Of a stretch of DNA of 64,000 bases, positions 1 to 64,000 are shown in pieces (position 1 is the stretch's first letter; every line of letters starts with the position of its first letter). The stretch covers positions 32,001-96,000 of the IMG/VR virus record IMGVR_UViG_3300033146_005596. The stretch is one strand, 5' to 3'. Below the pieces are notes generated by a model. The model made no database searches and was not told the origin of the DNA. It was given only the letters and a program-made list of their open reading frames with translations. The position numbers and the translations under genes were made by a program. This stretch comes from a virus.

Positions 1-115
1 TTTAAAAATAGTTGCCACGTCTAAAGCAACAGATATAGTTAGAGAAGGGGAAAATATTTTAGATAGCTTAGCTAGCTATTTTAAAGATGGTACCTCACTG
101 ATAAGCAATAGCTAT

Positions 116-1258
116 ATGCAGAAAATAACTAATTTGGTTGATATTGGTGGAATAAACAAAAGTATTAGCCAAGTTGGAGATATTAAAAATGCAATTGACA
201 AGGGCGAAACAGGTGAAGCTGGAAAACTAATTGCATCAAACATTTTAGAAGATACGGACCTTATTGTAGCAGGTGTAAAAGAGTTTGAGGCTATAGCTAC
301 TAATGTTGAAAAGTCGTTATCAAGGCTAGGACTTAACCTTACACCAGCCCTTGCTGAGAAGAAAATTGTTGATATGTCAAATAATTTTATAGAGGCTAAA
401 GCTAAGGCCCTTGGGGATAATGTTACTGAGCAGTTAGAAGACCTTGGAGCTAAAGGCTTTGATTTATTAAAAGAGTCCATCAAAGAATCGTTTAGTCCAG
501 AGCTGATGGAAAAGTTTGATAGGCTTGGAGAATACACTGATGCTCTAAACTTAAAAAAAGTAAAGATTAGCTATTTAATGAATGTAGCAGCAAGAGAAAA
601 CTCTCTAAGTTTTGAGGACTTTGTTAATTATTTTATAAAAGCAGCACCTAAGTTTAATGAAAAAATATTGGATATTGCAAAACTTGTAGGAGAAGAAGCT
701 AAACTAGATGGGCCAGATAAAGACTCAGAAAGGAAAATAAAGTCTCTAAGCGCTACAGTTGATGCCCTAAAAATTACAGGAACTACTATACTAGTAATTG
801 CTAATATTATGAAAATAGTGTTATTAACTATGAAAATAATAAAAATAGTAGCTACTGTTCTTAAGCAGCTTGGGCTTGCAAAGGAGATAGGTGCTTGTGT
901 TTTTAATCCAGCAAATATCCCAGCTCTTGCTGGTAAAATTGCAAAGGAAATATTGAACTATTTAACAAATTATTTAGAAGACTTTTTGAAAAAGATACCT
1001 GAGTTCTTATTAAGCATTAAAGTTCCAGTACCAGAAACAATGGTAGAGCTTATGCTTATGAACACTAGAAAGGGTGCCCTACCCTCTAACCAAAAAATAC
1101 TAGACGCTTTTGATAAAAAGAAAGTACAAGAAAAGTTTAATTCAAGTGCACTAGTTAAGCAGCTAGAAAAGGATAAAGATTGGAATAATTCCCGTGATGA
1201 TTTTTCAATTGATTGGAGTGATATGGAAGGAAATGAAGAGTTTGAGGCAAAAAGCTAA
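116..1258 (+). CDS. hypothetical protein (helical, possibly virion-associated)
   Basis: 380-aa ORF, stop overlaps the start of the next gene; no recognisable motif. Confidence 0.6.
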   Translation: MQKITNLVDIGGINKSISQVGDIKNAIDKGETGEAGKLIASNILEDTDLIVAGVKEFEAIATNVEKSLSRLGLNLTPALAEKKIVDMSNNFIEAKAKALGDNVTEQLEDLGAKGFDLLKESIKESFSPELMEKFDRLGEYTDALNLKKVKISYLMNVAARENSLSFEDFVNYFIKAAPKFNEKILDIAKLVGEEAKLDGPDKDSERKIKSLSATVDALKITGTTILVIANIMKIVLLTMKIIKIVATVLKQLGLAKEIGACVFNPANIPALAGKIAKEILNYLTNYLEDFLKKIPEFLLSIKVPVPETMVELMLMNTRKGALPSNQKILDAFDKKKVQEKFNSSALVKQLEKDKDWNNSRDDFSIDWSDMEGNEEFEAKS

Positions 1259-3192
1259 TGAATAATAAAGACCTTATAAAAACATTTGAGAATGTTTTGG
1301 ACAATAGAGATAATAGTGATAAAAGCAGAACAGCTATTAGTACCGCTTTAAAAAATATTATAGAATATTTATATCAAGATAAAGTAAACTATTTAAAATA
1401 TAAAGGGTTAAATACTGCTATAAATAACCTACAGGATATATTGTCAGTACAATATGATGAAAAACGGTCGTATTTAAATGAAATGTCGTTATTTGAGTAT
1501 GAAGTAGTAAGATATGAGCTAAACGATAGTGGGGAAGAAATTGAAGACCCAGCTCACCAGACTACAGTTAACTTTTTACCAGATGAAGCACCCAAAGATA
1601 TATTGAAGTGGCTGGACTTAAAATGTAGTATAGACAATGGTACCACATGGAAAACCAACTGGGACTATATGACTCTGAGGCTTGGTAGTAAAATATCATT
1701 TGAGCTGAATCCTAGTGATGAGATAGTTAATGTCAATAGCTATATATCAGCAAGTAGTAGTAATTTTTTAAATTTTGCTACATTCAAATCACCTGGATAT
1801 TGGGAGCATACATATAAGTCTGTTAAGAAAGATACTGATGACCCTCTTCCTGTATCAGCTGATTCATTAAAATCTTGGTACCCGTCTACTTTGAACGGAT
1901 ATATATATACTAGTATTGAAAAGAAACTTTTAACAAAGTATGATAGAGAAGAAAGAGAACAACATAAAGCTGAAAAAAGCGGAACATTAGCTCTTAATGA
2001 AGATACAGATGCAAAGCATACCTTTTTATTATTAACATTATTACTCAATGGTCTGCAATCAAGCTTAACTGTTGAAAGCTACACTGCAATAAGTGATGGG
2101 GATAACATTATTTCTGGTCTAAGCTTCCAAGATGAGTATATTGGGGTAATAGAAAAAGTATTACCTACATCAGAATACTATCTAGTTAGAAAAAATAGTA
2201 CTACTTATGAATATGTTTCTATGGGTGCTACCTCATGGAGTGCAGCAAATGCCCCAACCATATTGGACGGAGACGAGTTCAAACTCCACTATAGCCTACC
2301 AGTATATACTGAAGTTGGTGCTGCCTTTGAAAATCCTTTTAACCAGTTTTATAAGACTAAGCTAGAGAGCTTAAACTTTATAGAGTATGCAAATCTCCCT
2401 AGTTATTATCAGAGTAGAGAACCATCTGCGGAAACAAACTGGCTAGCATTAAAAAATACTAGTACTGGAAAATTTGAGATTAGTTTTAATACCTTATCTG
2501 CAGTTAGGAGTACTCAGCCAAACTTTATGAGCTATACTCAAATAGACAGTGTTTTAGGCTACATAAAATCTCAGGAAAAAGATAAACTATCAGACAACAT
2601 AGATGGTTCAGGTATGTACAAAAAAAGATTTGAACTTCTTTATTTACGATTGCACAAAACAGATGGGCTATACGCTAAAGCTGTAGCGGCTGAGATTGGG
2701 AAATACTCCATGACTTCTATGAACAACTTTTCTGAAGACTCTGACAGCATTTCCAAGCAGTATGAAACAGCCGTTAAACTATTTGATTATAGAGTGGATA
2801 ATAAAAAAGATACTTTTTTACTTGAGATGCTTGACTATGAAAAGTATTTAGACCCTAGTCTACCTCCAGAGGTACCAAAGTTTGTTGCTGGTAATAAATT
2901 TTATTTAATATATACTGATATATCTATGACCAAAAAAATAAAAGAGTTTTCTTTTTCAGACCTGATAATAAATACTAATATAGTATATGATACTCATGTT
3001 ATGGATATGAATTATAAAGAAAAGACCTATATTGATGGTATCATGGTACCAAATATGCGGCCTGCAAAATGCTATAGCTTAAAGCTCTTAGAGAATACTG
3101 AAGAAATTGCTCAAGACGAAGATGCAATTTTTGGTATTTTAGTTCCAGAGTCTAGTAGCTCTATTGTCGTACCGCCTAACCCTTGGGCATAA
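1258..3192 (+). CDS. hypothetical protein (possibly structural)
   Basis: 644-aa ORF followed by a hairpin at a convergent boundary. Confidence 0.6.
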   Translation: MNNKDLIKTFENVLDNRDNSDKSRTAISTALKNIIEYLYQDKVNYLKYKGLNTAINNLQDILSVQYDEKRSYLNEMSLFEYEVVRYELNDSGEEIEDPAHQTTVNFLPDEAPKDILKWLDLKCSIDNGTTWKTNWDYMTLRLGSKISFELNPSDEIVNVNSYISASSSNFLNFATFKSPGYWEHTYKSVKKDTDDPLPVSADSLKSWYPSTLNGYIYTSIEKKLLTKYDREEREQHKAEKSGTLALNEDTDAKHTFLLLTLLLNGLQSSLTVESYTAISDGDNIISGLSFQDEYIGVIEKVLPTSEYYLVRKNSTTYEYVSMGATSWSAANAPTILDGDEFKLHYSLPVYTEVGAAFENPFNQFYKTKLESLNFIEYANLPSYYQSREPSAETNWLALKNTSTGKFEISFNTLSAVRSTQPNFMSYTQIDSVLGYIKSQEKDKLSDNIDGSGMYKKRFELLYLRLHKTDGLYAKAVAAEIGKYSMTSMNNFSEDSDSISKQYETAVKLFDYRVDNKKDTFLLEMLDYEKYLDPSLPPEVPKFVAGNKFYLIYTDISMTKKIKEFSFSDLIINTNIVYDTHVMDMNYKEKTYIDGIMVPNMRPAKCYSLKLLENTEEIAQDEDAIFGILVPESSSSIVVPPNPWA

Positions 3193-3231
3193 AAAATGTC
3201 AGCTAAACAAGGTAGAATAGCTGACATAAAA
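3191..3231. terminator. intrinsic terminator-like hairpin
   Basis: ATGTCAGCTA...TAGCTGACAT inverted repeat preceded by an A-tract (U-tail on - strand), between convergent genes. Confidence 0.55.
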
Positions 3232-3445
3232 TAGTTGAGCTAGCAATTGGATTGTTAGCTTTGTAAGGAGCATCATTCCAGCTCACTATTTTTAAAAAGT
3301 TCTTTTAGAATGCTACTTGTCATCTAATTTAAACAAATAAGCATACCTACTTTGCCAATATTATTATAGAATTCAATAAAAGGCCTATTACTCTCAAAGT
3401 TTTCAACTCTTGCATTTGATTTTCAAGAGGTTGAAATAGCATAAA

Positions 3446-4786
3446 TTACTCTTTTGGAATTATAAAAGATTTAACATTTTTTCCAACGATTTCTGGTAAT
3501 TTTTGAGTGCAAACTACTAATGCTTGTTTTTTATGATTTGAAAAATTCAGAGTATCAACATAACCATCAGATAGTAAGATGGTAGGATTCTTACTAAACT
3601 TTTCATTTACTAAATCAATGGCTGGTTGTAGGTTAGTACCTCCGCAGCCTTTCTGAGTTAATTTCTGAAGCTCTTTATAAGACTTAATAGTTTTTACTAA
3701 GTTTATATTAGAATCAATCATAATTAAGTTTATAGTAACCTCTTGTTTAAACAATATTCCTAAGACCTTCTCAAAATCTGAGTTCTTGCTAGAAAAAGCT
3801 CCACTCATTGAACCACTGCTGTCTACAATAGCGTTAATCATGTTACCTTCTTTTCTACGCCCCTTGAGCATAGGATTTCGTCTGTTATATCTTGCATAAG
3901 TACCAACCTGATGAGTACCTAAAAGTCCAGAAGCAGCTAATTTTATTTTTTTCAAGTAGTTCGTTTTAGTCTTATAAAGAGTATTTATAAGCTTTTCACT
4001 ATTTCCACTCAAAATACCTTTTAGTCTAGCTTCGTTTATTACTGACTTAACAAACTCTTCTTGAAAAGCTTCAGGAACTGTTGACTCAATATGCTCGTCA
4101 AAAGACTTAGGACTTTGCTTGGTACTACTACCATTTACCTTGCTACCTTTTTGGTCAGAGTCATTTCCAGACTGCCCTTCCTGGCTCTCATTACCTGAGC
4201 CCGAGCTAGAGCCCTTGCCAGAGCCCGAGCTAGAGCCCTTGCCAGAGCCCGAGCTAGAGCCCTTGCCAGAGCCCTTGCCATCTTTTGATGAAGAGCCTTT
4301 TCCTTTTTTTTCATCTTGAGAATTTTCTTCATTCCATTTATAAAGAGCCTCCAAGATTTCTAGTCCGTTATAATCTTTTGGAATTTCATAGATACTTTCT
4401 GAAGGTTTTTTTGTTTTATGAGAATAATCATTGATAATTGTAGTATTTATAATCATATCAGCAGCGATATTAGCTTTTTCATGGTCAAAGCCCATTCTAT
4501 TAGCCCTTGATATATGATTTGATATTAAATGCATCATCTCGTGAATAATTAAAAAGTTTACTTGCTCATCGTCTAAGCTATTAACAAACTCAGGATTATA
4601 AATAAATTGAGGGCCTTTCGGAGTAAAACATACTCCAGCAGTTTCAATTGACTTTGTACTTTGAAAGGTACATCTTATTAAAAATTCATAGAGAAAGGAA
4701 TTGTTTATAACTAGGAATTGCGCCGATTTTTCTAATTTTTCATTCCTTATAAAGTTTATAGGTATTATAGATTCATATTTAACCAT
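3446..4786 (-). CDS. DUF2201-type metallopeptidase + VWA domain protein
   Basis: HEMMH zincin motif, NIAADMIIN, low-complexity linker, VWA MIDAS VDSSGSM...GGTN...LSDG; start moved to the ATG at 4786 after AAGGAG. Confidence 0.8.
   Translation of the reverse strand: MVKYESIIPINFIRNEKLEKSAQFLVINNSFLYEFLIRCTFQSTKSIETAGVCFTPKGPQFIYNPEFVNSLDDEQVNFLIIHEMMHLISNHISRANRMGFDHEKANIAADMIINTTIINDYSHKTKKPSESIYEIPKDYNGLEILEALYKWNEENSQDEKKGKGSSSKDGKGSGKGSSSGSGKGSSSGSGKGSSSGSGNESQEGQSGNDSDQKGSKVNGSSTKQSPKSFDEHIESTVPEAFQEEFVKSVINEARLKGILSGNSEKLINTLYKTKTNYLKKIKLAASGLLGTHQVGTYARYNRRNPMLKGRRKEGNMINAIVDSSGSMSGAFSSKNSDFEKVLGILFKQEVTINLIMIDSNINLVKTIKSYKELQKLTQKGCGGTNLQPAIDLVNEKFSKNPTILLSDGYVDTLNFSNHKKQALVVCTQKLPEIVGKNVKSFIIPKE
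4197..4280. repeat. 24-bp tandem repeat x3.5 encoding a GKGSSSGS linker
   Basis: GAGCCCGAGCTAGAGCCCTTGCCA at 4197, 4221, 4245 plus a half unit. Confidence 0.9.
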
Positions 4787-4806
4787 TTTTAGCTCCTTAC
4801 ATATAT

Positions 4807-4835
4807 AATATAACAAAGTTTTAATATAGTGCGTA
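4807..4835 (-). promoter_or_regulatory. class A promoter TACRCA-N15-GTTATATT
   Basis: one of 7 identically spaced copies, followed by an AAGGAG RBS. Confidence 0.75.
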
Positions 4836-4884
4836 AATAACTTAAAAATATTTTATAACTAATTAAATAAAGAGGTAAGTAGTA

Positions 4885-5784
4885 ATGACGACAGAAAAGA
4901 TGTTAAAAACTTATAGTTCTGAACTTGATAATAAACGAGTAAGAGAAACAACCATAAGTAATAATTTTACAGCAGATGACTCAATTTGGAATGACCCTAA
5001 AGTACTTCGGAGCAAAGCAGTTAAAAGCATTGTTACTAAGATTTATTTAGATCAGTTTAGAGATGAAACACAAGACCCTGAACAGGACTCTTTTGCAGAG
5101 TTAATGCACCATTATACTACAAGTGAACTAATTGGTTATTTATATGATGCTAACATAGCTGATGCTTTAGATACGCCTGAATTAAATAGAGCTGTTGAAA
5201 AAGCTCTTAGCACTAAAAACTTTTATGGAGAGGCAAGAATGAATAGTAGAAATTTAAGAGAGTCAATCACTGGAAATCCAGAGGATTATGATGAGTGGGG
5301 TTTTGATGATGAAGGCTTTGATGCTGAAGGCTTTGATGAAGAGGGTTTTGATGAGTATGGCTATGATTCTGATGGCTATGATTCTGATGGATTCGATGTA
5401 AACGATGAAAGCCGTTGGGATAAAGAAGATAGTGGGCCTTTTAATGAGTCAGTTAATATGTCAGACTTTAGCAATGTAGATGCTGATGACTGGGATGTTG
5501 TACCACAGGATTTAGACGAGCTAGAATATATTACTTACGAGGATGAGGAAGACTTTGAGGACGACTTTGAGGACGAGGACGAGTGGGAAGTAAATGAACA
5601 GAATGAATATATAAATATGCGAGACCTAGAAGATACTGGTTTTGATTCTGATGGTTATGACCTTGCTGGCTATAACGCAGAGGGGTATGATAGAGCTGGG
5701 TACCATATTGATGATGCAGACATTGATAGAATTGAAGATGAGTATTATAATGACATAGAAGGTTTAGAGGATTATGATAACTAA
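4885..5784 (+). CDS. highly acidic protein with G(F/Y)Dxx pentapeptide repeats
   Basis: GFDDEGFDAEGFDEEGFDEYGYDSDGYDSDGFD; ACTAATTA late-type motif upstream. Confidence 0.65.
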   Translation: MTTEKMLKTYSSELDNKRVRETTISNNFTADDSIWNDPKVLRSKAVKSIVTKIYLDQFRDETQDPEQDSFAELMHHYTTSELIGYLYDANIADALDTPELNRAVEKALSTKNFYGEARMNSRNLRESITGNPEDYDEWGFDDEGFDAEGFDEEGFDEYGYDSDGYDSDGFDVNDESRWDKEDSGPFNESVNMSDFSNVDADDWDVVPQDLDELEYITYEDEEDFEDDFEDEDEWEVNEQNEYINMRDLEDTGFDSDGYDLAGYNAEGYDRAGYHIDDADIDRIEDEYYNDIEGLEDYDN

Positions 5785-6292
5785 AATTAAATTTACAGAA
5801 GATTTCAGAATTCCCGGCACCAATGTTTTAATTGAGGCTGGGGATATTATTCAGGTTCAAGAAGCTGGAGAGTCAGAGTCTCTTAAAGATGAGCTTAGAG
5901 ATGGTTGGGCTAAACTATATAAAAGAGTTGCGTCTAGAAATGTTAGTATAAGGGGCAAGTACGGAAATATTAAAAGTATTGATGAGTTGGCAGGCTTAAG
6001 CGTGAGGGTACTAAAAAATCTTAATGTAGTAATTACATCAGTAAGTCATTATGATGGATTGGACTATTTTAATAAGTATTCAGCTAATAGACAAATACAT
6101 TTCGAAGTAGTGCCTAGTAAAAAACATTTATTAGTCCTAGGCTTAGAACAAAATGATTTAAGTAAGTATAGCATTTTAGAAATGGCTGATTTTATTGAAA
6201 GACTTTTTAAAGAAGTTGATACTAAAAAAACTGATGCCTATGAAGCGAAGTATAAAAATATTGGTAAACCGCTATATACCAAAGTTAAATAA
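5774..6292 (+). CDS. hypothetical protein with N-terminal FRIPGTN motif (possible internal head protein)
   Basis: N-terminus shared with ORF 53402..54010. Confidence 0.6.
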   Translation: MITKIKFTEDFRIPGTNVLIEAGDIIQVQEAGESESLKDELRDGWAKLYKRVASRNVSIRGKYGNIKSIDELAGLSVRVLKNLNVVITSVSHYDGLDYFNKYSANRQIHFEVVPSKKHLLVLGLEQNDLSKYSILEMADFIERLFKEVDTKKTDAYEAKYKNIGKPLYTKVK

Positions 6293-6296
6293 AAAT

Positions 6297-6329
6297 AAAT
6301 GGTACCAAACTTAATTGGTACCATTTTTT
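6297..6329. terminator. bidirectional terminator hairpin
   Basis: AAATGGTACCAA-ACTTAA-TTGGTACCATTT flanked by A and T tracts between convergent genes. Confidence 0.75.
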
Positions 6330-6334
6330 ATTTG

Positions 6335-7372
6335 TTACTCTTCAATAACTTCTTTTTTTGCATTTTCAAAGTTAGCTTCATCAATTTTATTTGCTTTTAA
6401 AAAAGACTCATTTACTGTATTTTTTGCCTGTTCAAACAATTCAGGATTATCTGTTAAAAACGCTTTTACCCCATTTATACCTTGAACATTCATATCCCAG
6501 TCTTCATTTTTAAACCAAGCTCCACCCTGTTTAATGACTCCTGCATCTTTCATGAAGTTTACATACTCATCATCAAAATCAAATCCAGTCTCAAAGTTGT
6601 TGGTCATTTCCCCAGTTCTATAAGGAATTCCAGTCTTAGATTTTACATTTCTTACAACCATTGTGACCGCAACTGGAACACCCTTTTCTTTAATTGTTTC
6701 TTTTTTTCTAATTAGAAAAACATTAGAGGCGTAGTAAGGTAAAGCATGCCCTCCAACTTTCCAGTGAGTATCTCCTCCATATAAGCTCATGTTAGCTCTT
6801 AGCTGATTTATAAAAATAGCTGGTGTATCTGTCTTTGACAACCAAGGATTTAAAATTTTCAGGCCTTCAGACATTATCTTGCTCGTGGAACCGAATGAAG
6901 CCTTAAACATATCTTGGATATTTCCTTTAGTTGCAGTGACCGCAACTGAATCCCAAATTATTAAGCCTATCTGTTCTGTTTTAACTAGCTCCACAGCCAT
7001 ATCAAAAGCGTCTTCTCCTGATACAGGCCTTAATAATATAAACTTACCATTTTCTGGTGAGGTATCCAGTCCCAAGACCCTTGCATGTTCTGCATCAAAA
7101 GCATGTTCCATATCTAAAAATACAACAACATTTTTATTTGGCTTTTTCTGAATATCAGCAGCTATTAAAGTTGCTGTTGTTGTTTTACCTCCGGACTCTT
7201 GACCTGCTAAAATTGTTATTCTCCCATCTGGTAAACCACCAGAAAATAAATAATTCATAGTAGGGCTTGTTAATGTAAACTTTTTAATGGTACTCTCACC
7301 TTCACTTAACTCAACCAAATCACCTGGATAATCTTTTTGTATACTTTTTAAAACACTTGCTAAACTACTCAT
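6335..7372 (-). CDS. recA: RecA/UvsX recombinase
   Basis: GQESGGKTT Walker A, FLDMEHA, IIWDSV, FINQLR, GGHALPYYAS, GAWF; true start likely MSSLASV at 7372. Confidence 0.93.
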   Translation of the reverse strand: MSSLASVLKSIQKDYPGDLVELSEGESTIKKFTLTSPTMNYLFSGGLPDGRITILAGQESGGKTTTATLIAADIQKKPNKNVVVFLDMEHAFDAEHARVLGLDTSPENGKFILLRPVSGEDAFDMAVELVKTEQIGLIIWDSVAVTATKGNIQDMFKASFGSTSKIMSEGLKILNPWLSKTDTPAIFINQLRANMSLYGGDTHWKVGGHALPYYASNVFLIRKKETIKEKGVPVAVTMVVRNVKSKTGIPYRTGEMTNNFETGFDFDDEYVNFMKDAGVIKQGGAWFKNEDWDMNVQGINGVKAFLTDNPELFEQAKNTVNESFLKANKIDEANFENAKKEVIEE

Positions 7373-7373
7373 T

Positions 7374-7880
7374 TTATTTGTCTCCTGTACTTCCAAAACC
7401 ACCAGTACCTCTAGTGCTTTTATTCTTTGTTCCTTCACTGTGTAATTCAGTGAAATACTTTTCATTTATTTCTTCTGGTATATTGTATAGAACTGGTACC
7501 AAAATAAATTGTGCTACTTTTTGGTCTGAGTTTATAACAACCATTTTATTACTTGTATTTATAAGAGATAAATGTATCTCCCCTTGATAGTCTTCATCAA
7601 CTACACAAGCACCCATTACTAGGCCCAACTTTGTTGCTATACCAGATTTATTAAAAGCTGTAAGCATAGTTCCATGTGGTAGTACTGATTTTATTCCAGA
7701 AGGTAATAAAACGCGACCCTGAGGCTGTATCATTATTGTGTCGTCGTACACTATAAAACCCTTACCTGCTACGTCTTTAAGGTAGCATTCACTTAGTTTA
7801 GGTACAAAAAAATCAATACCTGCTGATAATAATGTACCTCTTTCTGGACTTTTCACATCTCTCATTTTAACAAATTTCAT
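7374..7880 (-). CDS. dut: dUTPase (trimeric)
   Basis: AGIDF, KSG, VVDEDYQGEI, AQ, RGTGGFGSTG motifs I-V. Confidence 0.95.
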   Translation of the reverse strand: MKFVKMRDVKSPERGTLLSAGIDFFVPKLSECYLKDVAGKGFIVYDDTIMIQPQGRVLLPSGIKSVLPHGTMLTAFNKSGIATKLGLVMGACVVDEDYQGEIHLSLINTSNKMVVINSDQKVAQFILVPVLYNIPEEINEKYFTELHSEGTKNKSTRGTGGFGSTGDK

Positions 7881-8628
7881 TTTCTTGTATCTCCTTTAAT
7901 CTTTGCATTTGTTTATCAAACTCTAAATATTTAACTAGTAGCTCTTCTGTAGAGTATAGCTTTGTGTGGTCTGGCATCTTTAAATAACTCTTAAAAATCA
8001 TTAAGTTATCAATACCATCTTTTGAGACAACATTTCCAAAATTTGTAACCCCTAAGGTTTTTACCTTGTAAAATGAACTCCTGTTTAGTATCACGGAAGC
8101 ACCAAAAACTTGCTTAAAAGTATAGAATATCTTAAAAATAGCATTTTTATTCTTTAGTTTATCAGCTTCTGCATCAAATCTTACCTTATTGTCTTCAGCA
8201 ATTGCTTCTTCTAACTCTTGGAAAAAATCCTTGGACTTCTTTCTTTTAGGTTCCATAAACTCTTTCATCTCAGCTTGTTTTAACTTATAGCTATCAATAT
8301 CTTTCTTGAGTAATTCTAAAGCAGGAATATTAAACTTCATAAACTTTTTAGCTGGCCAACCACGTAGGGCTGTTTGTACAAGTCCTAAGTCCTCAAACTC
8401 CTCAAGATATTTCTTCTGTTGGTGGTAGCTTAAGAAAAGCTCACCCTTAATAGCTTCAGCAGTTATATAAAAATAACCATCTTCTAAATAGCCGGACTTT
8501 GCATAGTACTCATAGTTATTTATGAGAAAACTAAAGAAAACAGCCCGGTTTGCATCCTTAAAAAACCTAATTAAGTCCTTATTAACAATCAAGTAGTTAT
8601 TCGTTGAAAATGCTTCTATAACTCCCAT
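7867..8628 (-). CDS. putative replication initiator (winged-helix N-terminus)
   Basis: IVNKDL...A.F.S.LI...DGYFYITAEAIK.EL.LSY.QQ...L...GLV....RGWPAK resembles phage replisome-organiser HTH proteins. Confidence 0.6.
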   Translation of the reverse strand: MGVIEAFSTNNYLIVNKDLIRFFKDANRAVFFSFLINNYEYYAKSGYLEDGYFYITAEAIKGELFLSYHQQKKYLEEFEDLGLVQTALRGWPAKKFMKFNIPALELLKKDIDSYKLKQAEMKEFMEPKRKKSKDFFQELEEAIAEDNKVRFDAEADKLKNKNAIFKIFYTFKQVFGASVILNRSSFYKVKTLGVTNFGNVVSKDGIDNLMIFKSYLKMPDHTKLYSTEELLVKYLEFDKQMQRLKEIQENEIC

Positions 8629-8630
8629 AC

Positions 8631-8933
8631 TTAAAACAACTCCTCACTTAGTACTGTTAAAAACTCTTCTTTAGTCTTTGAACGATTAACTTTCTTTTTT
8701 AGCTTGAGGTATCTAGGCATCAATTCTTTTGGAATACTCCCAATGTGAATGGTCCCAAAAAATATATTAACCATTTGCTCTAATGAGAAAGATTTGTATG
8801 CTGTATCATGAAATATTTTACTAAATAAATATTCAATAATTTTTTTGAGATATGTAGCTCGGCTAATCTCCTCTTCCCTCTCGTGAATAACCTTCAAGTC
8901 ATCAATGGTTATAATCTTAATCTTTTCGCCCAT
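8631..8933 (-). CDS. hypothetical protein
   Basis: 100-aa ORF in the replication operon. Confidence 0.6.
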   Translation of the reverse strand: MGEKIKIITIDDLKVIHEREEEISRATYLKKIIEYLFSKIFHDTAYKSFSLEQMVNIFFGTIHIGSIPKELMPRYLKLKKKVNRSKTKEEFLTVLSEELF

Positions 8934-8937
8934 GCTC

Positions 8938-10113
8938 TTATGCTCCTTTTACTTGTCGTGTGGGTATATTTCTAGTTGGGATAATATCCTCAACAGTTGT
9001 TAATGGAACCAACTCATTTGAAAATGTTGGCATTTTGTTTGACTCATCTATAAATGAGCACAAAATTAAAATAGCCTCAGATTTGTTCAGATAAGGTACT
9101 CTTGCTTTTTCAATTTCTCTGAAAGTTGCAATCAGGGGAATAAAGTTTTTGTGAGTAGCAATCTCAACAGTAAGTGGTTGTACATTATCATTAAGGTCTG
9201 GAAAGCAACGGTACTGATAAGCTTCACCTAGAATATATAGACCTAGCTTATGAAAATCATTATGATTTATTTTAGAGTATTCAGTAATAAAATCCTGTTC
9301 TTTGTTCAATAACTGAATTAGCATCTTTGCAGTACTTTCCTCTGATACTATTCCAAGATTAGATAACAATGTTTTTGTATCGTAATACTCACCTGATATT
9401 GCCCGCTCTAAAAGCTGAACAGCAGTTCTTGGAATTCCTTCTGATGCGGAAGCTAATATTTTAAGCCCCTCAAATCTAAAGTCCTTTGGTAATTTGTCCC
9501 AAAGGCCTTCAATGTCCAAAGACCTTTTTAATAGACGCATTATATCAGAAGTTTTTAGAGGGTTAAAATAAAATGTTTGGCATCTTGATTTTATAGACGG
9601 TGGAACTCCAGATTTATCCATTGATAATAAAATCCAGTAAACATTTTTCTTTGGCTTTTCTAAAATCTTATGGAAGGCTGCTTTTGCACTTGCAGACAAC
9701 TGGTCAATCTCCTCAATAATGTAAACCTTTGCTTTATCAAGCATAGGTGAAGCATCTATTAAAGATGTGAAATCCACAATATCTGATTTAGAGCCTATTT
9801 GACTTCCATCTAGCATTTGTGTATCTCGTGTAAAAGTCTCATTTACAATTGATTTACAAGCTGGGCATTTACCGCAGGGAACTATATCATCTCCTGATGT
9901 ATCTAGGTCTGTGCATTGCACTATTTGAGCAATAATCTGAGCAGCAGTAGATTTACCAGTACCATAAGTACCTTGAAGTAGCATAACCTGTGGTAAGCCT
10001 TTATCCTTTTTGATTCGTTTAGACATTTCATTTTTTAGAGACTCCGCACCTTGAATCTCACCTAATGTTCTTGGCCTATGTTTTATAGACCATTGCAAAT
10101 TACTCTTTTTCAT
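8938..10113 (-). CDS. dnaX: DNA polymerase III gamma/tau-like clamp loader subunit
   Basis: KHRPRTL, GTYGTGKST, PCGKCPAC zinc module, IIEEIDQLS, SRC arginine finger. Confidence 0.9.
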   Translation of the reverse strand: MKKSNLQWSIKHRPRTLGEIQGAESLKNEMSKRIKKDKGLPQVMLLQGTYGTGKSTAAQIIAQIVQCTDLDTSGDDIVPCGKCPACKSIVNETFTRDTQMLDGSQIGSKSDIVDFTSLIDASPMLDKAKVYIIEEIDQLSASAKAAFHKILEKPKKNVYWILLSMDKSGVPPSIKSRCQTFYFNPLKTSDIMRLLKRSLDIEGLWDKLPKDFRFEGLKILASASEGIPRTAVQLLERAISGEYYDTKTLLSNLGIVSEESTAKMLIQLLNKEQDFITEYSKINHNDFHKLGLYILGEAYQYRCFPDLNDNVQPLTVEIATHKNFIPLIATFREIEKARVPYLNKSEAILILCSFIDESNKMPTFSNELVPLTTVEDIIPTRNIPTRQVKGA

Positions 10114-10116
10114 CTT

Positions 10117-10446
10117 ATCTCCTATGTTATTATAATAAGGGATAAATCAAGATTTTTAGTTTATCTAGAAAATTATTTTTGAAATTGAAAAGTAGTGCTG
10201 CTTTGAGGTTTTTCAATAGCAGCTGCTTTGAGGTTTTTCAAAAACTATATACTATATTAAAATATATTATTATTATAATATTTAAATTATTATAATATTA
10301 AAATTTATATATTAAGAAATTTAGGAAATTTTAAGGTATTTCATAATCTAGAAATTAAGAAATTTAAAAATATTGTAAAATGAATTTTTGCGGTTTTTCA
10401 ATATTAAAAATCCGAGTTTATCCCTTATTATAATAACATAGGAGAT
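10117..10446. promoter_or_regulatory. divergent promoter pair and candidate replication origin
   Basis: perfect 30-bp inverted repeat at 10117-10146 and 10417-10446; 20-bp direct repeats at 10197 and 10222; very AT-rich core. Confidence 0.6.
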
Positions 10447-10454
10447 TTGAAAAT

Positions 10455-11510
10455 ATGAATCAAAGAAATATATTTACACAAAAGGAAAATGAGCAATTAG
10501 TCAAACTATTAGGCCTTAAGAATATTAAATGGACTAATGACTCTGCGTTAATTAGCTGTCCTAAACATAAAGATAAAACTCCCTCTCTTTCAATAGATTT
10601 AATCAATGGTATATTCAAATGTTTTAGTTGTGGTTATAGTGGAACACTAAACCAGTTGTTTTATGATAATACTGGACAGTCTGCAAACAAAGCACTAGGA
10701 AAATCAACAAAGCTTTCAAAGTTCGATACCGTGTTTGAAAAGACATCTAATTTTGGTAGATTTTTTAACCAAGAAAAAAACAACGATTCTATAGAAGAAC
10801 TTGATGAATCAATAAACATCCTTCTTCCTAGCTTTGACTTAACGTTATTAGATAGAGAAGTACAGAGATACTTAAGAAAAAGGGGTATTTATTTAGAAAC
10901 AGCAAAAGCTATGAATTTTGGTTATATTAAAAATCAAAGTAAAGTTAATTCTATTAAGCATAATACACGTAAAATAATGACTGTCCAGAAAAGACTAGTT
11001 ATACCTATCTTTGAAAATGGTAAGCTTATATCTGCAGAGCTCAGAGATACAACAGGGCTAAGTGGGAAGAAGGTATTGTATCCAGCTGGTTCTTCTACTA
11101 ACACACTCTATAACCATTTTGAGCTAGATAAAAACTCACCTATCTACATTACAGAAGGACTTTTGGATTTAGCTGTACTAAAGAACTCATCTTTTTTCAG
11201 CAATGCGACTAGTACTTTTGGTACCAGCTCTACAACTCGCAAGCTAAATATAATGAAAACTTTTAAGCATATTGTTTTTATTCCAGATAATGATACACCT
11301 GGAAGAAAAGCAATAGAAGAAAAGTATGAAGTTCTCAAGAGCTATAATATTAAAATAGAAGTTTTAGAAGTTCCAGCGTCTATTAAAGACCCGGGAGATA
11401 TACCAAAAAAATATATATCAGTACAAAATTTATTAGATAAAGGCTGGATTGCAAAAAATACAATTTGTATAGATGACTTTTTATTTAAATACAGTCTGGG
11501 TATTTATTAA
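10455..11510 (+). CDS. DNA primase (zinc finger + TOPRIM)
   Basis: CPKHKDKTPS...FKCFSCG, ITEGLLD, PDNDTPG, KDPGD. Confidence 0.9.
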   Translation: MNQRNIFTQKENEQLVKLLGLKNIKWTNDSALISCPKHKDKTPSLSIDLINGIFKCFSCGYSGTLNQLFYDNTGQSANKALGKSTKLSKFDTVFEKTSNFGRFFNQEKNNDSIEELDESINILLPSFDLTLLDREVQRYLRKRGIYLETAKAMNFGYIKNQSKVNSIKHNTRKIMTVQKRLVIPIFENGKLISAELRDTTGLSGKKVLYPAGSSTNTLYNHFELDKNSPIYITEGLLDLAVLKNSSFFSNATSTFGTSSTTRKLNIMKTFKHIVFIPDNDTPGRKAIEEKYEVLKSYNIKIEVLEVPASIKDPGDIPKKYISVQNLLDKGWIAKNTICIDDFLFKYSLGIY

Positions 11511-11550
11511 AAGTACTAATTAAAAGAACCATAAAATGAAAGGAGATAAT

Positions 11551-11793
11551 ATGGATGTTACTAAGAAAGAGTTAATTGATTTTCTAGGAGAATGCTACAG
11601 CACTAAAGTAGGTATTGAACAACAGAGCAAAGGTATATCTGATGATGTTAAAGAGTTTGCAAAATCAGCAGGGGTTAAACCTAAAGAAATCAAGGCAGCT
11701 CTTAAAAGGTTTTCTGATTATATGAAAGGCAACATAAGTAATGATGATGACATATCAATCTATGTTGATGAATACTTTATTGAGCAGGAATAA
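11551..11793 (+). CDS. small dsDNA-binding protein (T4 DsbA-like)
   Basis: IEQQSKGISDDVKEFAKSAGVKPKEIKAALK pattern; ATG after AAGGAG. Confidence 0.45.
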   Translation: MDVTKKELIDFLGECYSTKVGIEQQSKGISDDVKEFAKSAGVKPKEIKAALKRFSDYMKGNISNDDDISIYVDEYFIEQE

Positions 11794-11798
11794 GCAAG

Positions 11799-12383
11799 AT
11801 GATATATAATAATATAGATAGTGTTAGCTATAAAAAAATATTCACTAAGAAGTTTGAGAACTTTTGCAACAAGATAGCAACCCTTGTATCTGTAACAACA
11901 TCTGAAACAGGTGTTACAGTTAAGCATGAGAACTCAGGAAAGATTTATAGATATGACTGGGATTTTGATACACCGGTTAAGATGTTTATTAAAAAAATTC
12001 ATGATGATTTAATTAACCACTTACCTATCATATTTAAAGTTGTAAAAGAAGAGTTGTCTTTGACTGAAGAAGAGAAGGAAGCAGCACTCGAAGCACAAGC
12101 CTCAGCTGTTGAGTGTGGGCTTGAACCTGAAGCAATACCTGAAAAGTACTGGCATACAGTCGAAAATACACCGTACAGAATTGAGAAGGTTATAGTAATG
12201 AAAGATATTTTTATTATTAGAAATCTAGATACTGAGCAACTTTTTCGGTACCATATGAATAAATCCTGTATTCATTTCTTAGCTAATTACAGAAAAGGAA
12301 AGTATGATACACCACAAGCTGCTGGGAATGTATTTTTTGAAACTAGTGAGCTACTTGGTGAAATAACTCCAAAAGGTGAATAA
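11799..12383 (+). CDS. hypothetical protein
   Basis: 194-aa ORF in operon. Confidence 0.6.
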   Translation: MIYNNIDSVSYKKIFTKKFENFCNKIATLVSVTTSETGVTVKHENSGKIYRYDWDFDTPVKMFIKKIHDDLINHLPIIFKVVKEELSLTEEEKEAALEAQASAVECGLEPEAIPEKYWHTVENTPYRIEKVIVMKDIFIIRNLDTEQLFRYHMNKSCIHFLANYRKGKYDTPQAAGNVFFETSELLGEITPKGE

Positions 12384-12385
12384 CA

Positions 12386-12748
12386 ATGGCAAGAAGAGAC
12401 AGCAACGATAAAAAATGGCAGGAAGTAAAAAAAGATGTAGTTCTTAGGGATATGAACATGTGCCGGTTATTAGCTGTGCTTGACTTAAAAGAGTATGCAA
12501 TTTATAATAAGTTTGCAGGTCGGAGATTTACCAAGCTAGACCCAGCTCATGTTTTTGCTGTTTCTTCTTACCCGCATCTTTGTTATGAGCTAGATAACAT
12601 AGTACTATTGAATAGGTACTCACATACAATGCTCGACAGTTGCAAAAATCCTTTAGATGGTACTAATATTTCAAAGGCAGAAAGAGATAATTGGTGGAAA
12701 AGAATAATAGGTCTGGAGTTGTATGAAAAACTTCAGTACAAAAACTAA
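12386..12748 (+). CDS. HNH-family nuclease (NinG-like)
   Basis: LDPAHVF...LCYELDNIVLLNRYSH. Confidence 0.6.
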   Translation: MARRDSNDKKWQEVKKDVVLRDMNMCRLLAVLDLKEYAIYNKFAGRRFTKLDPAHVFAVSSYPHLCYELDNIVLLNRYSHTMLDSCKNPLDGTNISKAERDNWWKRIIGLELYEKLQYKN

Positions 12749-12794
12749 AAATAGGAAAAAACCCCTTATTATAATAATATAGGAGATTAAAAAA

Positions 12795-12962
12795 ATGGCT
12801 GATAAAATAGAAATTGTTGAAGCTGGAAAAATGTTGTTACTAGATGGAGTAGCAATCTCAAAAGAAGACTTAGGAAAAAGAATGCAGGAAGTTGCAGCAG
12901 ACGCCAGAATCAGGGAAACAAAACCCGGAGTATTTAAAACCCTAAAAAGAATGCAGGAGTAG
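12795..12962 (+). CDS. small hypothetical protein (55 aa, not in ORF track)
   Basis: AGGAG RBS after a CTTATTATAATA promoter; MADKIEIVEAGK...KRMQE*. Confidence 0.6.
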   Translation: MADKIEIVEAGKMLLLDGVAISKEDLGKRMQEVAADARIRETKPGVFKTLKRMQE

Positions 12963-12964
12963 AA

Positions 12965-13906
12965 ATGTATAATGCTATTCTAATTGACGTTATGAATCTT
13001 TGTTATAGAATTTATGATAAAGATTCTGAGTCAAGCATCAAGAAAATTGATGACAAATATGTATACAAGAATTTATTAAAAGACTTCATAGTTAAAGTGG
13101 AATCAATCAAGAAGGTATATGGTCTAAAAGATACTGAGGTTTATCTATTGTTTGATAATCCTATGAGCCGAGATAAAATTCATGACTCTTTTAAGTATGT
13201 AAAAAGAAACGAAGTGTACAATCCGTACAAAGCAAACAGGATTAAAGATAAAAAAAAGGAGTTTTTTAATACTCTAAACCTCTTGAAATATTTTTATATT
13301 CTAGGTGATAAACATTATCATACAATAAAAGTACAAAACTTAGAAGCTGATGATTTTGTTAAGTCTATTCTTGAGCAGAAAACAACAGAAGATGATAAGG
13401 TTTTAATGGTTACTAATGACTTGGACTGGTGCCGTTATCTTACATGCAATGTTGCTTATTTTCCAGACTTCTCAAAAGAGCCAGTCAATGCAGATGGCTT
13501 TGAAAGAAAATATAATTATATACCTTCTGAGTTTAATCTTGTGCTTAATAAAACATTGTTTGGAGATAAGTCTGATAATATTCCAAGAGTATGTACTTTT
13601 AATGATAAATATTTTGGAGAGTTTACTATGCTAATTGAAAAGCTAGAGAGTATTGATGAATTTTGGAAAGCATTTCAAGCTGGTTTATTTGGTACCAAGA
13701 TTTATGATAAGATTAAAGATAAAGAAAGGCAGCTGCAGATAAACTTTGCAATGACTAGTGTTATTGATGTTGATAAAAATATATTAAAAACACATTTGAC
13801 AAGTGGTAGAGAGTCTAGACTTCAAGAAACACTAACTAAGAGTATTTTCGGAATTAAAAAGGCAAAGCCATTTAGTTTTAGTACAATTCAAAAACCAAGA
13901 AAATAG
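12965..13906 (+). CDS. 5'-3' exonuclease / T4 RNase H-like (FEN family)
   Basis: LIDVMN, YKANR, EADD, TNDLDW, GDKSDNIP. Confidence 0.88.
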   Translation: MYNAILIDVMNLCYRIYDKDSESSIKKIDDKYVYKNLLKDFIVKVESIKKVYGLKDTEVYLLFDNPMSRDKIHDSFKYVKRNEVYNPYKANRIKDKKKEFFNTLNLLKYFYILGDKHYHTIKVQNLEADDFVKSILEQKTTEDDKVLMVTNDLDWCRYLTCNVAYFPDFSKEPVNADGFERKYNYIPSEFNLVLNKTLFGDKSDNIPRVCTFNDKYFGEFTMLIEKLESIDEFWKAFQAGLFGTKIYDKIKDKERQLQINFAMTSVIDVDKNILKTHLTSGRESRLQETLTKSIFGIKKAKPFSFSTIQKPRK

Positions 13907-13917
13907 TGAGGTAATAA

Positions 13918-14880
13918 GTGGCTGTTATATTTGTTGGTGACCTGCATTTTTCAGATGATAAAGATTGGAAAATTGCAGTAGGACATAAAATGATTGATTG
14001 GATGAAAAACTTTCCAGAGAACAAAAAAGAAAATACTTTAGTCTTGTCTGGAGATATAACAGACAAGTCTTTAAACACTGGTACTGTTTATAAAATGCTA
14101 GAAGATTTCATTAGAGCTTGTACATTTAAAAAAATATATATTATAAAAGGTAACCATGATATACATTATAAAAATGGAGTTCAATCATATACGGGCGACC
14201 ACTTAAGAACAAATCCAAAAATTGTTATTCTGGACAAGCCTGGGGAGGTTCTCGAGATTGAAGGGTTTAAAGTACTAAGTTTGCCACATTATACATTTCT
14301 AGAGGGCTATCCAAATATGGAACACTATTATAGCAACCTCTATAAAAAAGTTAAAGAAGTTGATATAATCGCTGGTCATATATCTGATGAAAGTTTACCT
14401 TTATTTAGTAACATAGACCTGAGTAAAATAACAGCAAAGTGGAGGAGTTTAGGCCATATTCATTCACCAATGAATAATAGCTATCTTGGAAGTTTATACC
14501 CAACGTCTATATCTGAATATGCAGGTAACAGATTTTATCATAAATATGTTCATGGACAGCCAAAAGTTATTGGAAAAATTCCAATTTTACTAAAGTATGA
14601 GCAGGTTATTTACCCACAGAAAGCAAAAATAAATAAAGAGTATATTCAAGTCTTTACAGTCCTGAACTATCCAACTAAAGTCGAGGATAGCACTATCTAT
14701 AAAGATTTGTATATTAAACAAAGAATTTCAGGAAAGCTAATAGATGTTTTTGATGAAGAGCTTGGTACTAGTGATATACTAAAAGAAATAAATAGTCCAA
14801 GAGAAATTATTAACAAGTGTCTAGAAGATAATAACTTTTCTGATTCAGTTAAGCAACTAGTACGAAGCTATTTGCTCTAA
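13918..14880 (+). CDS. Mre11/SbcD-like nuclease (T4 gp47-like)
   Basis: GDLH, GDITD, GNHD, GH, GHIH, GS metallophosphoesterase motifs. Confidence 0.85.
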   Translation: MAVIFVGDLHFSDDKDWKIAVGHKMIDWMKNFPENKKENTLVLSGDITDKSLNTGTVYKMLEDFIRACTFKKIYIIKGNHDIHYKNGVQSYTGDHLRTNPKIVILDKPGEVLEIEGFKVLSLPHYTFLEGYPNMEHYYSNLYKKVKEVDIIAGHISDESLPLFSNIDLSKITAKWRSLGHIHSPMNNSYLGSLYPTSISEYAGNRFYHKYVHGQPKVIGKIPILLKYEQVIYPQKAKINKEYIQVFTVLNYPTKVEDSTIYKDLYIKQRISGKLIDVFDEELGTSDILKEINSPREIINKCLEDNNFSDSVKQLVRSYLL

Positions 14881-14891
14881 AGGAGAATAAT

Positions 14892-15248
14892 ATGAAATAT
14901 AGAGGATTTGATTTTTTCTATACTAAAAATGAGTTAAAGTTGTCTAAGAAAGATGGTATTTTAGTTGCAATGGTGATTGATGCTTGGGGACCTGTAAAAA
15001 ATGAGTTACGCAACTGCTCTTATAACTTTGAGGTTGAGCCTAAAGATGTTGATTTGTTCATACTATTTGGGGAGCAATCAGTAAAGGCAGAAATTAGACG
15101 GCTCAAGCCTAGGTTTTACGATTTTATAATAAGACTTTTTTTCAAAATATTAGCTTTTCCAGGTATACACCAAGCAGAAAAATGTTTTAAATCAATGGAC
15201 CAAAATGTTTTAAATCAATGGAGCACGGAGAGTTGGACAAATGAGTAG
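14892..15248 (+). CDS. hypothetical protein
   Basis: AGGAG RBS, 118-aa ORF. Confidence 0.55.
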   Translation: MKYRGFDFFYTKNELKLSKKDGILVAMVIDAWGPVKNELRNCSYNFEVEPKDVDLFILFGEQSVKAEIRRLKPRFYDFIIRLFFKILAFPGIHQAEKCFKSMDQNVLNQWSTESWTNE

Positions 15249-15534
15249 ACTAACATTTAAAATGTTTGATAAAGACATGGACGTATTTGATAGCTCTGAA
15301 CTTTTTTCTTTAGAAGAGATGCGCAGCTTGGAAAAACAAAATAAAAAAGAGACTAGCTTTGAACATTTAATCACTGGAAAATTACTCTATGATGATTATG
15401 GCCAATATATACTAGATTCTAACAACAACAAGCTATTAGAGATAAAGGACTTTGGGGTCTTTAAGAATGAAGAGCTACAAGATGACTTTGCAAAATTTGT
15501 AGTTAAAGCCTTAAATAAAGAACTGAACAGATAA
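15241..15534 (+). CDS. hypothetical protein
   Basis: 97-aa ORF overlapping the previous stop. Confidence 0.55.
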   Translation: MSRLTFKMFDKDMDVFDSSELFSLEEMRSLEKQNKKETSFEHLITGKLLYDDYGQYILDSNNNKLLEIKDFGVFKNEELQDDFAKFVVKALNKELNR

Positions 15535-15556
15535 TTTTTTTGGGACTTATTATAGT

Positions 15557-16654
15557 ATGAGTTACACAGAAGCAATACAATATTATAATCATGAAAACTA
15601 TGCAAATACATATTACACTAGTCAGATGGTCCTTGAGACTTTTCTGGCTAATCAATTATTTAAAGGCGATTTATCTAGAATACAATTTGCGTCTGATGCT
15701 TTTATGTTTAGAAAGCGGCTTGACTCAGTGGACAGTAAATCTGATAATTTTGTTGCTCAGAATTTAAACTTTCCTTTTATGTCCTATTGGTATCAAGGCT
15801 TTTGGGAACATGATGACAGACCGTTTGCAAAAAGTACAGCACAACGTGTACTGGGCCACGAAATTGAAATCCAAGGACAAAACATGAAAGCTATGGCTGT
15901 AAAAACTACAATGAAGTTTACTGTCATGTTTAGTAGAGATGATGATGCAAGGCTAGCTAATGAGATTTTAATGTGGACTCAAGGACCTATAGATATTAGA
16001 TTAAAATCAACTATTCTTTGGAAAAATACCCCAATTGAGCTGCCCTCTTTCTTTAAAATAGATAAGATAGCTTATAATGATAAAGCATATAATGAGGTTG
16101 ATTGGCTAGAAAAAAATAGGATTATTCCTATCACCTTTGAAGTTGTTTTGAGAACTTATGTACTGGGCCCTAACACACAAGACTCTGGACAGTATGTAAA
16201 AGAAGGAAATACTTTTAATTTAACTGAAGAATCAACTTTACAGTTTATAGCTGGAAAAAACTTGTCGGACGACCCAGAAATGATAGAAGATACAGTACAT
16301 GCTTATTTTAACCCTGAGGTTGCCATTACCCTGGATAATGTTTGGATTGATAATCAGGAAACAAATGCCCTAACTTTAAACTGGAGCTACACTGAAGATG
16401 TGCCAGACTCAGTGGGGAAAATTAAAATAGTTGGTAATGGCATCGAAACAATAGAAATTACTGATGATATAATCACAACAATGTCCCAGATAATAACTGG
16501 ATTGAAATCTAATAGCACTTACCGTTTTCATATTTATTTTTATTTAACTAATGGTCAGGTAACTATGCAAGGTGTTAATGGTACCACACTTTTCGACCCA
16601 GAAGAACCAGGAAAGCTAGGACAACTAGAAGACGCAATAGGATTCAAGTTTTAA
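15557..16654 (+). CDS. putative tail terminator (gp15-like) with C-terminal FN3 domain
   Basis: immediately upstream of sheath; FPFMS motif; LTLNW...ITGLKSNSTYRF FN3 signature. Confidence 0.55.
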   Translation: MSYTEAIQYYNHENYANTYYTSQMVLETFLANQLFKGDLSRIQFASDAFMFRKRLDSVDSKSDNFVAQNLNFPFMSYWYQGFWEHDDRPFAKSTAQRVLGHEIEIQGQNMKAMAVKTTMKFTVMFSRDDDARLANEILMWTQGPIDIRLKSTILWKNTPIELPSFFKIDKIAYNDKAYNEVDWLEKNRIIPITFEVVLRTYVLGPNTQDSGQYVKEGNTFNLTEESTLQFIAGKNLSDDPEMIEDTVHAYFNPEVAITLDNVWIDNQETNALTLNWSYTEDVPDSVGKIKIVGNGIETIEITDDIITTMSQIITGLKSNSTYRFHIYFYLTNGQVTMQGVNGTTLFDPEEPGKLGQLEDAIGFKF

Positions 16655-16719
16655 TACTATTTAAAAATATGACTAATTATAGTATAAGAACCTATACATA
16701 AAGAGGAGATAAATAAAGT

Positions 16720-18546
16720 ATGGAAACATATAGAGTAAAGTTTACAGATATAGACTCAAGCGAGATATTTTTGGATGAGGCTAAAGGACTAAAAGGCTTT
16801 TTTAATATTTCAGCACCTAAAGGTAATAAAGCAGGATTCCTTTTTCCAAAAGGAGCTGAAGCAACTATTAAAAGACTTATTGGTTATCCTAGTGCAACTT
16901 ACCCAGCTATCCAAGATGTTATTGATTATAACGCAAAATATAGCTGTTATATTGCAGCTCCTACTATTGAAACAACTAAAAAAGGATATGCAGCTATTAC
17001 ACAGTTTGGAGTTTATCCATTCCAATCAGTAGATGGTGATATTTCAGGAGTTGGTGAAGAGTCTGTGGTTCCTATCATAGATGGAGAAGATGGTGCTACA
17101 GTTGCACCTATTGCTGATACTTCAGTAACTATAACACTAACTGCAGATGCTTATGCTAAATATAGTAAGATTTCAGGTTTAAAAGTTAAATTAAACAGTG
17201 TAACAGCCGTTGATTTTGCTGATTTTAATGAGACTACTTTTGACCTAACTATTGATGATGCAACGCTAGATGTTGATAATTATACATTAGATTGGCTGGT
17301 ACCAATTACAGCAGCTAATACACTATTTACTATCTCTCAGGTATCACCAACAGCTTTACCATTAAGAGTAAATATAACCGATTTACAATTTGTTGATACA
17401 GCAGCAGCTGGGTTAGATGCAGCAAAGACTAAGTTCGATTTGAAACTTTCTTATGTTGAAGATAATTATCCAAACAAATATGTATCTCAGGAGATTAGTG
17501 GAAACTTAGACTTTACTTCTGAGTTAGAAGATGGAACTAAAAACTATATTGGTGACAAGATTTCAGAGTACTCTTCTATTGAAATTGCTAATATTAACTT
17601 GGAAATACCTATTGAGACAGGCTATACTTCTTTAACTGGAAGTACAACTATAGCAGGGGAAGCAAGAAATACTTCAGACGTTGCAGCAAACTGGGTTGAG
17701 GGACAGAAAGATATTTATGATGATGTCAAAGTATTTATGGACCCTGAGGGAACTTTAACAGAAGAAACAGCAACTTCTTTAAGAGCTAATAACCAAACCT
17801 CAAGTATTATTTCTATTTTTAACAATTACTCAGTTTTAGAAGGTACTAAGCTATCAAAGGCTGATTCTGAAGTTATTTTGACTGGAACACCTCAGCCTAT
17901 TAAAGGAATAAAAGGCTTTGTACAATATCATAATAAGTTTAAAATATCTGAGTCTTTTACTAATACTAGCTATTGGACATCGTTTATTGGTAAAATTGGT
18001 GTTAAGCTGTCAGACATAATGGTAAAAGCACTAGGAGGAGCGTCTCCTATGTTTTTAGATGATGCAAGAGGCTTAGGTGGTCAGTTAGATGTAGACTTTG
18101 ATAAAATCTTTTATACTTATTCTGAAGATGCTCAGAAAAACTTTGATAAGATTGGTGTTAATGCTATATTCTGGGATAAAAATTATGGTGTATACATTGG
18201 CGGACAAAAAACATCTTTTTCAAGAGTTGGAGTTATATCTGACTGGGGCTACATCGGACATTCAATGGCTTTTGATATTTTTAGAGATAGTGTTAAACAA
18301 ACAGTTCTTATACCTCAAATAGGAAAAGCATTAAGCCCTAAATATTATGAGATTCGAGGAGACCAAATGGCTAAGCTAATCAGTCAGCGGGTTGATGGAA
18401 CTAATCCTATCTGGGCTTCAGCAAGATATGAACATGTGAATAAAGACCAAAATAAAGCTCTAAGAAAGTATGTTGTAAAAGTTTGGGTTAAGGTTTATCC
18501 TTTTGCTGAAGAGACCGAACTAATTTTTGAGAATGAAGCACAATAA
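16720..18546 (+). CDS. tail sheath protein
   Basis: 608 aa; C-terminal GVNAIF..GVYIGGQKT...VWVKVYPFAEETELIF sheath signature; precedes tube gene. Confidence 0.85.
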   Translation: METYRVKFTDIDSSEIFLDEAKGLKGFFNISAPKGNKAGFLFPKGAEATIKRLIGYPSATYPAIQDVIDYNAKYSCYIAAPTIETTKKGYAAITQFGVYPFQSVDGDISGVGEESVVPIIDGEDGATVAPIADTSVTITLTADAYAKYSKISGLKVKLNSVTAVDFADFNETTFDLTIDDATLDVDNYTLDWLVPITAANTLFTISQVSPTALPLRVNITDLQFVDTAAAGLDAAKTKFDLKLSYVEDNYPNKYVSQEISGNLDFTSELEDGTKNYIGDKISEYSSIEIANINLEIPIETGYTSLTGSTTIAGEARNTSDVAANWVEGQKDIYDDVKVFMDPEGTLTEETATSLRANNQTSSIISIFNNYSVLEGTKLSKADSEVILTGTPQPIKGIKGFVQYHNKFKISESFTNTSYWTSFIGKIGVKLSDIMVKALGGASPMFLDDARGLGGQLDVDFDKIFYTYSEDAQKNFDKIGVNAIFWDKNYGVYIGGQKTSFSRVGVISDWGYIGHSMAFDIFRDSVKQTVLIPQIGKALSPKYYEIRGDQMAKLISQRVDGTNPIWASARYEHVNKDQNKALRKYVVKVWVKVYPFAEETELIFENEAQ

Positions 18547-18563
18547 AGGGAGATTAGAAAATA

Positions 18564-19124
18564 ATGGGAAATAACGTTAAAAGTTTAATAGACTTAGCAG
18601 CTGATTCTGCTAAAAATATGTTTGATGTGTCAATTACTGATTCTGCTATCTTAGCAGGTATAGACACTAATGACGAGCTTAGATTCAGAGCTCAAGGGTT
18701 TACTGTTAAAGAGCCTAAGGCCTCAACCTATGATGTTGATTATAAAACTGTAAAGATTCAGAAGCCTAAGCCTAAAATTGACCTAGACAGAACAATTACT
18801 TTAAAAGTTCGGTTAGATGCTAACTTCGGTTTTTATGACGGTTTCAAGCAGCTAGAGAACAAAGTTTTTGATGGCGAGACTGGTTTTGCAACTAGCAAGA
18901 TGCCAGATACTGGGGATAGATTTACCTTAAAATGTAAATATCTTAACAAAGCTGCGGAAACTGTTGCAGATATAAATGATGAGATTATGAATGGTCGAAT
19001 CTGGAAGTATTCAGACTGCTGGGTATCAGCTATTAACGAGCTTGGTTTTGACCAGAAATCAGCAGACCCTTTTGAGATTGAAGCTACCATCAAGTTTGGT
19101 AACTATGAAATGATAGTGGATTAA
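18564..19124 (+). CDS. tail tube protein (gp19-like)
   Basis: 186 aa after sheath; WKYSDCWVSAINELGFD...EIEATIKF. Confidence 0.8.
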   Translation: MGNNVKSLIDLAADSAKNMFDVSITDSAILAGIDTNDELRFRAQGFTVKEPKASTYDVDYKTVKIQKPKPKIDLDRTITLKVRLDANFGFYDGFKQLENKVFDGETGFATSKMPDTGDRFTLKCKYLNKAAETVADINDEIMNGRIWKYSDCWVSAINELGFDQKSADPFEIEATIKFGNYEMIVD

Positions 19125-19141
19125 ATTTATTTTACAGTCTA

Positions 19142-19177
19142 AAAAGACTTAGTACTACAAAGGGTACTAGGTCTTTT
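19142..19177 (+). terminator. intrinsic terminator
   Basis: AAAAGACTTAGTAC-loop-GTACTAGGTCTTTT after the tube gene. Confidence 0.7.
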
Positions 19178-19217
19178 ATTATATATGGCTTCTTTATAAA
19201 ATTCAACTAATTATAAT

Positions 19218-19754
19218 ATGAGTAATACAATTAGAAATGATATAACACAATTATTAGATATAGCTTTATCTGCAAAAAACATGTATTCAATAGACTTCAG
19301 CAATGCTTGGAGTTCTAATACAAAGTATTTAGCACAAAATTTTATACTAGGTGGATTCAAATTTAATTTTGAACAAAATAAAATATCTGGTTTACCAATG
19401 TTTAAAGGATTTGATTTTAATAACTCAGTATCGTTTACTTTTGACGAACAAGAATACCACAATATTTTAAAGGACCACCTGGACTGGATTAATTCTTGGT
19501 GGAATTTTAAAGATAGATGCTTTAAAACAAATATTAAAAATAAAATTGAAACAGACCTAAAAGTTAGAATAATTAGAGTTGATTCATCTGGCCAAGAAGT
19601 AAACATAGGCACAATTTCGCTTGAAGGTGTTGTTTATACAGGTGAGACCTCGCTGCTATCTGGTGATTGGAGTAGTTCAAATCCACATCAAAGAAAGTTT
19701 TCTTATTTATATAAAAAGTTGACCATTGAGCTAGAGGAGAGTTCTAATGAATAA
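19218..19754 (+). CDS. tail-tube-fold baseplate/tube initiator-like protein
   Basis: size, position and tube-like pattern (FTFDE...DWINSW). Confidence 0.45.
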   Translation: MSNTIRNDITQLLDIALSAKNMYSIDFSNAWSSNTKYLAQNFILGGFKFNFEQNKISGLPMFKGFDFNNSVSFTFDEQEYHNILKDHLDWINSWWNFKDRCFKTNIKNKIETDLKVRIIRVDSSGQEVNIGTISLEGVVYTGETSLLSGDWSSSNPHQRKFSYLYKKLTIELEESSNE

Positions 19755-20178
19755 AAGTGTATTACGTGGTAAAAATGAGCTTTTACAAAAAAAGTTTATT
19801 AACAATATATCTTTTGTTGATTTAAACTTTAAATACATCCATGGTGGAGATATTTCTCTATACAAAGGTGATGCTCTAGAAAATGCTGTTTTATTATGGT
19901 TAACCAGTGGTCCATATGATTATTATGATAACCCTGGAAAAGGTGGACCACTAGATAAAATTAGTGTTGGAACTTTGATGAGTCCTGAAAGTATAACTGG
20001 ATTTGAAAATAGGTTTATTGCAGAGTTTGATGAAGTTTTTGGGGATAAGTTTACTTTAGTACAAGTGAGCTTAAAACCTGATTTGAAACATAAAAAGTTT
20101 AAATTGTATATAATTGTTTTTGATATTCTTTCAAAAGCATACAGTGAATTTAATATAAACTTGAGGGAAGATAGTTGA
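19747..20178 (+). CDS. gp25-like baseplate wedge / sheath initiator
   Basis: DISL..GDALENAVLLWLTSGPYDY..NP..GG motif; precedes gp6-like gene. Confidence 0.7.
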   Translation: MNKSVLRGKNELLQKKFINNISFVDLNFKYIHGGDISLYKGDALENAVLLWLTSGPYDYYDNPGKGGPLDKISVGTLMSPESITGFENRFIAEFDEVFGDKFTLVQVSLKPDLKHKKFKLYIIVFDILSKAYSEFNINLREDS

Positions 20179-23075
20179 TGAAAAAGTTCGATGTAGAGTC
20201 TATTAAAAATAGAATGGTTGGAAAAATACAAGAGAGTATTAAGGATATAAACACAGAGAATGGGTTAGAAGAAATTGGCTTGGTTTATGAAGACTCCTTA
20301 ATACAAGCCCTCTTTTCAGCAAGTGCTGAAGTAGAAAGCGAAGTAGTTAGATATGCAGAATATTTGTTAAAAGAGAAGAAATGGACTAAAGCAACTAACT
20401 TATCATCAATAGTTTCTCAAGCAAAATATATTTCATATAGCCCTCATAGAAAAGCATCAGCCACAGGTACCGTTTATTTTTCAGCAGATGAAAGAATTAA
20501 AACTTTACCTTTATCTATATTAAGTGGTGCTACACCAATGCTAGTAGGCGATATAAATATTGGCGATATTGTAGTAGATGATAAAAGCAATGAGTTTATA
20601 GTTATTGCTACACCTGAGCTATCTAGCAACTCAGCTTATGTATCAGCACAGGTTATGCAAGGTATTAAAAAAACACAGTACTCTGTAGCAAACGGAAAAC
20701 CTAATGAGTATATAGAAATAAATAACGACAGCGTTGAAGATGCTGATAATATAGTATCTGGTGCTTTTTTCAAAGTTTATGTGAATGGAGTAGAGTGGAA
20801 TAAAGTTAATAGCTTATTAGCTTCCAGTACAGCTTATAGTCAAGATTACCAAATAATCAACTCAGATGATTTTTCTAAAATATTTGTAGCTTTTGGTAAT
20901 GGCAAAGCAGGACAAAAACTAGCAGAAAACGACAGTGTTAAGATAGAATATATAGAAACAACAGGACTGGATGGTAATGTTTTTACAAATGACAAGGTAA
21001 CTGTTATCAAAAGTTTAATTACTAACCTTGGAACAAAAAAAGTTTATTGTTCTAATAAGTCAAGAATTGCTGGTGGAAAAGACTATGATAGTATTGATAG
21101 GATTAAAGAATTAGCACCAATTGAGTATTTAAAGTTTTATACTATTGGAAATGTTGAGTCTTATCATGAGAATATTTTAAGGTTACAACCAGATATTTCA
21201 AAATTAAAGATTTTTGGTGGCTCCAAGGAGTCTCAGGGAATTACACAAAAACTGATATATATGACAGCTTTATCCAGTGCTAGCACCGACATGTACCAAG
21301 ATAACATTAATAGTGGTAACCATATTTTAGAAAGTTTATCAGCTAAACTGGCTGATTTAAAAAATCCGTCAGATATTCTTGAGTTTTATCCTATTACTTT
21401 TATTCCTATACGAATAGGTGCATCTGTATTTATAAACGAACCACGGGATAGTACTGATAAAATACAAAAGGATTTAGAAAGAGCTCTTTTTATAAAGTAT
21501 AATAAGCATGCTAGAAACTTTCAGGAAAACTTTTACTATTCAGACCTAATTGCTTTACTGCATGAAAATGATAATGTGGACTATGTTAAGGTCCAGATGA
21601 GTACTGTTGAAAGTATGACAAATAATAATTTCAATATTTTTGATTACTACAAAATTTCTGAATACCACAAAAATGATGACCTTTCAAAGAATATCTATTT
21701 TTTAGACAAAGCAGTACAATTTGATTTTAAGTTTAACAACATTTTTAGAGAATCTGAGTTTCCGGGCTTTACTGAAAAGGTAAATGAAACCGGAGATTTT
21801 TTGTTAACTGTGTCAATAATAGCTAAAGACCAAGCCTTAGCTAATAAATCAAGAACTCTATTTTACGACCCAACTTTTACAGAGGACTCACTATTTGTAT
21901 ATGGGTACCATAAAGAGTGGGGTGTCTTCTTGGGTGGTACCACCTACATAAATATTTTATTTGCTACTTGGACTGGTAACGGAACTGATGAAGCATATGT
22001 TATAACACTAGAAGACCCCGCTTCAACGGTAACTCTAACCTATGATGCAACCCCAGGTTCAGATTGGCAAGTATTTAATAGCATGGTTAACCCAGATGCA
22101 GCCCTAGCTATATCTGTAGCTCTTCCTAATAAGTATATAGAAAATATAGAAATGTCAGATGTAGCTAGTATTTCCTATGAGGGCTTTGAACAGTCAGAAG
22201 TACTTTTAGCTGGAGAGCTAGAACCCCGACAAGCCTACTTGATGACAGAAATAAACTCTGTATCAGGAGATGTACGGTATAACTACTGCTATACTATGCT
22301 AAATATAGACATAACTACATATTCAGACTTTTGGGCATCATACTTTAAAGTAGAAGATATTCTAATAAACTCAGAGCTGGAAATCCCTGCAAAAACTACT
22401 ATAATAGATATAAAGCTAAAAGATAACACAGTAATCACAATAAATAAACCCTATGAAATAGCTAGCTTTATTAAGGTTTGGAATGCTAGAAAAATAAAAC
22501 AATTTCCAAAGATAAACTTTAATGTAACAAACTCAACTTGGAATAGTAGAATATTACAATCCTCTGTAGCACCTTTTCAAATAGAAAGATATAAAAAAGA
22601 TTCTAATGGTGTTTATATAAAAAAATCTCCAGTAATAACAGAGTCTGGCTCTGGAGTCAAGCTCTCTTATGAGGAAAGATTTGATAAGTTGTATGACTAT
22701 CCTATTAAAAATTCAAAAGAACATGTTTATTCAGGTAATAGCCCACTTGACAGCTTAGGTGATAGCTTCGATTCTAAAGAGCTAGTAGATGGAATTAAAT
22801 TAAAGTTTAATAATGACTATAGCTCGAATGATGATACTCTGTTTAGTGGTACACTGGATTTACCAGTTGCTTCTTTTTTAGCAGACGACCAAAGTACTTG
22901 GCCTGCAACGGAAGATGGTTTGAAAACACATTTCTTAGAGTTATATCATGTTGATATTTCTGCTATACCTAAGAATAAAAATATAATTGGAATCAATCCT
23001 TATACTTTGATTCATTCTGATTATTCAAATAATGATAGTGAGAGCTTAATTAAAGTGGACGTGATGTATGAGTAA
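20175..23075 (+). CDS. baseplate wedge subunit (gp6-like)
   Basis: A.NLSSIVSQAKYISYSPHRKASA, FGNGKAG, IEYIETTGLDGN, GGKDYDSIDRIKELAP. Confidence 0.85.
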   Translation: MMKKFDVESIKNRMVGKIQESIKDINTENGLEEIGLVYEDSLIQALFSASAEVESEVVRYAEYLLKEKKWTKATNLSSIVSQAKYISYSPHRKASATGTVYFSADERIKTLPLSILSGATPMLVGDINIGDIVVDDKSNEFIVIATPELSSNSAYVSAQVMQGIKKTQYSVANGKPNEYIEINNDSVEDADNIVSGAFFKVYVNGVEWNKVNSLLASSTAYSQDYQIINSDDFSKIFVAFGNGKAGQKLAENDSVKIEYIETTGLDGNVFTNDKVTVIKSLITNLGTKKVYCSNKSRIAGGKDYDSIDRIKELAPIEYLKFYTIGNVESYHENILRLQPDISKLKIFGGSKESQGITQKLIYMTALSSASTDMYQDNINSGNHILESLSAKLADLKNPSDILEFYPITFIPIRIGASVFINEPRDSTDKIQKDLERALFIKYNKHARNFQENFYYSDLIALLHENDNVDYVKVQMSTVESMTNNNFNIFDYYKISEYHKNDDLSKNIYFLDKAVQFDFKFNNIFRESEFPGFTEKVNETGDFLLTVSIIAKDQALANKSRTLFYDPTFTEDSLFVYGYHKEWGVFLGGTTYINILFATWTGNGTDEAYVITLEDPASTVTLTYDATPGSDWQVFNSMVNPDAALAISVALPNKYIENIEMSDVASISYEGFEQSEVLLAGELEPRQAYLMTEINSVSGDVRYNYCYTMLNIDITTYSDFWASYFKVEDILINSELEIPAKTTIIDIKLKDNTVITINKPYEIASFIKVWNARKIKQFPKINFNVTNSTWNSRILQSSVAPFQIERYKKDSNGVYIKKSPVITESGSGVKLSYEERFDKLYDYPIKNSKEHVYSGNSPLDSLGDSFDSKELVDGIKLKFNNDYSSNDDTLFSGTLDLPVASFLADDQSTWPATEDGLKTHFLELYHVDISAIPKNKNIIGINPYTLIHSDYSNNDSESLIKVDVMYE

Positions 23076-26010
23076 AATTTTAGTTTTTAACAATGGTCTG
23101 AACTATCCTGTTGAAACAGACCCTAACTATTTACAGTTATTACAGGAAAATGGTACTAATATCTCATCAGAATTAGCTATTAAATTAGATTTCACTAATT
23201 ATAACTTTATACCTGACGACTCGAAAAAGCTAGTTGTTCAGTTATCGAGCATTAAAGAAAAAACGCCATTTTATAATGAGTTTGTTGACATCGACTTTTC
23301 AGAATTGGTTTTTTATGGTAACCAGGGGGAAGGACATATCAGTATAGCTATTAGCAGCTTACTAGATTTCAACTCAGACTATGCTATAGAAGGGACTTAT
23401 CATTATATTCTATCACCTGCGCCTGGAGCTCCTTTTGAAGAGGTCCCAGGGCTATCCACTATGCCCTTTAGGCTTGAGTTTCGTACAGACACAGAATTGA
23501 CTGAAAAGGACATAAAGAGAGATAAGGACATAAAGACAATAGACTATTACAACTGTTTACATAGTGGTGTAACTAGTAATGTTTGGGAGAACTACTTTAA
23601 TGGTTTGCTTGTTCCAGAACAGAAAAAAGTAATGTATGAAGTAATATACGCACATTTAAACGAAGTTCTTCCTAGCTCAGTTAAATATTTCCAAACAAAA
23701 ATACTAGATGAATATAGTAATTATGATACAGAAAGAGCTATAAAGCAAATAAATGAGCCATACCCTTTAATTAGCCCAGCAGGGTATGAAGATGAAATAG
23801 ATAATTTTGGGGCACTTTTAAACTATAAGCAAGATAGAATTTTTGTTGAAGACTGGAAGTCATTTAGCTTGGGTGATTTCAACTATGATGCTAATGGAGT
23901 TATAATAAAAGATAGTAAATACGAGTCTTTAATAACAGAAAAGCTTAAATGGCTTATCAGTGATATTAAGTCTATTGCTTTTAGGCGTAAGTACGCTTCA
24001 TCTTATCTAGGCTTTAAAATGATATTTGGAGCTTATGCTAATCATGGCTTAGTAGGAGTATCTGGCTTTTTTAATGTTACCAATCCTAATTTACTAAACT
24101 ATAAAAAGACTTATAGATTCTTAGAGGATAATGGGGAAGCTAACTATTTAGAAGGAATTAAAAATGATGTTGATGCTAGGGAGCCTTTTTTTGTAGAAGG
24201 AACTAAAGATTTTTCACTTATTAGAAAGTTTTACCAAGCATATGATGAAGGTAATGTTTATGACACAACTGTTAGATATGATGAAGAATTCCCAGTGATA
24301 AGAACAAATAATTTATTACTGGAGCACACCATTTCCAGTGTTTTGAAGCACAAAAATACCTTGGCCAAATGGAATATATCTCCTTATTATTTTGATAGCT
24401 ATTCAACAGCCTCTGGTAGTGAAGACCCTTTTCATGAAACACCTTACTGCTTATCTGACCTGCCCATCTTGAGCTATGTAAAAAAATCAGCTGATAATGC
24501 AAAAAGAGTTTTAGATAAAATAAAAATTGGAAATCAGTTAAGTGTAGTGACTGATGATTCTGGTTATTATACACAGTCAGATAGCTTATATACAATGGAC
24601 AGTTTAAAGCTAAGGTTTACAATTATAAAATCCAACTTTGATGAGAACAAAAAAGTAAATTTTATTAAACTAGGTACTGGGGGAAAAGCTAAGCAACATT
24701 TATTTATTAAGAAATCTGATATAAAACTACAACAAAATATATATGGAGACCCTAATACTATTTATAACAACACTATCTACTCAAGTGAAGCTCTCAACTC
24801 TGCTAGTTACTTAAGTGACGAAATGGCTTTAATCCAAATAGAGGGAGCTAATTTAGAAAAGCCTCTGTTTGAGCAGTGGGTTGATAAAAAAGAAGTTGGT
24901 ATGATAGGGGTAAGCGGAGCTGTTCTAGATGTAAGCACTATTGTTGACTGTAAAACTTTTGAAGATGAAACACTCAATTCTGACTTAAACCTCAAGATGA
25001 TAGGTAATGAAAGTAGTGATGCATATTCAGAGTTAGATGCTCTAGCTACATACACTGAGATAAAGGAAGATTTGCTTTCAACTGCTTTTCTAGGTAGAGA
25101 TGAAACTGATAAGGTTGCTAAAATTGAAAAAATAACCAATACTTTGAGTCTCCCGTCTACCGTTATTACTGATTTATCCGAAACTTTTGAAATAAAAGTT
25201 TATCCACAGATAACAGATGGCTCGGAGCTTATTAGTTTTATTGACTATAACAAAAGGACCAAAATAGAAAAAATTGAGCTTAGATATAAAGACTTAGTAA
25301 CTTTTAAAAAGGAGTTTTATATTATTTTTTCAGATGATACACCTGATGAAAAAATAAACTTTGGAAGTACAGGTTATAATGAAAACACATTTTATGATGA
25401 TTTTTATATTGATGGAGACTACAAAAACCCTTTTGAAATGATAGTTGAAATAGGATATAATAGTGAGTTTAACCTAGTAATAGCATACTCAATGTGGAGT
25501 AAAGTTATTACTGCTGTTGGTCCAGAATACCGCCTGATACAAGTAGAAAAGCCTTTTATGAAAATATTTCCTGGTTTTGAGCTTGTTAATTATAGCATCA
25601 CAGATAACAGAAAGCTAGGTATAGCAAGAACAAGGATTGTACATAATGATTCAGGAAAACTCTCTTTTATAACTCTTCCTAATGGAAAACTAGACGAAGT
25701 AATAAGCCTGTATGGTATGAACTACGAAATCCAAAACTATGATACAGACGACCATATAATGCTAAGTGATAATATTATAGGAACTAGCAGTGTTTTATCA
25801 GCACTTGATTTTTCATATTATACCAACACCACTAAAAATAGGTTTGAAAAGGATTCTGATAATTCAGCTGTTGTAGGTATAACTGAAATGGGTGTGTTTA
25901 ATACTGAGAACAAGATGATAGCTTATGCTACATTTCCACCAGTTATATATAACTCTTTTTATAACCACTTATCTCTTAATATAATTATTGCAGCTACTTC
26001 TGAAATCTAA
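23068..26010 (+). CDS. baseplate/fibre-attachment protein
   Basis: 980 aa after gp6-like gene; C-terminal ITEMGVFNTENKMIAYATFPP motif. Confidence 0.6.
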   Translation: MSKILVFNNGLNYPVETDPNYLQLLQENGTNISSELAIKLDFTNYNFIPDDSKKLVVQLSSIKEKTPFYNEFVDIDFSELVFYGNQGEGHISIAISSLLDFNSDYAIEGTYHYILSPAPGAPFEEVPGLSTMPFRLEFRTDTELTEKDIKRDKDIKTIDYYNCLHSGVTSNVWENYFNGLLVPEQKKVMYEVIYAHLNEVLPSSVKYFQTKILDEYSNYDTERAIKQINEPYPLISPAGYEDEIDNFGALLNYKQDRIFVEDWKSFSLGDFNYDANGVIIKDSKYESLITEKLKWLISDIKSIAFRRKYASSYLGFKMIFGAYANHGLVGVSGFFNVTNPNLLNYKKTYRFLEDNGEANYLEGIKNDVDAREPFFVEGTKDFSLIRKFYQAYDEGNVYDTTVRYDEEFPVIRTNNLLLEHTISSVLKHKNTLAKWNISPYYFDSYSTASGSEDPFHETPYCLSDLPILSYVKKSADNAKRVLDKIKIGNQLSVVTDDSGYYTQSDSLYTMDSLKLRFTIIKSNFDENKKVNFIKLGTGGKAKQHLFIKKSDIKLQQNIYGDPNTIYNNTIYSSEALNSASYLSDEMALIQIEGANLEKPLFEQWVDKKEVGMIGVSGAVLDVSTIVDCKTFEDETLNSDLNLKMIGNESSDAYSELDALATYTEIKEDLLSTAFLGRDETDKVAKIEKITNTLSLPSTVITDLSETFEIKVYPQITDGSELISFIDYNKRTKIEKIELRYKDLVTFKKEFYIIFSDDTPDEKINFGSTGYNENTFYDDFYIDGDYKNPFEMIVEIGYNSEFNLVIAYSMWSKVITAVGPEYRLIQVEKPFMKIFPGFELVNYSITDNRKLGIARTRIVHNDSGKLSFITLPNGKLDEVISLYGMNYEIQNYDTDDHIMLSDNIIGTSSVLSALDFSYYTNTTKNRFEKDSDNSAVVGITEMGVFNTENKMIAYATFPPVIYNSFYNHLSLNIIIAATSEI

Positions 26011-26045
26011 ACTTATTATATAACTAGATAATAAGGAAAAATAGA

Positions 26046-27053
26046 ATGTTAAGAATAAGTACCAAGTTTAATGCAAGCTTGATTTCTCTTAATGAGAACA
26101 TAGCATTTGAGGGTTTGTACAACCAACAAAATATAATACTAAAATCAGAGTTGAGTGTATCAGGCTCTTCTTTTGTAATTACAGATTTATCAGCAATAGT
26201 ATTTTGCTTGGACACTACAAGTACATTGCGTGTACCAATAAAGCTAGATATTTCAAATGAAACCACGCCTATACCCCCATGTCCCACAGGTCTAGGCTTT
26301 TTATATCTAAAAGTAAAGTATGACTCAGTCTCAAGTAATAACTTCAATTTAGCATCAGCATTAAAATATAAAACGTATAGTGCTGTATTTAATCAAGATG
26401 GCACCAAGGTACTTAACAATAATGAATTATTATTAGCACCAATATATTTTGATGGAGCTAGTCTATACAACTTAAATATAAACTATGGGACACCAAACTT
26501 TGGTACGTATAACAAGTTAGTTAGCTCTAAGAACTCCATAGCTCTTGGGCTTTCAAAAACTAATAAGTTTGCTTTTTTAGTAAATAATAAACCAATATTA
26601 GTAAATGAAAGATACTTTAATATAGTCTATACCAATGTGCAGAAGGTTATAAATGAAGGTACCCCTGAAACATCTGACACAAATTATTATACTGAAATAA
26701 TAACTACAATTACTGCACCAACAGGGATTGAAGAAATAGATATGGGAGAAACTGGAGGTATTACTAAAATTTTAAATGTTTTGTATTTCTCTCCAAGTCC
26801 TGTGGGTGAAGAGAAAACTTTAAAATTATATAACAAAGCATATAAGATAACTAACTGTCTCAGCGCTACAAATATAAAAACTATTTTTGAAAAAGTTAGT
26901 TTACCCCTAGATAAAGGTGGAGTACTACTTGCTGGAGTTATAAGTGAAAATTTGAATAGTTTTAATGAAATTAGAGACTATCTTGATTTAACAGGTATTG
27001 AGAAGCATGGTGAGAACCGTGTTGTAAACTCACTAGTACTAGAAGTAGAATAG
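26046..27053 (+). CDS. putative baseplate/tail structural protein
   Basis: 335 aa in tail operon, ACTTATTA motif upstream. Confidence 0.5.
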   Translation: MLRISTKFNASLISLNENIAFEGLYNQQNIILKSELSVSGSSFVITDLSAIVFCLDTTSTLRVPIKLDISNETTPIPPCPTGLGFLYLKVKYDSVSSNNFNLASALKYKTYSAVFNQDGTKVLNNNELLLAPIYFDGASLYNLNINYGTPNFGTYNKLVSSKNSIALGLSKTNKFAFLVNNKPILVNERYFNIVYTNVQKVINEGTPETSDTNYYTEIITTITAPTGIEEIDMGETGGITKILNVLYFSPSPVGEEKTLKLYNKAYKITNCLSATNIKTIFEKVSLPLDKGGVLLAGVISENLNSFNEIRDYLDLTGIEKHGENRVVNSLVLEVE

Positions 27054-27067
27054 GAGAATAGAATATA

Positions 27068-29332
27068 ATGGCACAAGATAACAGACAATTCAGAACAGGT
27101 TACAACTATTGCTTTGGTGAGTCCAACACAGGCAGTAGTACTACTTACTCAAGTATAGATATGAGAGCGCCCCAGCAAAGTACTTTTTGGAAGAAATCTT
27201 TTAAAAAAGATGGCTATGTTTTTGATGAGTGGTTAACAACAAATAGCAATGACAAAGAAACAGTACTTATTGATTTAAACCAGCCAGAAATGATTACTTC
27301 GTTTAGAGACACTGGAAGCTTTTTACATAGGGACTTAATTTTCATAAATAGTGATGTAGCTAATAGAATGGTTAAGCTCACAAGTGTTGAGTTTGATTCT
27401 GGGACTAACACAATTATAAAACATGCTGAACAGGAGATTGAGTTTTCTCCAGATAGTAGTGTTCCAAGCTCTGCTACAAAAATAATTATTTTTAATAAAG
27501 AAGTGAATACTAGTAATTTAATCTCAGAGGGAAGTGCTTATAAAAACATGTATATACCCGATGACATATATGATGCTTTGAAAACATCTTATGGGTATTT
27601 ACTTGTTGAGTTCTGTTCGGTAGGAGATTTTGTAAGAAAAGAAACATTTGAACAAGATTTAGATGTTACAGCAAAAGTAGTATTTAATGAGGTAAGAGCA
27701 AATACTAAAAGTAGCACGCCTATAGAAGAGATTGAAAATAAACTTAAACTTGCAGATAATGAAGTAACTAATCGAGGTATACCAAACTCTGAGGCTTGGT
27801 TACCTGCTATTAAACATGTTAAAAGCTTGGTTCTAGAAAAACTATATAAAGTAAATGGTACTAGTTATTACAATCTTCCAAAAAATACTTTTGATAACGA
27901 ACTGGGTTATAGCTTTAATACAATAGACCCAAACTATTCAACTGAATCTCCAGGCTTAGCTTTATACTCCAAAATAAAACCTGATTCAGTTATAGGTAGT
28001 ACTTTCGACTCTTTTAATGGTATTATTCAGTACAATTCTAAGCAAAATACTTTGGAGTTTGGACAAGCATTCGAGTTCTATACCGATAACCACAGTAATA
28101 ACCTATTAGGTAATTTACCTTTTGTACCAAAAATTAAAGGTAGTTATACTGATATTTTACCTGGTGGAATCCCTTATTTTATTCAAGAGATTACAAGTGG
28201 AGGTGTATCTCAAGCCCAGTATGAAAGAACCAGAGAGACTTTAAAATATTCTAATATATTTAGAGTAGTTGAAAACGGGGCTGGTACAGAAATAGAAAAG
28301 TTAATACTTCCTAGCCTTTTAAGCGTAACAGACTCTCATACTGCCCCTACTTATTCAAGTAGCCTTGGTAATGGCTTGCTAAAGTTACTAACAGATAGTG
28401 CTACTGCTATTTCATACATGGAATGTATGGATTCTTACTCTGGAGGTTTATTTACCAAAGGCTCTAAAACAACTCTTTTTAGTAGCACAACCTCAGTAGA
28501 TGAGAATAATATTACATTTAATCAGACTATTTTATCAATGGACGATTCAAATAACACATTAGAAATAGGAAGGAAATTTAAAAATGCAGATTTATCAGCT
28601 TTTGTATCTAACTCTATTACTAGAATCTTTGGTAAAACAATCGAACTTGAATCTCAGTTTTTAACAGTTCTAGGTGATTTTAGCTTAAACCCTAGTATGG
28701 GTTATACAGCTCATATTCCTAAGTACCATAAAGTATTAGGAACTCCAGCTGATTATTCTGGTGTGTTTAAAACATTTAGTAAGATTCAGTCACCAACAAT
28801 TGACTATATTCATAATGAGATAGAGAGTATAATCTTAGGTGGAAGGACTTTGGATGATGGTACAACTATAATTCCAGGGGTAAAAAGTACCGCCCCAGCT
28901 TCGTTTAACAGCACTATAAATACTATTTCTGCTTTAACTTACTGGGCTTTACCCACAGCCTTTGCCTTATCTGATTATAATACTGAAGTTCCTAACCCTT
29001 GGCCTGCTATACCAGACAACAAGAAAGTTAGGTCTCTGGTAGATATTACAGATAGCCTCCTTAGAGTGTATTATGATGTTAAGACATTAACTAAGTTTGT
29101 GGAGCTGGAAAAGGCATACAACAGCTTAGGCTCTTGGCAAATTACTAAGAAAACAGATTTAAAAGTAAGTACTAACAATACAGAAGATAAAGTTTTGGAC
29201 TTGTACAAGGCAGACGAGCCATTGAGTAGTATCCAGAGTTTAACAACAGCAGAGTATGGTGCTCAATCTGTAGTTACAGGTGATGGAAAGATAGTACATG
29301 CCTCAAACATGATGATTCTAGCAATAGAATAA
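27068..29332 (+). CDS. putative tail structural protein
   Basis: 754 aa, S/T-rich, in tail operon. Confidence 0.5.
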   Translation: MAQDNRQFRTGYNYCFGESNTGSSTTYSSIDMRAPQQSTFWKKSFKKDGYVFDEWLTTNSNDKETVLIDLNQPEMITSFRDTGSFLHRDLIFINSDVANRMVKLTSVEFDSGTNTIIKHAEQEIEFSPDSSVPSSATKIIIFNKEVNTSNLISEGSAYKNMYIPDDIYDALKTSYGYLLVEFCSVGDFVRKETFEQDLDVTAKVVFNEVRANTKSSTPIEEIENKLKLADNEVTNRGIPNSEAWLPAIKHVKSLVLEKLYKVNGTSYYNLPKNTFDNELGYSFNTIDPNYSTESPGLALYSKIKPDSVIGSTFDSFNGIIQYNSKQNTLEFGQAFEFYTDNHSNNLLGNLPFVPKIKGSYTDILPGGIPYFIQEITSGGVSQAQYERTRETLKYSNIFRVVENGAGTEIEKLILPSLLSVTDSHTAPTYSSSLGNGLLKLLTDSATAISYMECMDSYSGGLFTKGSKTTLFSSTTSVDENNITFNQTILSMDDSNNTLEIGRKFKNADLSAFVSNSITRIFGKTIELESQFLTVLGDFSLNPSMGYTAHIPKYHKVLGTPADYSGVFKTFSKIQSPTIDYIHNEIESIILGGRTLDDGTTIIPGVKSTAPASFNSTINTISALTYWALPTAFALSDYNTEVPNPWPAIPDNKKVRSLVDITDSLLRVYYDVKTLTKFVELEKAYNSLGSWQITKKTDLKVSTNNTEDKVLDLYKADEPLSSIQSLTTAEYGAQSVVTGDGKIVHASNMMILAIE

Positions 29333-29367
29333 AAAACGACTTATTAGATAAAGGAGATAAACTTATA

Positions 29368-32088
29368 ATGGCAAAAGTTAATGGTCAAATTTGGCTTAAG
29401 AATGATACTAAACAACTAAAATATAAACTCGACGGGTTAGTAAGGTCTGTAGTTCCTGAAAACGTATATGAAAAACCAGCTGGTGACCCGCTAAGTGTTG
29501 GTACTGCAGTGTCTTTTAACTCTGATGGTAAGCTACGATATACTAACCCAAATATTGACAGGAAAAGTTTAGGTATTATTTTAGCGATAGATGATGATGG
29601 TGTGAGTTGTACAGTACAGTCAAAAGGATTTATCACAATAGAAGATACCTACAATTTTTTTTCAGGCTATGACCCTTCTAAAGAAAATATTATTTATTTA
29701 TACCATATTAGTAATATAACTGCACCCTATGTTGGTTATACCCTATCTAGAGAACAAGCTGAACTAGGTTCAATTAATGTTATAGAAATTGGTACTATCC
29801 AAAGTATTGCTGACAATACTGGACCATATACAAAATACAATATAAATATATCACTAGAAGGAGATGGAAGAGGCCCTGTAGGAATAACCTCTTTAGAGTA
29901 TACCCTTGGTGAAGCTTTACCTGTCAGTGCAATCCCAATTCCAATAGCTCTAAAAAATGATGGAAAAGTTTATACTGGTAAATGGGACCCAGTAAACCCA
30001 AGTGATGAGCTTAGCAATATTGTTGGTTTTTATCTTCCTAGTACAGCTAAGAACATTGGTGATAACATTATTATAAAAACAACTGGGAGAATTAGCTATC
30101 CTGGCCTTTTAATAGGTCCTAAGTTCTTAAGTACTACTGCAGGAGCTATCGTTGACAATTCAGATTTAAACTGGTCTGTTAAGGTTGGTACCTGCTCAGG
30201 GGATGATTATTTAGACATAAACATTGAAAGAACCAAGCTAAACGAAACAGCAATCCCACTAGCAGGTATTAAAAAGACAGTAGGTGGAACTGTTGATAGT
30301 ACCCATGGTTTTGTAGCTTGTGATGGCTCAGCTATTTCAAGCTTAGCAAGTATCCCTTCAGAGAAAACAGCGCTTGAGCTTGTATTTGGAGTAGGCGGAA
30401 ATATACCTAATCAAACTGGCTACGAGATAAAAATAACTTATGCTTATGACTTAACAGAAGCAAAGCAACCTACTATCAAAAAGTTCAAATCAAATGGTAT
30501 AGTAGTAGGAGATTTAACTTCTAACTATGAAATGACTCATAATCTGTTTAACTCTAATATAACAAATCAGCTAACTGGTGATTTTAATGATTTAATTTTT
30601 AAGGCTTATGGTACCCATAGTTCAAAAGAGTATGATGTTACAGACCAGCTAACGTTTAAAAATGGTAGTACTAAAAACTCTGTTTTGATTTCAAGAAAAA
30701 ATACTTATATTTCTATATTAGAGAATACTACCTCTATACAGCTAGATAATACTGATGCTATTGAAATTAAAGTATACCATGCTGAAAATTATTATTTATA
30801 TGATGGTAATGAATTAGCAAGAGCTATTATGGAGCCTGTTGAAACAGAAGCTGAGCTAAAGGCTATAGTAGGTATGACAGATGATATTTTAGTTAATTGC
30901 CGGGATAAAGGTGTTTATAGCTATAGTAGTACTATTAACCCAGTCTTTACTAGTGAAGAACAAATAGGAAATATAAATAGTCTAGGAAGTGTAACACAGT
31001 ATATGAGCGCTTTTGTACTAGAGGGGAGCTTAGCAGATGAGACTGATTTTCATGGAGCTATATACAAGTATACAGCTTCAGATAATTATTATGTTAGACG
31101 GCTAAACTATGGAGCTCCTGATATTACTTCAGTTGCAAGCTTGAGTGGAAACGGGTTACTCTGGCCAAAGACTGACTTAGCAGGTGGTGGAGTATACTTT
31201 TGGGATTCTAGTGATGGAACAGGAAGCATAAAAAAATGGACTGGTGGCTCAAACTTTACAACAATGCAATCTGCAGCTACTTTGAGTGGATTTGGATTTA
31301 CAGAAGAGTCTTTTAAGATTCTACAGATAGCAAATGGTTTTTATTATATGGCTTTGAATGATTTTACTGACCCAACAAAAATTAAATTTGCAAAATGGCC
31401 TCTTAATTTTACTTCTCCATCAGAGCTGGTATACTTAACAGGCTTATGCGAGCCAGGTAATAGCTTGGAGCCAGTTACCTTTGCAGTATTGTCTAATGCT
31501 AAGATTGTTTATAAAACACAAGTTGCTACTTCTGGAACAACTCAATATAAGACTGTTTCAATTAGTAATGGAGGTACAGCAACTGATGTGGATATACCTG
31601 GTTTATCTCACTATTTATCTAGTACTACACAACCAGAAATACTTGGTATAAGTAATAAGCAATTTATTTTTGCAGATGAAGATAGTATGTATGGCTATGA
31701 TTTAGACACAGACTTGAAAACTGTAGTGGCTGAAAGAGCATTTATAGACAAGGGTATGATTTTAATGAACTATTCAGGGGAATACTATACTACTTATACA
31801 TTTAGTGGTGTAAATCAAGTTCAAAACCGTATTTTTGGTCCTAAGGTTCCATCAGACAGTGGTACTGGTGAGTGGGTTCAGGTGGCTAGCAAAGACTATC
31901 CTACAAGGCTAGATGCGTTGGAAACAATGGATTTATCTGGTCATATTGCAAAAAATGGTGGTGATGTCAATGGTACACAACATGTTTCTCAAGCAAACAT
32001 AGATAAGTTAGTAGCATTACCTAAAACAACAGTAAGTACTACTTCTCCAGGAGGTCCCGCTTCAGGTGATATTTGGATAGAAATTTAG
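29368..32088 (+). CDS. tail fibre protein with collar-like domain
   Basis: GFVACDGSAIS collar motif; C-terminal VSTTSPGGPASGDIWIE fibre-type motif. Confidence 0.65.
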   Translation: MAKVNGQIWLKNDTKQLKYKLDGLVRSVVPENVYEKPAGDPLSVGTAVSFNSDGKLRYTNPNIDRKSLGIILAIDDDGVSCTVQSKGFITIEDTYNFFSGYDPSKENIIYLYHISNITAPYVGYTLSREQAELGSINVIEIGTIQSIADNTGPYTKYNINISLEGDGRGPVGITSLEYTLGEALPVSAIPIPIALKNDGKVYTGKWDPVNPSDELSNIVGFYLPSTAKNIGDNIIIKTTGRISYPGLLIGPKFLSTTAGAIVDNSDLNWSVKVGTCSGDDYLDINIERTKLNETAIPLAGIKKTVGGTVDSTHGFVACDGSAISSLASIPSEKTALELVFGVGGNIPNQTGYEIKITYAYDLTEAKQPTIKKFKSNGIVVGDLTSNYEMTHNLFNSNITNQLTGDFNDLIFKAYGTHSSKEYDVTDQLTFKNGSTKNSVLISRKNTYISILENTTSIQLDNTDAIEIKVYHAENYYLYDGNELARAIMEPVETEAELKAIVGMTDDILVNCRDKGVYSYSSTINPVFTSEEQIGNINSLGSVTQYMSAFVLEGSLADETDFHGAIYKYTASDNYYVRRLNYGAPDITSVASLSGNGLLWPKTDLAGGGVYFWDSSDGTGSIKKWTGGSNFTTMQSAATLSGFGFTEESFKILQIANGFYYMALNDFTDPTKIKFAKWPLNFTSPSELVYLTGLCEPGNSLEPVTFAVLSNAKIVYKTQVATSGTTQYKTVSISNGGTATDVDIPGLSHYLSSTTQPEILGISNKQFIFADEDSMYGYDLDTDLKTVVAERAFIDKGMILMNYSGEYYTTYTFSGVNQVQNRIFGPKVPSDSGTGEWVQVASKDYPTRLDALETMDLSGHIAKNGGDVNGTQHVSQANIDKLVALPKTTVSTTSPGGPASGDIWIEI

Positions 32089-32148
32089 TATTCTTATTTG
32101 TAAGAAACTCATAAAATCGCCTTATTATATATATAAGGAGAAAAGCAA

Positions 32149-32475
32149 ATGAAAATTATTGCAAGTAAAAAAGATTACAAAGAGGTTAAAAAGGCCTTTG
32201 ATAAGCGGCATAAAGAATTAAAACAAATGCCAATGGAGCTTATCAAAGGTAATGAAACTAAAATAATTGTACCACAGCCAGAAGATGGTAAACCAGGTAT
32301 TGATTGGATTAAAAATAAGGCTGATGTTATTAACTACTTAACAAATGCGTATTTCCAGATTAAAAAGTTTTGTCCTATCCTACAAAAGGATTGCATAACA
32401 ACTGGGTGCCAGTGGTACATTATTGCAAATGGTACAGGAGATTGTAATCAAAACTGGTTGTTTCATAAACAATAA
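32149..32475 (+). CDS. hypothetical protein with Cys-rich C-terminus
   Basis: CPILQKDCITTGCQWY...C. Confidence 0.55.
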   Translation: MKIIASKKDYKEVKKAFDKRHKELKQMPMELIKGNETKIIVPQPEDGKPGIDWIKNKADVINYLTNAYFQIKKFCPILQKDCITTGCQWYIIANGTGDCNQNWLFHKQ

Positions 32476-32498
32476 TAAACAATGAAGGTGGAAATTGA

Positions 32499-33095
32499 AT
32501 GATTAAAGGCACGAAATACTGGAATGATAGTGATAAGTATTACACACAGGAAAATAACCCATTGGATAATATGCTAAGAAAGGCCAAGGTGAAATTATGG
32601 CTTGAGACGTGTGGTCCAACCTCTGCGGTTAACATAGCTTCAAGCATGGGATTACTACCAGAAGTTCCAAAGTATGGTATATATAGAATGCAACCTGAGT
32701 CTGTAGTAATGGATTATTTTAACGACTCTAGGCAATACGGAAAATTTAACTTTGTTCGGGACTTGGACAACAAAAAATGGCTGAATAATGAAATACCTCA
32801 GTACTATCCTATAATGGCTAATGAGTTATTTGGAATGAAGGCCATATTTGATTTTGGGCTGGTTTGGGACCTGATAACAAGTAATCTTGTAGAGGGAAAT
32901 GGTATACAGCTTTGTTTAAAGAAACCTGGACATTATATTGCAGCTGTTGCATATGATAGTGGTACTAATGAGATTATCTATAATGATTCTCATCCATCTA
33001 GATTTAAAGACGGAAAAGGTGGGCATAATAGACGTATGACTAAAAAGGAATTTTTAAAAAATGTAAAGCCATATTACATAATTTATTACAAATAG
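32499..33095 (+). CDS. C39-like cysteine peptidase (candidate endolysin)
   Basis: YYTQ...TCGPTSA (Cys), GHYIAAVAYD (His), IIYNDS (Asp). Confidence 0.75.
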   Translation: MIKGTKYWNDSDKYYTQENNPLDNMLRKAKVKLWLETCGPTSAVNIASSMGLLPEVPKYGIYRMQPESVVMDYFNDSRQYGKFNFVRDLDNKKWLNNEIPQYYPIMANELFGMKAIFDFGLVWDLITSNLVEGNGIQLCLKKPGHYIAAVAYDSGTNEIIYNDSHPSRFKDGKGGHNRRMTKKEFLKNVKPYYIIYYK

Positions 33096-33100
33096 ACCAA

Positions 33101-33127
33101 AGAGGCTGATTCTTATCAGCCTTTTTT
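33101..33127 (+). terminator. intrinsic terminator
   Basis: AGGCTGAT-TCTT-ATCAGCCT followed by a T-tract. Confidence 0.75.
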
Positions 33128-33165
33128 ATTTGAACTTATTATAATAGTAAGGAGACTAAAACACT

Positions 33166-33933
33166 ATGAAACTAACTAAAAAAGAAATGGAATTCGCTGT
33201 TAAAACATACGAAGATGTTCGCTACGCTAAAAGAGGGCTTATGTTTAAGAAGTCTAAGAAGAAAAGAAAAGACCCTTCTAAAATAAAAGGTGTTGTAGAT
33301 TTTTATGAGTTTGGTAATGCCCAAGCTGCCCATGTTAAAAAAGGTAAATTAAATATTATAATGACAATGGGGTCTAACGAACTACTAGACTGGATTATGG
33401 ATTTTAGTATTTCATTCAAAAAAGTACCATATAAAAAGCCGGACCAGAAGTCTAAAGTACGAGTTCATAACGGATTTTTAAAATCTTATATGAACATGCG
33501 AGGCTGGGTACACGAGATTGTTAAAGGGCTAGAAGACGGAGATAAGCTCTTAATCCAAGGGCATTCAATGGGTGCTGCTATGAGCACTTTAATGGCCATT
33601 GATATAGATTATAATTTTCCAGGCAAACTAAAAACAGATGTAATTCTAACAGGTTCACCTCGTGTTGGAAATAAGCATTTTGTAGAATCCTATAATAAAA
33701 GAGTTGGTGCTATTACTACAAGATTTGTGTATAAGTCAGATTTGGTACCTCTAGTTCCTTTCAAGTTCTTAGGCTTTAAGCATGTTGTAACTGAAACTCA
33801 TTTAGGGAAAAAAAGGATTATGTTCAGCATACTAAACCATATTATGAGAAAGGGTTATAATAATGTTCTAGTAGCTGGTTATGCAGAAGCCAAGACAAAC
33901 AAAAAGAGGGACAGTAATGGCTCAAAAAGCTAA
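33166..33933 (+). CDS. class 3 lipase
   Basis: DWIMDF lid, VHNGF, GHSMG nucleophile elbow, GSPRVGN, DLVPLVP, H. Confidence 0.9.
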   Translation: MKLTKKEMEFAVKTYEDVRYAKRGLMFKKSKKKRKDPSKIKGVVDFYEFGNAQAAHVKKGKLNIIMTMGSNELLDWIMDFSISFKKVPYKKPDQKSKVRVHNGFLKSYMNMRGWVHEIVKGLEDGDKLLIQGHSMGAAMSTLMAIDIDYNFPGKLKTDVILTGSPRVGNKHFVESYNKRVGAITTRFVYKSDLVPLVPFKFLGFKHVVTETHLGKKRIMFSILNHIMRKGYNNVLVAGYAEAKTNKKRDSNGSKS

Positions 33934-34378
33934 AGACCTTTTATGGAGGATTTTCACTAATGAAAAAACATACATTATTATCCTTGTTATTCTTGTTGTT
34001 GGTGCCATTGCTTTTGGTATCACAACAGGAGTCGGATATTTCAAACAAAAAAGATTTATTAACCAGCTCTCAGAGTACTCAATCCAATACCAAACAGAAA
34101 TTGATGGACTTGCTAAATCAAATGCAAAACTTAAACAGTCAAATAGACAGTTCAGTTCAGCAAACACAAGACTTAGAAACTCAAACTCAAAGTATGAGCA
34201 GCTTAATTCAAGATTACAATCAACTAATGAGCGACTACTCAGCACTACAGGAAGATTACAATCTGAGCTTAGAGGAGTCCAAGAAACTTCAAGAAAGCTA
34301 CGAGAGACTAACCTTGAGTTACAAGCAAATGGAAGAGAGTTACAAAAAGTCCTTGAGCAAATTATCTCAGACTACTAA
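33916..34378 (+). CDS. i-spanin-like protein (N-terminal TM + coiled coil)
   Basis: YIIILVILVVGAIAFGITTGVGYF TM followed by a long heptad coiled coil; ATG at 33916 after GAGGG. Confidence 0.6.
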
Positions 34379-34562
34379 AGAGTTAACACTAGAGATTGAA
34401 GCTAGAAAAAAAGAGCTTGAACATGAGTTAGCTACTAAAGAAAAGATAATAATAGCGGCATCAGTAGTGGGTGGCCTTCTTATAATAGGAACTATAACAT
34501 ACATAGCTATTAAAGAAACATCCAATACAGATAACCCAAATATAATAATTATGAATGAATGA
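33960..34562 (+). CDS. overlapping partner: signal peptide + coiled coil + C-terminal TM (o/u-spanin-like)
   Basis: GGAGG RBS; MKKHTLLSLLFLLLVPLLLVSQ; C-terminal IIIAASVVGGLLIIGTITYIAI; different frame from the previous gene. Confidence 0.6.
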   Translation: MKKHTLLSLLFLLLVPLLLVSQQESDISNKKDLLTSSQSTQSNTKQKLMDLLNQMQNLNSQIDSSVQQTQDLETQTQSMSSLIQDYNQLMSDYSALQEDYNLSLEESKKLQESYERLTLSYKQMEESYKKSLSKLSQTTKELTLEIEARKKELEHELATKEKIIIAASVVGGLLIIGTITYIAIKETSNTDNPNIIIMNE

Positions 34563-34574
34563 GGAGAGCATTAA

Positions 34575-34868
34575 ATGGCACAAAAATACGGAAATAACCG
34601 GAAGTATAAATCAGCTAATATTGAGCTAAGGGCAGCGAATAGCTATATGTTTGAGTTTAACTCTTATCCAATATCAACTGAAAACATTATGCTAACAAAT
34701 GATTCTGTATCAAATAGTATAGAGCTAAATTTTGATTCAAAGTACAACGATGAGTGGATAACAATAAAAGCAGGGGAAGTCCTATCAATAGAAGGTCACT
34801 TTGAAGAGCTAACAGTTAAATCACAGTCAGTAGATGCAGAAGCTCGTCTACTAGTACTAGGAATTTGA
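34575..34868 (+). CDS. small beta-rich virion protein
   Basis: GAGGAG RBS; 97 aa; precedes fibre gene. Confidence 0.5.
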   Translation: MAQKYGNNRKYKSANIELRAANSYMFEFNSYPISTENIMLTNDSVSNSIELNFDSKYNDEWITIKAGEVLSIEGHFEELTVKSQSVDAEARLLVLGI

Positions 34869-34869
34869 T

Positions 34870-37221
34870 ATGTCCAAAATAATATTCACAAGAGCAAAGT
34901 ACACTTCCCAAAATGCAGCTATAAACCTGGCTGTAGAAACGTATGCTGAACTTCCTAGTGGAGTTATAGCTGGTACAACAGGCTTAGTAAAAACGTCAAC
35001 AGGCACAAAATGGCTACTAACATTCAAAGCTGCTGGATTATACATGTATGATGGTACTAACTGGTCGAAAATTAGTAAAAATATAAAATATTCTCAGATT
35101 GCAAGTCAACTTGAATCACTATGGCAGCCTGCCTCTGAAGTAGGCCCAAGCTTATACCCCGTTACAACAATTATAAACTATAATGGAAAACCATATACTA
35201 ACTTCACAGGAGTCAATACTAACTTGAATCCTGAGCTTGACCAAGAAAACTGGCAAACAGTAATAGTATCCGTTTGGAATGAGTACTACCATTATAAAAA
35301 AGGAATGCGAGCAATAGGCTCTGATAACAACACATATGTTGCATATAATGATAATGTTGGGAGTAATCCAACAAATGACTTGGACAATGATTGGGGAATA
35401 TTTTATATTATTGATGGACAGGTGGATACTTTCGCAGAGCTACCAGACTATTCCCAAGTGCAAGGGCAAAAATACTCAGTTAAACAAACAGGTGGACTAT
35501 ACCTAGCTACTCCATTTAAATGGAGCTTTGTGGGAGAGGGTACAACTGGGACTTTTAGTATGCAATCAAGTGGAATTGTACCAATTCCTTACGTTAAAAA
35601 GTTTTTAGAGCCTACCTTTTCTGGTAATACCATGCTAATGAGTGGTATTGGTACCGGGTCCATTACCTATAATGAGTTCTGGATTTTTAAAGCTAGCTTA
35701 CTAAGTACTTTGCAGTCACCATTTATTAAGGTTAATGCTGGAGAATTTCCCATTCCACCTAGCATTTTTGCAGGTGTTGGAGCAAATAATGTTATAGCTT
35801 ATCTTGTATTTCTAAAGAATGACTTAACTTTGGGTTTATCTGAAGAAGATGTCAATCCAACGGATAGTACTATTATAAAGCTGGGTATTACTGTAGTATC
35901 TAATTCTTCAATAGCTTTATTGCAAACAGTACCTTGGGCAAGTACAACCACTAGTAGAGAAAGAATCGAAGGCCCAGAACTACTTAATATGGTAGTAGAC
36001 GGACTAATTGGTCGGGAGTTGGCTCATCAGCAATACTCAGTAGTTCAAGAGGGTATAAATTATGAAATCAATTCATCTTTTGTTTGGAAAAAGGATATAT
36101 TACAAGCGGAGCCACTAGAATGGAAGCCTTGGTGGTCTGGTGCAAACTTACTCGATGTATTCATGGAGCCAACGTTCACAGAAGTAGAAACTAAATATGA
36201 TTTAAATGGTACTTTAACTGAGCTGTCTACTGATAAATGGGGTATATTTCGCTTAGTAGTAAGCCCAGCAACAGGTTTATTTGCATTGGTCTATGGAAAA
36301 CATCAATTTGATTCTAGGACAGAAGCAAAAGCTGCCTCAGTTCAATCTTTTGAGTTTGAAACTTTTCCGTTTACAAGTATGCTAGAGGTTGGACGATTCA
36401 TAGTAAAAGAAGGTTGTGTTTCTTTTAGAGATTACAGTACTTTTGAATGGGTATCTGGAGTAGAGGGCTCAGCCACAGGTATACAAATAACAGCTCATAA
36501 TAGCCTGAATGAAATACAAGGCGGTATTGCTGGTGAGAGATTTCACCTAGACCAAGCAGAATATATTAATAGAGATAGTAGACTACGAAATAATTGGCAA
36601 CCATTTGATGGAACTTCAGGTAGCACTTATGCTCTAAATTGTATGGTTAACTACTTGGGTAAGATTTATAAAAATATAACTGGTACAAATACTCCAACCT
36701 CACCAGCAGCTGATACTACTAACTGGGTAGCTTTTGAGCATTTATCACCAAGCCAATTTGATGGGCTAGTTGCTATGCTAAAGGATCTAGAGCCTGTCGG
36801 TACTATAGTCTCATCACTTCTAACAGAGTCTCAGTTCATTGCTGCAAAAAATAATAATGGTAAATGGGTAATGATGAAAGGGCAGAACATTGGGGGTTCA
36901 GACTTTTCAAACATTACAGGTATTACCTCACTTCCAAGCCAAGATGCTGAAAATGGAATGCACTTAAGAGGTGCAAACGGCCGTACACTAGGAGCAACTG
37001 AGAACGGACAGACTAATAATATTGATAAGCTTTCTACTACTTGGGACTCAAACCAACCTGAAGGTGAAGTAGTTGTACCTGATAATGGTGCTTGGATAGG
37101 TAGGAAGAGCCTAATCTCATACTGGGCAGCAGGTGATTCAACAACATGGCTTAAAAAGAAAGGTATCGAGACGAGAGTACCTAACATAGCTGTTAATTAC
37201 TTTATTAAGATAAATAAATAG
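34870..37221 (+). CDS. tail fibre protein with carbohydrate-binding-like repeats and collar domain
   Basis: repeated WQP...Y...VNY.GK.Y.N.TG.NT...P......W units; PVGTIV...WVMMKGQ...ETRVPNIAVNYFIKIN collar. Confidence 0.7.
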   Translation: MSKIIFTRAKYTSQNAAINLAVETYAELPSGVIAGTTGLVKTSTGTKWLLTFKAAGLYMYDGTNWSKISKNIKYSQIASQLESLWQPASEVGPSLYPVTTIINYNGKPYTNFTGVNTNLNPELDQENWQTVIVSVWNEYYHYKKGMRAIGSDNNTYVAYNDNVGSNPTNDLDNDWGIFYIIDGQVDTFAELPDYSQVQGQKYSVKQTGGLYLATPFKWSFVGEGTTGTFSMQSSGIVPIPYVKKFLEPTFSGNTMLMSGIGTGSITYNEFWIFKASLLSTLQSPFIKVNAGEFPIPPSIFAGVGANNVIAYLVFLKNDLTLGLSEEDVNPTDSTIIKLGITVVSNSSIALLQTVPWASTTTSRERIEGPELLNMVVDGLIGRELAHQQYSVVQEGINYEINSSFVWKKDILQAEPLEWKPWWSGANLLDVFMEPTFTEVETKYDLNGTLTELSTDKWGIFRLVVSPATGLFALVYGKHQFDSRTEAKAASVQSFEFETFPFTSMLEVGRFIVKEGCVSFRDYSTFEWVSGVEGSATGIQITAHNSLNEIQGGIAGERFHLDQAEYINRDSRLRNNWQPFDGTSGSTYALNCMVNYLGKIYKNITGTNTPTSPAADTTNWVAFEHLSPSQFDGLVAMLKDLEPVGTIVSSLLTESQFIAAKNNNGKWVMMKGQNIGGSDFSNITGITSLPSQDAENGMHLRGANGRTLGATENGQTNNIDKLSTTWDSNQPEGEVVVPDNGAWIGRKSLISYWAAGDSTTWLKKKGIETRVPNIAVNYFIKINK

Positions 37222-37276
37222 CTAATAACTTTTTTATGGAAGCAACTAAACTAGTTATAGTAAAAAGGAGATAATT

Positions 37277-37927
37277 GTGAAAGGTTTTATGATTTTTAGT
37301 TCAGTAGTTATATCATTATATATGATAGCTTATTTGAGTTTAGCTCTAGGTGGTATATTCTATCTAATAAACAAAAAGAAAAGCTCAAGGAGGCTAAGCT
37401 ATGGTATTAGCTGGTTATTGAGAATATCTATGTTAATTCGTAGTTCCCCTATTTTAGTGATAACTATGCTAACCCATCTGTTTATAGAGGAGTCATCTAT
37501 GCAGAATCTATTTACAACAGAAAACTTCGGGGGAGTTAAAGTCTATTTTTTTAGATATGAAAAGCTAAATAAATTACAATCTCTTTTTAGTGGAGCTTCT
37601 ATATTTCATATATTTTTACCTCACTACTTCCGAATAGAAGAGAATGAAAATACTAAAGAGGGTTTTAAAGCTATAACTATAAGACATGAATATGGTCATT
37701 TTTTACAGTTAGCTATTCTAGGTGGATGGTTGTATCTATTTTTAATTGCTATACCATCTATTACTAATAATCTAAGAGACCGAAAAAATAAGCTTAAAAA
37801 AGATTATTATGAATATTTCTGGGAAGCTTGGGCTGATAAGCTAGGTGGAATTATTCATGTTTATACAACTAATTCCCAAGGGGGAAGGAGAATCCTCCGG
37901 AAAATAAAGGTCAAAACTAAAAATTAG
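37277..37927 (+). CDS. membrane-anchored zinc metallopeptidase-like protein
   Basis: TM segments, HEYGH, downstream WEAWADKLGG. Confidence 0.55.
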   Translation: MKGFMIFSSVVISLYMIAYLSLALGGIFYLINKKKSSRRLSYGISWLLRISMLIRSSPILVITMLTHLFIEESSMQNLFTTENFGGVKVYFFRYEKLNKLQSLFSGASIFHIFLPHYFRIEENENTKEGFKAITIRHEYGHFLQLAILGGWLYLFLIAIPSITNNLRDRKNKLKKDYYEYFWEAWADKLGGIIHVYTTNSQGGRRILRKIKVKTKN

Positions 37928-37936
37928 TTTATAGTA

Positions 37937-37976
37937 AAAGCCATAACCCTTGTTTATTTCTAGGGTTATGGCTTTT
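37937..37976 (+). terminator. intrinsic terminator
   Basis: AAAAGCCATAACCCT...AGGGTTATGGCTTTT. Confidence 0.7.
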
Positions 37977-38039
37977 CTAGCTAAACTTATAAAAAGTACT
38001 TATTATATATCAAATAGAGAGTTAAGAGGGTGGTTAATT

Positions 38040-38297
38040 ATGATGCAAGGCGAGGAACAAGAGGTTATTTGTAAAGAAACTTTAAATCCTTCAAAAAAAT
38101 TAAAAAAAATAGGATTTCTTTCTGACCCTTTTAACAAGCGGAGTAGTGGCCGGTTAATTAAGCTAGGCAGCTGGTTTTTTGCAGTTGGTATAACTATATA
38201 TGGTATAATAACTAGGCAGGATGTAATTCTGTATGTAACAGCTTTTTTAACATTGGCAGCAGCTAATGAAATAACTTCAAAGGTGACAAACAAGTAA
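38040..38297 (+). CDS. small two-TM protein, holin-like
   Basis: FLSD....SSGRL motif followed by two TM helices; ATG at 38040 after GAGGGG. Confidence 0.45.
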   Translation: MMQGEEQEVICKETLNPSKKLKKIGFLSDPFNKRSSGRLIKLGSWFFAVGITIYGIITRQDVILYVTAFLTLAAANEITSKVTNK

Positions 38298-39229
38298 TGG
38301 ATAGTTTTTTTTCTCTTAGCCCCGAGCAAAAAATATTAGTGTTTGCAATGACAGTAGTTTTAGGTGGTTTAATTATAGGCGGCATATCATTCCTAATAGT
38401 TTTAATAATAAAAACTTCTTCAAAGTATAAAACGAGGATAGGGCTAGGTAAATCAGGAATTTCTGTAGATGGTGGTATTCAAGGCTCTAGCTCTCCTTTA
38501 AGTAAAGACCCATATTTTTTGGAAGTTTTAACCAAAAAGGATAAGCAAATTTCTGGTCTTTACGTAGATATAGATATTATAAAAAATAAAATGCTGGCTA
38601 TGGAACTAGACGTTATCAAGCGGTCTTATGAAACAGATGAGTTAAAAGTTAAACGCCCTCTAAAAGAGCATCCACTTATAGCTAATCTGCAAAATATTAT
38701 AAATAATGGCCCAGAAATATCCGATTCTGATATTAGAAATAAAAGTAATCTTCAAATTAAGTTTGATATTTTTAAGGCGGTAATGATTTTTAGAAATAAA
38801 GTTATGCTAGACTTAGTTTTAGAAGTTCTAAATGAGCTGGAAAAGCCCAACTTACAGGATATAGATAAAGATGAAATACTTTCTAAAATTCCTACGATAT
38901 ACCAAGACTGGAATGCTAAAACAATAGATGATATTTCTAGCTTACCAATTAAACTAACCAACGGAAGTATTTTAAATGGGGCTCCACAATGCTTTATGAA
39001 AAAGTTTAATATCTGGGATGATACCCATTCAAAAGCTTTTTTCATTAAAATGAAAGATGTCATGACTTCTGAGTTTTATAAAACATGGAAGATTAAATTT
39101 ATTTTAATAATGGACGTTTTAGATGTCCTAAGTCAACACTCTTCTATGGAAGCAAAACATACATTAAGTGTGTTAAATGGTGAATTAGATACGGAACTAA
39201 AAAAATCTTTAGGAGATAAATATAAATAA
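38297..39229 (+). CDS. membrane-anchored hypothetical protein
   Basis: N-terminal TM plus helical soluble domain. Confidence 0.55.
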   Translation: MDSFFSLSPEQKILVFAMTVVLGGLIIGGISFLIVLIIKTSSKYKTRIGLGKSGISVDGGIQGSSSPLSKDPYFLEVLTKKDKQISGLYVDIDIIKNKMLAMELDVIKRSYETDELKVKRPLKEHPLIANLQNIINNGPEISDSDIRNKSNLQIKFDIFKAVMIFRNKVMLDLVLEVLNELEKPNLQDIDKDEILSKIPTIYQDWNAKTIDDISSLPIKLTNGSILNGAPQCFMKKFNIWDDTHSKAFFIKMKDVMTSEFYKTWKIKFILIMDVLDVLSQHSSMEAKHTLSVLNGELDTELKKSLGDKYK

Positions 39230-39708
39230 TGAAAAGACTAATGACAGAAGTAGAGCAAAAGGTATATAATAGATTCTTTGAAGACGGAGAGAGTGGTGGT
39301 TCACCTATAGGTCAGACATCTGCTAATATGGCAAGTTTAACACCTGAAAACTTAATCAGTGTTGTAGATGTAAACAAGAATAAGAAAACGTTTAAAGACA
39401 CCTCAAAATATCCTGGTACCACCTACCAAGAAGATGAAGATTTTGGTGCTAATCTAGCAAATAGTTTAAGTCCTATTATTAAAAAAGTAATGTATGGGCA
39501 AGAGCTATATGACCCAAGTGCAATAGAAGCAAAACTAAAAAGTGATTATGGAGTGTCCGGTGATTCTGTTTCAGCTTTAATACAAAATGAGGTTAATGCT
39601 TTTAATAATGCAACTTTACAAGACGGTGAAACAGCTCAAGTACAAAATGTTGCAACAGCAGACGTTCCAGAGTCTCAGCAACAGCAAACAGTCCTAGGAA
39701 CAGGTTAA
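39229..39708 (+). CDS. hypothetical protein
   Basis: AGGAG RBS; 159 aa. Confidence 0.55.
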   Translation: MKRLMTEVEQKVYNRFFEDGESGGSPIGQTSANMASLTPENLISVVDVNKNKKTFKDTSKYPGTTYQEDEDFGANLANSLSPIIKKVMYGQELYDPSAIEAKLKSDYGVSGDSVSALIQNEVNAFNNATLQDGETAQVQNVATADVPESQQQQTVLGTG

Positions 39709-39715
39709 TATTCTT

Positions 39716-40243
39716 ATGAGGCATTTCCAAGCAAGGCTTATGGCAAAGCATGACAATATAAAACGCAAAATGTTTGATAATTCTATGAAGTGGGTAGGTA
39801 ATACAATTGACATGATTAGAGTTAAAACAGAGTTAACTCATCAGGGAGATATAGAATCCCGCGAAATTATAAAAGCAGACACCTTAGAAATTGTCATGCC
39901 GACCTTAAAAGACATACCCCTAAGAAGAGTAACAAAAGAAGGGTCTGGGTTTACAATGGACTCTATATCATCTCTAGACGACGAGACTCAAGGCGTAGAA
40001 GTGCATGCGCCAATGTCTTCAGATGTAACTAGAGATGATTTGTTATTTTGGGTTATGTACGATGAAAATGTAGATTTACCTATTGTGCTTTGTTTAGAAG
40101 TTAAAGACATACTAGGAACTTTTGGAGGCCATGAACTTCTTTATCAGAAATTCAAGACCTCCTACTTTAACGAAACATTGCCAACTAAAATAATACAACT
40201 TTTAATAGATGCTACAGAGCGAAGAAACAAAGTAAACTTTTAA
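39716..40243 (+). CDS. hypothetical protein (possible neck/head-closure protein)
   Basis: 175 aa beta-rich late-operon protein; function inferred only from size and context. Confidence 0.4.
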   Translation: MRHFQARLMAKHDNIKRKMFDNSMKWVGNTIDMIRVKTELTHQGDIESREIIKADTLEIVMPTLKDIPLRRVTKEGSGFTMDSISSLDDETQGVEVHAPMSSDVTRDDLLFWVMYDENVDLPIVLCLEVKDILGTFGGHELLYQKFKTSYFNETLPTKIIQLLIDATERRNKVNF

Positions 40244-40247
40244 GAGA

Positions 40248-40580
40248 CTACAAAAATAGTTTCATTTTAAGTTCAGTACTAAGCTTCAATGCTACTATTG
40301 GATAATTTCTAATTAGCTTTACATTATCTGAATAATTCCATAATGGCTCCTTATAATAAATATCACAGACTATTTGAGTTGCATCTGAAAAAATATCCTT
40401 TATCTCATGGATATTTTCGACTTTTTGAATTTTCAGGTTAGCTCTTCTGACCTTTAAATCAGGTAGTATAAATCCAGTATAGTCTTCAACAGAATTTTCA
40501 TATAAAAGGCTGACACCCTCTGCCCTATTTGCCACAATTGATTTAAAAAAGGTTTGCTTATTTTTGTTTATATCACTCAT
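40248..40580 (-). CDS. hypothetical protein
   Basis: class A promoter (40602-40630) and AAGGAG RBS upstream. Confidence 0.6.
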   Translation of the reverse strand: MSDINKNKQTFFKSIVANRAEGVSLLYENSVEDYTGFILPDLKVRRANLKIQKVENIHEIKDIFSDATQIVCDIYYKEPLWNYSDNVKLIRNYPIVALKLSTELKMKLFL

Positions 40581-40616
40581 ATTTTGTCTCCTTACAAATA
40601 TAATATAACAGTCTTC

Positions 40617-41627
40617 CTACTTTCTGCGTAGAAAATTGCTGGTATCAGGTACCCCCTGATTAAAAACAAAATCTAATGGGTTCGTAGTTGTTTCTAGATA
40701 TTTAAACCAATTCTCAGGGCTTACTAAATATTTAACTTTATTAGCTATATCTTTGATTATCAATTTGTCACCTACAGTATTATAAAAGACTTTAGAATTC
40801 ATAAGTTTATGTAACCTGACTAGCTCCTTATCTGATATTTTTTTAGAAAGCTTACCATACTGAAAGTAAACTTGACCTTTTTCTATTTTGGAAATTTTGA
40901 AAGTTTCTAGCTTATCAGCATAAGGCATATTCTCAAAGGCAAAACCAAAGATTCTATAGCAAGACTTACTTCTAGTCTTAGTCGTGGAATAAACCTTCAT
41001 CCTCCGAACGGGTTTTGAGCTCCTTCCTTCACTGAAAAACGCTATAGCTGCTTCAACGTCTTTAATTGTAAATTTTCCGAGATTGACCTGTGGAATTGTA
41101 TGACTATAAACGCTGGTCTCACTAAAAATATAATTTTCTCCCCTTATTGAGATAGCTTCAACTAAAGCCTCTAGTTTTTCCTGAGTGTTAAATATTATTT
41201 TTAAGGCTTTGAGCTCATCATTCCAACATTTTATATTAGACAAAATGTCATCGCAGCTCTCAGAATTATAAGTTGCATCACCTAATTCTAGCTGTATTTC
41301 ATTAGCACTGTTTAGAGTAAGGCAGTATACGTTATCCTTATATAGGAATCCTGTCCTAAAAAACTTTGAATTAGATGGGTTTGGACGTGAATAGCTATTA
41401 GGCCAGTAAGACCTAAGTTCTTCATCTTTTGGTCTAAAAATTCTGAATTCTCTACTACCTACTATTGCATTTATTTTTTTCTGAGGCTCAGAGTCCTCAG
41501 TACCTAAACCCGCATGCAGATATTTGCTCTTAGCTGCTTTATAATAATTTTTCTTGATTTCAGAGTTTATATACACCTTTTGGTCATCTAAAATCATGTT
41601 TAATGTAGCTCTTGTTTCTACTGTCAT
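40617..41627 (-). CDS. hypothetical protein, paralog of 41971..42978
   Basis: class A promoter at 41648-41676; FNTQEKLEALVEAISIR and ISDKELVRL shared motifs. Confidence 0.65.
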   Translation of the reverse strand: MTVETRATLNMILDDQKVYINSEIKKNYYKAAKSKYLHAGLGTEDSEPQKKINAIVGSREFRIFRPKDEELRSYWPNSYSRPNPSNSKFFRTGFLYKDNVYCLTLNSANEIQLELGDATYNSESCDDILSNIKCWNDELKALKIIFNTQEKLEALVEAISIRGENYIFSETSVYSHTIPQVNLGKFTIKDVEAAIAFFSEGRSSKPVRRMKVYSTTKTRSKSCYRIFGFAFENMPYADKLETFKISKIEKGQVYFQYGKLSKKISDKELVRLHKLMNSKVFYNTVGDKLIIKDIANKVKYLVSPENWFKYLETTTNPLDFVFNQGVPDTSNFLRRK

Positions 41628-41680
41628 ATTTAGCTCCTTACAGATATAATATAACGAACTTTTTGAAATCTGTGTGAACT

Positions 41681-41968
41681 TTATTTTAAATTTTTTAATT
41701 TATACTTAGTAGACAGTTTAATTAGCTCTTTTGGAAAAGCTTTAATACTACGAAAAAATTCATATAGATGCGGTACATTTTCAAGGTCGCAAAGCACCTG
41801 CTTCCTACCAGTATAAGGACAAGTAACAGTAAACTCTCTAAGAATAATTATCCTTATGGGCTCAGTATAATTATTTGGTGTTATAAACCCCAGATAGTCT
41901 ATATCTTTGGGTACCACGGTACCGGCTTCAACTCTATACTCCAAAGTAATACCATCATAGTCTTGCAT
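41681..41968 (-). CDS. hypothetical protein
   Basis: AGGAG RBS; 95 aa. Confidence 0.55.
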   Translation of the reverse strand: MQDYDGITLEYRVEAGTVVPKDIDYLGFITPNNYTEPIRIIILREFTVTCPYTGRKQVLCDLENVPHLYEFFRSIKAFPKELIKLSTKYKLKNLK

Positions 41969-41970
41969 AT

Positions 41971-42978
41971 CTAAACTCCTTGTCCATGTTCTAAAGACTT
42001 ACTATTTTGAATAAAAGAATATAAGTTATCTTCTTTATCTAGGTAATTGAGGTAGTCCTCCATCTTAACAGAATAGCTAAGTCCTGTCCTGCAATTATAA
42101 ACAACAGGTTTTGTATAAATAACTCTGGAGCAAGTGAACCTATAATATAAGCATACTAGCTCGCTGTCAGAAACTTCAATACCCGGCTCATTTTTGTTTG
42201 TTTTGTAGTATAGTAACTTGTTCTCTGGAATATACTTTAATGTAGAAACATCTGATATATCTCCAGCTTTTAACTCTACTCCAACAAACCTTCTAAAAGT
42301 GGACTTAAATATCCAAGGGTGATAGTTTCCTTGAAACATGTTAGACGTTACATCTAAGCCCTCTTTAAAGTATTCTTTTGCTAGGTCAAACTCTTCTTGA
42401 GTATATGTTTCTTCTATAATCCCTTGTACTTCCTGGCTAATATTTTCTGAATTATGGAGTAGGCTGTCTTGGCTTGGCCATAAGTTGGTACCTTCTCTTA
42501 TGCAAATAGCCTCTGCTAAAATAGCTAATTTATCCTGAGTATCAAACTTTGATTTTAAATGCTCAAAAGCAAATGACCAGTCTTCAGCTCTTCTTCTGAG
42601 CTCCTCAAGAGATAAAGAAACAGATTCTAGTATTCTATCAGTTGATATTATAAAATCATTTTCTACTTTAGCAAGACTAAAAGGGTAGTCACTAAATAAA
42701 AAAACATTTTGCTTATAGTCTTCATCTTCGGTGCTTGGAGTGTCTGAATCTTGGTACCAGTATCTCGACCCATCTAAATCATCATCTAGGTTAAAGACTA
42801 AAATAGAATTATTCAAGTCTCCCATTATATTGTCAATAGCATTCTGAGTAGTAGTCCATAAAACTTTGTTTTTTTCTATTGGCTCATTAGCTTTTTTGTA
42901 CCAGCTACAAGCTTCAACATCTTTAAGATAGCCTTTAGCTATCTTCCTATACTTTTTTATAGCAGCTTCTCTAAGCAT
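41971..42978 (-). CDS. hypothetical protein, paralog of 40617..41627
   Basis: FDTQDKLAILAEAICIR and VSDSELVCL shared motifs. Confidence 0.65.
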   Translation of the reverse strand: MLREAAIKKYRKIAKGYLKDVEACSWYKKANEPIEKNKVLWTTTQNAIDNIMGDLNNSILVFNLDDDLDGSRYWYQDSDTPSTEDEDYKQNVFLFSDYPFSLAKVENDFIISTDRILESVSLSLEELRRRAEDWSFAFEHLKSKFDTQDKLAILAEAICIREGTNLWPSQDSLLHNSENISQEVQGIIEETYTQEEFDLAKEYFKEGLDVTSNMFQGNYHPWIFKSTFRRFVGVELKAGDISDVSTLKYIPENKLLYYKTNKNEPGIEVSDSELVCLYYRFTCSRVIYTKPVVYNCRTGLSYSVKMEDYLNYLDKEDNLYSFIQNSKSLEHGQGV

Positions 42979-43252
42979 CTACTTGGCTCCTTTTAACATC
43001 AAACCCCCAACCTTGGTACCGACGAAAGTCAGAACAAATCTTTGTTTTAAAGACAGGCTTTTTAGTTAGCGTACAAACCTTGCTCTTTTTACCATATTCA
43101 CAATTACTGCAGTTTGCTTTAATATAGCTATTACAAGTAGTTGCTCGGTCTTGATTACTAAAATAGACATAGCAAAACTTTTCATAAGCAGTACCAATTC
43201 CATCTTCTTCTTTTCTAAAAGCCCTATAAAAACAGCTATCACATTTACTCAT
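42971..43252 (-). CDS. small Cys-rich protein
   Basis: two CxxC...C...C units. Confidence 0.55.
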   Translation of the reverse strand: MSKCDSCFYRAFRKEEDGIGTAYEKFCYVYFSNQDRATTCNSYIKANCSNCEYGKKSKVCTLTKKPVFKTKICSDFRRYQGWGFDVKRSQVDA

Positions 43253-43643
43253 TGTCTTTTTCTCCTAATATCATACATATGCTCCAGTACTCATGCTGAT
43301 TAACTGCTCAAATTCCCTCAGCTAAAGCCACTAAAACATGAAACATACCAATAAAAACTCCTACTATCAAAGTAGAGCTTGCTAGTAACCAAGCCATTTG
43401 TCTTGCATTAATAGCCTCATTCTGGTCGTCCTTATAAACTTCTTTAAAATAATCTCTAATTCTCATCATTTCCTTAGCTTCTCCTATTAAGTGATTAACG
43501 AACTCAAGGTTCCTTACATATAATATAACGAAGCCGTGTGATTATGCGTATAAATAATATTATCTTTATTATAAAATAATAAAACAACTTATTATATAGA
43601 AGAAAGTATGGTATTTGGTACCAACTTGGTGAGGTAAAATCTG

Positions 43644-44204
43644 ATGGAAAGAATTAAATTTTTAGAGGCTCTAAACGAGTCAGGTATAGCAAAGCAAACT
43701 ATTAAGCAAATCCTAAGGGAAATGGATGCTGTTGAGTTATCTGATAAGAACCCAGAAACAACAAATAAAATGGGGCCCCAACCTAATGAGAAATGGCAAG
43801 CTCAGGGTAATGCTTCAGAAGATACTAAAAAGAAAGGTTTGGAAATACTTTATATATTAAGCCAAGCAGTTAGTAATCCTAAGTACACCATTGCACCTCA
43901 GTTTAGAAATTATAATTTCGGGCCATCTGATACTTCTAATCTGGACTTTAAAGGACCATTCTCTATATATGATGATTCTTCTATGAGCCGAGACAATTCT
44001 ATTGGTGGTTTATATTTACTGACCCCAGATGAAAGCCGTAGTGGTAACCTTATGCTAGTTTACAAAAGCACAAATACTAAGATGTGGAAATTTGCAGAAA
44101 TAGAAAAGAGCTATATACAGCTATTCAATAAAACTCGAATAACAAATCATCAGCTCTTAGTCTATTTAAGAGACCCCGGTAAATGGAGCCCAATTATTAG
44201 TTAG
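43644..44204 (+). CDS. hypothetical protein (possible processed head protein)
   Basis: lone + strand gene with ACTTATTA motif and GAGGT RBS; FLE/LNE/LRE N-terminal motifs. Confidence 0.55.
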   Translation: MERIKFLEALNESGIAKQTIKQILREMDAVELSDKNPETTNKMGPQPNEKWQAQGNASEDTKKKGLEILYILSQAVSNPKYTIAPQFRNYNFGPSDTSNLDFKGPFSIYDDSSMSRDNSIGGLYLLTPDESRSGNLMLVYKSTNTKMWKFAEIEKSYIQLFNKTRITNHQLLVYLRDPGKWSPIIS

Positions 44205-44483
44205 ATTCTTTATGGTCTTCTACATTCTGGGCTGCTAGTAGAGCATATATGGTATCAATAATACTGGTACCATTTTCTCTGCATTCTTTTAAAATATCAT
44301 CTGTAATCTCAGTCCCTTTTACTGGGTCTATATTCATTATATTCATTTCTTTTATCCTTATTTTATAGTATAACCATTGGTTATTATATTGTTGATTCCA
44401 AAAGTAGCCAGATTAAACCACTACGCAACAATGAGTAATTTACTCATTGTTGCTACCTTTTCATTCCTATACCACTTTGTCAG

Positions 44484-44726
44484 TCAATTTTTTCTTAACC
44501 TATTCGCTCTTTTTTTAAATTGTCGAACAGTTAATACTTTGTCATATCTTTTGTTAATAGTAGGCTTTTCTGTATAAAACAAACTATGTTCTAATTCTTT
44601 ATCATATTTTGATATTAAAGTGTGATGTTTACTAAATGAGTTTCTTATTGGCATTTTGATAAAAGTAGAATATCCACAGCCTACATTTTCCAAACAAACA
44701 CTTCCTATATAGTTATATTTTCTCAT
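44484..44726 (-). CDS. hypothetical protein
   Basis: 80-aa ORF in accessory operon. Confidence 0.5.
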   Translation of the reverse strand: MRKYNYIGSVCLENVGCGYSTFIKMPIRNSFSKHHTLISKYDKELEHSLFYTEKPTINKRYDKVLTVRQFKKRANRLRKN

Positions 44727-44730
44727 AAAC

Positions 44731-45120
44731 TTATTTCTCCCCTTCAGTCTCTGTTAGACTTTTTATAAACTCTGCAATATCTTGAATGCTATTATCTGTA
44801 TTTTCTAAAATTGAGTTTGGTGAGAAATTACTATCTTCGTGAGTTAAATTATAATTATCTACTTCCTTAGCAATAATATAAGTACCTACTATTTTTTGTG
44901 AAGGATATAAAGCTGTACAAACAGTAATAAAGCTTAAAATTATTAAAGCACTAACAAGTTTTATTTTAAATGATTTAGTCTTAACTCCTTTTGTACTACT
45001 TTCTGCTATTATACTTAAATAAATAATCGAACTTCCAATAAAGATAAAAAGTGATGATACTAATATTAATCCAATACTATCAATAACCCACAACCAAAAT
45101 ACCACATCTGAATAACCCAT
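44731..45120 (-). CDS. membrane protein
   Basis: two hydrophobic segments, AGGAG RBS. Confidence 0.55.
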   Translation of the reverse strand: MGYSDVVFWLWVIDSIGLILVSSLFIFIGSSIIYLSIIAESSTKGVKTKSFKIKLVSALIILSFITVCTALYPSQKIVGTYIIAKEVDNYNLTHEDSNFSPNSILENTDNSIQDIAEFIKSLTETEGEK

Positions 45121-45192
45121 CTATAACTCCTTTATAATAAAAACACTACAACAGCCCAAATAACTATTGTGATTATCAAGCCTAACATAAAA

Positions 45193-45579
45193 CTAAACAT
45201 TAGCACCCTCTTCACTAACTTCTATCTCGAAGAATTGCTTATTGCCGTTTTCATCAAAGTAAAAACCTACTTCTTCCAACTCTTCTAGTGTGTATAAATT
45301 CTTTAAATTATTTCCACCATTAAAACAGTTATTAGTTATAATATGCACTACTTTTTCTGGTAGACTCATAGGCTTAGTTTTAATATATTTCCTCATTTCA
45401 AATCGCACAGTTTGGAACGTGCCACCATTGAAAAAGTCTTCTAATGAAAATGGTGCAATAGTTACAACTGCACCATTTTTAGCTTCTCTAATAACTATTC
45501 GTCTTATCCATTGCGACCCCATATTATCTTTAACATACATCTCTTCGTACTTAATTCCATTAGCTATGCCTTTATGCAT
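45193..45579 (-). CDS. hypothetical protein, paralog of 46454..46825
   Basis: NGIKYEEMYVKD...W.RRIVI...KNG..V...RFEM.K.IKT.PM. Confidence 0.65.
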   Translation of the reverse strand: MHKGIANGIKYEEMYVKDNMGSQWIRRIVIREAKNGAVVTIAPFSLEDFFNGGTFQTVRFEMRKYIKTKPMSLPEKVVHIITNNCFNGGNNLKNLYTLEELEEVGFYFDENGNKQFFEIEVSEEGANV

Positions 45580-46090
45580 TAGTATCCTCCATTAAAAAAT
45601 AATCATCTCTATGAACCTCATACGTTATTTCATTTAAAAGTTTTCCTCTAAATAAATACTCATCTCTAAATACAAAACGAGTATATTTAATATTTGACAA
45701 TAATTTATCATACAATCTAACTGCTCTTTTATTATTAGCGATAACTGAAAAATCAAGTTTGTTAATTTCCTCTTCCTTAAATTGATATTCAAACCAACTC
45801 TTCAAAGATTTTACAAAAATCAATTGTTCACTAAATGTTTTAGCAAATGATAGTAAATTGAGATTGCAAATTGCATTAAGGTTATTGTTGTAATTATATG
45901 TAATCATTCCTACTATTCTATTTGTATCAGGCATATAAAGCTCTATAAGTGACATATAGCCTTTATCTAGACCTTTCTCAATAGCTTTTAAGTACTGAAT
46001 TGGGGTTTTACCTAGTGTTAAATATTCACTAGCTTCTAGATAAGGAATCATTTGCTCTTGATTATTTAAGTGACACTGCTTTCTAAACAT
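45572..46090 (-). CDS. GNAT (RimJ/RimL-like) acetyltransferase
   Basis: IVGMITY; F....INKLDFSVIANNKRAVRLYDKL; R.....GKLLN...Y. Confidence 0.6.
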   Translation of the reverse strand: MFRKQCHLNNQEQMIPYLEASEYLTLGKTPIQYLKAIEKGLDKGYMSLIELYMPDTNRIVGMITYNYNNNLNAICNLNLLSFAKTFSEQLIFVKSLKSWFEYQFKEEEINKLDFSVIANNKRAVRLYDKLLSNIKYTRFVFRDEYLFRGKLLNEITYEVHRDDYFLMEDTNA

Positions 46091-46156
46091 GATTTATCAC
46101 CAGCATACGAATCAACACAACAATCTCTTCATATTTAATATCATCAACTATACGCA

Positions 46157-46450
46157 TTAGCCTCTTCCCTTATTTTTAGTTTTATTGCTAGGTAAAACTA
46201 CTTCTACCCAATCTTCTGCAAATAACTCTTTGTTAGTAGGTGTATAAGCACTTACTTTCTCTGTTCTTTTGTCAATCAATTCTAAAATAGGTTCTGGTCT
46301 AGAAGTCCATGCTATGTCTTTATAAAATTGTACCCTAATATATTGTTTATTTTCCCAGGACTTTCTAGCTAGTTTAGTGCCTCCTAGCAATAATAAAATC
46401 CCTACACCAAAAGAAAATCCTATTTTGTTTCTAGCTTCACCCTTCTGCAT
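46157..46450 (-). CDS. DUF2829 / Tad2-like anti-defence sponge protein
   Basis: FSFGVGILLLLGGTKLARKSWENK...YTPTNKELFAEDWVEV matches the DUF2829 pattern (F..A...LK.G.K.AR.GW...W.P...D.LA.DW). Confidence 0.7.
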   Translation of the reverse strand: MQKGEARNKIGFSFGVGILLLLGGTKLARKSWENKQYIRVQFYKDIAWTSRPEPILELIDKRTEKVSAYTPTNKELFAEDWVEVVLPSNKTKNKGRG

Positions 46451-46453
46451 TAG

Positions 46454-46825
46454 TTAGTCCTCCTCTATTTCAAATTTATATTTATTTCCCTGTTTGTCAT
46501 AAACTGTATCTAAGTGTAACACTTCATTTAAAGTATGAAAATCGTTCACCAAATCCCCATTAACAGTGAAATAAAATCCGCTAAGCAAAAACTCAATCTT
46601 TTCTACTGTCGTCATTGGACGCGTTTTAATTGGTTTACTCATTTCAAATCGTGTAGTATCAAATACAAAACCGTTTAAAAAATCATCTTCGTACTCTACT
46701 ACGATTGCAACAGCCTTACCATTTTTTGACTTTAATATAACAAGTCTCTTTTGCCATGGATGAGTTATTTCGTCTCGAACCCACATTTTTTCATAGTTAA
46801 TTCCATTTACTTCACCTTTTTTCAT
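46454..46825 (-). CDS. hypothetical protein, paralog of 45193..45579
   Basis: class A promoter at 46847-46875; shared motifs. Confidence 0.65.
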   Translation of the reverse strand: MKKGEVNGINYEKMWVRDEITHPWQKRLVILKSKNGKAVAIVVEYEDDFLNGFVFDTTRFEMSKPIKTRPMTTVEKIEFLLSGFYFTVNGDLVNDFHTLNEVLHLDTVYDKQGNKYKFEIEED

Positions 46826-46911
46826 TTTTTAGCTCCTTACATATATAATATAACGTAATTCTCAAAAATTGTGTAAAACAAATTTTATTATTGATGCAAA
46901 TTGCTTTAGAG

Positions 46912-47150
46912 CTAGCCAAAAACATTGTTGGTACCAGCTTTCCACCTGGTAATGTCTTGATTAAATATTGAATTACAAAACATATAACTCATATTTTTAA
47001 CATTAGAGACATCCCAGTTTGAAAGGTCTTGATTAAATTGTGAATGAGCAAACATATAGCTCATATCAGTAATTCCAGATACATCAACATCAGATACATT
47101 TTCTCCGTTTTTATCATTTCTTTTAATTCTTTTCTTGTTATCTTAGTCAT
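46912..47150 (-). pseudogene. frameshifted, truncated BspA/DUF285-type repeat gene
   Basis: [14 protein letters not shown], then a frameshift in an A-run, then [48 protein letters not shown]. Confidence 0.7.
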
Positions 47151-47177
47151 TGGGCGTACCTACTACTCCAGCTATTT

Positions 47178-48260
47178 TCATTTATTATCTTTTTCTTTTT
47201 TATTAAACCAAATCTCATAGCTTCTACTTTTAATCTTAGCTGATATATCTGGAGAGCTATACCCCCTTATTACAATACCTTCTCGCTTTACTTTACTATT
47301 CAATAAAGAAGTACCTTCAGAATACTCCAGTAGCTCCTTGACTGAGTTTCCAAGCTTGGAAAGGCTAGTACACTCTTTTAATATTGGTACATAAGATAAT
47401 CCTGTTTCTAAAAAAAAGCTGGTCATTTTCTCAAAGCCCAAATCCTTTTCTGTATCTAAGTTCCTAACATTATACACAAAAAAAGCTAATATATCAAGAT
47501 TATAAATATTTTTCTGAATACCAGGCCCAACAATCTCACCTTGGACCGCAATATTAAAACCGTGCTTTTTTTTATATTTTTTTAACACCTTGTTTAGTTG
47601 GTACTGTTCAGCTACTCGGTACCAGTTATTACTCTTGTCTAACCTCCGTGTATTATGGCTAAAAACTTTAAACTTCTTACCTTCTAAGGAGTAAGCGGCC
47701 GCTTGACCTTCCAACTTTTCAGTAACAGAAAAAAGTATATTTTCCTTTTTGAGTCTATCATAACAAACCTGAATATTAGTCTCGCCGCTTTTTTTAATAT
47801 TAGCTGGATAGGCAAAATCAATAGGGCCTATGAGTTTTATTCTCAATTTCTGGAAAAAGTTTAATTTAGTAGTGTCCGTTTGTGCAGTCTTTTGCTCATA
47901 TCTTTTAATTTCTAAAATATCAGCAACTTTTAAGCCTTCAACTCTATTCTTAGCAAGAAGAGTTTTAGGTAAAATGTCTAAGCTGAATACAATTCCTTGA
48001 GAAAATAATCCTCGCATTTTCATATTCCGAATCCTAAAACCTTTTACTCGACTGTTATAGCACCTCGACCTTAAGAACTCAAACTTAGGCTTTTCTGGTA
48101 ATACTGTATCATATTCAATATAAACACACAGGTCCCCAGCTTTGAAATCATCTTTTTTTACAATGACATCCCAGCCAAGAACATGTGCTAATTCGATATT
48201 ATCACAGCCTTTAATTGGCTCTATACTTTTAATCTTTTGAATGCTTGCTAAATCTCGCAT
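47178..48260 (-). CDS. RNA ligase, DRB0094/Rnl5 family
   Basis: N-terminal LASIQKI...I.GCDNIE...V.GW.VIVKK..F..GDLCVYIE.D; TEKLEG, QGEIVGPGIQKN, REGIV. Confidence 0.88.
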   Translation of the reverse strand: MRDLASIQKIKSIEPIKGCDNIELAHVLGWDVIVKKDDFKAGDLCVYIEYDTVLPEKPKFEFLRSRCYNSRVKGFRIRNMKMRGLFSQGIVFSLDILPKTLLAKNRVEGLKVADILEIKRYEQKTAQTDTTKLNFFQKLRIKLIGPIDFAYPANIKKSGETNIQVCYDRLKKENILFSVTEKLEGQAAAYSLEGKKFKVFSHNTRRLDKSNNWYRVAEQYQLNKVLKKYKKKHGFNIAVQGEIVGPGIQKNIYNLDILAFFVYNVRNLDTEKDLGFEKMTSFFLETGLSYVPILKECTSLSKLGNSVKELLEYSEGTSLLNSKVKREGIVIRGYSSPDISAKIKSRSYEIWFNKKEKDNK

Positions 48261-48287
48261 GTTTACTTCTCCCCTTGTATATAATAC

Positions 48288-48545
48288 TTATTCTTCATTA
48301 ATAAGTATACTATCCCATCTTTCAGAAGTTCGATACCACTTAGCATATTTATCTAAGGCTTTTCCAGTTCTTGCATCAAACTTAGGCCCAAAATCAAATG
48401 CTCCAAAGATTAAGCAATCTTGCGGGCAATCATCAAACACTTCTTGGCTATCCACTGCAGAACCTTCTCCAGCATTTTGTCTATACTCTTGTAGTAGTTC
48501 TTGGTCTGCTAAAAACGCTACAAACTCTTCTCTTGTCTTTTCCAT
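48288..48545 (-). CDS. hypothetical protein
   Basis: CTTATTATAATA promoter and AAGGAG RBS upstream. Confidence 0.55.
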   Translation of the reverse strand: MEKTREEFVAFLADQELLQEYRQNAGEGSAVDSQEVFDDCPQDCLIFGAFDFGPKFDARTGKALDKYAKWYRTSERWDSILINEE

Positions 48546-48608
48546 ATTTTATTATCTCCTTATATTATTATAATAAGGTGAAAGTAGACCTTTCTTACAA
48601 AAATAAAT

Positions 48609-48643
48609 AAAAAAAACAGTCTTTTTAATTAAAGACTGTTTTT
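48609..48643. terminator. bidirectional terminator
   Basis: AAAAACAGTCTTT...AAAGACTGTTTTT. Confidence 0.7.
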
Positions 48644-48687
48644 GGTAATTGGTACCAACAATTTTAATCTTACTATGAAAAAGAGCT

Positions 48688-48825
48688 CTAGTCCTTGCCA
48701 CAGTAGACATATTTACTTGTCAGCTTTATACAAAGCTCACAGTTGACACAATTTATTTTCTTTTCCAATGGGCACTCCTTCGGTGCTTGATTCTTAAAAA
48801 CTCTTAAGTGCTTATCTGCCTTCAT
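48688..48825 (-). CDS. small Cys-rich protein (45 aa, not in ORF track)
   Basis: GGAGGT RBS; MKADKHLRVF...ECPLEKKINCVNCELC...YCGKD*. Confidence 0.5.
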   Translation of the reverse strand: MKADKHLRVFKNQAPKECPLEKKINCVNCELCIKLTSKYVYCGKD

Positions 48826-49049
48826 TTACCTCCCCTTCCTCTTCTTATAATTGAAATAATCATTAAGGTAACTCCTATTATAAGCATTAAACTAGAATAG
48901 ATAGCAAAAACTAATAATGGGAAGATGCTTATAATCCACCAACTTACAAAAATTAAGCCAAATAGCTTAAGTCCTATAAGAGTAAACCACGCTCCATAAA
49001 ATACCAGGCCTTCTAAATTTGTGTTTAACCATTTAATAAACTTTTTCAT
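48822..49049 (-). CDS. small membrane protein
   Basis: LKLFGLI..SWW.I..P hydrophobic pattern. Confidence 0.55.
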   Translation of the reverse strand: MKKFIKWLNTNLEGLVFYGAWFTLIGLKLFGLIFVSWWIISIFPLLVFAIYSSLMLIIGVTLMIISIIRRGRGGK

Positions 49050-49054
49050 AAACT

Positions 49055-50185
49055 CTACCCCTTTATATTATAAACAGATTTCCAGATTTCAATATCTGAT
49101 ATATTACCAGATAGTTCTTTAATCACAATATCAGCGTCTTTGTAAGCCCTAGGACTTTCATCTAGCCTCTTCTCATCTATACAAGAGCTCCAAATGTCTT
49201 TAGTATCCTCCTTAAACTCTTCCATTGCTAGTGTCTTTTTAGCTTGTGTTCTTGAGAAATTACGGCCAAGCCCATGAGGAGCTGAACTGTTCCAATCAGT
49301 TTTTCCTCTTCCATACCCAACCAAAACACCTAAACCCATATTTAAAGGTATAATAACCTTTTCTAGCTTATGAGCAGATATAGCCCCCTTCCTAAGTATA
49401 TTATCCTCAAAATCAATATAATTATGAACTGATGAAAAAGTCTGCATTCCATTCCTATTAAAAAACTCAAATATAATAGTAGAATAAATCAAGGACCGAC
49501 TAGTCTCTGCATACTCTTGAGCTATTTTCATGTGGTCAAAATATTTCTTAGCAGCTTTTCCATCTAAGTACTCTAAGCCTTTTTCTGCGTCTTTACAAGT
49601 ATCCTCTGCTATTTTCTGGTGATAATCACAAATGTCTTTTCCAAACTTTCTAGAGCCAGTATGAACCACTAGGTAATGCTCATTGTTTTTATCTTTAACA
49701 ATTTCAATAAAGTGATTACCACCTCCCAGGGTACCAATAGAGTTCTTGTACCTTTTTATGGAGTCTTCTTGACCTATTTCTTTAGCTACTTTTTCTATTT
49801 TCTTTAACAGACCCACTAAATTATTTCTTTCAAGAACTTTATCCAGATTTTGATGTATGTTAAATCCAACTGGAGTCCTTTCTCTTATAAACTTGTCAAG
49901 CCTTTCAAAAGTTGTTGCATCCAAGTTGTTCAAACCATCAATAGACGTACAAGAAACGCCACAGCCAATGTCTACACCAATTAAATTTGGTATTACTTTT
50001 GAGCCCAACTCCATTGTTAACCCAATAGGACCAGCAGCTCCAAAGTGGTTATCTGGCATTATTCTAACTTTCTTACCTTTTGAAACAGGAGAAACCATAA
50101 TAGATTTAACTTGTTCTGCTACGTTATCAGGTACTTCATTACAAAATATTTTAGCGGTACCGAATTTTCCTTTTATTTCTTCCAT
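49055..50185 (-). CDS. rtcB: RtcB RNA 3'-phosphate/5'-OH ligase
   Basis: MPDNH.G..PIG, GVDIGCG, LGGGNHFIE, HTGSR, HNY, RKGA, SAPHG.GR, DESPRAYK. Confidence 0.93.
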   Translation of the reverse strand: MEEIKGKFGTAKIFCNEVPDNVAEQVKSIMVSPVSKGKKVRIMPDNHFGAAGPIGLTMELGSKVIPNLIGVDIGCGVSCTSIDGLNNLDATTFERLDKFIRERTPVGFNIHQNLDKVLERNNLVGLLKKIEKVAKEIGQEDSIKRYKNSIGTLGGGNHFIEIVKDKNNEHYLVVHTGSRKFGKDICDYHQKIAEDTCKDAEKGLEYLDGKAAKKYFDHMKIAQEYAETSRSLIYSTIIFEFFNRNGMQTFSSVHNYIDFEDNILRKGAISAHKLEKVIIPLNMGLGVLVGYGRGKTDWNSSAPHGLGRNFSRTQAKKTLAMEEFKEDTKDIWSSCIDEKRLDESPRAYKDADIVIKELSGNISDIEIWKSVYNIKG

Positions 50186-50229
50186 ACTTTAACTCCTATT
50201 TTTAGTATTCTTTTTATCTGGTCTAATTG

Positions 50230-50334
50230 TGGACCTGTCGGGATTTGCACCCGAGTCTTATAACAACTTGGCTTTTCTTTCTAGTGCAGTTATTTCACCT
50301 CAGGCATTGTTACAATCGATACTAGTTCAGGCCC
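50230..50334 (-). ncRNA. ssrA: minimal tmRNA (tRNA-like domain + very short mRNA-like segment)
   Basis: acceptor GGGCCUG/CAGGUCC-A with G3.U70; unpaired D-loop ending UCGA; helix UUGUAACAA/UUGUUAUAA; GAC + T-arm UCGGG-UGCAAAU-CCCGA; AUAACU-GCA resume-like motif. Confidence 0.8.
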
Positions 50335-50342
50335 TATTCTCT

Positions 50343-51062
50343 TTATTCTAAATCAAAGAACTCATTCCATAAACAAATGGACTTCTTATCCTTTGAAATA
50401 TAATCTTCGTGAAAATGGCCAAAAAGCCATTTATCAAACTTAACTTTCCCAGCAATCATACCAAAATATTCTCTGATACAACGCTCATCAGAATCAGTTT
50501 TATAATTAAATAACCCTTCTCTGTTCATCTCCTCAAACAAACTACTAGAACAAGTATGTGTTACTATAACATCAACTTTGTTTCTTCGCTTTTTAAGAGC
50601 AGCTAAGCCTTTACTAAATTCTCGGACAGTTGGAATCTCTTCCTTCCACCAAGAAACATAAGGAATTCTATTACCTTTATCAAATGAATTAGCACCACCA
50701 AATGTAAATATTTTCTTCCTTTCTATCGTATATGTCTCACCTCTTAACAGATGATAAACATTAGTATCAACAACGCCAACAGTCCCTTTATACTTCTTTT
50801 CTCTGGGTAATTTATTTAATAGCTCAAAGTTTTCATGATTTCCATCTACAAAACAAATAACTCCATAAAACTCGGCATACTGTCTGAACTCTCTTTCTAT
50901 TTTTTCTTTAGCTGCTTCAATATCTGCATCCCAGACAAAGCCAAAATCTCCAGCTACTATAACAATATCTTCTTTTTTTAGACCTTTAAACTTATCCAAG
51001 TCTGATTTACTGATACAGCCATGGGTATCTCCAATAATTCTAATCATTTTCTGTACCTCCAT
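50343..51062 (-). CDS. calcineurin-like metallophosphoesterase
   Basis: GDTHG, GDFG, DGNHEN, GGA.S.D, VTHT, FGHFH. Confidence 0.88.
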   Translation of the reverse strand: MEVQKMIRIIGDTHGCISKSDLDKFKGLKKEDIVIVAGDFGFVWDADIEAAKEKIEREFRQYAEFYGVICFVDGNHENFELLNKLPREKKYKGTVGVVDTNVYHLLRGETYTIERKKIFTFGGANSFDKGNRIPYVSWWKEEIPTVREFSKGLAALKKRRNKVDVIVTHTCSSSLFEEMNREGLFNYKTDSDERCIREYFGMIAGKVKFDKWLFGHFHEDYISKDKKSICLWNEFFDLE

Positions 51063-51128
51063 ATACTATTATAATAAGCAACTTTATGGTATTTCTTATA
51101 AAATATTTTAAAAAATTACCATAAAAAT

Positions 51129-51150
51129 AGTCGGTACTTAGGTACCGACT
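51129..51150 (-). terminator. hairpin downstream of the tRNA cluster
   Basis: AGTCGGTAC-TTAG-GTACCGACT. Confidence 0.55.
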
Positions 51151-51525
51151 TTATTAAATACAAACTTTATTTAATAACTTATTTTTAAATGAGACCAGAA
51201 TTAATTCTGGATTTGCACCGGAGAAATCTCCGGATTTGTCATTGCTAGAACTAATACATAGGCCAGGTTTGGAAATGAGCCTCTTTTGAGACTGCCTAAA
51301 TAAAAGCAATAACTCCTGTTAAAAATTATTTTTAAAAAGTCTCTTTCTGCAATAGCAGGACTTGTAGAAAGTGTATTTGCTATCACTTTCTTAACTCATT
51401 AAAAATCCAATGATTTTTGTCCGACGCATTTTTTTTGCTCTATTTCCTCTTTCACAGCCTTCATACTTTATCTCCTTTTTATTTTGTAAATCATCTATCT
51501 ACTATATTGCAGACCTTTCTTTAGA

Positions 51526-51599
51526 TGCTACTTATCTAGAATTGCACTAGACTTTACTAGGTTTATTCCTAGCAGCTTTACTTCATAAGCGAAAGTAGC
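51526..51599 (-). ncRNA. tRNA-like RNA with non-canonical 6-nt anticodon loop
   Basis: GCUACUU/AAGUAGC-A acceptor, GCUU/AAGC D-stem, CUAGG-AAUAAA-CCUAG arm, UCUAG-UGCAAUU-CUAGA T-arm. Confidence 0.6.
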
Positions 51600-51760
51600 T
51601 CAAAGGGGTTTTATTTAAGTGAGTACCTAACTCTCACTCTCCGGTACAACGCTTAGCTGGCAACTATAGCATAGGAGTCTTGGTACCAACTAGGCAGCTC
51701 ATACAGGAGTTTTCAAGAAGTTTTTGATAGCTTGTTCAACAATCAATTATACTTCATTTC

Positions 51761-51832
51761 TAGCAGTGGCTGGAATTGCACCAACATGCACTAGGTTATG
51801 AGCCTAGCCGCTTTCTAATCGCTCACACTGCG
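51761..51832 (-). tRNA. tRNA-Met(CAT), initiator-like 1:72 mismatch
   Basis: CUAGG-CUCAUAA-CCUAG anticodon arm; GUUGG-UGCAAUU-CCAGC T-arm; CGCAGUG/CACUGCU acceptor. Confidence 0.8.
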
Positions 51833-51833
51833 A

Positions 51834-51906
51834 CGGAAAATCTTGGGTTCGAACCAAGGACCTACGACTTTACAGACCGTTGCTCTACCAACTGAGCTAA
51901 TTTTCC
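51834..51906 (-). tRNA. tRNA with GTA (Tyr) anticodon, short variable loop
   Basis: GGAAAAU/AUUUUCC acceptor, GCUC/GAGC D-stem, ACGGU-CUGUAAA-GUCGU, CUUGG-UUCGAAC-CCAAG. Confidence 0.8.
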
Positions 51907-51910
51907 AGGA

Positions 51911-51981
51911 CGGAAAATCTTGGGTTCGAACCAAGGACCTACGAGGTAACAGCGTTGCTCTACCAACTGAGCTAATTTTCC
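51911..51981 (-). tRNA. duplicate tRNA body with remodelled, shortened anticodon arm (atypical or pseudo tRNA)
   Basis: identical to 51834..51906 except the anticodon arm ACG-CUGUUACCU-CGU. Confidence 0.65.
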
Positions 51982-52007
51982 AGTAATTTGCATTCTAAAT
52001 GCTAATT

Positions 52008-52080
52008 TAGTTCCTAAGAGATTCGAACTCTTGTTATCAGATTGAAGGCCTGATGTCCTAACCAATTAGACGAAGGAACC
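52008..52080 (-). tRNA. tRNA-Glu(TTC), C at position 33
   Basis: GGUUCCU/AGGAACU acceptor, Glu-type GUCUA..GGUUAGGAC D-arm, UCAGG-CCUUCAA-UCUGA, AAGAG-UUCGAAU-CUCUU. Confidence 0.8.
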
Positions 52081-52163
52081 AAGTCATGAGCCTTGTTACT
52101 AACTCATACTTATAATAGCTAACAAACTTGCTCGCTCTGAATACTTCAGCCAGCTAAAGTTAA

Positions 52164-52236
52164 GTAAGACGACTCAGATTCGAACTGAGGAACTCCTGTT
52201 CCCAAATGGACCACTTGTGCAACCCAACCCGTCTTA
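52164..52236 (-). pseudogene. degenerate tRNA-Pro(TGG)-like sequence
   Basis: intact acceptor UAAGACG/CGUCUUA and T-arm CUCAG-UUCGAAU-CUGAG; UUUGGGA loop but unpaired anticodon and D stems. Confidence 0.55.
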
Positions 52237-52281
52237 TGCTATTTAATTAGTGCTTTGAGGTTTTATACTCAAAACTAATTA

Positions 52282-52352
52282 TAGGGCCTAGAAAATTTGA
52301 ATTCCTACTATCTCCGTCAAAGGGAGATGTGCTACCATTACACTAAAGCCCT
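52282..52352 (-). tRNA. tRNA-Gln(TTG)
   Basis: AGGGCUU/AGGCCCU acceptor, GUGU/GCAC D-stem, UCUCC-CUUUGAC-GGAGA. Confidence 0.8.
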
Positions 52353-52359
52353 GCATCAA

Positions 52360-52620
52360 CTATCTACAAGTTGCGTTGAAAATTAGACTAACAACTACAA
52401 TAATTGTAAAAATAAAAACAATGGTATATACCCCAACAAAAGCTAGAGTACCAAAAGCTAGCGGACCGCACTCTACAAAGTCATTTACTCTTTCAAGTAT
52501 AAGTCCTATGATTCCCCCAATAATCCCTAAGATTACTGGTAGGTAACAAACAACAAATACTCCAATAGCCTTTCCTACCTTTTTATTATGCACACTATCA
52601 TAACTCTTAGTTGCTACCAT
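52360..52620 (-). CDS. small membrane protein
   Basis: two TM segments; class A promoter at 52640-52668. Confidence 0.55.
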   Translation of the reverse strand: MVATKSYDSVHNKKVGKAIGVFVVCYLPVILGIIGGIIGLILERVNDFVECGPLAFGTLAFVGVYTIVFIFTIIVVVSLIFNATCR

Positions 52621-52654
52621 AATTCCTCCTTACACATATAATATAACGGACTTT

Positions 52655-52933
52655 TTATTTCCTGTGTAACTTTTTATTTTTTATTATAAAATAAATTACT
52701 TGGCCTACAACACAAAATCCATATATCATAGTATAAGATATTAAAAATACTATAGCAAATAGTCCTATAGAAATACCTCCAAATACCATGGTACCAAGAA
52801 AATAGTCTACAAAAAATATTACATTTATAAGTACTACTGATAACATAAAACCCAAAGTCATTGGTAAAGTACTAACCCAAAACATTGGATATTTAGTTTT
52901 ATACACTTCTAGCCTCCAGTCTTTTCTTATCAT
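52655..52933 (-). CDS. small membrane protein
   Basis: two TM segments. Confidence 0.5.
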   Translation of the reverse strand: MIRKDWRLEVYKTKYPMFWVSTLPMTLGFMLSVVLINVIFFVDYFLGTMVFGGISIGLFAIVFLISYTMIYGFCVVGQVIYFIIKNKKLHRK

Positions 52934-53282
52934 CTAACAATTGTTTAGAAAGCTTCATAGCTTTGTCCATATCATAAGATAACAACGCAAATAATATTGC
53001 TCTTCTTTCTGGGCTCAAGCTATCTTTGTTAAGCTCATAGAAATCTTCAGCAGAAACCTGTGTTTGATTTTCATCATAGTATTTTCTAAACTCACAGTAA
53101 TGTACAATCTTTTCAAGGTCCAGCATATCTTGACCGGGCTTCTTTCTCAAAATATATTTGATAGCTGACGCAGTACAAAAGTCCATGTTATGGATTAGCT
53201 CAATAGGCTGTACTCCTGCATTGTCCTGATGCTTTTTATAATGGTTTCCACCGGGCTGATAATCTAACGGATTTTTACTCAT
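52899..53282 (-). CDS. DUF3310 family protein (T7 gp1.7-like nucleotide kinase)
   Basis: Q.GGNHYK...VQPIE...MDFC...AIKYILR.K.G...DLEK..HY. Confidence 0.75.
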   Translation of the reverse strand: MSKNPLDYQPGGNHYKKHQDNAGVQPIELIHNMDFCTASAIKYILRKKPGQDMLDLEKIVHYCEFRKYYDENQTQVSAEDFYELNKDSLSPERRAILFALLSYDMDKAMKLSKQLLDDKKRLEARSV

Positions 53283-53345
53283 TTGTTTTATTCTCCTTAT
53301 GTTATTATAATAAGGAGATTTTAATAGTTTTTAATTATTAAAATA

Positions 53346-53381
53346 AAAAAAAATCCACTCAATACTAAGACGAGTGGATTT
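53346..53381 (-). terminator. intrinsic terminator
   Basis: AAATCCACTC...GAGTGGATTT with A-tract (U-tail on - strand). Confidence 0.7.
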
Positions 53382-53401
53382 GAGCAGTTAATAAACTGGG
53401 T

Positions 53402-54010
53402 TTAATCCTCCCAAAGTTTCTGGTAGGTATAACAAGTTGTTGCATTAAAGTTGATACTACCTGCTGAGGTAGAAAACTCCATGTCGTACTCTTCTCCATT
53501 AAGCTCAAAAGTGATATATAATTCAGCCGCACTAATATCTATGTAGTTTTCAGGAGTTAAATCTGAATGAATAAAGCCTTCTCCATACATAGTGGGGTCT
53601 ACTGAGTTGACATCAGCTAAGTATAATGTATTTCTAACTTCTTCTTCAAAGTCTTCAACCTTACCACTAGCCTCATCAATAAGCCAATACATAGCTGGGC
53701 TATTCATTGCATCTTTTAACAACTGGTCTTGGTCAAAAGTTAAAGTTCCTTTTACCTCCTCATCAGTTTGAACGTCACTGGTTGACATTACAGCGTAGTA
53801 GGATTCAAATATAACTTCCCCTGTAATATTAAACTCAAAATCACTTTGCTGAGACTGGGTAAACTCTGCATTGTTCAGACTAATACTTACACCAGAACCA
53901 CTGCCTTCTTGGACTCTAGCTTTACTTTTAACAGAAATGAAATCTCCAGACTCCACTATAATATTAGTCCCCGGAATTCTAAATTCATTTCTTGCTTGTA
54001 TTCTGTTCAT
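53402..54010 (-). CDS. acidic hypothetical protein with N-terminal FRIPGTN motif
   Basis: N-terminus shared with ORF 5774..6292; ACTTATTA motif upstream. Confidence 0.6.
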   Translation of the reverse strand: MNRIQARNEFRIPGTNIIVESGDFISVKSKARVQEGSGSGVSISLNNAEFTQSQQSDFEFNITGEVIFESYYAVMSTSDVQTDEEVKGTLTFDQDQLLKDAMNSPAMYWLIDEASGKVEDFEEEVRNTLYLADVNSVDPTMYGEGFIHSDLTPENYIDISAAELYITFELNGEEYDMEFSTSAGSINFNATTCYTYQKLWED

Positions 54011-54066
54011 AATTAAAATGTTTCTCCTTTGTTAATTATATAATAAGTACCATCAAAAAAAAACAG

Positions 54067-55434
54067 TTAAAAAGTTAAGCCCAAATTTTTTAATGATTTA
54101 TTCAAGTCTTCTTTTCTCTGTTTTTCAGAGACTACGATTCTATCTGGGTTCCAGACTTCAGTTGGGCCATAAGGAAAAACTTGATTCAATAGCTCTAGTA
54201 CTGCTGTTGTTGCATCTGAAACGTCCTTTGCATTTATGCCACATCTTTCTTTTTCCCAAGCGTTCTCTCCACCTCCATACGACATAGTTGGGCCACTTGA
54301 GTGGTCAATTTTAGTAGTTCCTGTTCTTTTTCTTTTTGCATATTCCAGAGTCTTTAGCTCGTTTTTAAAATAGCAATTCCTTCCTGATTTAACACGGCCA
54401 GTTGTTATATAAGATAATAAATTGAGGTACGGTCCTACTTCTTTATCTACTGATAACTTTCTTGTATCTATCTCAATAGAGTTCAAATACTGTATCAGAC
54501 TTTCTGACTGGAAATTATCAAAACTTACTGCTTCCAAGTGTATATTGCCCAAATGTACAAGGTCTTTTATAAAGAATTTAATAGCATCTAGTGATATTCT
54601 ACCACCAAGCGGGGATACAACAATTTGCATATCAACAACAAATATTGGCTCATTTTTTATACGGTCTAACTCTAAATGGCCCATTGCTAATCCAAGATTA
54701 TCGCCAGTTAATGCTAAGTCAACTGCTAAGCACCTAGGAATATGAGGCTTGTAATAAAAGCTATATCGTGCTAGATTATACTCAAAGAATATATCTTTAA
54801 TCTGGTCCCAAATACAATGAGTTGGGTCTTCTTTAACACTAGCAAATATATGTCCTTCTATACTCCTAAACTCCGTCATAAAAATGTTATCAATTAGTCT
54901 ATGGTCCATTATAAACCTTGATTTTTGTCCAGAGGGGATTCCAGATATATCTTTAAGTGACTTCAACAAGTCATCTATATAATATTGCTTTTTCTCTTTT
55001 GGTACCCACTCCAAATCAGTTGGGCTGTACTGGTCAACTTCGTGCTCTGGTACAATCTGAGGCGGCCGCCCTTTTCCGCCTTTAAAAACAGGAAATCTAT
55101 CATCTGGATTTTCATAGTCCTCTGGGCGCCAGTCATACTCAGCACCTTTAATAATTAAGTTCTTAGGATTTTTATGGGCTTCTTGCAGGATATATTTATC
55201 AATTGGACTTTCAATATCATTAGGTGAAGAATCCAAAATAGTACGGCCCCAGTAATTACCTCTAAGTCTTGACTCAATTCTTCCTTTAGCATCATTGTAT
55301 AACCGCATAACAAACTCAGGGCTATTATGAGTTATTATGTTATCATTTACAATAAATAAGCCATCATCAGCCCCTACAGTTATACACCTTTGTGGTTTTT
55401 TTCCGACTTTTTTTATACTTACTATTTTAGGCAT
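54067..55434 (-). CDS. terL: terminase large subunit, C-terminal half, led by a 37-aa C-intein
   Basis: MPKIVSIKKVG...CITV...GLFIV..NIITHN|S intein C fragment; ILDSSPN motif III; AVDLALTGD, SFDNFQS and KDVSDA RNase H-type nuclease motifs. Confidence 0.88.
   Translation of the reverse strand: MPKIVSIKKVGKKPQRCITVGADDGLFIVNDNIITHNSPEFVMRLYNDAKGRIESRLRGNYWGRTILDSSPNDIESPIDKYILQEAHKNPKNLIIKGAEYDWRPEDYENPDDRFPVFKGGKGRPPQIVPEHEVDQYSPTDLEWVPKEKKQYYIDDLLKSLKDISGIPSGQKSRFIMDHRLIDNIFMTEFRSIEGHIFASVKEDPTHCIWDQIKDIFFEYNLARYSFYYKPHIPRCLAVDLALTGDNLGLAMGHLELDRIKNEPIFVVDMQIVVSPLGGRISLDAIKFFIKDLVHLGNIHLEAVSFDNFQSESLIQYLNSIEIDTRKLSVDKEVGPYLNLLSYITTGRVKSGRNCYFKNELKTLEYAKRKRTGTTKIDHSSGPTMSYGGGENAWEKERCGINAKDVSDATTAVLELLNQVFPYGPTEVWNPDRIVVSEKQRKEDLNKSLKNLGLTF
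55324..55434 (-). mobile_element. split intein C fragment (class 3)
   Basis: block F with Cys (RCITV), block G ITHN followed by Ser. Confidence 0.88.
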
Positions 55435-57322
55435 CTTGTCTCTCCTTTACAAAAACTTTCATACCACAATCAAATATTCTGTTATAATTATTTGCAATCA
55501 TGTTTTCAACTTCTGTTTTTGACTCATCAAAATTAAATCCCTCTATATTTTTTAATTTATGCTTCTGAAATTGCTGCCTTGATTTTAGAATAAGAGAATC
55601 TTTAAAATAGTAATAATTTGGTGAGCTTATTCTTTCTAAGGAAAATCCTAGTTTTTCATAGCTGGTACCACCAAACCATCTATAATCACAATAAGATATT
55701 ATATTTCCTTTATACCTATTTTCAAAATGTTTTAATAACTTTGCTTTTCCACCTAAAACATGAACTCCCTGTTTTTCACAAAACCTAAGCAATTCATAGT
55801 TATACTTTTTATTAAACCTTGATTTTCCAAAGGACATTACACTAACAAGTTCAGTTCCTTGGTATAGCCCTAGTTTTATAGACGCAGCGATATATCCTTG
55901 TAAATGATTTTCTTCTAAAAATAGTTTATATTCTTTATTTCCTACTTCCCTAATATCAGTCTTCCTTCCTCCTATTTTTTTTGATTTTCCAAGCAAGCTA
56001 GAAAGGGTTGCTAAAACTAATTTTTTATTATTTATATACTCATTTTCCCATATATGTATAATTCTAATTCCTTTTTTTTCTGCAAGTTTAGTCTTGTCTA
56101 TATGATACTTTTTTCCTTTCATTAGCTCAGAATGCCAATAAATACCATCATACTCTATTCCTAAATTAAGTTCTGGAATAAAAATGTCTATTTCCTTACC
56201 ATCTAAATATTTACGGCTGTTTAATACAGTTTTATACCCTAGAGCTTTTATATAACTGTTTATTTCAATCTCTGCTCTCGAAGCATGCTTTTGAATAGGA
56301 AAGCATTTTTGACATTGAGCTTTGTGTATATGACTAGGTGGGTAGATTAAAGGTGTTATCTCACCACACTTAGTACATTCAGTAAAAAAAGTATCATCTT
56401 TATAGATAAACTTTAAAGAGTATTTTGAAAAATCAAGATTTTTGAACTTCTCTAAATTTTCTAAATGATGCCTCTTTTGTCTCTTCATTTTTATTGTGTC
56501 TGTACTCCATAGGGCTTTATAGCCTCCATACTTTTTATCCACAGTTGCTTTAGCTTTATCTCCAGCTCCCTTTAACTGATGAGGGTTTATAACCCCGTAC
56601 CTTTCTTTTAATGTTTCCTGATAATGCCTCAAGCCCTCTTCTGACTGCATAAAATGTTCTGTACCATACTTTTTAAGAAAAGTATCTCTTGACTTCAAGT
56701 TACGTTTTTTATAAAAATCAGGTTTAGATTCTATTGTCTTTTTAGCTTTAGTTTTAACTACCTCTGATTGAGTTGCATACTCAGTCCCATACTTCTTTAA
56801 GTTTGTTTCTCTACTTTTTTTCTTAAACCTTTCAAGTTGAAGAGCACTCTCTACGCCATATTTTTCAAGCATAGTCTTTTTTTGATTTATTAAAACATAG
56901 CTATAGTAATCTTCCATTGTTCCATATTTTTCTACTATAGTAGCTCGTCTTTTAGCTTCACGTTTTTCAAACCATAAAGGGTCTTTATTTATTGTTATTT
57001 TACTTTTTATATCTCTTTGATTTTTCCAGTTTTCCATAGTACCATAGTGTTCTAGAATAGTTTTTTTCCATATTTCTTTTCTATCTTTTCCCCAGTCTGG
57101 ATTATTTTTAATAGTCTTATTCCTTTTCAGTTGCTTTTGCTTTTCAGCTTCTTCTAAAGACCCATATTTTTCGAGCCTTGCTTTCTTAGCTCTATCCATA
57201 ACTATTTTAGAACAGGAAGTACACCTAGCATTAGACAACCTTTTGTAATCAGTATAGGACTCAAAAGGTTTTTTACACATACCACAAATAACAGTTCTTG
57301 ATTCTTTTAGTTTCTTACTCAT
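55427..57322 (-). mobile_element. free-standing homing endonuclease (Hef/Vsr-like PD-(D/E)XK)
   Basis: zinc fingers, many KYG helical repeats, EIDIFIPELNLGIEYDGIYWH...IIHIWENE nuclease core, C-terminal FLEENHLQG...ELLRFC...ISYCD.RW domain; sits between the split intein halves. Confidence 0.8.
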
Positions 57323-57370
57323 ATATAATTAGTTCACTTACATTTTTAGGTATAAACTTGACGACTAAGA

Positions 57371-58930
57371 CTATGAGAGCTCTGGAATACTGAAACTATA
57401 CGTGTCCATGTTTTCTAAAATAAACCTAGTTGTTTTTACTTCTTGTAGACTTTTTCCATTTTTAGTATAATTAACAAGCCATAAATGTTCTAAGTTACAT
57501 TCAACTTTTTTTCCATTATCAAAAGTTATTTCATAGGCATCGTCAGTTCCCTCATAGGGTATACCTACTACAGGTGTAGTACCTAAAAAAGGATGAGTTA
57601 TAGTATCCCCAAGTTTCAAGGCCCCTATTGGGACTTTGCCTTGTGGAGTTTCAACCAAAGTCTCAAGAACCAGAGCTTTTCCTGCATCAAGGAAAAAGCT
57701 GATTTCACTGAGTACAATGCTGGCAAAGTTTATTCCTAATAATTTGCTAGGGTTAGTGACTATTTTTATATTAGCACCATTAGAGAAAGATAGCGCTGAG
57801 GAAGGAGCAGCTGTTGTCCAGTAAATTCTATTATCTCCTTTAGTGCCTTTATCATTTTTCCATTCAAAATCAAGTTTTCTCATTTTGTCCGCTGTCCGTA
57901 CCCTTTCAAAATATGGTGACTGCGCTAAAATATTAAGGAACGGCTCTAGTAATAGCTCTGAGGTTTTTTCAATGGAGTATGAAATAAAACCTTGTGCAAT
58001 TATTGAAGCTGGTGATAAACCAAAATATTCTTTTGAATCTCGCATTAAAGATAAATGGGTAGTTATGTACAAAGTTATTAGGGTAGAAAGATATGAATTA
58101 TGAGTTATTATATTATTTTCTAATACATATAGCCCCTCTTCTGAGTCAAGTGTGATACATTTTTGTTCTACAGGCGGAAGCTTTTTAATTCCTTTTAGTT
58201 TTACTTTACCCTTATAGTCTCCATTTTCTTGACCTATATCTGATGGAAATAAATAATGCAAATCTGGATTTTCAAGTATAAACTTAGTTTCTACATTTTC
58301 CCATGCTCTATAGCTATAAGACACTCTCCAGATGTGGTTAAGCCCACACTGTGCTGTTCTACTATCAGCAAACTCGAGTTCATATACATCTTTTTTACCT
58401 TGAGGGTGTTCAGCAATTACTTTAGCTGTACCTCCATTTGGGGTTACAACTGTATCTCCTACAGTTAATTCACCCATTGTTTTTATTCCTGTTGGTATTT
58501 TAATTCTAGTATCTACTGGTTGTTCTTTACCAAAGCCTATGTGGGGATATAAAATTAAGTCCCTATACTCTGCACTATTGCTAAAAAATAGCTTAAATAT
58601 ATCTTTTATTCTTGGGTATGTACTCAAGATAGCTCTTCCTAAGTACTTCTCAGTTAAAAACTCCTCAGGTGTTGGTGGTTTACTTGTATATAGTATCTTC
58701 CAGCTATTCTGTACCAAATACGATTTCTGTACTTCATTCAATTCAGGGTTATTTAATAGGTAGTCTAGTGCTAATTGTACCTTCTCATTATTACCGTTTA
58801 ATTTTTCTATAAAAGTAGGGTGCTCAGCAGCTTGTGCATCTCCCATTATTACATCAGTTAATAAGGAGGATAGCTCGTTCAATTCTTTCATTGAGTAAAT
58901 TGTATTATTTTTTATATTTAAATCAACCAT
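57371..58930 (-). CDS. terL: terminase large subunit, N-terminal half, with a contiguous mini-intein and an N-intein
   Basis: PTPEEFL...YLG, Walker A IGFGK|S interrupted by an intein, IVLSEISFF Walker B, then AGK|ALVLET N-intein ending at the stop. Confidence 0.88.
   Translation of the reverse strand: MVDLNIKNNTIYSMKELNELSSLLTDVIMGDAQAAEHPTFIEKLNGNNEKVQLALDYLLNNPELNEVQKSYLVQNSWKILYTSKPPTPEEFLTEKYLGRAILSTYPRIKDIFKLFFSNSAEYRDLILYPHIGFGKEQPVDTRIKIPTGIKTMGELTVGDTVVTPNGGTAKVIAEHPQGKKDVYELEFADSRTAQCGLNHIWRVSYSYRAWENVETKFILENPDLHYLFPSDIGQENGDYKGKVKLKGIKKLPPVEQKCITLDSEEGLYVLENNIITHNSYLSTLITLYITTHLSLMRDSKEYFGLSPASIIAQGFISYSIEKTSELLLEPFLNILAQSPYFERVRTADKMRKLDFEWKNDKGTKGDNRIYWTTAAPSSALSFSNGANIKIVTNPSKLLGINFASIVLSEISFFLDAGKALVLETLVETPQGKVPIGALKLGDTITHPFLGTTPVVGIPYEGTDDAYEITFDNGKKVECNLEHLWLVNYTKNGKSLQEVKTTRFILENMDTYSFSIPELS
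57374..57676 (-). mobile_element. split intein N fragment (101 aa, Ala1, class 3)
   Basis: block A ALVLETLVETPQG, IGALKLGD, YEITFDNG, block B CNLEHLW; no C-terminal HN. Confidence 0.88.
58097..58525 (-). mobile_element. contiguous class-3 mini-intein (143 aa) in the Walker A motif
   Basis: GK|EQPVDTRIKIPTG...MGELTVGD...CGLNHIW...QKCITL...GLYV...ITHN|S. Confidence 0.9.
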
Positions 58931-58984
58931 ATACTAATAAGTTCTTGTTGGTACCGGGCTTAAACTGGTACCAACTTATTAAAC

Positions 58985-59458
58985 ATGAAAGAAGCTGAAG
59001 TTAATAACATTATTAGAAAGAGTTTAGACTGGGGTTATAAAATTCCAGATGATGGAAGTTCAATGTCAATGGGTATAAAAAGACCTTTTGATGTATTTGG
59101 TATTATAGACGGGAGACCTATCTATATAGAATCCAAAGCTATGAATAAAATGCAGAGTTTTAATCTTGGTAAAATACGAGACCACCAAATAAAAAGCCTA
59201 GTGGATATTAAGAAATTAAATCCAGATGCAATTTGTGGTATAGCTCTATCAGTTAATTGTGGACGTGCAAAGCATAGACTCTATCTTTGGACTGATGTTG
59301 AAGAAATTGCAAGACGTCGAGATAATAAAGAAAACTTTAAAAAAACTGAATTAGAAACTCTGGAAAACTATGTACTACGCAAAAAAACCACCTGCATAAA
59401 TGGAGATGGTTACACAGTTAGCTGTCATAAATATGACATCAAAAGCTTAATTAGCTAA
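58985..59458 (+). CDS. RecU-like Holliday junction resolvase
   Basis: E....KIPD...RPFD...IYIESK...IRDHQI.SL. Confidence 0.75.
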   Translation: MKEAEVNNIIRKSLDWGYKIPDDGSSMSMGIKRPFDVFGIIDGRPIYIESKAMNKMQSFNLGKIRDHQIKSLVDIKKLNPDAICGIALSVNCGRAKHRLYLWTDVEEIARRRDNKENFKKTELETLENYVLRKKTTCINGDGYTVSCHKYDIKSLIS

Positions 59459-60991
59459 ATCATAATATTTCTGAAAAGCCAAGAGCTTAGCTTTGTGCTT
59501 ATCAACTTCTTGCTCTATTTTATTCAAGCGTCTATCTAAGAAAGATTCTTGCTGAACAGACTTTTCTTCTTGGGCCTCTTCTGAGCTTACCTGTGGCTCT
59601 TTCGCTTTTTCAGGATTTTGCTCTACCTGCTCTGTATCGTCAGTTGGCTCCTCAGAAGCTTTTCCAGTTCTAAACTCTTCAATAACCCTTTTATTTATAG
59701 GTAAGACCTCATTTATTGCTTCTTTAGAGAACTCTGAGCTTTTAGACCGGATTAAGACTTGTCCTGCTTCTAGCATTTTTCCATTGTACTCAAATGAAAA
59801 TTGTACCAGTCTTGGGTCCAAGCCATATAACTCTTTTGAGCTATCAAACTTGGAATATAACTTTAAAATTTCGTTTCTGTTATCTATCTTTTCATTACCA
59901 AACTTTGTACAAATAGCTACTGTAAAGAAAGTGCTTAGCTCATAGCCTTCTCCTTCTCTTAAAATAAGACTTCGTGAGTTCCCGTGTAAATCAAAGGTGA
60001 TTGTTTCAGTATTAGTAGTATTGTTCAATAAGCGAACTAGTGCTGCTAAAAAAGATGAGTTTTTAGTTGATATGTCCTTCATATACTCATCAATGAACTC
60101 TGGTATCAACTTAATAGGTGTGGCTGCTAATTCAGTTGTTTTATCCTTATCATTAAAATCATAGCCTCCATCACCTTCTTGCATACCTAGAAAACTCAAG
60201 CCTGTTATATGAGATATTACTTTACTTAATGATTTCTGCATATAATAGTCTTTTAATAAAAAGCTATGAATTGATTTTCTTGCGGACTCTTTTGCTTTAT
60301 AGCTAATTGCTAATGCGTTAAACTGTTGCTCTCTTGAAGCTGCTGCTCTTGTAAATGAAAATATATACTGGAGGATTGATTCCTTAAAACCTTCCTCTTT
60401 TTGTTCATCATTAGCTTGTGGTAAGAAATACATCTCAACTAGAGGTCCATGCCCAAACTTAATTGCATCTGTCAATAGCAGGTCATATATTTTAAATGAT
60501 TTTTGGTTAGTGCTTTGAGTTTCTTTTTGTTCTGGCTGCTCATCAGCTTCTTGTACTTTGGTACCATTGTTTCTTTGTGCTTTTTCAGCATTGGCCTTTG
60601 CTTTTTTCCTATTTTCTGGGTCTGAAAGCAAAGGATTTATTTTAAATTTACCATTTTTATATTCTGTGTGTACTTTTTGAAAAGTCCCTATATTTAGCTG
60701 TTGAGTGTCTGTTTGAGACAAGGCTTTTTTATAAATCTCACTTAGGATATATAATCTTATTCCTACATCTGCATCGTTTTTTAAATTCAGAGGGTCATCA
60801 TTAGTGGATAGTTTTTTCCAGGCGTCCATTAACTCTTTATATAAAGTCAAAAAATCACCATCATAACCATGCAAAGCAGCAACGGCACCAATTATTTCCT
60901 TAAAGCTTACTATAGAGCCTTTGGGAATACTGATGCCATTAACTGTGGTTGTTCTTTCTAAATAAATACATCTTTCTACAAATCTTTTCAT
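59447..60991 (-). CDS. hypothetical protein (possible internal virion protein)
   Basis: 514 aa; ACTAATTA motif upstream; FKE/VQE/QQE candidate processing sites. Confidence 0.55.
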   Translation of the reverse strand: MKRFVERCIYLERTTTVNGISIPKGSIVSFKEIIGAVAALHGYDGDFLTLYKELMDAWKKLSTNDDPLNLKNDADVGIRLYILSEIYKKALSQTDTQQLNIGTFQKVHTEYKNGKFKINPLLSDPENRKKAKANAEKAQRNNGTKVQEADEQPEQKETQSTNQKSFKIYDLLLTDAIKFGHGPLVEMYFLPQANDEQKEEGFKESILQYIFSFTRAAASREQQFNALAISYKAKESARKSIHSFLLKDYYMQKSLSKVISHITGLSFLGMQEGDGGYDFNDKDKTTELAATPIKLIPEFIDEYMKDISTKNSSFLAALVRLLNNTTNTETITFDLHGNSRSLILREGEGYELSTFFTVAICTKFGNEKIDNRNEILKLYSKFDSSKELYGLDPRLVQFSFEYNGKMLEAGQVLIRSKSSEFSKEAINEVLPINKRVIEEFRTGKASEEPTDDTEQVEQNPEKAKEPQVSSEEAQEEKSVQQESFLDRRLNKIEQEVDKHKAKLLAFQKYYDLAN

Positions 60992-61006
60992 ATTTAATTA
61001 GTCGTT

Positions 61007-61561
61007 TTATTTGGGTGTATTATAAATCGTACTTATTTCAGCCTGAATATTCTTAGATAAAGTATTAAGGGTAAAGCTATGAGACTCCCAGCTTGTTAGT
61101 AACCTCCTAAAAAAAGCAACTCTTAATTCTGCATCATTTAATGATTCTCTTTTCTTACCATACAAATCAGCTTTTCTAGCTATTAAAGAATACTCTATCT
61201 CTTTAGCTGAGTACCACTTAGTTGCAGTAACATTTCTAGGATTTAGCCTATCTCTCTCTTTTATAAACTCTTCAGCATACCAACGTTTATATGCTTCTTT
61301 CTCAATTACTAGCTCATTTTTAGCAAGGTTATACATTGAGATAAGACCTAGCTGTATTGAGCTATATTTCATCAAAGCATTGTTAACTTGATTAAAATTT
61401 AAGTTTGAAGCATTACCCATCATAAGATGTTTTTTCATCATTACAATTTGTTGTTCAACAAACTCAGCAAAAGATTCTCTGTCCAGTTCTTTATGTGGAT
61501 TGTCTGGGTCAAAGCTTTTGAACTCATCAACCTCTTCCTTTATCTCTCTTGTTGGTACCAT
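61007..61561 (-). CDS. UvsY-like recombination mediator
   Basis: all-helical; WY......KEIE..L...Y......L...ELRVAFF..L...W..HSFTL. Confidence 0.5.
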   Translation of the reverse strand: MVPTREIKEEVDEFKSFDPDNPHKELDRESFAEFVEQQIVMMKKHLMMGNASNLNFNQVNNALMKYSSIQLGLISMYNLAKNELVIEKEAYKRWYAEEFIKERDRLNPRNVTATKWYSAKEIEYSLIARKADLYGKKRESLNDAELRVAFFRRLLTSWESHSFTLNTLSKNIQAEISTIYNTPK

Positions 61562-61564
61562 TTT

Positions 61565-62176
61565 CTAGCTCTCCTTTAGCAAAACTTTGATTTTATCACG
61601 AACCCTATACACTTGATGATAGGTTAATCCTGTGATGTCCATAATGTCTATAGTAGCATAACCATCTGCAATGTAGTTCGCAACTTGGTTTTCAACATCT
61701 GATAATTTTGTGCCTAAGGACCTAACTGCAGAAATCTTATCTAGCATTTCACTGCTGTGATAGACACGTTCATCAATTAGTACTATTGTACCTTCTACAT
61801 CAACTGCATCATTTCCTTTATCAAATAGGCCTTGGTATGATGTTTCATTTGAGGATTTTTCAATTAAGTCACTAGTAGTATAATTTCTGAGATTTCTAAT
61901 ATAATAGATAAACTTAGTGTAAAAACTCCAGTTATCATCATATATTATATCCAGATTTACATGGTCCACACAGTTTGCAAGGCTAATATAAGCCTCTTGA
62001 AAAAACTCATCCCTGTCGTACTGAATGACCTTTATCATCTTATAGTAGTACTTATTTATTAAAGGTGTATACCTATTATAAAGTACCTCTAAAGCTTGTG
62101 TCTGAGCAGATGGACTTCCTGAGAGCTTAATTATTGTGACTAGCTCCCTGTCACTTGAATCTTTTAGTTGTTGCAT
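61565..62176 (-). CDS. phage sigma-70-family RNA polymerase sigma factor
   Basis: SDRELV...ALEVLYNRYTPLI...DEFFQEAYISL region 2; LS..E..V......GY...DI....G.T..QV....DKIK region 4 HTH. Confidence 0.8.
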   Translation of the reverse strand: MQQLKDSSDRELVTIIKLSGSPSAQTQALEVLYNRYTPLINKYYYKMIKVIQYDRDEFFQEAYISLANCVDHVNLDIIYDDNWSFYTKFIYYIRNLRNYTTSDLIEKSSNETSYQGLFDKGNDAVDVEGTIVLIDERVYHSSEMLDKISAVRSLGTKLSDVENQVANYIADGYATIDIMDITGLTYHQVYRVRDKIKVLLKES

Positions 62177-62197
62177 ATCATATGTGCCTCCTATTAT

Positions 62198-62226
62198 AAT
62201 ATAACAGGAGATTATATAACTGCGTA
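62198..62226 (-). promoter_or_regulatory. class A promoter upstream of the sigma factor gene
   Basis: TACGCA-N15-GTTATATT then AGGAGG RBS. Confidence 0.75.
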
Positions 62227-62229
62227 GTT

Positions 62230-64000
62230 TTAATGTTGAAAGTTTCTATAAGAAAATGTTGGTCTATCCACTAGTTTGATTAGCTCACCATTATAGGCTA
62301 AAACAAACCCTTCTCCTGTTGTCCTCTTACCTTTGTACTTATGCACAAAATAATTAACTTCGGCAAGGGTATTCATATAATCTATTATCATGGTTTTATT
62401 TTCAAAAATAGCTCTTAGAAATACATCGTATAAGGTTATAATTTCATCTTTATTTGTTTCCACAATTTTGACAATAGCTTTAGAAGGAAGTTTGTCCTCT
62501 ATTCGTGATTCTATTGTATCCATTACGTTTATGTCATATTCATTATTATTGGTGAAAAATCCATTACGTACAAGTTTATTAGTAATAAGCTCGAAAAAAG
62601 CTCCATAGCTCTTAGCTTTTGTTATGTCTTGTAGCAAGTATCTAATATTTCCGAATTCTTTTCTTATTGTATCAAGGTTCATTTTAAAGGCTGTATTATC
62701 TTCAGGGGTAAAGCCTAAGCCCCCAACCTGTAAAACTTTAGTCGGTGCAATATAAGTCTTATCTGGTGTTGTATACAAGCTCTCATCTAATTCGGAACTA
62801 ACATTGTTTCTGGCCTCTTCAATAGTACTTCCTGTCATTTTTGTATGAAGCACAAGCCCAAAATCAGCATTATCAATTTCTTTATATAACTTTGGGTTAT
62901 TCTCTTTGTCTACAGAGTAGGTTAGAGTGTTTGGGGTAAACTCTATAGTAGTCTCACCATACTCTTTTGAGGTACTATCAAATAGGTAATCTCCTTTTAA
63001 AATAGTATCTGGTTTTATATGCATATTCTTACAAACATCAAGAGCTTTTGACATTATTCTTATCATTTCATCTAGGCCATTGTACTTCTCTTCAATTTGC
63101 TCTTTAGTGGTAAAGTATAACGGTTCTTTTTTATGTAAGCCTTGCCTTGTACAAATAGCTGGACCTTGAGCGTTACCAATCTTGGACCACATCAATAAAG
63201 CTGGACTTCCATCAATTTTCACAGTTGTGCTAATCTTTTCTCCAACCTGAGCATCATCTAAAAAATGCTCAAATAGTTCTAAAATATCCGCAATAGACCC
63301 AGATGAAAATAAGCCTTGTTCTGGATGGCTAATATGCCCAGCTATTGAAGCTTCTGATAATTTATTAAGCTCTTCTGGAATTTCCCAACCTTTTTTGTTA
63401 TAAAAGAAAATTAGAAAGCTAGTTAGTTCCTGATATTGCTCTTTATTAAAATTATCTCTTGCAACTTCTAATGTTTGTTCTAGTGAGTGTAATATTGATT
63501 CCATTTTAAAGTTGGTACCAAGAAAATTAGGTGATGCACTTATTACTTTTTCTAAACCAGCCCAATTTGTATAACCACTAATATTCCAACGTTTTGATTT
63601 TTGAGTAGTAGACCTAGCCTTACGGACAGCTCCTTTATTGTTATCCACTATATAATACGATATTGTGTCTTCGTCTTCTACTCGATATGTAGCTAGACGT
63701 ATTATATAGAGTAATGCAAATTTATTGTATAGGCTTGGATACTTTGAGTTGACCGGGTCAGAGCTATAAAAGGCTGTTTTCATCCAGTTAAGAGTCTGGT
63801 TTATTGCTAACATTAAATCAATCTGTACCAGCTTGTCTGTTCTGAGGCCTTTATGATATTGGGGATAAGCTATGGATACCAGAGATAAACCCTTCATACC
63901 TTTATAGGCATATCCAGATTCTTCTGCTATTTTCAAGACATCATCATAAGTTGTACCATCTTCTATATCTAGGCCTATATCTAAGTCACCTTTAGACTCT
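62230..64000 (-). CDS. 5'-truncated nucleotidyltransferase / ligase-like (DUF6267-type) protein
   Basis: frame open to the window edge (ESKGDLDIGLD...); C-domain HISHPE, TVKIDGSPA, KGDYLF, FTPNTLTY, GEGFV, IKLVDR.TFS..NF. Confidence 0.6.
   Translation of the reverse strand, partial: ESKGDLDIGLDIEDGTTYDDVLKIAEESGYAYKGMKGLSLVSIAYPQYHKGLRTDKLVQIDLMLAINQTLNWMKTAFYSSDPVNSKYPSLYNKFALLYIIRLATYRVEDEDTISYYIVDNNKGAVRKARSTTQKSKRWNISGYTNWAGLEKVISASPNFLGTNFKMESILHSLEQTLEVARDNFNKEQYQELTSFLIFFYNKKGWEIPEELNKLSEASIAGHISHPEQGLFSSGSIADILELFEHFLDDAQVGEKISTTVKIDGSPALLMWSKIGNAQGPAICTRQGLHKKEPLYFTTKEQIEEKYNGLDEMIRIMSKALDVCKNMHIKPDTILKGDYLFDSTSKEYGETTIEFTPNTLTYSVDKENNPKLYKEIDNADFGLVLHTKMTGSTIEEARNNVSSELDESLYTTPDKTYIAPTKVLQVGGLGFTPEDNTAFKMNLDTIRKEFGNIRYLLQDITKAKSYGAFFELITNKLVRNGFFTNNNEYDINVMDTIESRIEDKLPSKAIVKIVETNKDEIITLYDVFLRAIFENKTMIIDYMNTLAEVNYFVHKYKGKRTTGEGFVLAYNGELIKLVDRPTFSYRNFQH

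Follow-up and report, generated by a model that had tools for sequence, protein, structure and literature searches.

Phages need host ribosomes just when the defences of the host and the nucleases of the phage are breaking messages and tRNAs. A phage tmRNA type that consists of the tRNA-like domain (TLD) only is already known from one mycobacteriophage, DS6A, whose RNA is listed as 'TLD only' in Table 2 of Hudson, Lau & Williams (2014, Front Microbiol 5:421) and has an entry in the tmRNA Website (tmID 11587); using RF00023 we located it at JN698994.1:28478-28560. The same paper, with reference to Mao et al. 2009, credits a similar molecule with strong inhibition of tmRNA, possibly through titration of SmpB, and describes this inhibition as independent of chargeability. 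A literature search that covered mainly open-access papers found no other paper on the family of phage mini- or TLD-only tmRNAs.

Here we describe a locus of this type in a window of 64 kb, by which we mean the whole stretch of phage DNA that was analysed. We conclude that the locus is probably a functional gene for a tag-less mini-tmRNA, comprised of an alanine-accepting TLD, helix 2 and a capped interior of 38 nt, and that its product is most likely a tag-less, alanine-charged SmpB/ribosome competitor of the host tmRNA. The sequence given for this RNA by the first-pass annotation was matched exactly when the minus strand was reread from 50334 to 50230. All of the TLD hallmarks listed there (G3:U70, discriminator A, a stemless D-loop with UCGA, helix 2 and GAC) are present in the sequence and the fold, together with a 7-bp acceptor stem and a T-arm. 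The D-loop has AG where GG is usual, and CCA is not encoded at the 3' end, the next bases being CAA. In the MFE fold, helix 2 contains 10 bp and closes an interior at the place that a normal tmRNA devotes to its mRNA-like domain and pseudoknots; none of the pseudoknots PK1-PK4 is found in the fold of the window RNA, where just 38 nt separate the two strands of the helix. The energy of this fold (-26.5 kcal/mol, z -1.80, with 10 of 200 shuffles folding equally well) is by itself unremarkable. A possible pairing between CUAG in the D-loop and CUAG in the interior was seen in the window RNA and in one relative (L349), and is absent from the other relatives inspected by eye.

Parts of the mini-tmRNA gene and its two neighbours, in window coordinates
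Feature	Coordinates	Strand	Basis
Calcineurin-like metallophosphoesterase, upstream gene; stop 8 nt before the RNA	50343..51062	-	Pfam PF00149, E 5.2e-12
Whole mini-tmRNA gene, 105 nt	50230..50334	-	sequence; R2 leave-one-out match
Acceptor stem, 5' strand (RNA 1-7), bearing G3 of G3:U70	50328..50334	-	sequence and MFE fold
Stemless D-loop of 12 unpaired nt (RNA 8-19), ending UCGA	50316..50327	-	sequence and fold
Helix 2, 5' strand (RNA 20-29, pairing with 68-77)	50306..50315	-	MFE fold
Interior, 38 nt (RNA 30-67), A-rich on its 3' side and with a small GGUG/CACU hairpin	50268..50305	-	fold
Candidate tag frame GCA...UAA, ALERKAKLL*	50258..50287	-	translation; judged coincidental
Helix 2, 3' strand (RNA 68-77), holding UAA of the candidate frame	50258..50267	-	fold and alignment
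GAC linker preceding the T-arm (RNA 78-80)	50255..50257	-	sequence
T-arm: 5-bp stem (RNA 81-85 with 93-97), loop UGCAAAU	50238..50254	-	sequence and fold
Acceptor stem, 3' strand (RNA 98-104, with U70), and discriminator A105	50230..50237	-	sequence and fold
RtcB RNA ligase, downstream gene; start 44 nt after the RNA	49055..50185	-	Pfam PF01139, E 5.6e-56

The covariance-model search proposed by the first-pass annotation was carried out in two rounds. A model built from the window sequence alone (R1) identified 47 full-length relatives in other phage and metagenome loci at E<1e-4. A leave-one-out model (R2), trained on 45 of these relatives with the window RNA excluded, recovered the window RNA with 71.6 bits (E 4.5e-14) as its sole match within the 64 kb. 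The same model matched the TLD of DS6A with 52.7 bits (E 9.2e-10); DS6A, as well as the relatives L188 and L147, had missed the E 1e-4 threshold with R1 and was therefore absent from the training set. The relatives found with R1 and the leave-one-out match with R2 make the window RNA more than a chance fold. The family also appears in a pattern scan of IMG/VR, in which 40 of 92 matches have all seven acceptor pairs and all five T-stem pairs, statistics that are circular where the search pattern or filter imposed such pairs, and an uninterrupted helix 2 of at least 5 bp is present in 20 of these 40. Several candidates were rejected as members: L427 and L297 represent the 3' termini of full-length tmRNAs, with 3 bp in helix 2 and a longer tmRNA called by ARAGORN, the L212 matches are tRNAs, and several matches of the first pattern are ends of tandem tRNAs. 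Sequence comparison thus places the window RNA in a family of phage mini-tmRNAs that is widespread and for the most part unannotated.

In an alignment of 52 sequences (A2), 90.9% of helix-2 positions are paired and changes on both sides are observed in all ten pairs; helix 2 was not a selection criterion, while the alignment itself was fitted to the model, and in a control with slid 3' partners, pairing over the whole structure amounts to 43-55% of cells. After removal of rows with helix 2 shorter than 4 bp, sequences with G at T-loop position 2 have AG (13) or GG (3) in the D-loop, and those with U at this position have GG in 25 of 25 cases, a count that includes two mis-parsed rows that were reread. 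This covariation of the two loops (AG with G, GG with U) fits a tRNA-like elbow. A scan that left the acceptor stem free (25 stretches) found G3:U70 and A73 in 11 of 11 complete members, and acceptor pairs 4-7 are free to vary across the family. The strict retention of G3:U70 suggests that charging matters, since a pure SmpB sponge would have no need of it.

The genomic context of the window RNA brings in another reading, by which the locus is a tRNA-like element with its main role outside trans-translation. It could be i) an RNase P or RNase Z site separating the phosphoesterase and RtcB messages, ii) a decoy for host defence nucleases that cleave tRNA or tmRNA, or iii) a substrate or regulator of the RNA-repair enzymes encoded next to it. 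We consider this reading unlikely. In its favour, the RNA lies between two closely spaced ORFs, at 8 nt from the end of the first and 44 nt from the start of the second, and the gaps contain no promoter-like site. The surrounding cluster of RNA-repair genes (a metallophosphoesterase, RtcB and an RNA ligase) also speaks for such a role, as does a relative (L172) located directly 3' of an RNA ligase gene and a PNKP gene. This context is not general: tblastn searches with six repair proteins against 49 mini-tmRNA loci returned only the source loci of the proteins themselves (L172 and L144), and RNA repair as a family-wide feature was rejected, tentatively in view of the low sensitivity of tblastn. 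Moreover, a processing signal or decoy would have no need of the alanine identity found in all complete members, nor of the tmRNA-specific D-loop, GAC and helix 2. Other features of the neighbourhood are tRNA genes, which are found within 3 kb in 13 of the 49 mini-tmRNA loci, window included. Genes for SmpB, Pth, ArfB/RF-1 and CCA-adding enzymes were not found in the 126.6-kb record, which says little because the record is only 43% complete.

Searches for close relatives were made from both the RNA and its neighbours. Region 49000-53000 has no megablast match among GenBank phages, an exact 28-nt pattern of the T-arm and acceptor has none in IMG/VR, and the 42 stretches of a sub-lineage pattern (TCGATT...AAGAC...) added no close relative to L144, L182 and L204. 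Relatives of the neighbouring RtcB (28-41% identity) occur in 19 IMG/VR loci, in which R1 found ordinary tRNAs only; the best non-self match in a protein search with RtcB has 49% identity, and the metallophosphoesterase has no relative in IMG/VR.

A further reading, the main one of the first-pass annotation, has the RNA retaining a resume signal together with a tag of nine codons. On such a minimal one-piece tagging tmRNA the ribosome would, after alanine transfer, resume at GCA (RNA 48), read nine codons to a UAA in a melted helix 2, and append AALERKAKLL to the stalled protein. The ORF does exist, as positions 50287-50258 translate as ALERKAKLL*, and the UAACU that precedes the GCA resembles E. 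coli UAGUC, whose A86 is nearly invariant, in its U at -5 and its A at -4. The distance from the GCR codon to GAC is a multiple of three in four AT-rich RNAs (30 nt in the window RNA and L204, 24 nt in L144 and 42 nt in L182/L432), which puts this codon in frame with the NAA|GAC junction; three of the four have a stop at or before the end of helix 2, and this weakly favours tagging.

The frame is not conserved, however, and is common in shuffled sequences. When positions 30-80 are shuffled with dinucleotides preserved, 53% of the sequences contain an ORF of at least four codons that starts with an alanine codon and ends before the T-arm, and 17% contain one of at least nine codons, whereas any GCN...stop ORF occurs in 17 of 41 distinct family sequences (41 of 49 rows being kept after removal of those with helix 2 below 4 bp). 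The interior motif of the window RNA is common to relatives. Within the reach of the frame test, which is limited to distant relatives, an in-frame stop is present in three of seven lineages with the interior motif YUGCR and missing from the other four, one of which, L349, shares CUGCACUAGAAA with the window RNA. The three stop-bearing frames of 9, 4 and 13 codons encode unrelated peptides (ALERKAKLL, ASKA and AKGHCTIHAGLTF), and the interiors of a 94-nt subgroup have no GCN codon anywhere. Interior length ranges from about 11 nt (in a 68-nt RNA) through 20 nt (DS6A) up to 63 nt across the family, which implies that the interior is dispensable. Published tmRNA-ribosome geometry would also make tagging difficult, for the stop is within helix 2, which keeps the TLD in one piece, and a loop of 38 nt would offer scant length for the path to the decoding centre and back. 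The first-pass annotation had itself held that lack of frame conservation would leave an RNA of the TLD type, and that is what the comparison leaves; the apparent 9-codon tag is probably a coincidence.

Tagging by the window RNA is thus quite improbable in our estimate. No better odds attach to the joint claim that the AT-rich sub-lineage (the window RNA, L144 and L182/L432) represents true minimal one-piece tmRNAs, devoid of pseudoknots, that resume on the conserved YUGCR alanine codon, stop within the 3' strand of helix 2 or shortly ahead of it, and add short, lineage-specific, non-degron tags. If it were true, these would be the smallest tagging tmRNAs known, and a ribosome would be able to thread a closed loop of ~38 nt.

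Standard detectors did not report the locus. ARAGORN called four tRNAs in the window and nothing at the mini-tmRNA site, with the same outcome at 70% thresholds, and Rfam at the gathering score likewise gave four tRNAs only. By cmscan at E<=10, RF00023 gave no match at the site, and the sole match there was tmRNA_permuted (14.9 bits, on the T-arm and 3' acceptor strand). In the genome search, the window RNA received 36.7 bits from RF00023, below the 47-bit cut-off, in a match spanning model positions 1-374; this score is not specific alone because the same search also matched archaeal controls below the cut-off. The closest relatives exceed this cut-off under the same scoring (L144, 53.7 bits; L204, 48.3 bits). 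In cmscan, L144 aligns end to end with the tmRNA model at 45.2 bits with 300 of 374 positions deleted, and its GAC linker is aligned to GGAC of the Rfam consensus. R2 found the window RNA, and the window RNA alone, in a stretch where ARAGORN and Rfam miss it at curated thresholds.

Scores below these thresholds and a fold z of only -1.8 speak for a chance tRNA-like fold or for what is left of a decayed, once full-length phage tmRNA gene, functionless in either case. Against this, dozens of phage contigs that are not related to one another share the architecture, compensatory changes are seen in all helix-2 pairs, and the leave-one-out search recovered the window RNA at a highly significant E-value, so that we regard a functionless sequence as very unlikely. 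A D-stem-less alanine tRNA, suggested by the alanine identity and stemless D-loop, can be practically discarded, as the anticodon arm is absent, its place being taken by the 10-bp helix and an interior in which the single hairpin has a loop of 9 nt, and neither ARAGORN nor the Rfam tRNA model made a call.

The fold and the family model back the earlier description of a tmRNA-derived RNA that keeps the TLD and helix 2 without pseudoknots. For the tag-less mini-tmRNA we infer charging, SmpB binding and an effect on trans-translation, which may be connected as follows. The RNA would be co-transcribed with the metallophosphoesterase and RtcB genes, released by RNase P and 3' processing, and completed with CCA by a host enzyme. 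Host AlaRS would charge it with alanine by recognition of G3:U70 and A73, after which it could bind host SmpB and EF-Tu and vie with host tmRNA for SmpB and stalled ribosomes. Since there is no conserved template, it could contribute a single alanine at most, and no degradation tag. The ribosome would be either freed, as a tag-free rescue, or merely kept from tmRNA, and the net outcome would be that host tagging of proteins from broken messages is blocked or bypassed during infection. The proposal of the first-pass annotation that the RNA is a decoy for SmpB/host tmRNA function agrees with the remark on such RNAs in the passages of Hudson et al. (2014) that concern DS6A, the only one published among the sources covered. 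An alanine-charged tmRNA mimic without a tag template would shield phage proteins from host tagging and degradation; alternatively, it would free ribosomes and leave their products unmarked.

With respect to the canonical one-piece tmRNA (RF00023), the TLD, helix 2, GAC and T-arm of the window RNA are homologous, whereas about 300 of 374 positions are gone, including pseudoknots 1-4, the tag template and helix 5 (as seen on L144). The mini-tmRNAs have no conserved resume codon, frame or stop, and the window RNA is under the gathering score and receives no ARAGORN call. Full-length phage tmRNAs, such as those which Hudson et al. (2014) mention for the mycobacteriophage Bxz1 group and Bacillus phage G, are ssrA-derived and phage-borne like the window RNA; others are annotated in GenBank for the Gordonia phages Boopy, Forza, BlueNGold and Mareelih and for Brevundimonas phage Bajun. 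By blastn, the T-arm/acceptor part of the window RNA weakly matched nine records at E 0.03-4, six of them inside annotated phage tmRNA genes and two, both Sixama records, where nothing is annotated; with a 68-nt relative, blastn returned only the T-arms of Caulobacter phage tRNA-Phe, and with L204, T-arm matches only. The full-length phage tmRNAs have annotated tags of about 28 residues, whereas the window RNA has a third of their length and no conserved tag. Jakobid tmRNA forms are two-piece or permuted. The mitochondrial tmRNA of jakobid protists reported by Burger et al. (2013, PMC3590771) resembles the window RNA in being naturally reduced with a dominant tRNA-like part, a likeness of overall form between an organellar and a viral RNA.

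The RNA of DS6A is the closest described counterpart. Both RNAs are phage-encoded and combine a G3:U70 and A73 acceptor, a stemless D-loop ending TCGA, a short helix 2, a 3-nt linker and a T-arm, with no pseudoknots and no tag template, and neither is annotated in its own record. The DS6A RNA is GC-rich and 83 nt long, with a 6-bp helix 2, the linker CAC and a 20-nt interior that starts with ACGAAAA, a motif also present in L204, whereas the window RNA has 105 nt, a 10-bp helix 2, a 38-nt interior with a chance ORF, and the T-loop UGCAAAU. Their genomes differ as well, DS6A being a 60.6-kb actinophage of temperate type and the window coming from an AT-rich large phage with an RNA-repair cluster. 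In the sources covered, this kind of RNA is in print only as one line on DS6A; here it becomes a family that occurs in dozens of uncultivated phages and is not called by standard annotation tools, with alanine identity conserved and covariation both within helix 2 and between D-loop and T-loop. The window member adds a longer form of 105 nt with a structured interior, set inside a cluster of RNA-repair genes.

The sequence proposed in the first-pass annotation for the tmRNA-like RNA at 50334-50230 (- strand) was borne out base for base. It lies in a region of ~33% GC (bases 32001-96000 of a 126,585-bp IMG/VR virus record with a CheckV completeness of 43%). Its minimum free energy (MFE) fold contains the acceptor stem, helix 2 and the T-arm; within the 38-nt interior, GGUG and CACU also form a small hairpin, and its CACU strand overlaps the candidate GCA codon. 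The energy of the fold (-26.5 kcal/mol, z -1.80) does not stand out. CCA is absent from the gene sequence, as it is from those of the neighbouring phage tRNAs. ARAGORN made no call on this RNA, 70% thresholds included, and Rfam at gathering score reported four tRNAs in the window and nothing else. Permissive cmscan of 50150-50420 gave tmRNA_permuted as its sole match (14.9 bits, T-arm and 3' acceptor). In a profile search the Rfam tmRNA model (positions 1-374) aligned to the RNA over its full length and scored 36.7 bits against a cut-off of 47, a score that proves little alone because archaeal control genomes also give sub-cut-off matches.

Features of the mini-tmRNA candidate and its surroundings (RNA, position within the 105-nt RNA; other coordinates, position in the window)
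Feature	Position	Strand	Remarks
Acceptor stem	RNA 1-7 with 98-104	-	G3 opposite U70; sequence and MFE fold
D-loop	RNA 8-19	-	unpaired, UCGA at its end; sequence
Helix 2	RNA 20-29 with 68-77	-	MFE fold
Linker GAC	RNA 78-80	-	sequence
T-arm	RNA 81-97	-	loop UGCAAAU; sequence and MFE fold
Discriminator	RNA 105	-	unpaired A; sequence
Candidate tag frame	50287-50258	-	translates ALERKAKLL*
Second RNA ligase	47178-48260	-	same strand as the RNA
RtcB RNA ligase	49055-50185	-	start 44 nt after the RNA
Calcineurin-like metallophosphoesterase	50343-51062	-	stop 8 nt before the RNA
tRNA cluster	51761-52352	-	same strand as the RNA

Because nucleotide and neighbour-protein searches found no close relative of the phage in GenBank phages or IMG/VR, we scanned IMG/VR with a degenerate pattern (GGG, TCGA, a 45-75-nt gap, GAC, T-arm and TCCA, in order). 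Among the 92 stretches obtained, 40 have 7/7 acceptor pairs and 5/5 T-stem pairs (chance ~2% for the four free acceptor pairs), and in half of these (20/40) helix 2 runs without interruption for 5 bp or more. The same pattern yielded at least 14 such RNAs among the 119 matches listed for metagenome contigs and at least 3 among the 120 listed for bacterial genome contigs. The resulting collection comprises at least 49 distinct sequences of 91-122 nt, window RNA included, a few of which, with a 3-bp 'helix 2', are false; among these, L427 and L297 are ends of full tmRNAs.

At E<1e-4, a covariance model built from the window RNA alone (R1) recovers 47 of the 49-sequence set's RNAs over their full length, and those at loci L204 (62.2 bits), L144 (55.8), L432 (54.3), L182 (45.3) and L349 (42.3) are the nearest. 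Helix 2, which was never a selection criterion, is 90.9% paired in this alignment, with both-side changes at 10/10 pairs; when 3' partners were shifted by 1-3 columns, 43-55% of cells paired over the whole structure. The acceptor, T-stem and G3:U70 counts are circular here, since pattern and filter imposed them. A leave-one-out model (R2) was built from 45 other RNAs, the window RNA being excluded; at E<=1 its sole match in the 64 kb is the window RNA, with a score of 71.6 bits (E 4.5e-14).

A scan with only the D-loop, GAC and T-arm fixed, leaving the acceptor free, returned 25 stretches. A 7-bp acceptor stem is present in 11 of them, all 11 with G3:U70 and discriminator A; the remaining 14 have at most six acceptor pairs and are not complete minis. 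Acceptor pairs 4-7 vary freely in the larger alignment, and the retention of alanine identity argues that charging matters. The D-loop covaries with T-loop position 2: where the latter is U, the D-loop has GG (23 parsed and two mis-parsed rows also containing GG), and where it is G, the state of the window RNA, 13 D-loops carry AG and three carry GG, the AG/G class being drawn from about five lineages. This covariation fits a predicted tRNA-like elbow. Nine loci (L159, L166, L180, L181, L183, L043, L103, L115 and L167) form a tight 94-96-nt subgroup with T-loop UGCRAxU, D-loop AG and an interior containing GUCAC four times and zero GCN codons. Two 95-nt GC-rich members (L086 11235-11329 and L073 11908-12002) have helices 2 of 15 and 12 bp and interiors of 15-21 nt; ARAGORN calls L086 a permuted 'tmRNA*' with 3 kb of flank and nothing with 100 nt.

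The first-pass annotation had read the RNA as a minimal tmRNA with a nine-codon tag, or else as a decoy for SmpB or tmRNA function. Derivation from tmRNA stands and the decoy may hold, but the tag is without support. For a ribosome to resume on GCA and read the tag frame is very improbable, even though the frame is present and GCA is preceded by UAACU, whose bases at -5 and -4 are U and A; the E. coli equivalent is UAGUC, in which A86 hardly varies and determines the frame, according to Miller et al. (2008). The GCR-to-GAC distances of 30, 30, 24 and 42 nt in the window RNA, L204, L144 and L182/L432 are all multiples of 3, which is weak evidence because the sequences are few and partly related. 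However, when RNA positions 30-80 were shuffled 5000 times with dinucleotides preserved, a GCN-started ORF of at least four codons ending before the T-stem arose in 53%, and one of at least nine codons in 17%; among the 41 distinct family sequences whose helix 2 reaches 4 bp or more, 17 carry such an ORF, and GCN codons are missing from the interior of the 94-nt subgroup. The candidate resume codon sits in an interior YUGCR motif common to seven lineages, yet an in-frame stop precedes the T-arm in only three, the window RNA (9 codons), L144 (4) and L182/L432 (13), whose predicted peptides have nothing in common. There is none in L204, L349, L175 and L444, although L349 and the window RNA share CUGCACUAGAAA. 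The interior nucleotides in common are a short closing stem, a GA-rich start, (G/U)GC(A/C)C, YUG and a GAAAG-like 3' side, and they look structural. Overall, the comparisons show a conserved RNA of tRNA-like domain (TLD) plus helix 2, with alanine identity and without a conserved template.

By analogy with established tmRNA biology, this mini-tmRNA would be processed by RNase P, receive CCA, be alanylated by AlaRS, bind SmpB and EF-Tu, and compete with host tmRNA for entry into stalled ribosomes. Having no template, it would contribute no more than a single alanine. The result would be either sequestration of SmpB and ribosomes from tagging, as suggested in the literature, or tag-free rescue finished by other host factors. 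No gene for SmpB, Pth, an RF-1/ArfB-like protein or a CCA-adding enzyme was found in the source record, itself only 43% complete.

No sigma-70-like site occurs in the gaps flanking the window RNA, which is therefore probably co-transcribed and processed. Immediately upstream of the metallophosphoesterase gene, a terminator-like hairpin (51129-51150, - strand; 9 pairs and a T-run) would define where the transcription unit with the mini-tmRNA and RtcB begins. At 51832-51982 (- strand), two adjacent tRNA-like genes with identical body are called by ARAGORN as tRNA-Tyr (gta) and 'tRNA-Stop' (tta), the latter with an anticodon loop region that is odd and longer; should it truly read UAA, the stop codon UAA in the candidate tag frame would be read through too. 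A fourth tRNA (51761-51832, - strand; Rfam 42 bits) has no ARAGORN call, and its T-loop, UGCAAUU, shares with the mini-tmRNA an unusual G at position 2. A second RNA-repair cluster was observed in an IMG/VR phage contig (L172 3404-5262), where an RNA ligase and PNKP gene immediately precede a 101-nt mini-tmRNA followed by tRNA-Tyr; a metallophosphoesterase and an ATP-dependent ligase lie near the L144 RNA. This context is not general, as tblastn with six repair proteins, a test of low sensitivity, gave zero matches in other mini loci (of 49); 13/49 loci, including the window, have tRNAs within 3 kb. The RNA-repair neighbourhood hints at a possible use of the mini-tmRNA during breakage of tRNAs or messages by host nucleases.

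The closest relatives connect the family to tmRNA. L144 (53.7 bits) and L204 (48.3) reach the Rfam tmRNA cut-off in the profile search, and cmscan aligns L144 end to end with the tmRNA consensus (45.2 bits) in the order acceptor, D-loop, helix 2, GGAC, T-arm, acceptor, 35 nt standing in for 300/374 model positions. By blastn, the T-arm/acceptor part of the window RNA weakly matches annotated tmRNA genes in six of nine records, all from Gordonia and Brevundimonas phages; the others are two Sixama records (position unannotated) and one unrelated. A 68-nt TLD-only RNA with G3:U70 (L021 1501-1568, - strand) in a GC-rich provirus record scores 34.1 bits with the Rfam tmRNA model RF00023 and 31.4 with R2; an RtcB gene lies ~14 kb from it. 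Family interiors span ~11 to 63 nt. The listing of Hudson, Lau and Williams (2014) contains 'Mycobacterium phage DS6A (TLD only)'; citing Mao et al. (2009), these authors state strong inhibition of tmRNA by a similar molecule, perhaps through titration of SmpB. The literature searched, which covered few subscription journals, offered no further account of a family like this. The DS6A RNA (JN698994.1:28478-28560; L465 1079-1161) lies between gp33 and gp34 (DNA polymerase III), in a gap that carries no annotation, and scores 52.7 bits with R2, to whose training set it does not belong. It has the same layout as the window RNA, with a helix 2 of 6 bp and an interior of 20 nt. Within the DS6A kind, the window RNA is one of the members with a long interior. 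This kind is already known but barely described; what the window RNA contributes is a variant form and a setting, not a new principle, and the mini-tmRNA family merits a proper description.

Follow-up and report, generated by a model that had tools for sequence, protein, structure and literature searches.

A phage terminase gene split around an endonuclease gene, its halves probably rejoined by a split intein with a class-3 signature

How does a phage obtain one large terminase subunit (TerL) from a gene that is interrupted by a gene for another enzyme? The question is raised by a locus in the window, the stretch of 64,000 nucleotides analyzed here, which belongs to a metagenomic viral contig of 126.6 kb with a completeness rated at 43%. 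An earlier note on this DNA had described a TerL N-half, a 631-aa endonuclease open reading frame (ORF) and a TerL C-half, and all three are indeed present, on the minus strand. We propose, with a probability of roughly 0.8, that the TerL gene is fractured and that its halves are rejoined by protein trans-splicing of a class-3-type split intein.

Anatomy and identity of the fractured gene

The locus comprises the following features, in order of transcription.

57371-58930, minus: ORF A, TerL N-half, 519 aa (ORF call)
58526..58930, minus: TerL N-extein part 1, ORF A aa 1-135, with the Walker A residues GFGK at its end
58097..58525, minus: intein 1, a contiguous 143-aa class-3-type mini-intein in the P-loop, ORF A aa 136-278
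57677..58096, minus: TerL extein part 2, ORF A aa 279-418, with the Walker B strand (IVLSE) and DAGK at its end
57374..57676, minus: IntN, 101 aa, A419 to S519, with H482-L-W484 in block B
57371-57373, minus: TAG stop of ORF A, directly after IntN
57323..57370, minus: 48-nt spacer from the IntN stop to the endonuclease start (sequence reading)
55427-57322, minus: ORF B, free-standing homing endonuclease gene, 631 aa (ORF call)
55442..55447, minus: Shine-Dalgarno sequence AAGGAG, within the 3' end of the endonuclease gene and 7 nt upstream of the start codon of ORF C
54067-55434, minus: ORF C, IntC and the remaining TerL, 455 aa (ORF call)
55324..55434, minus: IntC, 37 aa, M1 to N37, with C17 in block F and T35-H36-N37 in block G
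54067..55323, minus: TerL C-extein, S38 to F455, 418 aa and TAA stop, with the remaining ATPase part and the nuclease domain

In ORF A, the motif SFFLDAGK ends at residue 418 and is followed by ALVLET from residue 419 on, with LEHLW at 480-484; in ORF C, C17 lies in QRCITV, and T35-H36-N37 is followed by S38-PEF. These positions agree with the proposed 101-aa IntN, which follows DAGK, has Ala first and carries no HN, and with the proposed 37-aa IntC in front of SPEF. ORF C starts at an ATG (55432-55434) that overlaps the stop of the endonuclease gene. A clear Shine-Dalgarno sequence was not found by sequence reading in the 48-nt spacer before the endonuclease start (57323..57370). In the window scan, promoter-like sites (21 vs. 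21.8 expected) and terminator-like sites (3 vs. 3.0 expected) were at chance level.

The nearest protein to this TerL, P0002, is an intein-free ortholog of 693 aa. Alignment to such a homolog had been suggested as a check, and it placed the two halves collinearly at the exact proposed junction. Extein part 1 aligned with P0002 residues 1-135 (80% identity), part 2 with residues 136-275 (93.6%) and the C-extein with residues 276-693 (78.9%), each with 0 gaps. The three pieces lie end to end on P0002 and add up to 135+140+418 = 693 aa, which is the length predicted for the spliced protein and that of P0002 itself. Furthermore, P0002 reads LDAGK/SPDY (the slash marks the junction) at the exact place of the predicted ligation LDAGK/SPEF. 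Since the alignment is gapless, it fixes the intein boundary at Ala419. We conclude from the aligned residues that the resemblance between the TerL halves and P0002 at the junction is not due to chance.

The assignment of the gene to TerL was borne out by its homologs and by the fold of P0002. The C-extein matched 115 phage records, the best of which are annotated as terminase large subunit, and tblastn with the C-extein picked out Vibrio and Maribacter phages through their annotated terminase large subunits (E 3e-19). When P0002 was modeled with AlphaFold (mean pLDDT 83.8), the model, which has a strand at 258-265 and a helix at 267-272 in extein part 2, gave the large terminases of T4 (gp17), HK97, D6E and Sf6 as top PDB fold matches (E 1e-11 to 1e-9, probability 1.00). 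Ranks 1-26 were taken by full-length TerL proteins, followed further down by isolated nuclease and ATPase domains of TerL. The TerL motifs GFGK/S and IVLSE were seen in the window sequence itself. Taken together, the gene is a phage TerL with a modeled ASCE ATPase carrying Walker A and B and a C-terminal RNase-H-like nuclease fold, both folds being assessed on P0002 (79-94% identical) in place of the window protein.

The fold settled this identity, because a sequence profile of 30 full-length TerL homologs had 0 matches in the PDB. There was no TerL match in the Pfam copy searched and a weak one in PHROG (PHROG 17415, E 0.005), and searches of Pfam and PHROGs with ORF C gave nothing useful. 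The homologs have a precomputed assignment to the Pfam family PF27249. The PHROG matches of ORF A to "terminase" and "DnaC-like" lie mostly over its intein parts (aa 106-222 and 415-495) and were therefore not taken as TerL evidence. The 4.9-kb region had no megablast match among GenBank phages.

Could the halves be rejoined at the RNA level? If the 1.9-kb insert were a group I or group II intron carrying an endonuclease gene, its removal would leave a contiguous cis intein. A group I intron is known in this gene family, where it is located 9 codons past the same intein junction in L068 (RF00028, 82.5 bits). However, no Rfam intron was matched at E≤1 between positions 53000 and 60000 of the window, and RNA-level rejoining was rejected on this ground. 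Moreover, IntN ends at a stop, IntC starts in a different frame, at an ATG preceded by a strong Shine-Dalgarno sequence, and many database proteins start at the same IntC Met, which makes an intron hardly conceivable here. TAA recoding was rejected as well: TAA, used by 33 of 48, is the commonest stop among the long ORFs, the stop of ORF A is TAG, and readthrough of the endonuclease TAA does not enter the IntC frame. A tRNA with the anticodon TTA is encoded 2 kb away from the TerL region.

Class-3 signature of the two inteins

The earlier note spoke of two splicing reactions and thereby implied a second intein, which we found as aa 136-278 of ORF A. This intein 1 is inserted in the Walker A loop (GFGK/...ITHN/S) and is missing from P0002 between K135 and S136. 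It has Glu as its first residue, NHIW in block B, QKCITL in block F and ITHN/S at its end. Its best PDB sequence match is the 139-aa replicative DNA helicase intein 6BS8/6OWN (E 3.7e-9), and 6RIX/6RIY was also matched. Intein 1 aligns end to end with 6BS8, with Cys and THN in register, and its QKCITL is aligned with VRCVEV of 6BS8 and LICIEV of 6RIZ. Its sequence identity is 35% with IntN and 46% with IntC.

In the split intein, position 1 is Ala419, directly after DAGK, and a nucleophilic Cys, Ser or Thr is absent there. The Ala-Leu start is common to the 18 split IntN and the two cis forms at this site (18/18 and 2/2). All 18 IntN also have the His-x-Trp of block B (CN..H.W), with H and W invariant in 15 of 15 aligned N-halves, and H482-L483-W484 of the window is in register with EHLW of 6RIZ and HQW of 6BS8. 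The best PDB sequence match of IntN is gp41-1_WCT (6RIZ; E 2.4e-7, EHLW with EHLW), with 6QAZ at E 4.9e-6. According to PMC7664689, the EHLW of 6RIZ includes His63 and Trp65 of a grafted class-3 motif. At the other end, block G and the +1 residue read T35-H36-N37/S38. C17, T35, H36, N37 and S38 are invariant in the 15 aligned C-halves (15/15), and C...THN/S occurs in 22 of the 22 C-halves of site c. The block-F position of Cys17 was assigned by alignment and not by structure, because it was reached via the paralogous intein 1 and the similarity of IntC. By these alignments, the split intein has the class-3 signature that had been claimed for it, namely, a first residue that is not a nucleophile together with the block-B Trp, the block-F Cys and the block-G Thr, and the signature is conserved in the 18 IntN and 22 IntC relatives.

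This signature suggests class-3 chemistry with a branched thioester at the block-F Cys. The signature alone is no guarantee of activity, since the gp41-1_WCT graft (A1/W/C) mainly underwent C-terminal cleavage and gave no productive splicing (PMC7664689). That the WCT graft failed to convert gp41-1 by itself is also compatible with ligation by another route, in which the +1 Ser attacks the N-junction (class-2-like) or some other first nucleophile acts. So is the existence of AceL NrdHF, a split class-3 intein that deviates from the motif (PMC7891396), and the mechanistic class was assigned here from sequence alone. Nevertheless, Ala at position 1 rules out class 1, and the intein has a complete, conserved W/C/T triplet as well as conserved His residues in block B and at the penultimate position. 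Furthermore, the contiguous paralog, intein 1, matches the helicase inteins 6BS8 and 6RIX, which are described as class 3 (PMC7664689). The P-loop inteins of the relatives vary at position 1 (A, L, T, Y or E), as expected if this position is not catalytic. We consider a route other than class 3 very unlikely.

The endonuclease gene and the relatives of the locus

The proposal that a homing endonuclease gene separates the halves held up in Pfam, PHROG and PDB-profile searches with the 631-aa ORF B. It matched DUF7487 in Pfam (E 5.5e-21) and PHROG 3339, "homing endonuclease" (E 5e-119). A Pfam match to MTES_1575 was below the curated cut-off (E 1.2e-6; 29 bits vs. 38.2), and DUF559 was matched at E 0.026. 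For a profile of five endonuclease homologs, the top PDB match was I-Bth0305I (3R3P, "Mobile intron protein"), a weak match (E 0.005) over ~60 residues. The protein consists of N-terminal Cys pairs, repeated ..KYG.. modules (DUF7487), a nuclease core at aa ~353-442 and a C-terminal domain. The core is a candidate Vsr-like/PD-(D/E)xK nuclease; E377, D379, E384, E390, W396 and H397 are conserved in 5 of 5 homologs. The gene is present in single copy in the 126.6-kb record, and its product is ~57 aa shorter than those of the relatives.

Of the C-half's 120 best relatives, 35 have an IntC-like peptide at their start; P0013, P0040, P0069, P0085, P0105, P0114 and P0099 were assigned as IntC-bearing by eye from their N termini. 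The statement that natural split class-3 inteins are rare thus holds in print, where the searchable literature yielded one characterized example, AceL NrdHF (PMC7891396), but not in this TerL family. When viral_contigs was scanned with the C-half protein alone, no relative was confirmed, an alignment query being needed. In the metagenome scan, the IntC-extein junction was one of the two patterns used; this biases the scan toward intein-bearing loci, and it provides no frequency estimate.

At the insertion site of IntN/IntC, the relatives form a natural series of empty alleles, a cis mini-intein (P0125, which is L026), a cis intein carrying a LAGLIDADG endonuclease (L007) and the split form. 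The order N-half, homologous endonuclease of 688-690 aa and C-half recurs in L009/L030/L031, L020/L028 and L073. The endonucleases of these relatives are 29-32% identical to that of the window in local alignments and 33-34% over the MAFFT alignment (E 3e-61 in blastp; E 1.8e-63 for L073 in tblastn). One TerL clade is heavily colonized by selfish elements.

Recurrence bears on the concern that the gene is dead, i.e., that a recent endonuclease invasion broke the intein, that no trans-splicing occurs and that the contig stems from a defective or decaying phage. Such decay would fit a metagenomic contig with 43% estimated completeness and a split allele without a close relative, the nearest protein P0002 being intein-free. 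However, all three ORFs are intact, without internal stops, and the same arrangement with a homologous endonuclease is shared with at least two other diverged lineages, which indicates that the split event is old. The 8-nt overlap of the endonuclease gene with the C-half is conserved as well, being also present in L009 and L020. Between these two, dN/dS was 0.20 for IntN, 0.03 for IntC and 0.09 for the endonuclease, the exteins having values of 0.006 and 0.04. In the L009/L020 pair, both intein halves are under purifying selection, as is the endonuclease, the evidence from selection and recurrence coming from relatives of the window phage that are 39-54% identical in the exteins. We give a dead gene little credence. 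At a dN/dS of 0.20, IntN changes faster than the exteins.

Proposed trans-splicing and its relation to known systems

A class-3-type mini-intein probably resided in the TerL ATPase domain, ten residues past the Walker B glutamate. A free-standing Vsr-like homing endonuclease gene would have invaded it at the usual endonuclease-insertion loop, and therefore the intein, and TerL with it, would have come to be split over two polypeptides. Each half would be translated on its own, the C-half from a separate AAGGAG ribosome-binding site, and IntN (101 aa) and IntC (37 aa) would come together as a single HINT fold. The block-F Cys17 of IntC would attack the Lys418-Ala419 peptide bond, taking up the N-extein as a branched thioester, and the N-extein would then be transferred to Ser38 (+1). 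Cyclization of Asn37 would free the intein, and an O-to-N acyl shift would yield LDAGK-SPEF. Intein 1 in the Walker A loop would also have to excise itself in cis, and cis and trans splicing together would give the 693-aa TerL. The endonuclease would serve its own spread by homing and not the function of TerL.

Complex prediction with IntN (409-519) and IntC (1-47) gave an ipSAE of 0.70 (best control, 0.01); the runs agreed in at least 92% of contacts, and partner pLDDT was at least 73. In the benchmark, 116 of 157 solved complexes attained the ipSAE mark, as did 2 of 215 mismatched pairs. The prediction points to association of IntN with IntC, although the pass may reflect likeness to solved split-intein complexes. 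It is equally compatible with intein halves that act only as a dimerization module, the TerL halves being held together non-covalently in a motor that works without ligation. Indeed, for one phage enzyme, fragmentation by a mobile endonuclease and reassembly in the absence of splicing have been described (PMC3045599). Nevertheless, the residues of the chemistry (block-F Cys, Thr-His-Asn and +1 Ser) are invariant in the relatives. Moreover, the break interrupts the ATPase core after Walker B and before the helix that follows it, where ~138 extra residues would remain. We regard such assembly without ligation as quite unlikely and favor trans-splicing.

The split inteins gp41-1, NrdJ-1 and IMPDH-1, which go back to Dassa et al. 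in 2009, reportedly have Cys first. In the fractured genes of that study, a Vsr-like endonuclease family was present in half of the loci, and one terminase locus was reported; the study predates the class-3 definition, and the term occurs 0 times in its accessible text (PMC2677866). The closest solved sequence to IntN, gp41-1 (6QAZ; engineered 6RIZ), is likewise naturally split at the same kind of site, stems from a phage fractured gene and has THN at its end. In contrast, native gp41-1 is class 1, with Cys1, Phe65 and Asp107 where the window intein has Ala, Trp and Cys (PMC7664689).

In nr, Hoffmann et al. (2020; PMC7891396) counted 1701 class-3 inteins, with 0 split forms among them. Their AceL NrdHF is also a natural split class-3 intein from a phage-like metagenomic contig, with Ala1, a block F Cys (motif C2:4), a +1 Ser and a typical split site (98 + 48 aa vs. 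101 + 37 aa in the window). It differs in the host protein (RNR NrdHF vs. TerL) and the endonuclease (GIY-YIG type vs. candidate Vsr-like). Furthermore, it has an atypical MCT motif and neither of the two conserved C-terminal His residues, whereas the window intein carries the canonical W-C-T triplet together with a penultimate His. AceL-TerL, GOS-TerL and Cat-TerL share with the window a split intein in a metagenomic phage large-terminase gene, but they are listed as class 1 (Cys1 or Ser1) and are atypically split, with N parts of 25-37 aa and C parts of 104-115 aa vs. 101 + 37 aa (PMC11766414). The contiguous class-3 helicase/terminase inteins (6BS8/6OWN, 6RIX/6RIY; PMC2807308) have the WCT motif, the non-nucleophilic residue 1 and the P-loop NTPase insertion in common with the window intein, but they splice in cis. 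According to the accessible text of bioRxiv 10.1101/2025.01.02.630785, class-3 inteins are common in actinophage TerL (287 class-3 inteins, 4 extein types), and one split intein, of phage Zeenon, is in a different extein.

By its motifs, the window intein is a split class-3 member with the canonical WCT motif, from a sizeable metagenomic family. Split inteins are workhorses of protein ligation, labeling and split-gene delivery. Here, the block-F Cys and the +1 Ser, as the two nucleophiles, would be on the side of the short 37-aa C-fragment, and so would the cyclizing Asn. Since the N-fragment would need no catalytic first residue, junction requirements would be relaxed, which would suit semisynthesis. 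A canonical-motif example with dozens of natural variants would also provide a comparative set for engineering.

A wider reading, which we offer tentatively and hold to be somewhat doubtful, is that a single TerL clade of uncultured phages contains a large undescribed reservoir of WCT class-3 split inteins, of which the window shows one member, and with it a natural class 1/class 3 intermediate. The split inteins would sit at three or more insertion sites, with a different selfish nuclease gene interrupting each. The nuclease genes at these sites may be Vsr-like/DUF7487, an HNH-like ORF and, in one locus, TnpB. The family would be such an intermediate because IntN is closest to the class-1 split intein gp41-1. 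If so, classes 1 and 3 would interconvert by ordinary divergence, against the convergence proposal, and the family would supply the compensatory changes missing from the failed gp41-1_WCT graft. The cis form and the endonuclease-bearing form at the same site, together with the measurable similarity to gp41-1, a fast intein, may help to address how class-3 chemistry evolved. For the phage itself, the packaging motor would depend on one cis and one trans splicing reaction, each with a single internal Cys.

Anatomy of the terminase gene and collinearity of its halves

Three minus-strand ORFs were confirmed where the earlier note had placed a fractured gene for the large terminase subunit (TerL).

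Features of the fractured TerL gene (slashes in motifs mark junctions; boundaries within ORF A are from motif mapping)
57371-58930, minus: ORF A, 519 aa, TerL N-half
ORF A aa 1-135: extein part 1, ending GFGK
58097-58525, minus (ORF A aa 136-278): intein 1, a contiguous 143-aa class-3-type mini-intein, EQPVD...ITHN
ORF A aa 279-418: extein part 2, SYLST...FFLDAGK
ORF A aa 419-519: IntN, the 101-aa N-terminal half of the split intein, ALVLET...LEHLW...PELS, then a TAG stop
55427-57322, minus: ORF B, 631 aa, endonuclease gene
54067-55434, minus: ORF C, 455 aa, TerL C-half
ORF C aa 1-37: IntC, the 37-aa C-terminal half of the split intein, MPKIV...QRCITV...ITHN
ORF C from S38: C-extein, S38-PEF and then 414 more residues

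As read from the sequence, 48 nt separate the ORF A stop from ORF B, and the ATG of ORF C lies within the final 8 nt of ORF B, with AAGGAG upstream at 7-nt spacing. Intein 1 is placed in the TerL Walker A loop (GFGK/E...ITHN/S) and has Glu as its first residue. The extein lengths (135, 140, and 418 aa) bear out the 693-aa spliced product that the earlier note had calculated.

A tblastn search with the C-extein matched 115 phage records, the best being annotated as terminase large subunit (26-28% identity; E 3e-19). Furthermore, a search of a large protein collection retrieved P0002, a 693-aa TerL ortholog without inteins. The alignment was gapless, with the three pieces at residues 1-135, 136-275, and 276-693 (80%, 93.6%, and 78.9% identity, respectively). 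P0002 reads ...CIGWGK/SYLSTL... and ...FFLDAGK/SPDYVMR... across the two junctions, which fixed both intein boundaries to the residue. This alignment with an intein-free homolog upholds the proposal that the halves are collinear parts of one TerL at the junction.

Pfam and PHROG searches with ORF C gave no match, P0002 matched PHROG 17415 alone (E 0.005), and a PDB sequence search with a 30-sequence TerL profile returned zero matches. Since sequence libraries performed poorly for this TerL clade, P0002 was folded instead, using the 30-sequence alignment (mean pLDDT 83.8). Foldseek with this model ranked large terminases at the top (T4 gp17 [3CPE, E 1.1e-11], HK97, PhiV-1, D6E, Sf6, and T7), followed by TerL nuclease and ATPase domains. 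In the model, K135/S136 falls within the P-loop, with strand 124-129 on one side and helix 135-152 on the other. The second junction, K275/S276, comes after the Walker B strand (258-265, ...VLSE) plus a short helix and immediately precedes helix 277-295. According to this prediction, both inteins interrupt the ATPase core, so that neither gene product alone would provide a complete ATPase.

The N-half of TerL is directly preceded by an oppositely oriented 157-aa ORF (58985-59458, plus), which matched PHROG 843 "Holliday junction resolvase" (E 2.5e-11), and the PHROG search gave no match for the TerL neighbors of 514 aa and 202 aa. A cluster of four tRNA genes (51832-52352, minus) comprises Tyr-GTA, Glu-TTC, Gln-TTG, and an ARAGORN-called tRNA-Stop with anticodon TTA. 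Despite the latter, wholesale TAA recoding in the window is unlikely, since TAA is the commonest stop among its long ORFs (33/48).

Class-3 motifs and predicted association of the split intein

The split intein starts with Ala and contains H482-L-W484 as block B, C17 within QRCITV of IntC, and T35-H36-N37 at its C-terminus, followed by S38. Thus, all defining sequence features of class 3 are present, in agreement with the class proposed in the earlier note, and Ala1, the block-B Trp, C17, and T35 are conserved in relatives. An Ala-Leu start and CN..H.W were found in both cis forms and in all 18 split IntN (partly non-independent) of the window's site (DAGK/S). C17, T35, H36, N37, and S38 were invariant in 15/15 aligned C-halves, and C...THN/S was present in each of the 22 C-halves of this site among the 120 best relatives. 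At the P-loop site, the inteins of relatives, many of them with LAGLIDADG domains, start with A, L, T, Y, or E, as expected if residue 1 is noncatalytic. That the halves are ligated by a route other than that of class 3 seems highly improbable.

Intein 1 is a paralog of the split intein in the same gene (35% identity to IntN, E 1e-14; 46% to IntC, E 5e-6). It aligned over its full length with the helicase intein 6BS8/6OWN (E 3.7e-9), with QKCITL over VRCVEV and THN over THN of 6BS8, and also with 6RIX/6RIY. We take 6BS8 to be the M. smegmatis DnaB class-3 intein, and the 6RIX/6RIY chains are presumably the Mycobacterium chimaera DnaB1 intein. The closest solved relative of IntN was gp41-1 (engineered gp41-1_WCT, 6RIZ, E 2.4e-7; 6QAZ, E 4.9e-6), on whose EHLW the EHLW of IntN was aligned. 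According to PMC7664689, the M. chimaera DnaB1 intein belongs to class 3, and EHLW in gp41-1_WCT contains His63 and Trp65 of a grafted class-3 motif.

A complex of ORF A residues 409-519 with ORF C residues 1-47, predicted from custom-built alignments, scored 0.70, compared to 0.01 for the best control; the mark applied is reached by 116/157 solved complexes and 2/215 mismatched pairs. The runs agreed in at least 92% of contacts with a partner pLDDT of at least 73, and the predicted interface comprised nearly the whole IntC and residues 416-422 around the scissile bond. As structures of split-intein complexes have already been determined, the high score may stem from resemblance to these, and the prediction points to compatibility of IntN and IntC rather than to binding.

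Following the established class-3 pathway (PMC2807308, PMC7891396, and PMC11766414), the N- and C-halves would be translated separately, and IntN and IntC would cofold. C17 would then attack the K418-A419 bond, the N-extein would be transferred onto S38, and N37 cyclization and an O-to-N acyl shift would yield LDAGK-SPEF, while intein 1 would be excised in cis. The 37-aa IntC thus supplies the two nucleophiles as well as the Asn. Alternatively, the halves could assemble noncovalently without ligation, but this would leave the invariant chemistry residues unexplained and is very unlikely.

Recurrence, selection, and the genes between the halves

The relatives were the 120 best database matches to the C-extein in a length window of 229-732 aa, which excluded long cis-intein forms; all counts cover these matches and 73 loci. 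They comprised 79 uninterrupted TerLs (670-729 aa), 35 proteins with an IntC-like start, and 6 truncated ones. The IntC-like starts (7 of these relatives were assigned by eye from their N-termini) fell at the window's site in 22 cases (window included), at the P-loop site, which is thus also split, in 6, at a site 18 residues upstream of the window's site, before Walker B, in 6, and elsewhere in 1.

An extein-pattern scan of IMG/VR yielded 17 loci. The window's site was empty in 13, occupied by a cis intein with a LAGLIDADG endonuclease in 2 (L007/L008, which share one sequence), and fractured in 2 (L009 and L020). In both fractured loci, a 378-aa N-half ending in IntN is followed by a 688-aa endonuclease (32% identity to that of the window, E 3e-61) and the C-half, the latter two overlapping by 8 nt, as in the window. 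Besides duplicates of earlier loci, a metagenome scan, biased to intein-bearing loci through one of its patterns, contributed L031 as well as L073 (endonuclease of 690 aa, E 1.8e-63). Moreover, P0125 (= L026) has a natural contiguous mini-intein at the window's site. Thus, a single site has empty, mini, endonuclease-bearing, and split alleles. Since the extein pieces of the window and L009 share only 39-54% identity, the split form is old.

For the close pair L009/L020, dN/dS was 0.006 (N-extein), 0.20 (IntN), 0.09 (endonuclease), 0.03 (IntC), and 0.04 (C-extein). We conclude that purifying selection acts on IntN, IntC, and the endonuclease in this lineage. A dead TerL gene, which we consider highly unlikely, would be at odds with three intact ORFs, a recurrent arrangement, and the selection in L009/L020.

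In line with the homing endonuclease that the earlier note had assigned between the halves, ORF B falls into PHROG 3339 "homing endonuclease" (E 5e-119). Its Pfam matches are DUF7487 repeats (E 5.5e-21) and, under the cutoff, a weak nuclease match to MTES_1575/DUF559. A PDB search with a five-homolog profile gave 3R3P "Mobile intron protein" as the top match, weak at E 0.005. 3R3P is I-Bth0305I, the representative of the Vsr-like family, which was reportedly first found in fractured genes by Dassa et al. The core residues E377, D379, E384, E390, W396, and H397 are invariant in 5/5 homologs, and ORF B is single-copy within the 126.6-kb viral record. A region conserved across the five homologs (aa 479-562) shows weak likeness to a GNAT-fold acetyltransferase (2BSW, E 0.0045); this C-terminal domain may bind DNA or have another accessory role.

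Other selfish elements were detected in the TerL clade. In the metagenome contig L025 (3054-8464), TerL is split at the upstream site by an intein with Ala1, HLW, and QQC...THN/T. Its halves flank a TnpB-like ORF of 394 aa (Pfam OrfB_IS605, E 1.2e-12; Cas12f1-like TNB, E 1.3e-10) instead of a classical homing endonuclease. In L043 (1370-4722), the P-loop-site intein is split around a 280-aa ORF with an HNH-like HHVIP motif, for which the Pfam search gave no match; its IntN is apparently Ser-first (GWGK/SLYVL...), which leaves the mechanistic class ambiguous even though the split intein has NEHIW and QQC...THN. In L037 (154-4603), the upstream site has a split intein around a 430-aa DUF7487 ORF; just 17 extein residues later, the window's site is occupied by a contiguous class-3-type intein that contains LAGLIDADG (DAGK/ALALDT...PTHN/SDDY).

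In L068, a shorter 422-aa DUF7487-type ORF lies between IntN and IntC, and a group I intron (2866-3090; RF00028, 82.5 bits, E 1.8e-21) is located in the C-extein, 9 codons past the same junction; together with the split intein, this makes three kinds of selfish elements in one TerL gene. An intron beside this junction would fit removal of the insert by RNA splicing, but an Rfam search of window positions 53000-60000 revealed no intron and the C-half is equipped with a separate start site, making splicing at the RNA level unlikely.

Comparison with known split inteins

The kind of arrangement, in which a naturally split class-3 intein occurs in a fractured phage gene, is already known. Our full-text literature search found one characterized case, the AceL NrdHF intein; the paper describing it reports split forms for 0/1701 class-3 inteins in nr (PMC7891396), and in the table of a 2025 review AceL NrdHF is the sole class-3 split entry (PMC11766414). 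AceL NrdHF has an MCT triplet, lacks two conserved His residues, and resides in an RNR gene with a GIY-YIG endonuclease partner, whereas the host gene in the window is TerL (PMC7891396). The TerL split inteins AceL-TerL, GOS-TerL, and Cat-TerL differ in being listed as class 1 with short N-fragments (PMC11766414, same table). Dassa et al. list a single fractured terminase locus and give no class for it (PMC2677866), and our literature search, with subscription journals largely outside its reach, found no report of a split class-3 intein in TerL. What sets the present case apart as new is its host (TerL), its canonical motif, a putatively Vsr-like partner gene, the family size, and its similarity to gp41-1.
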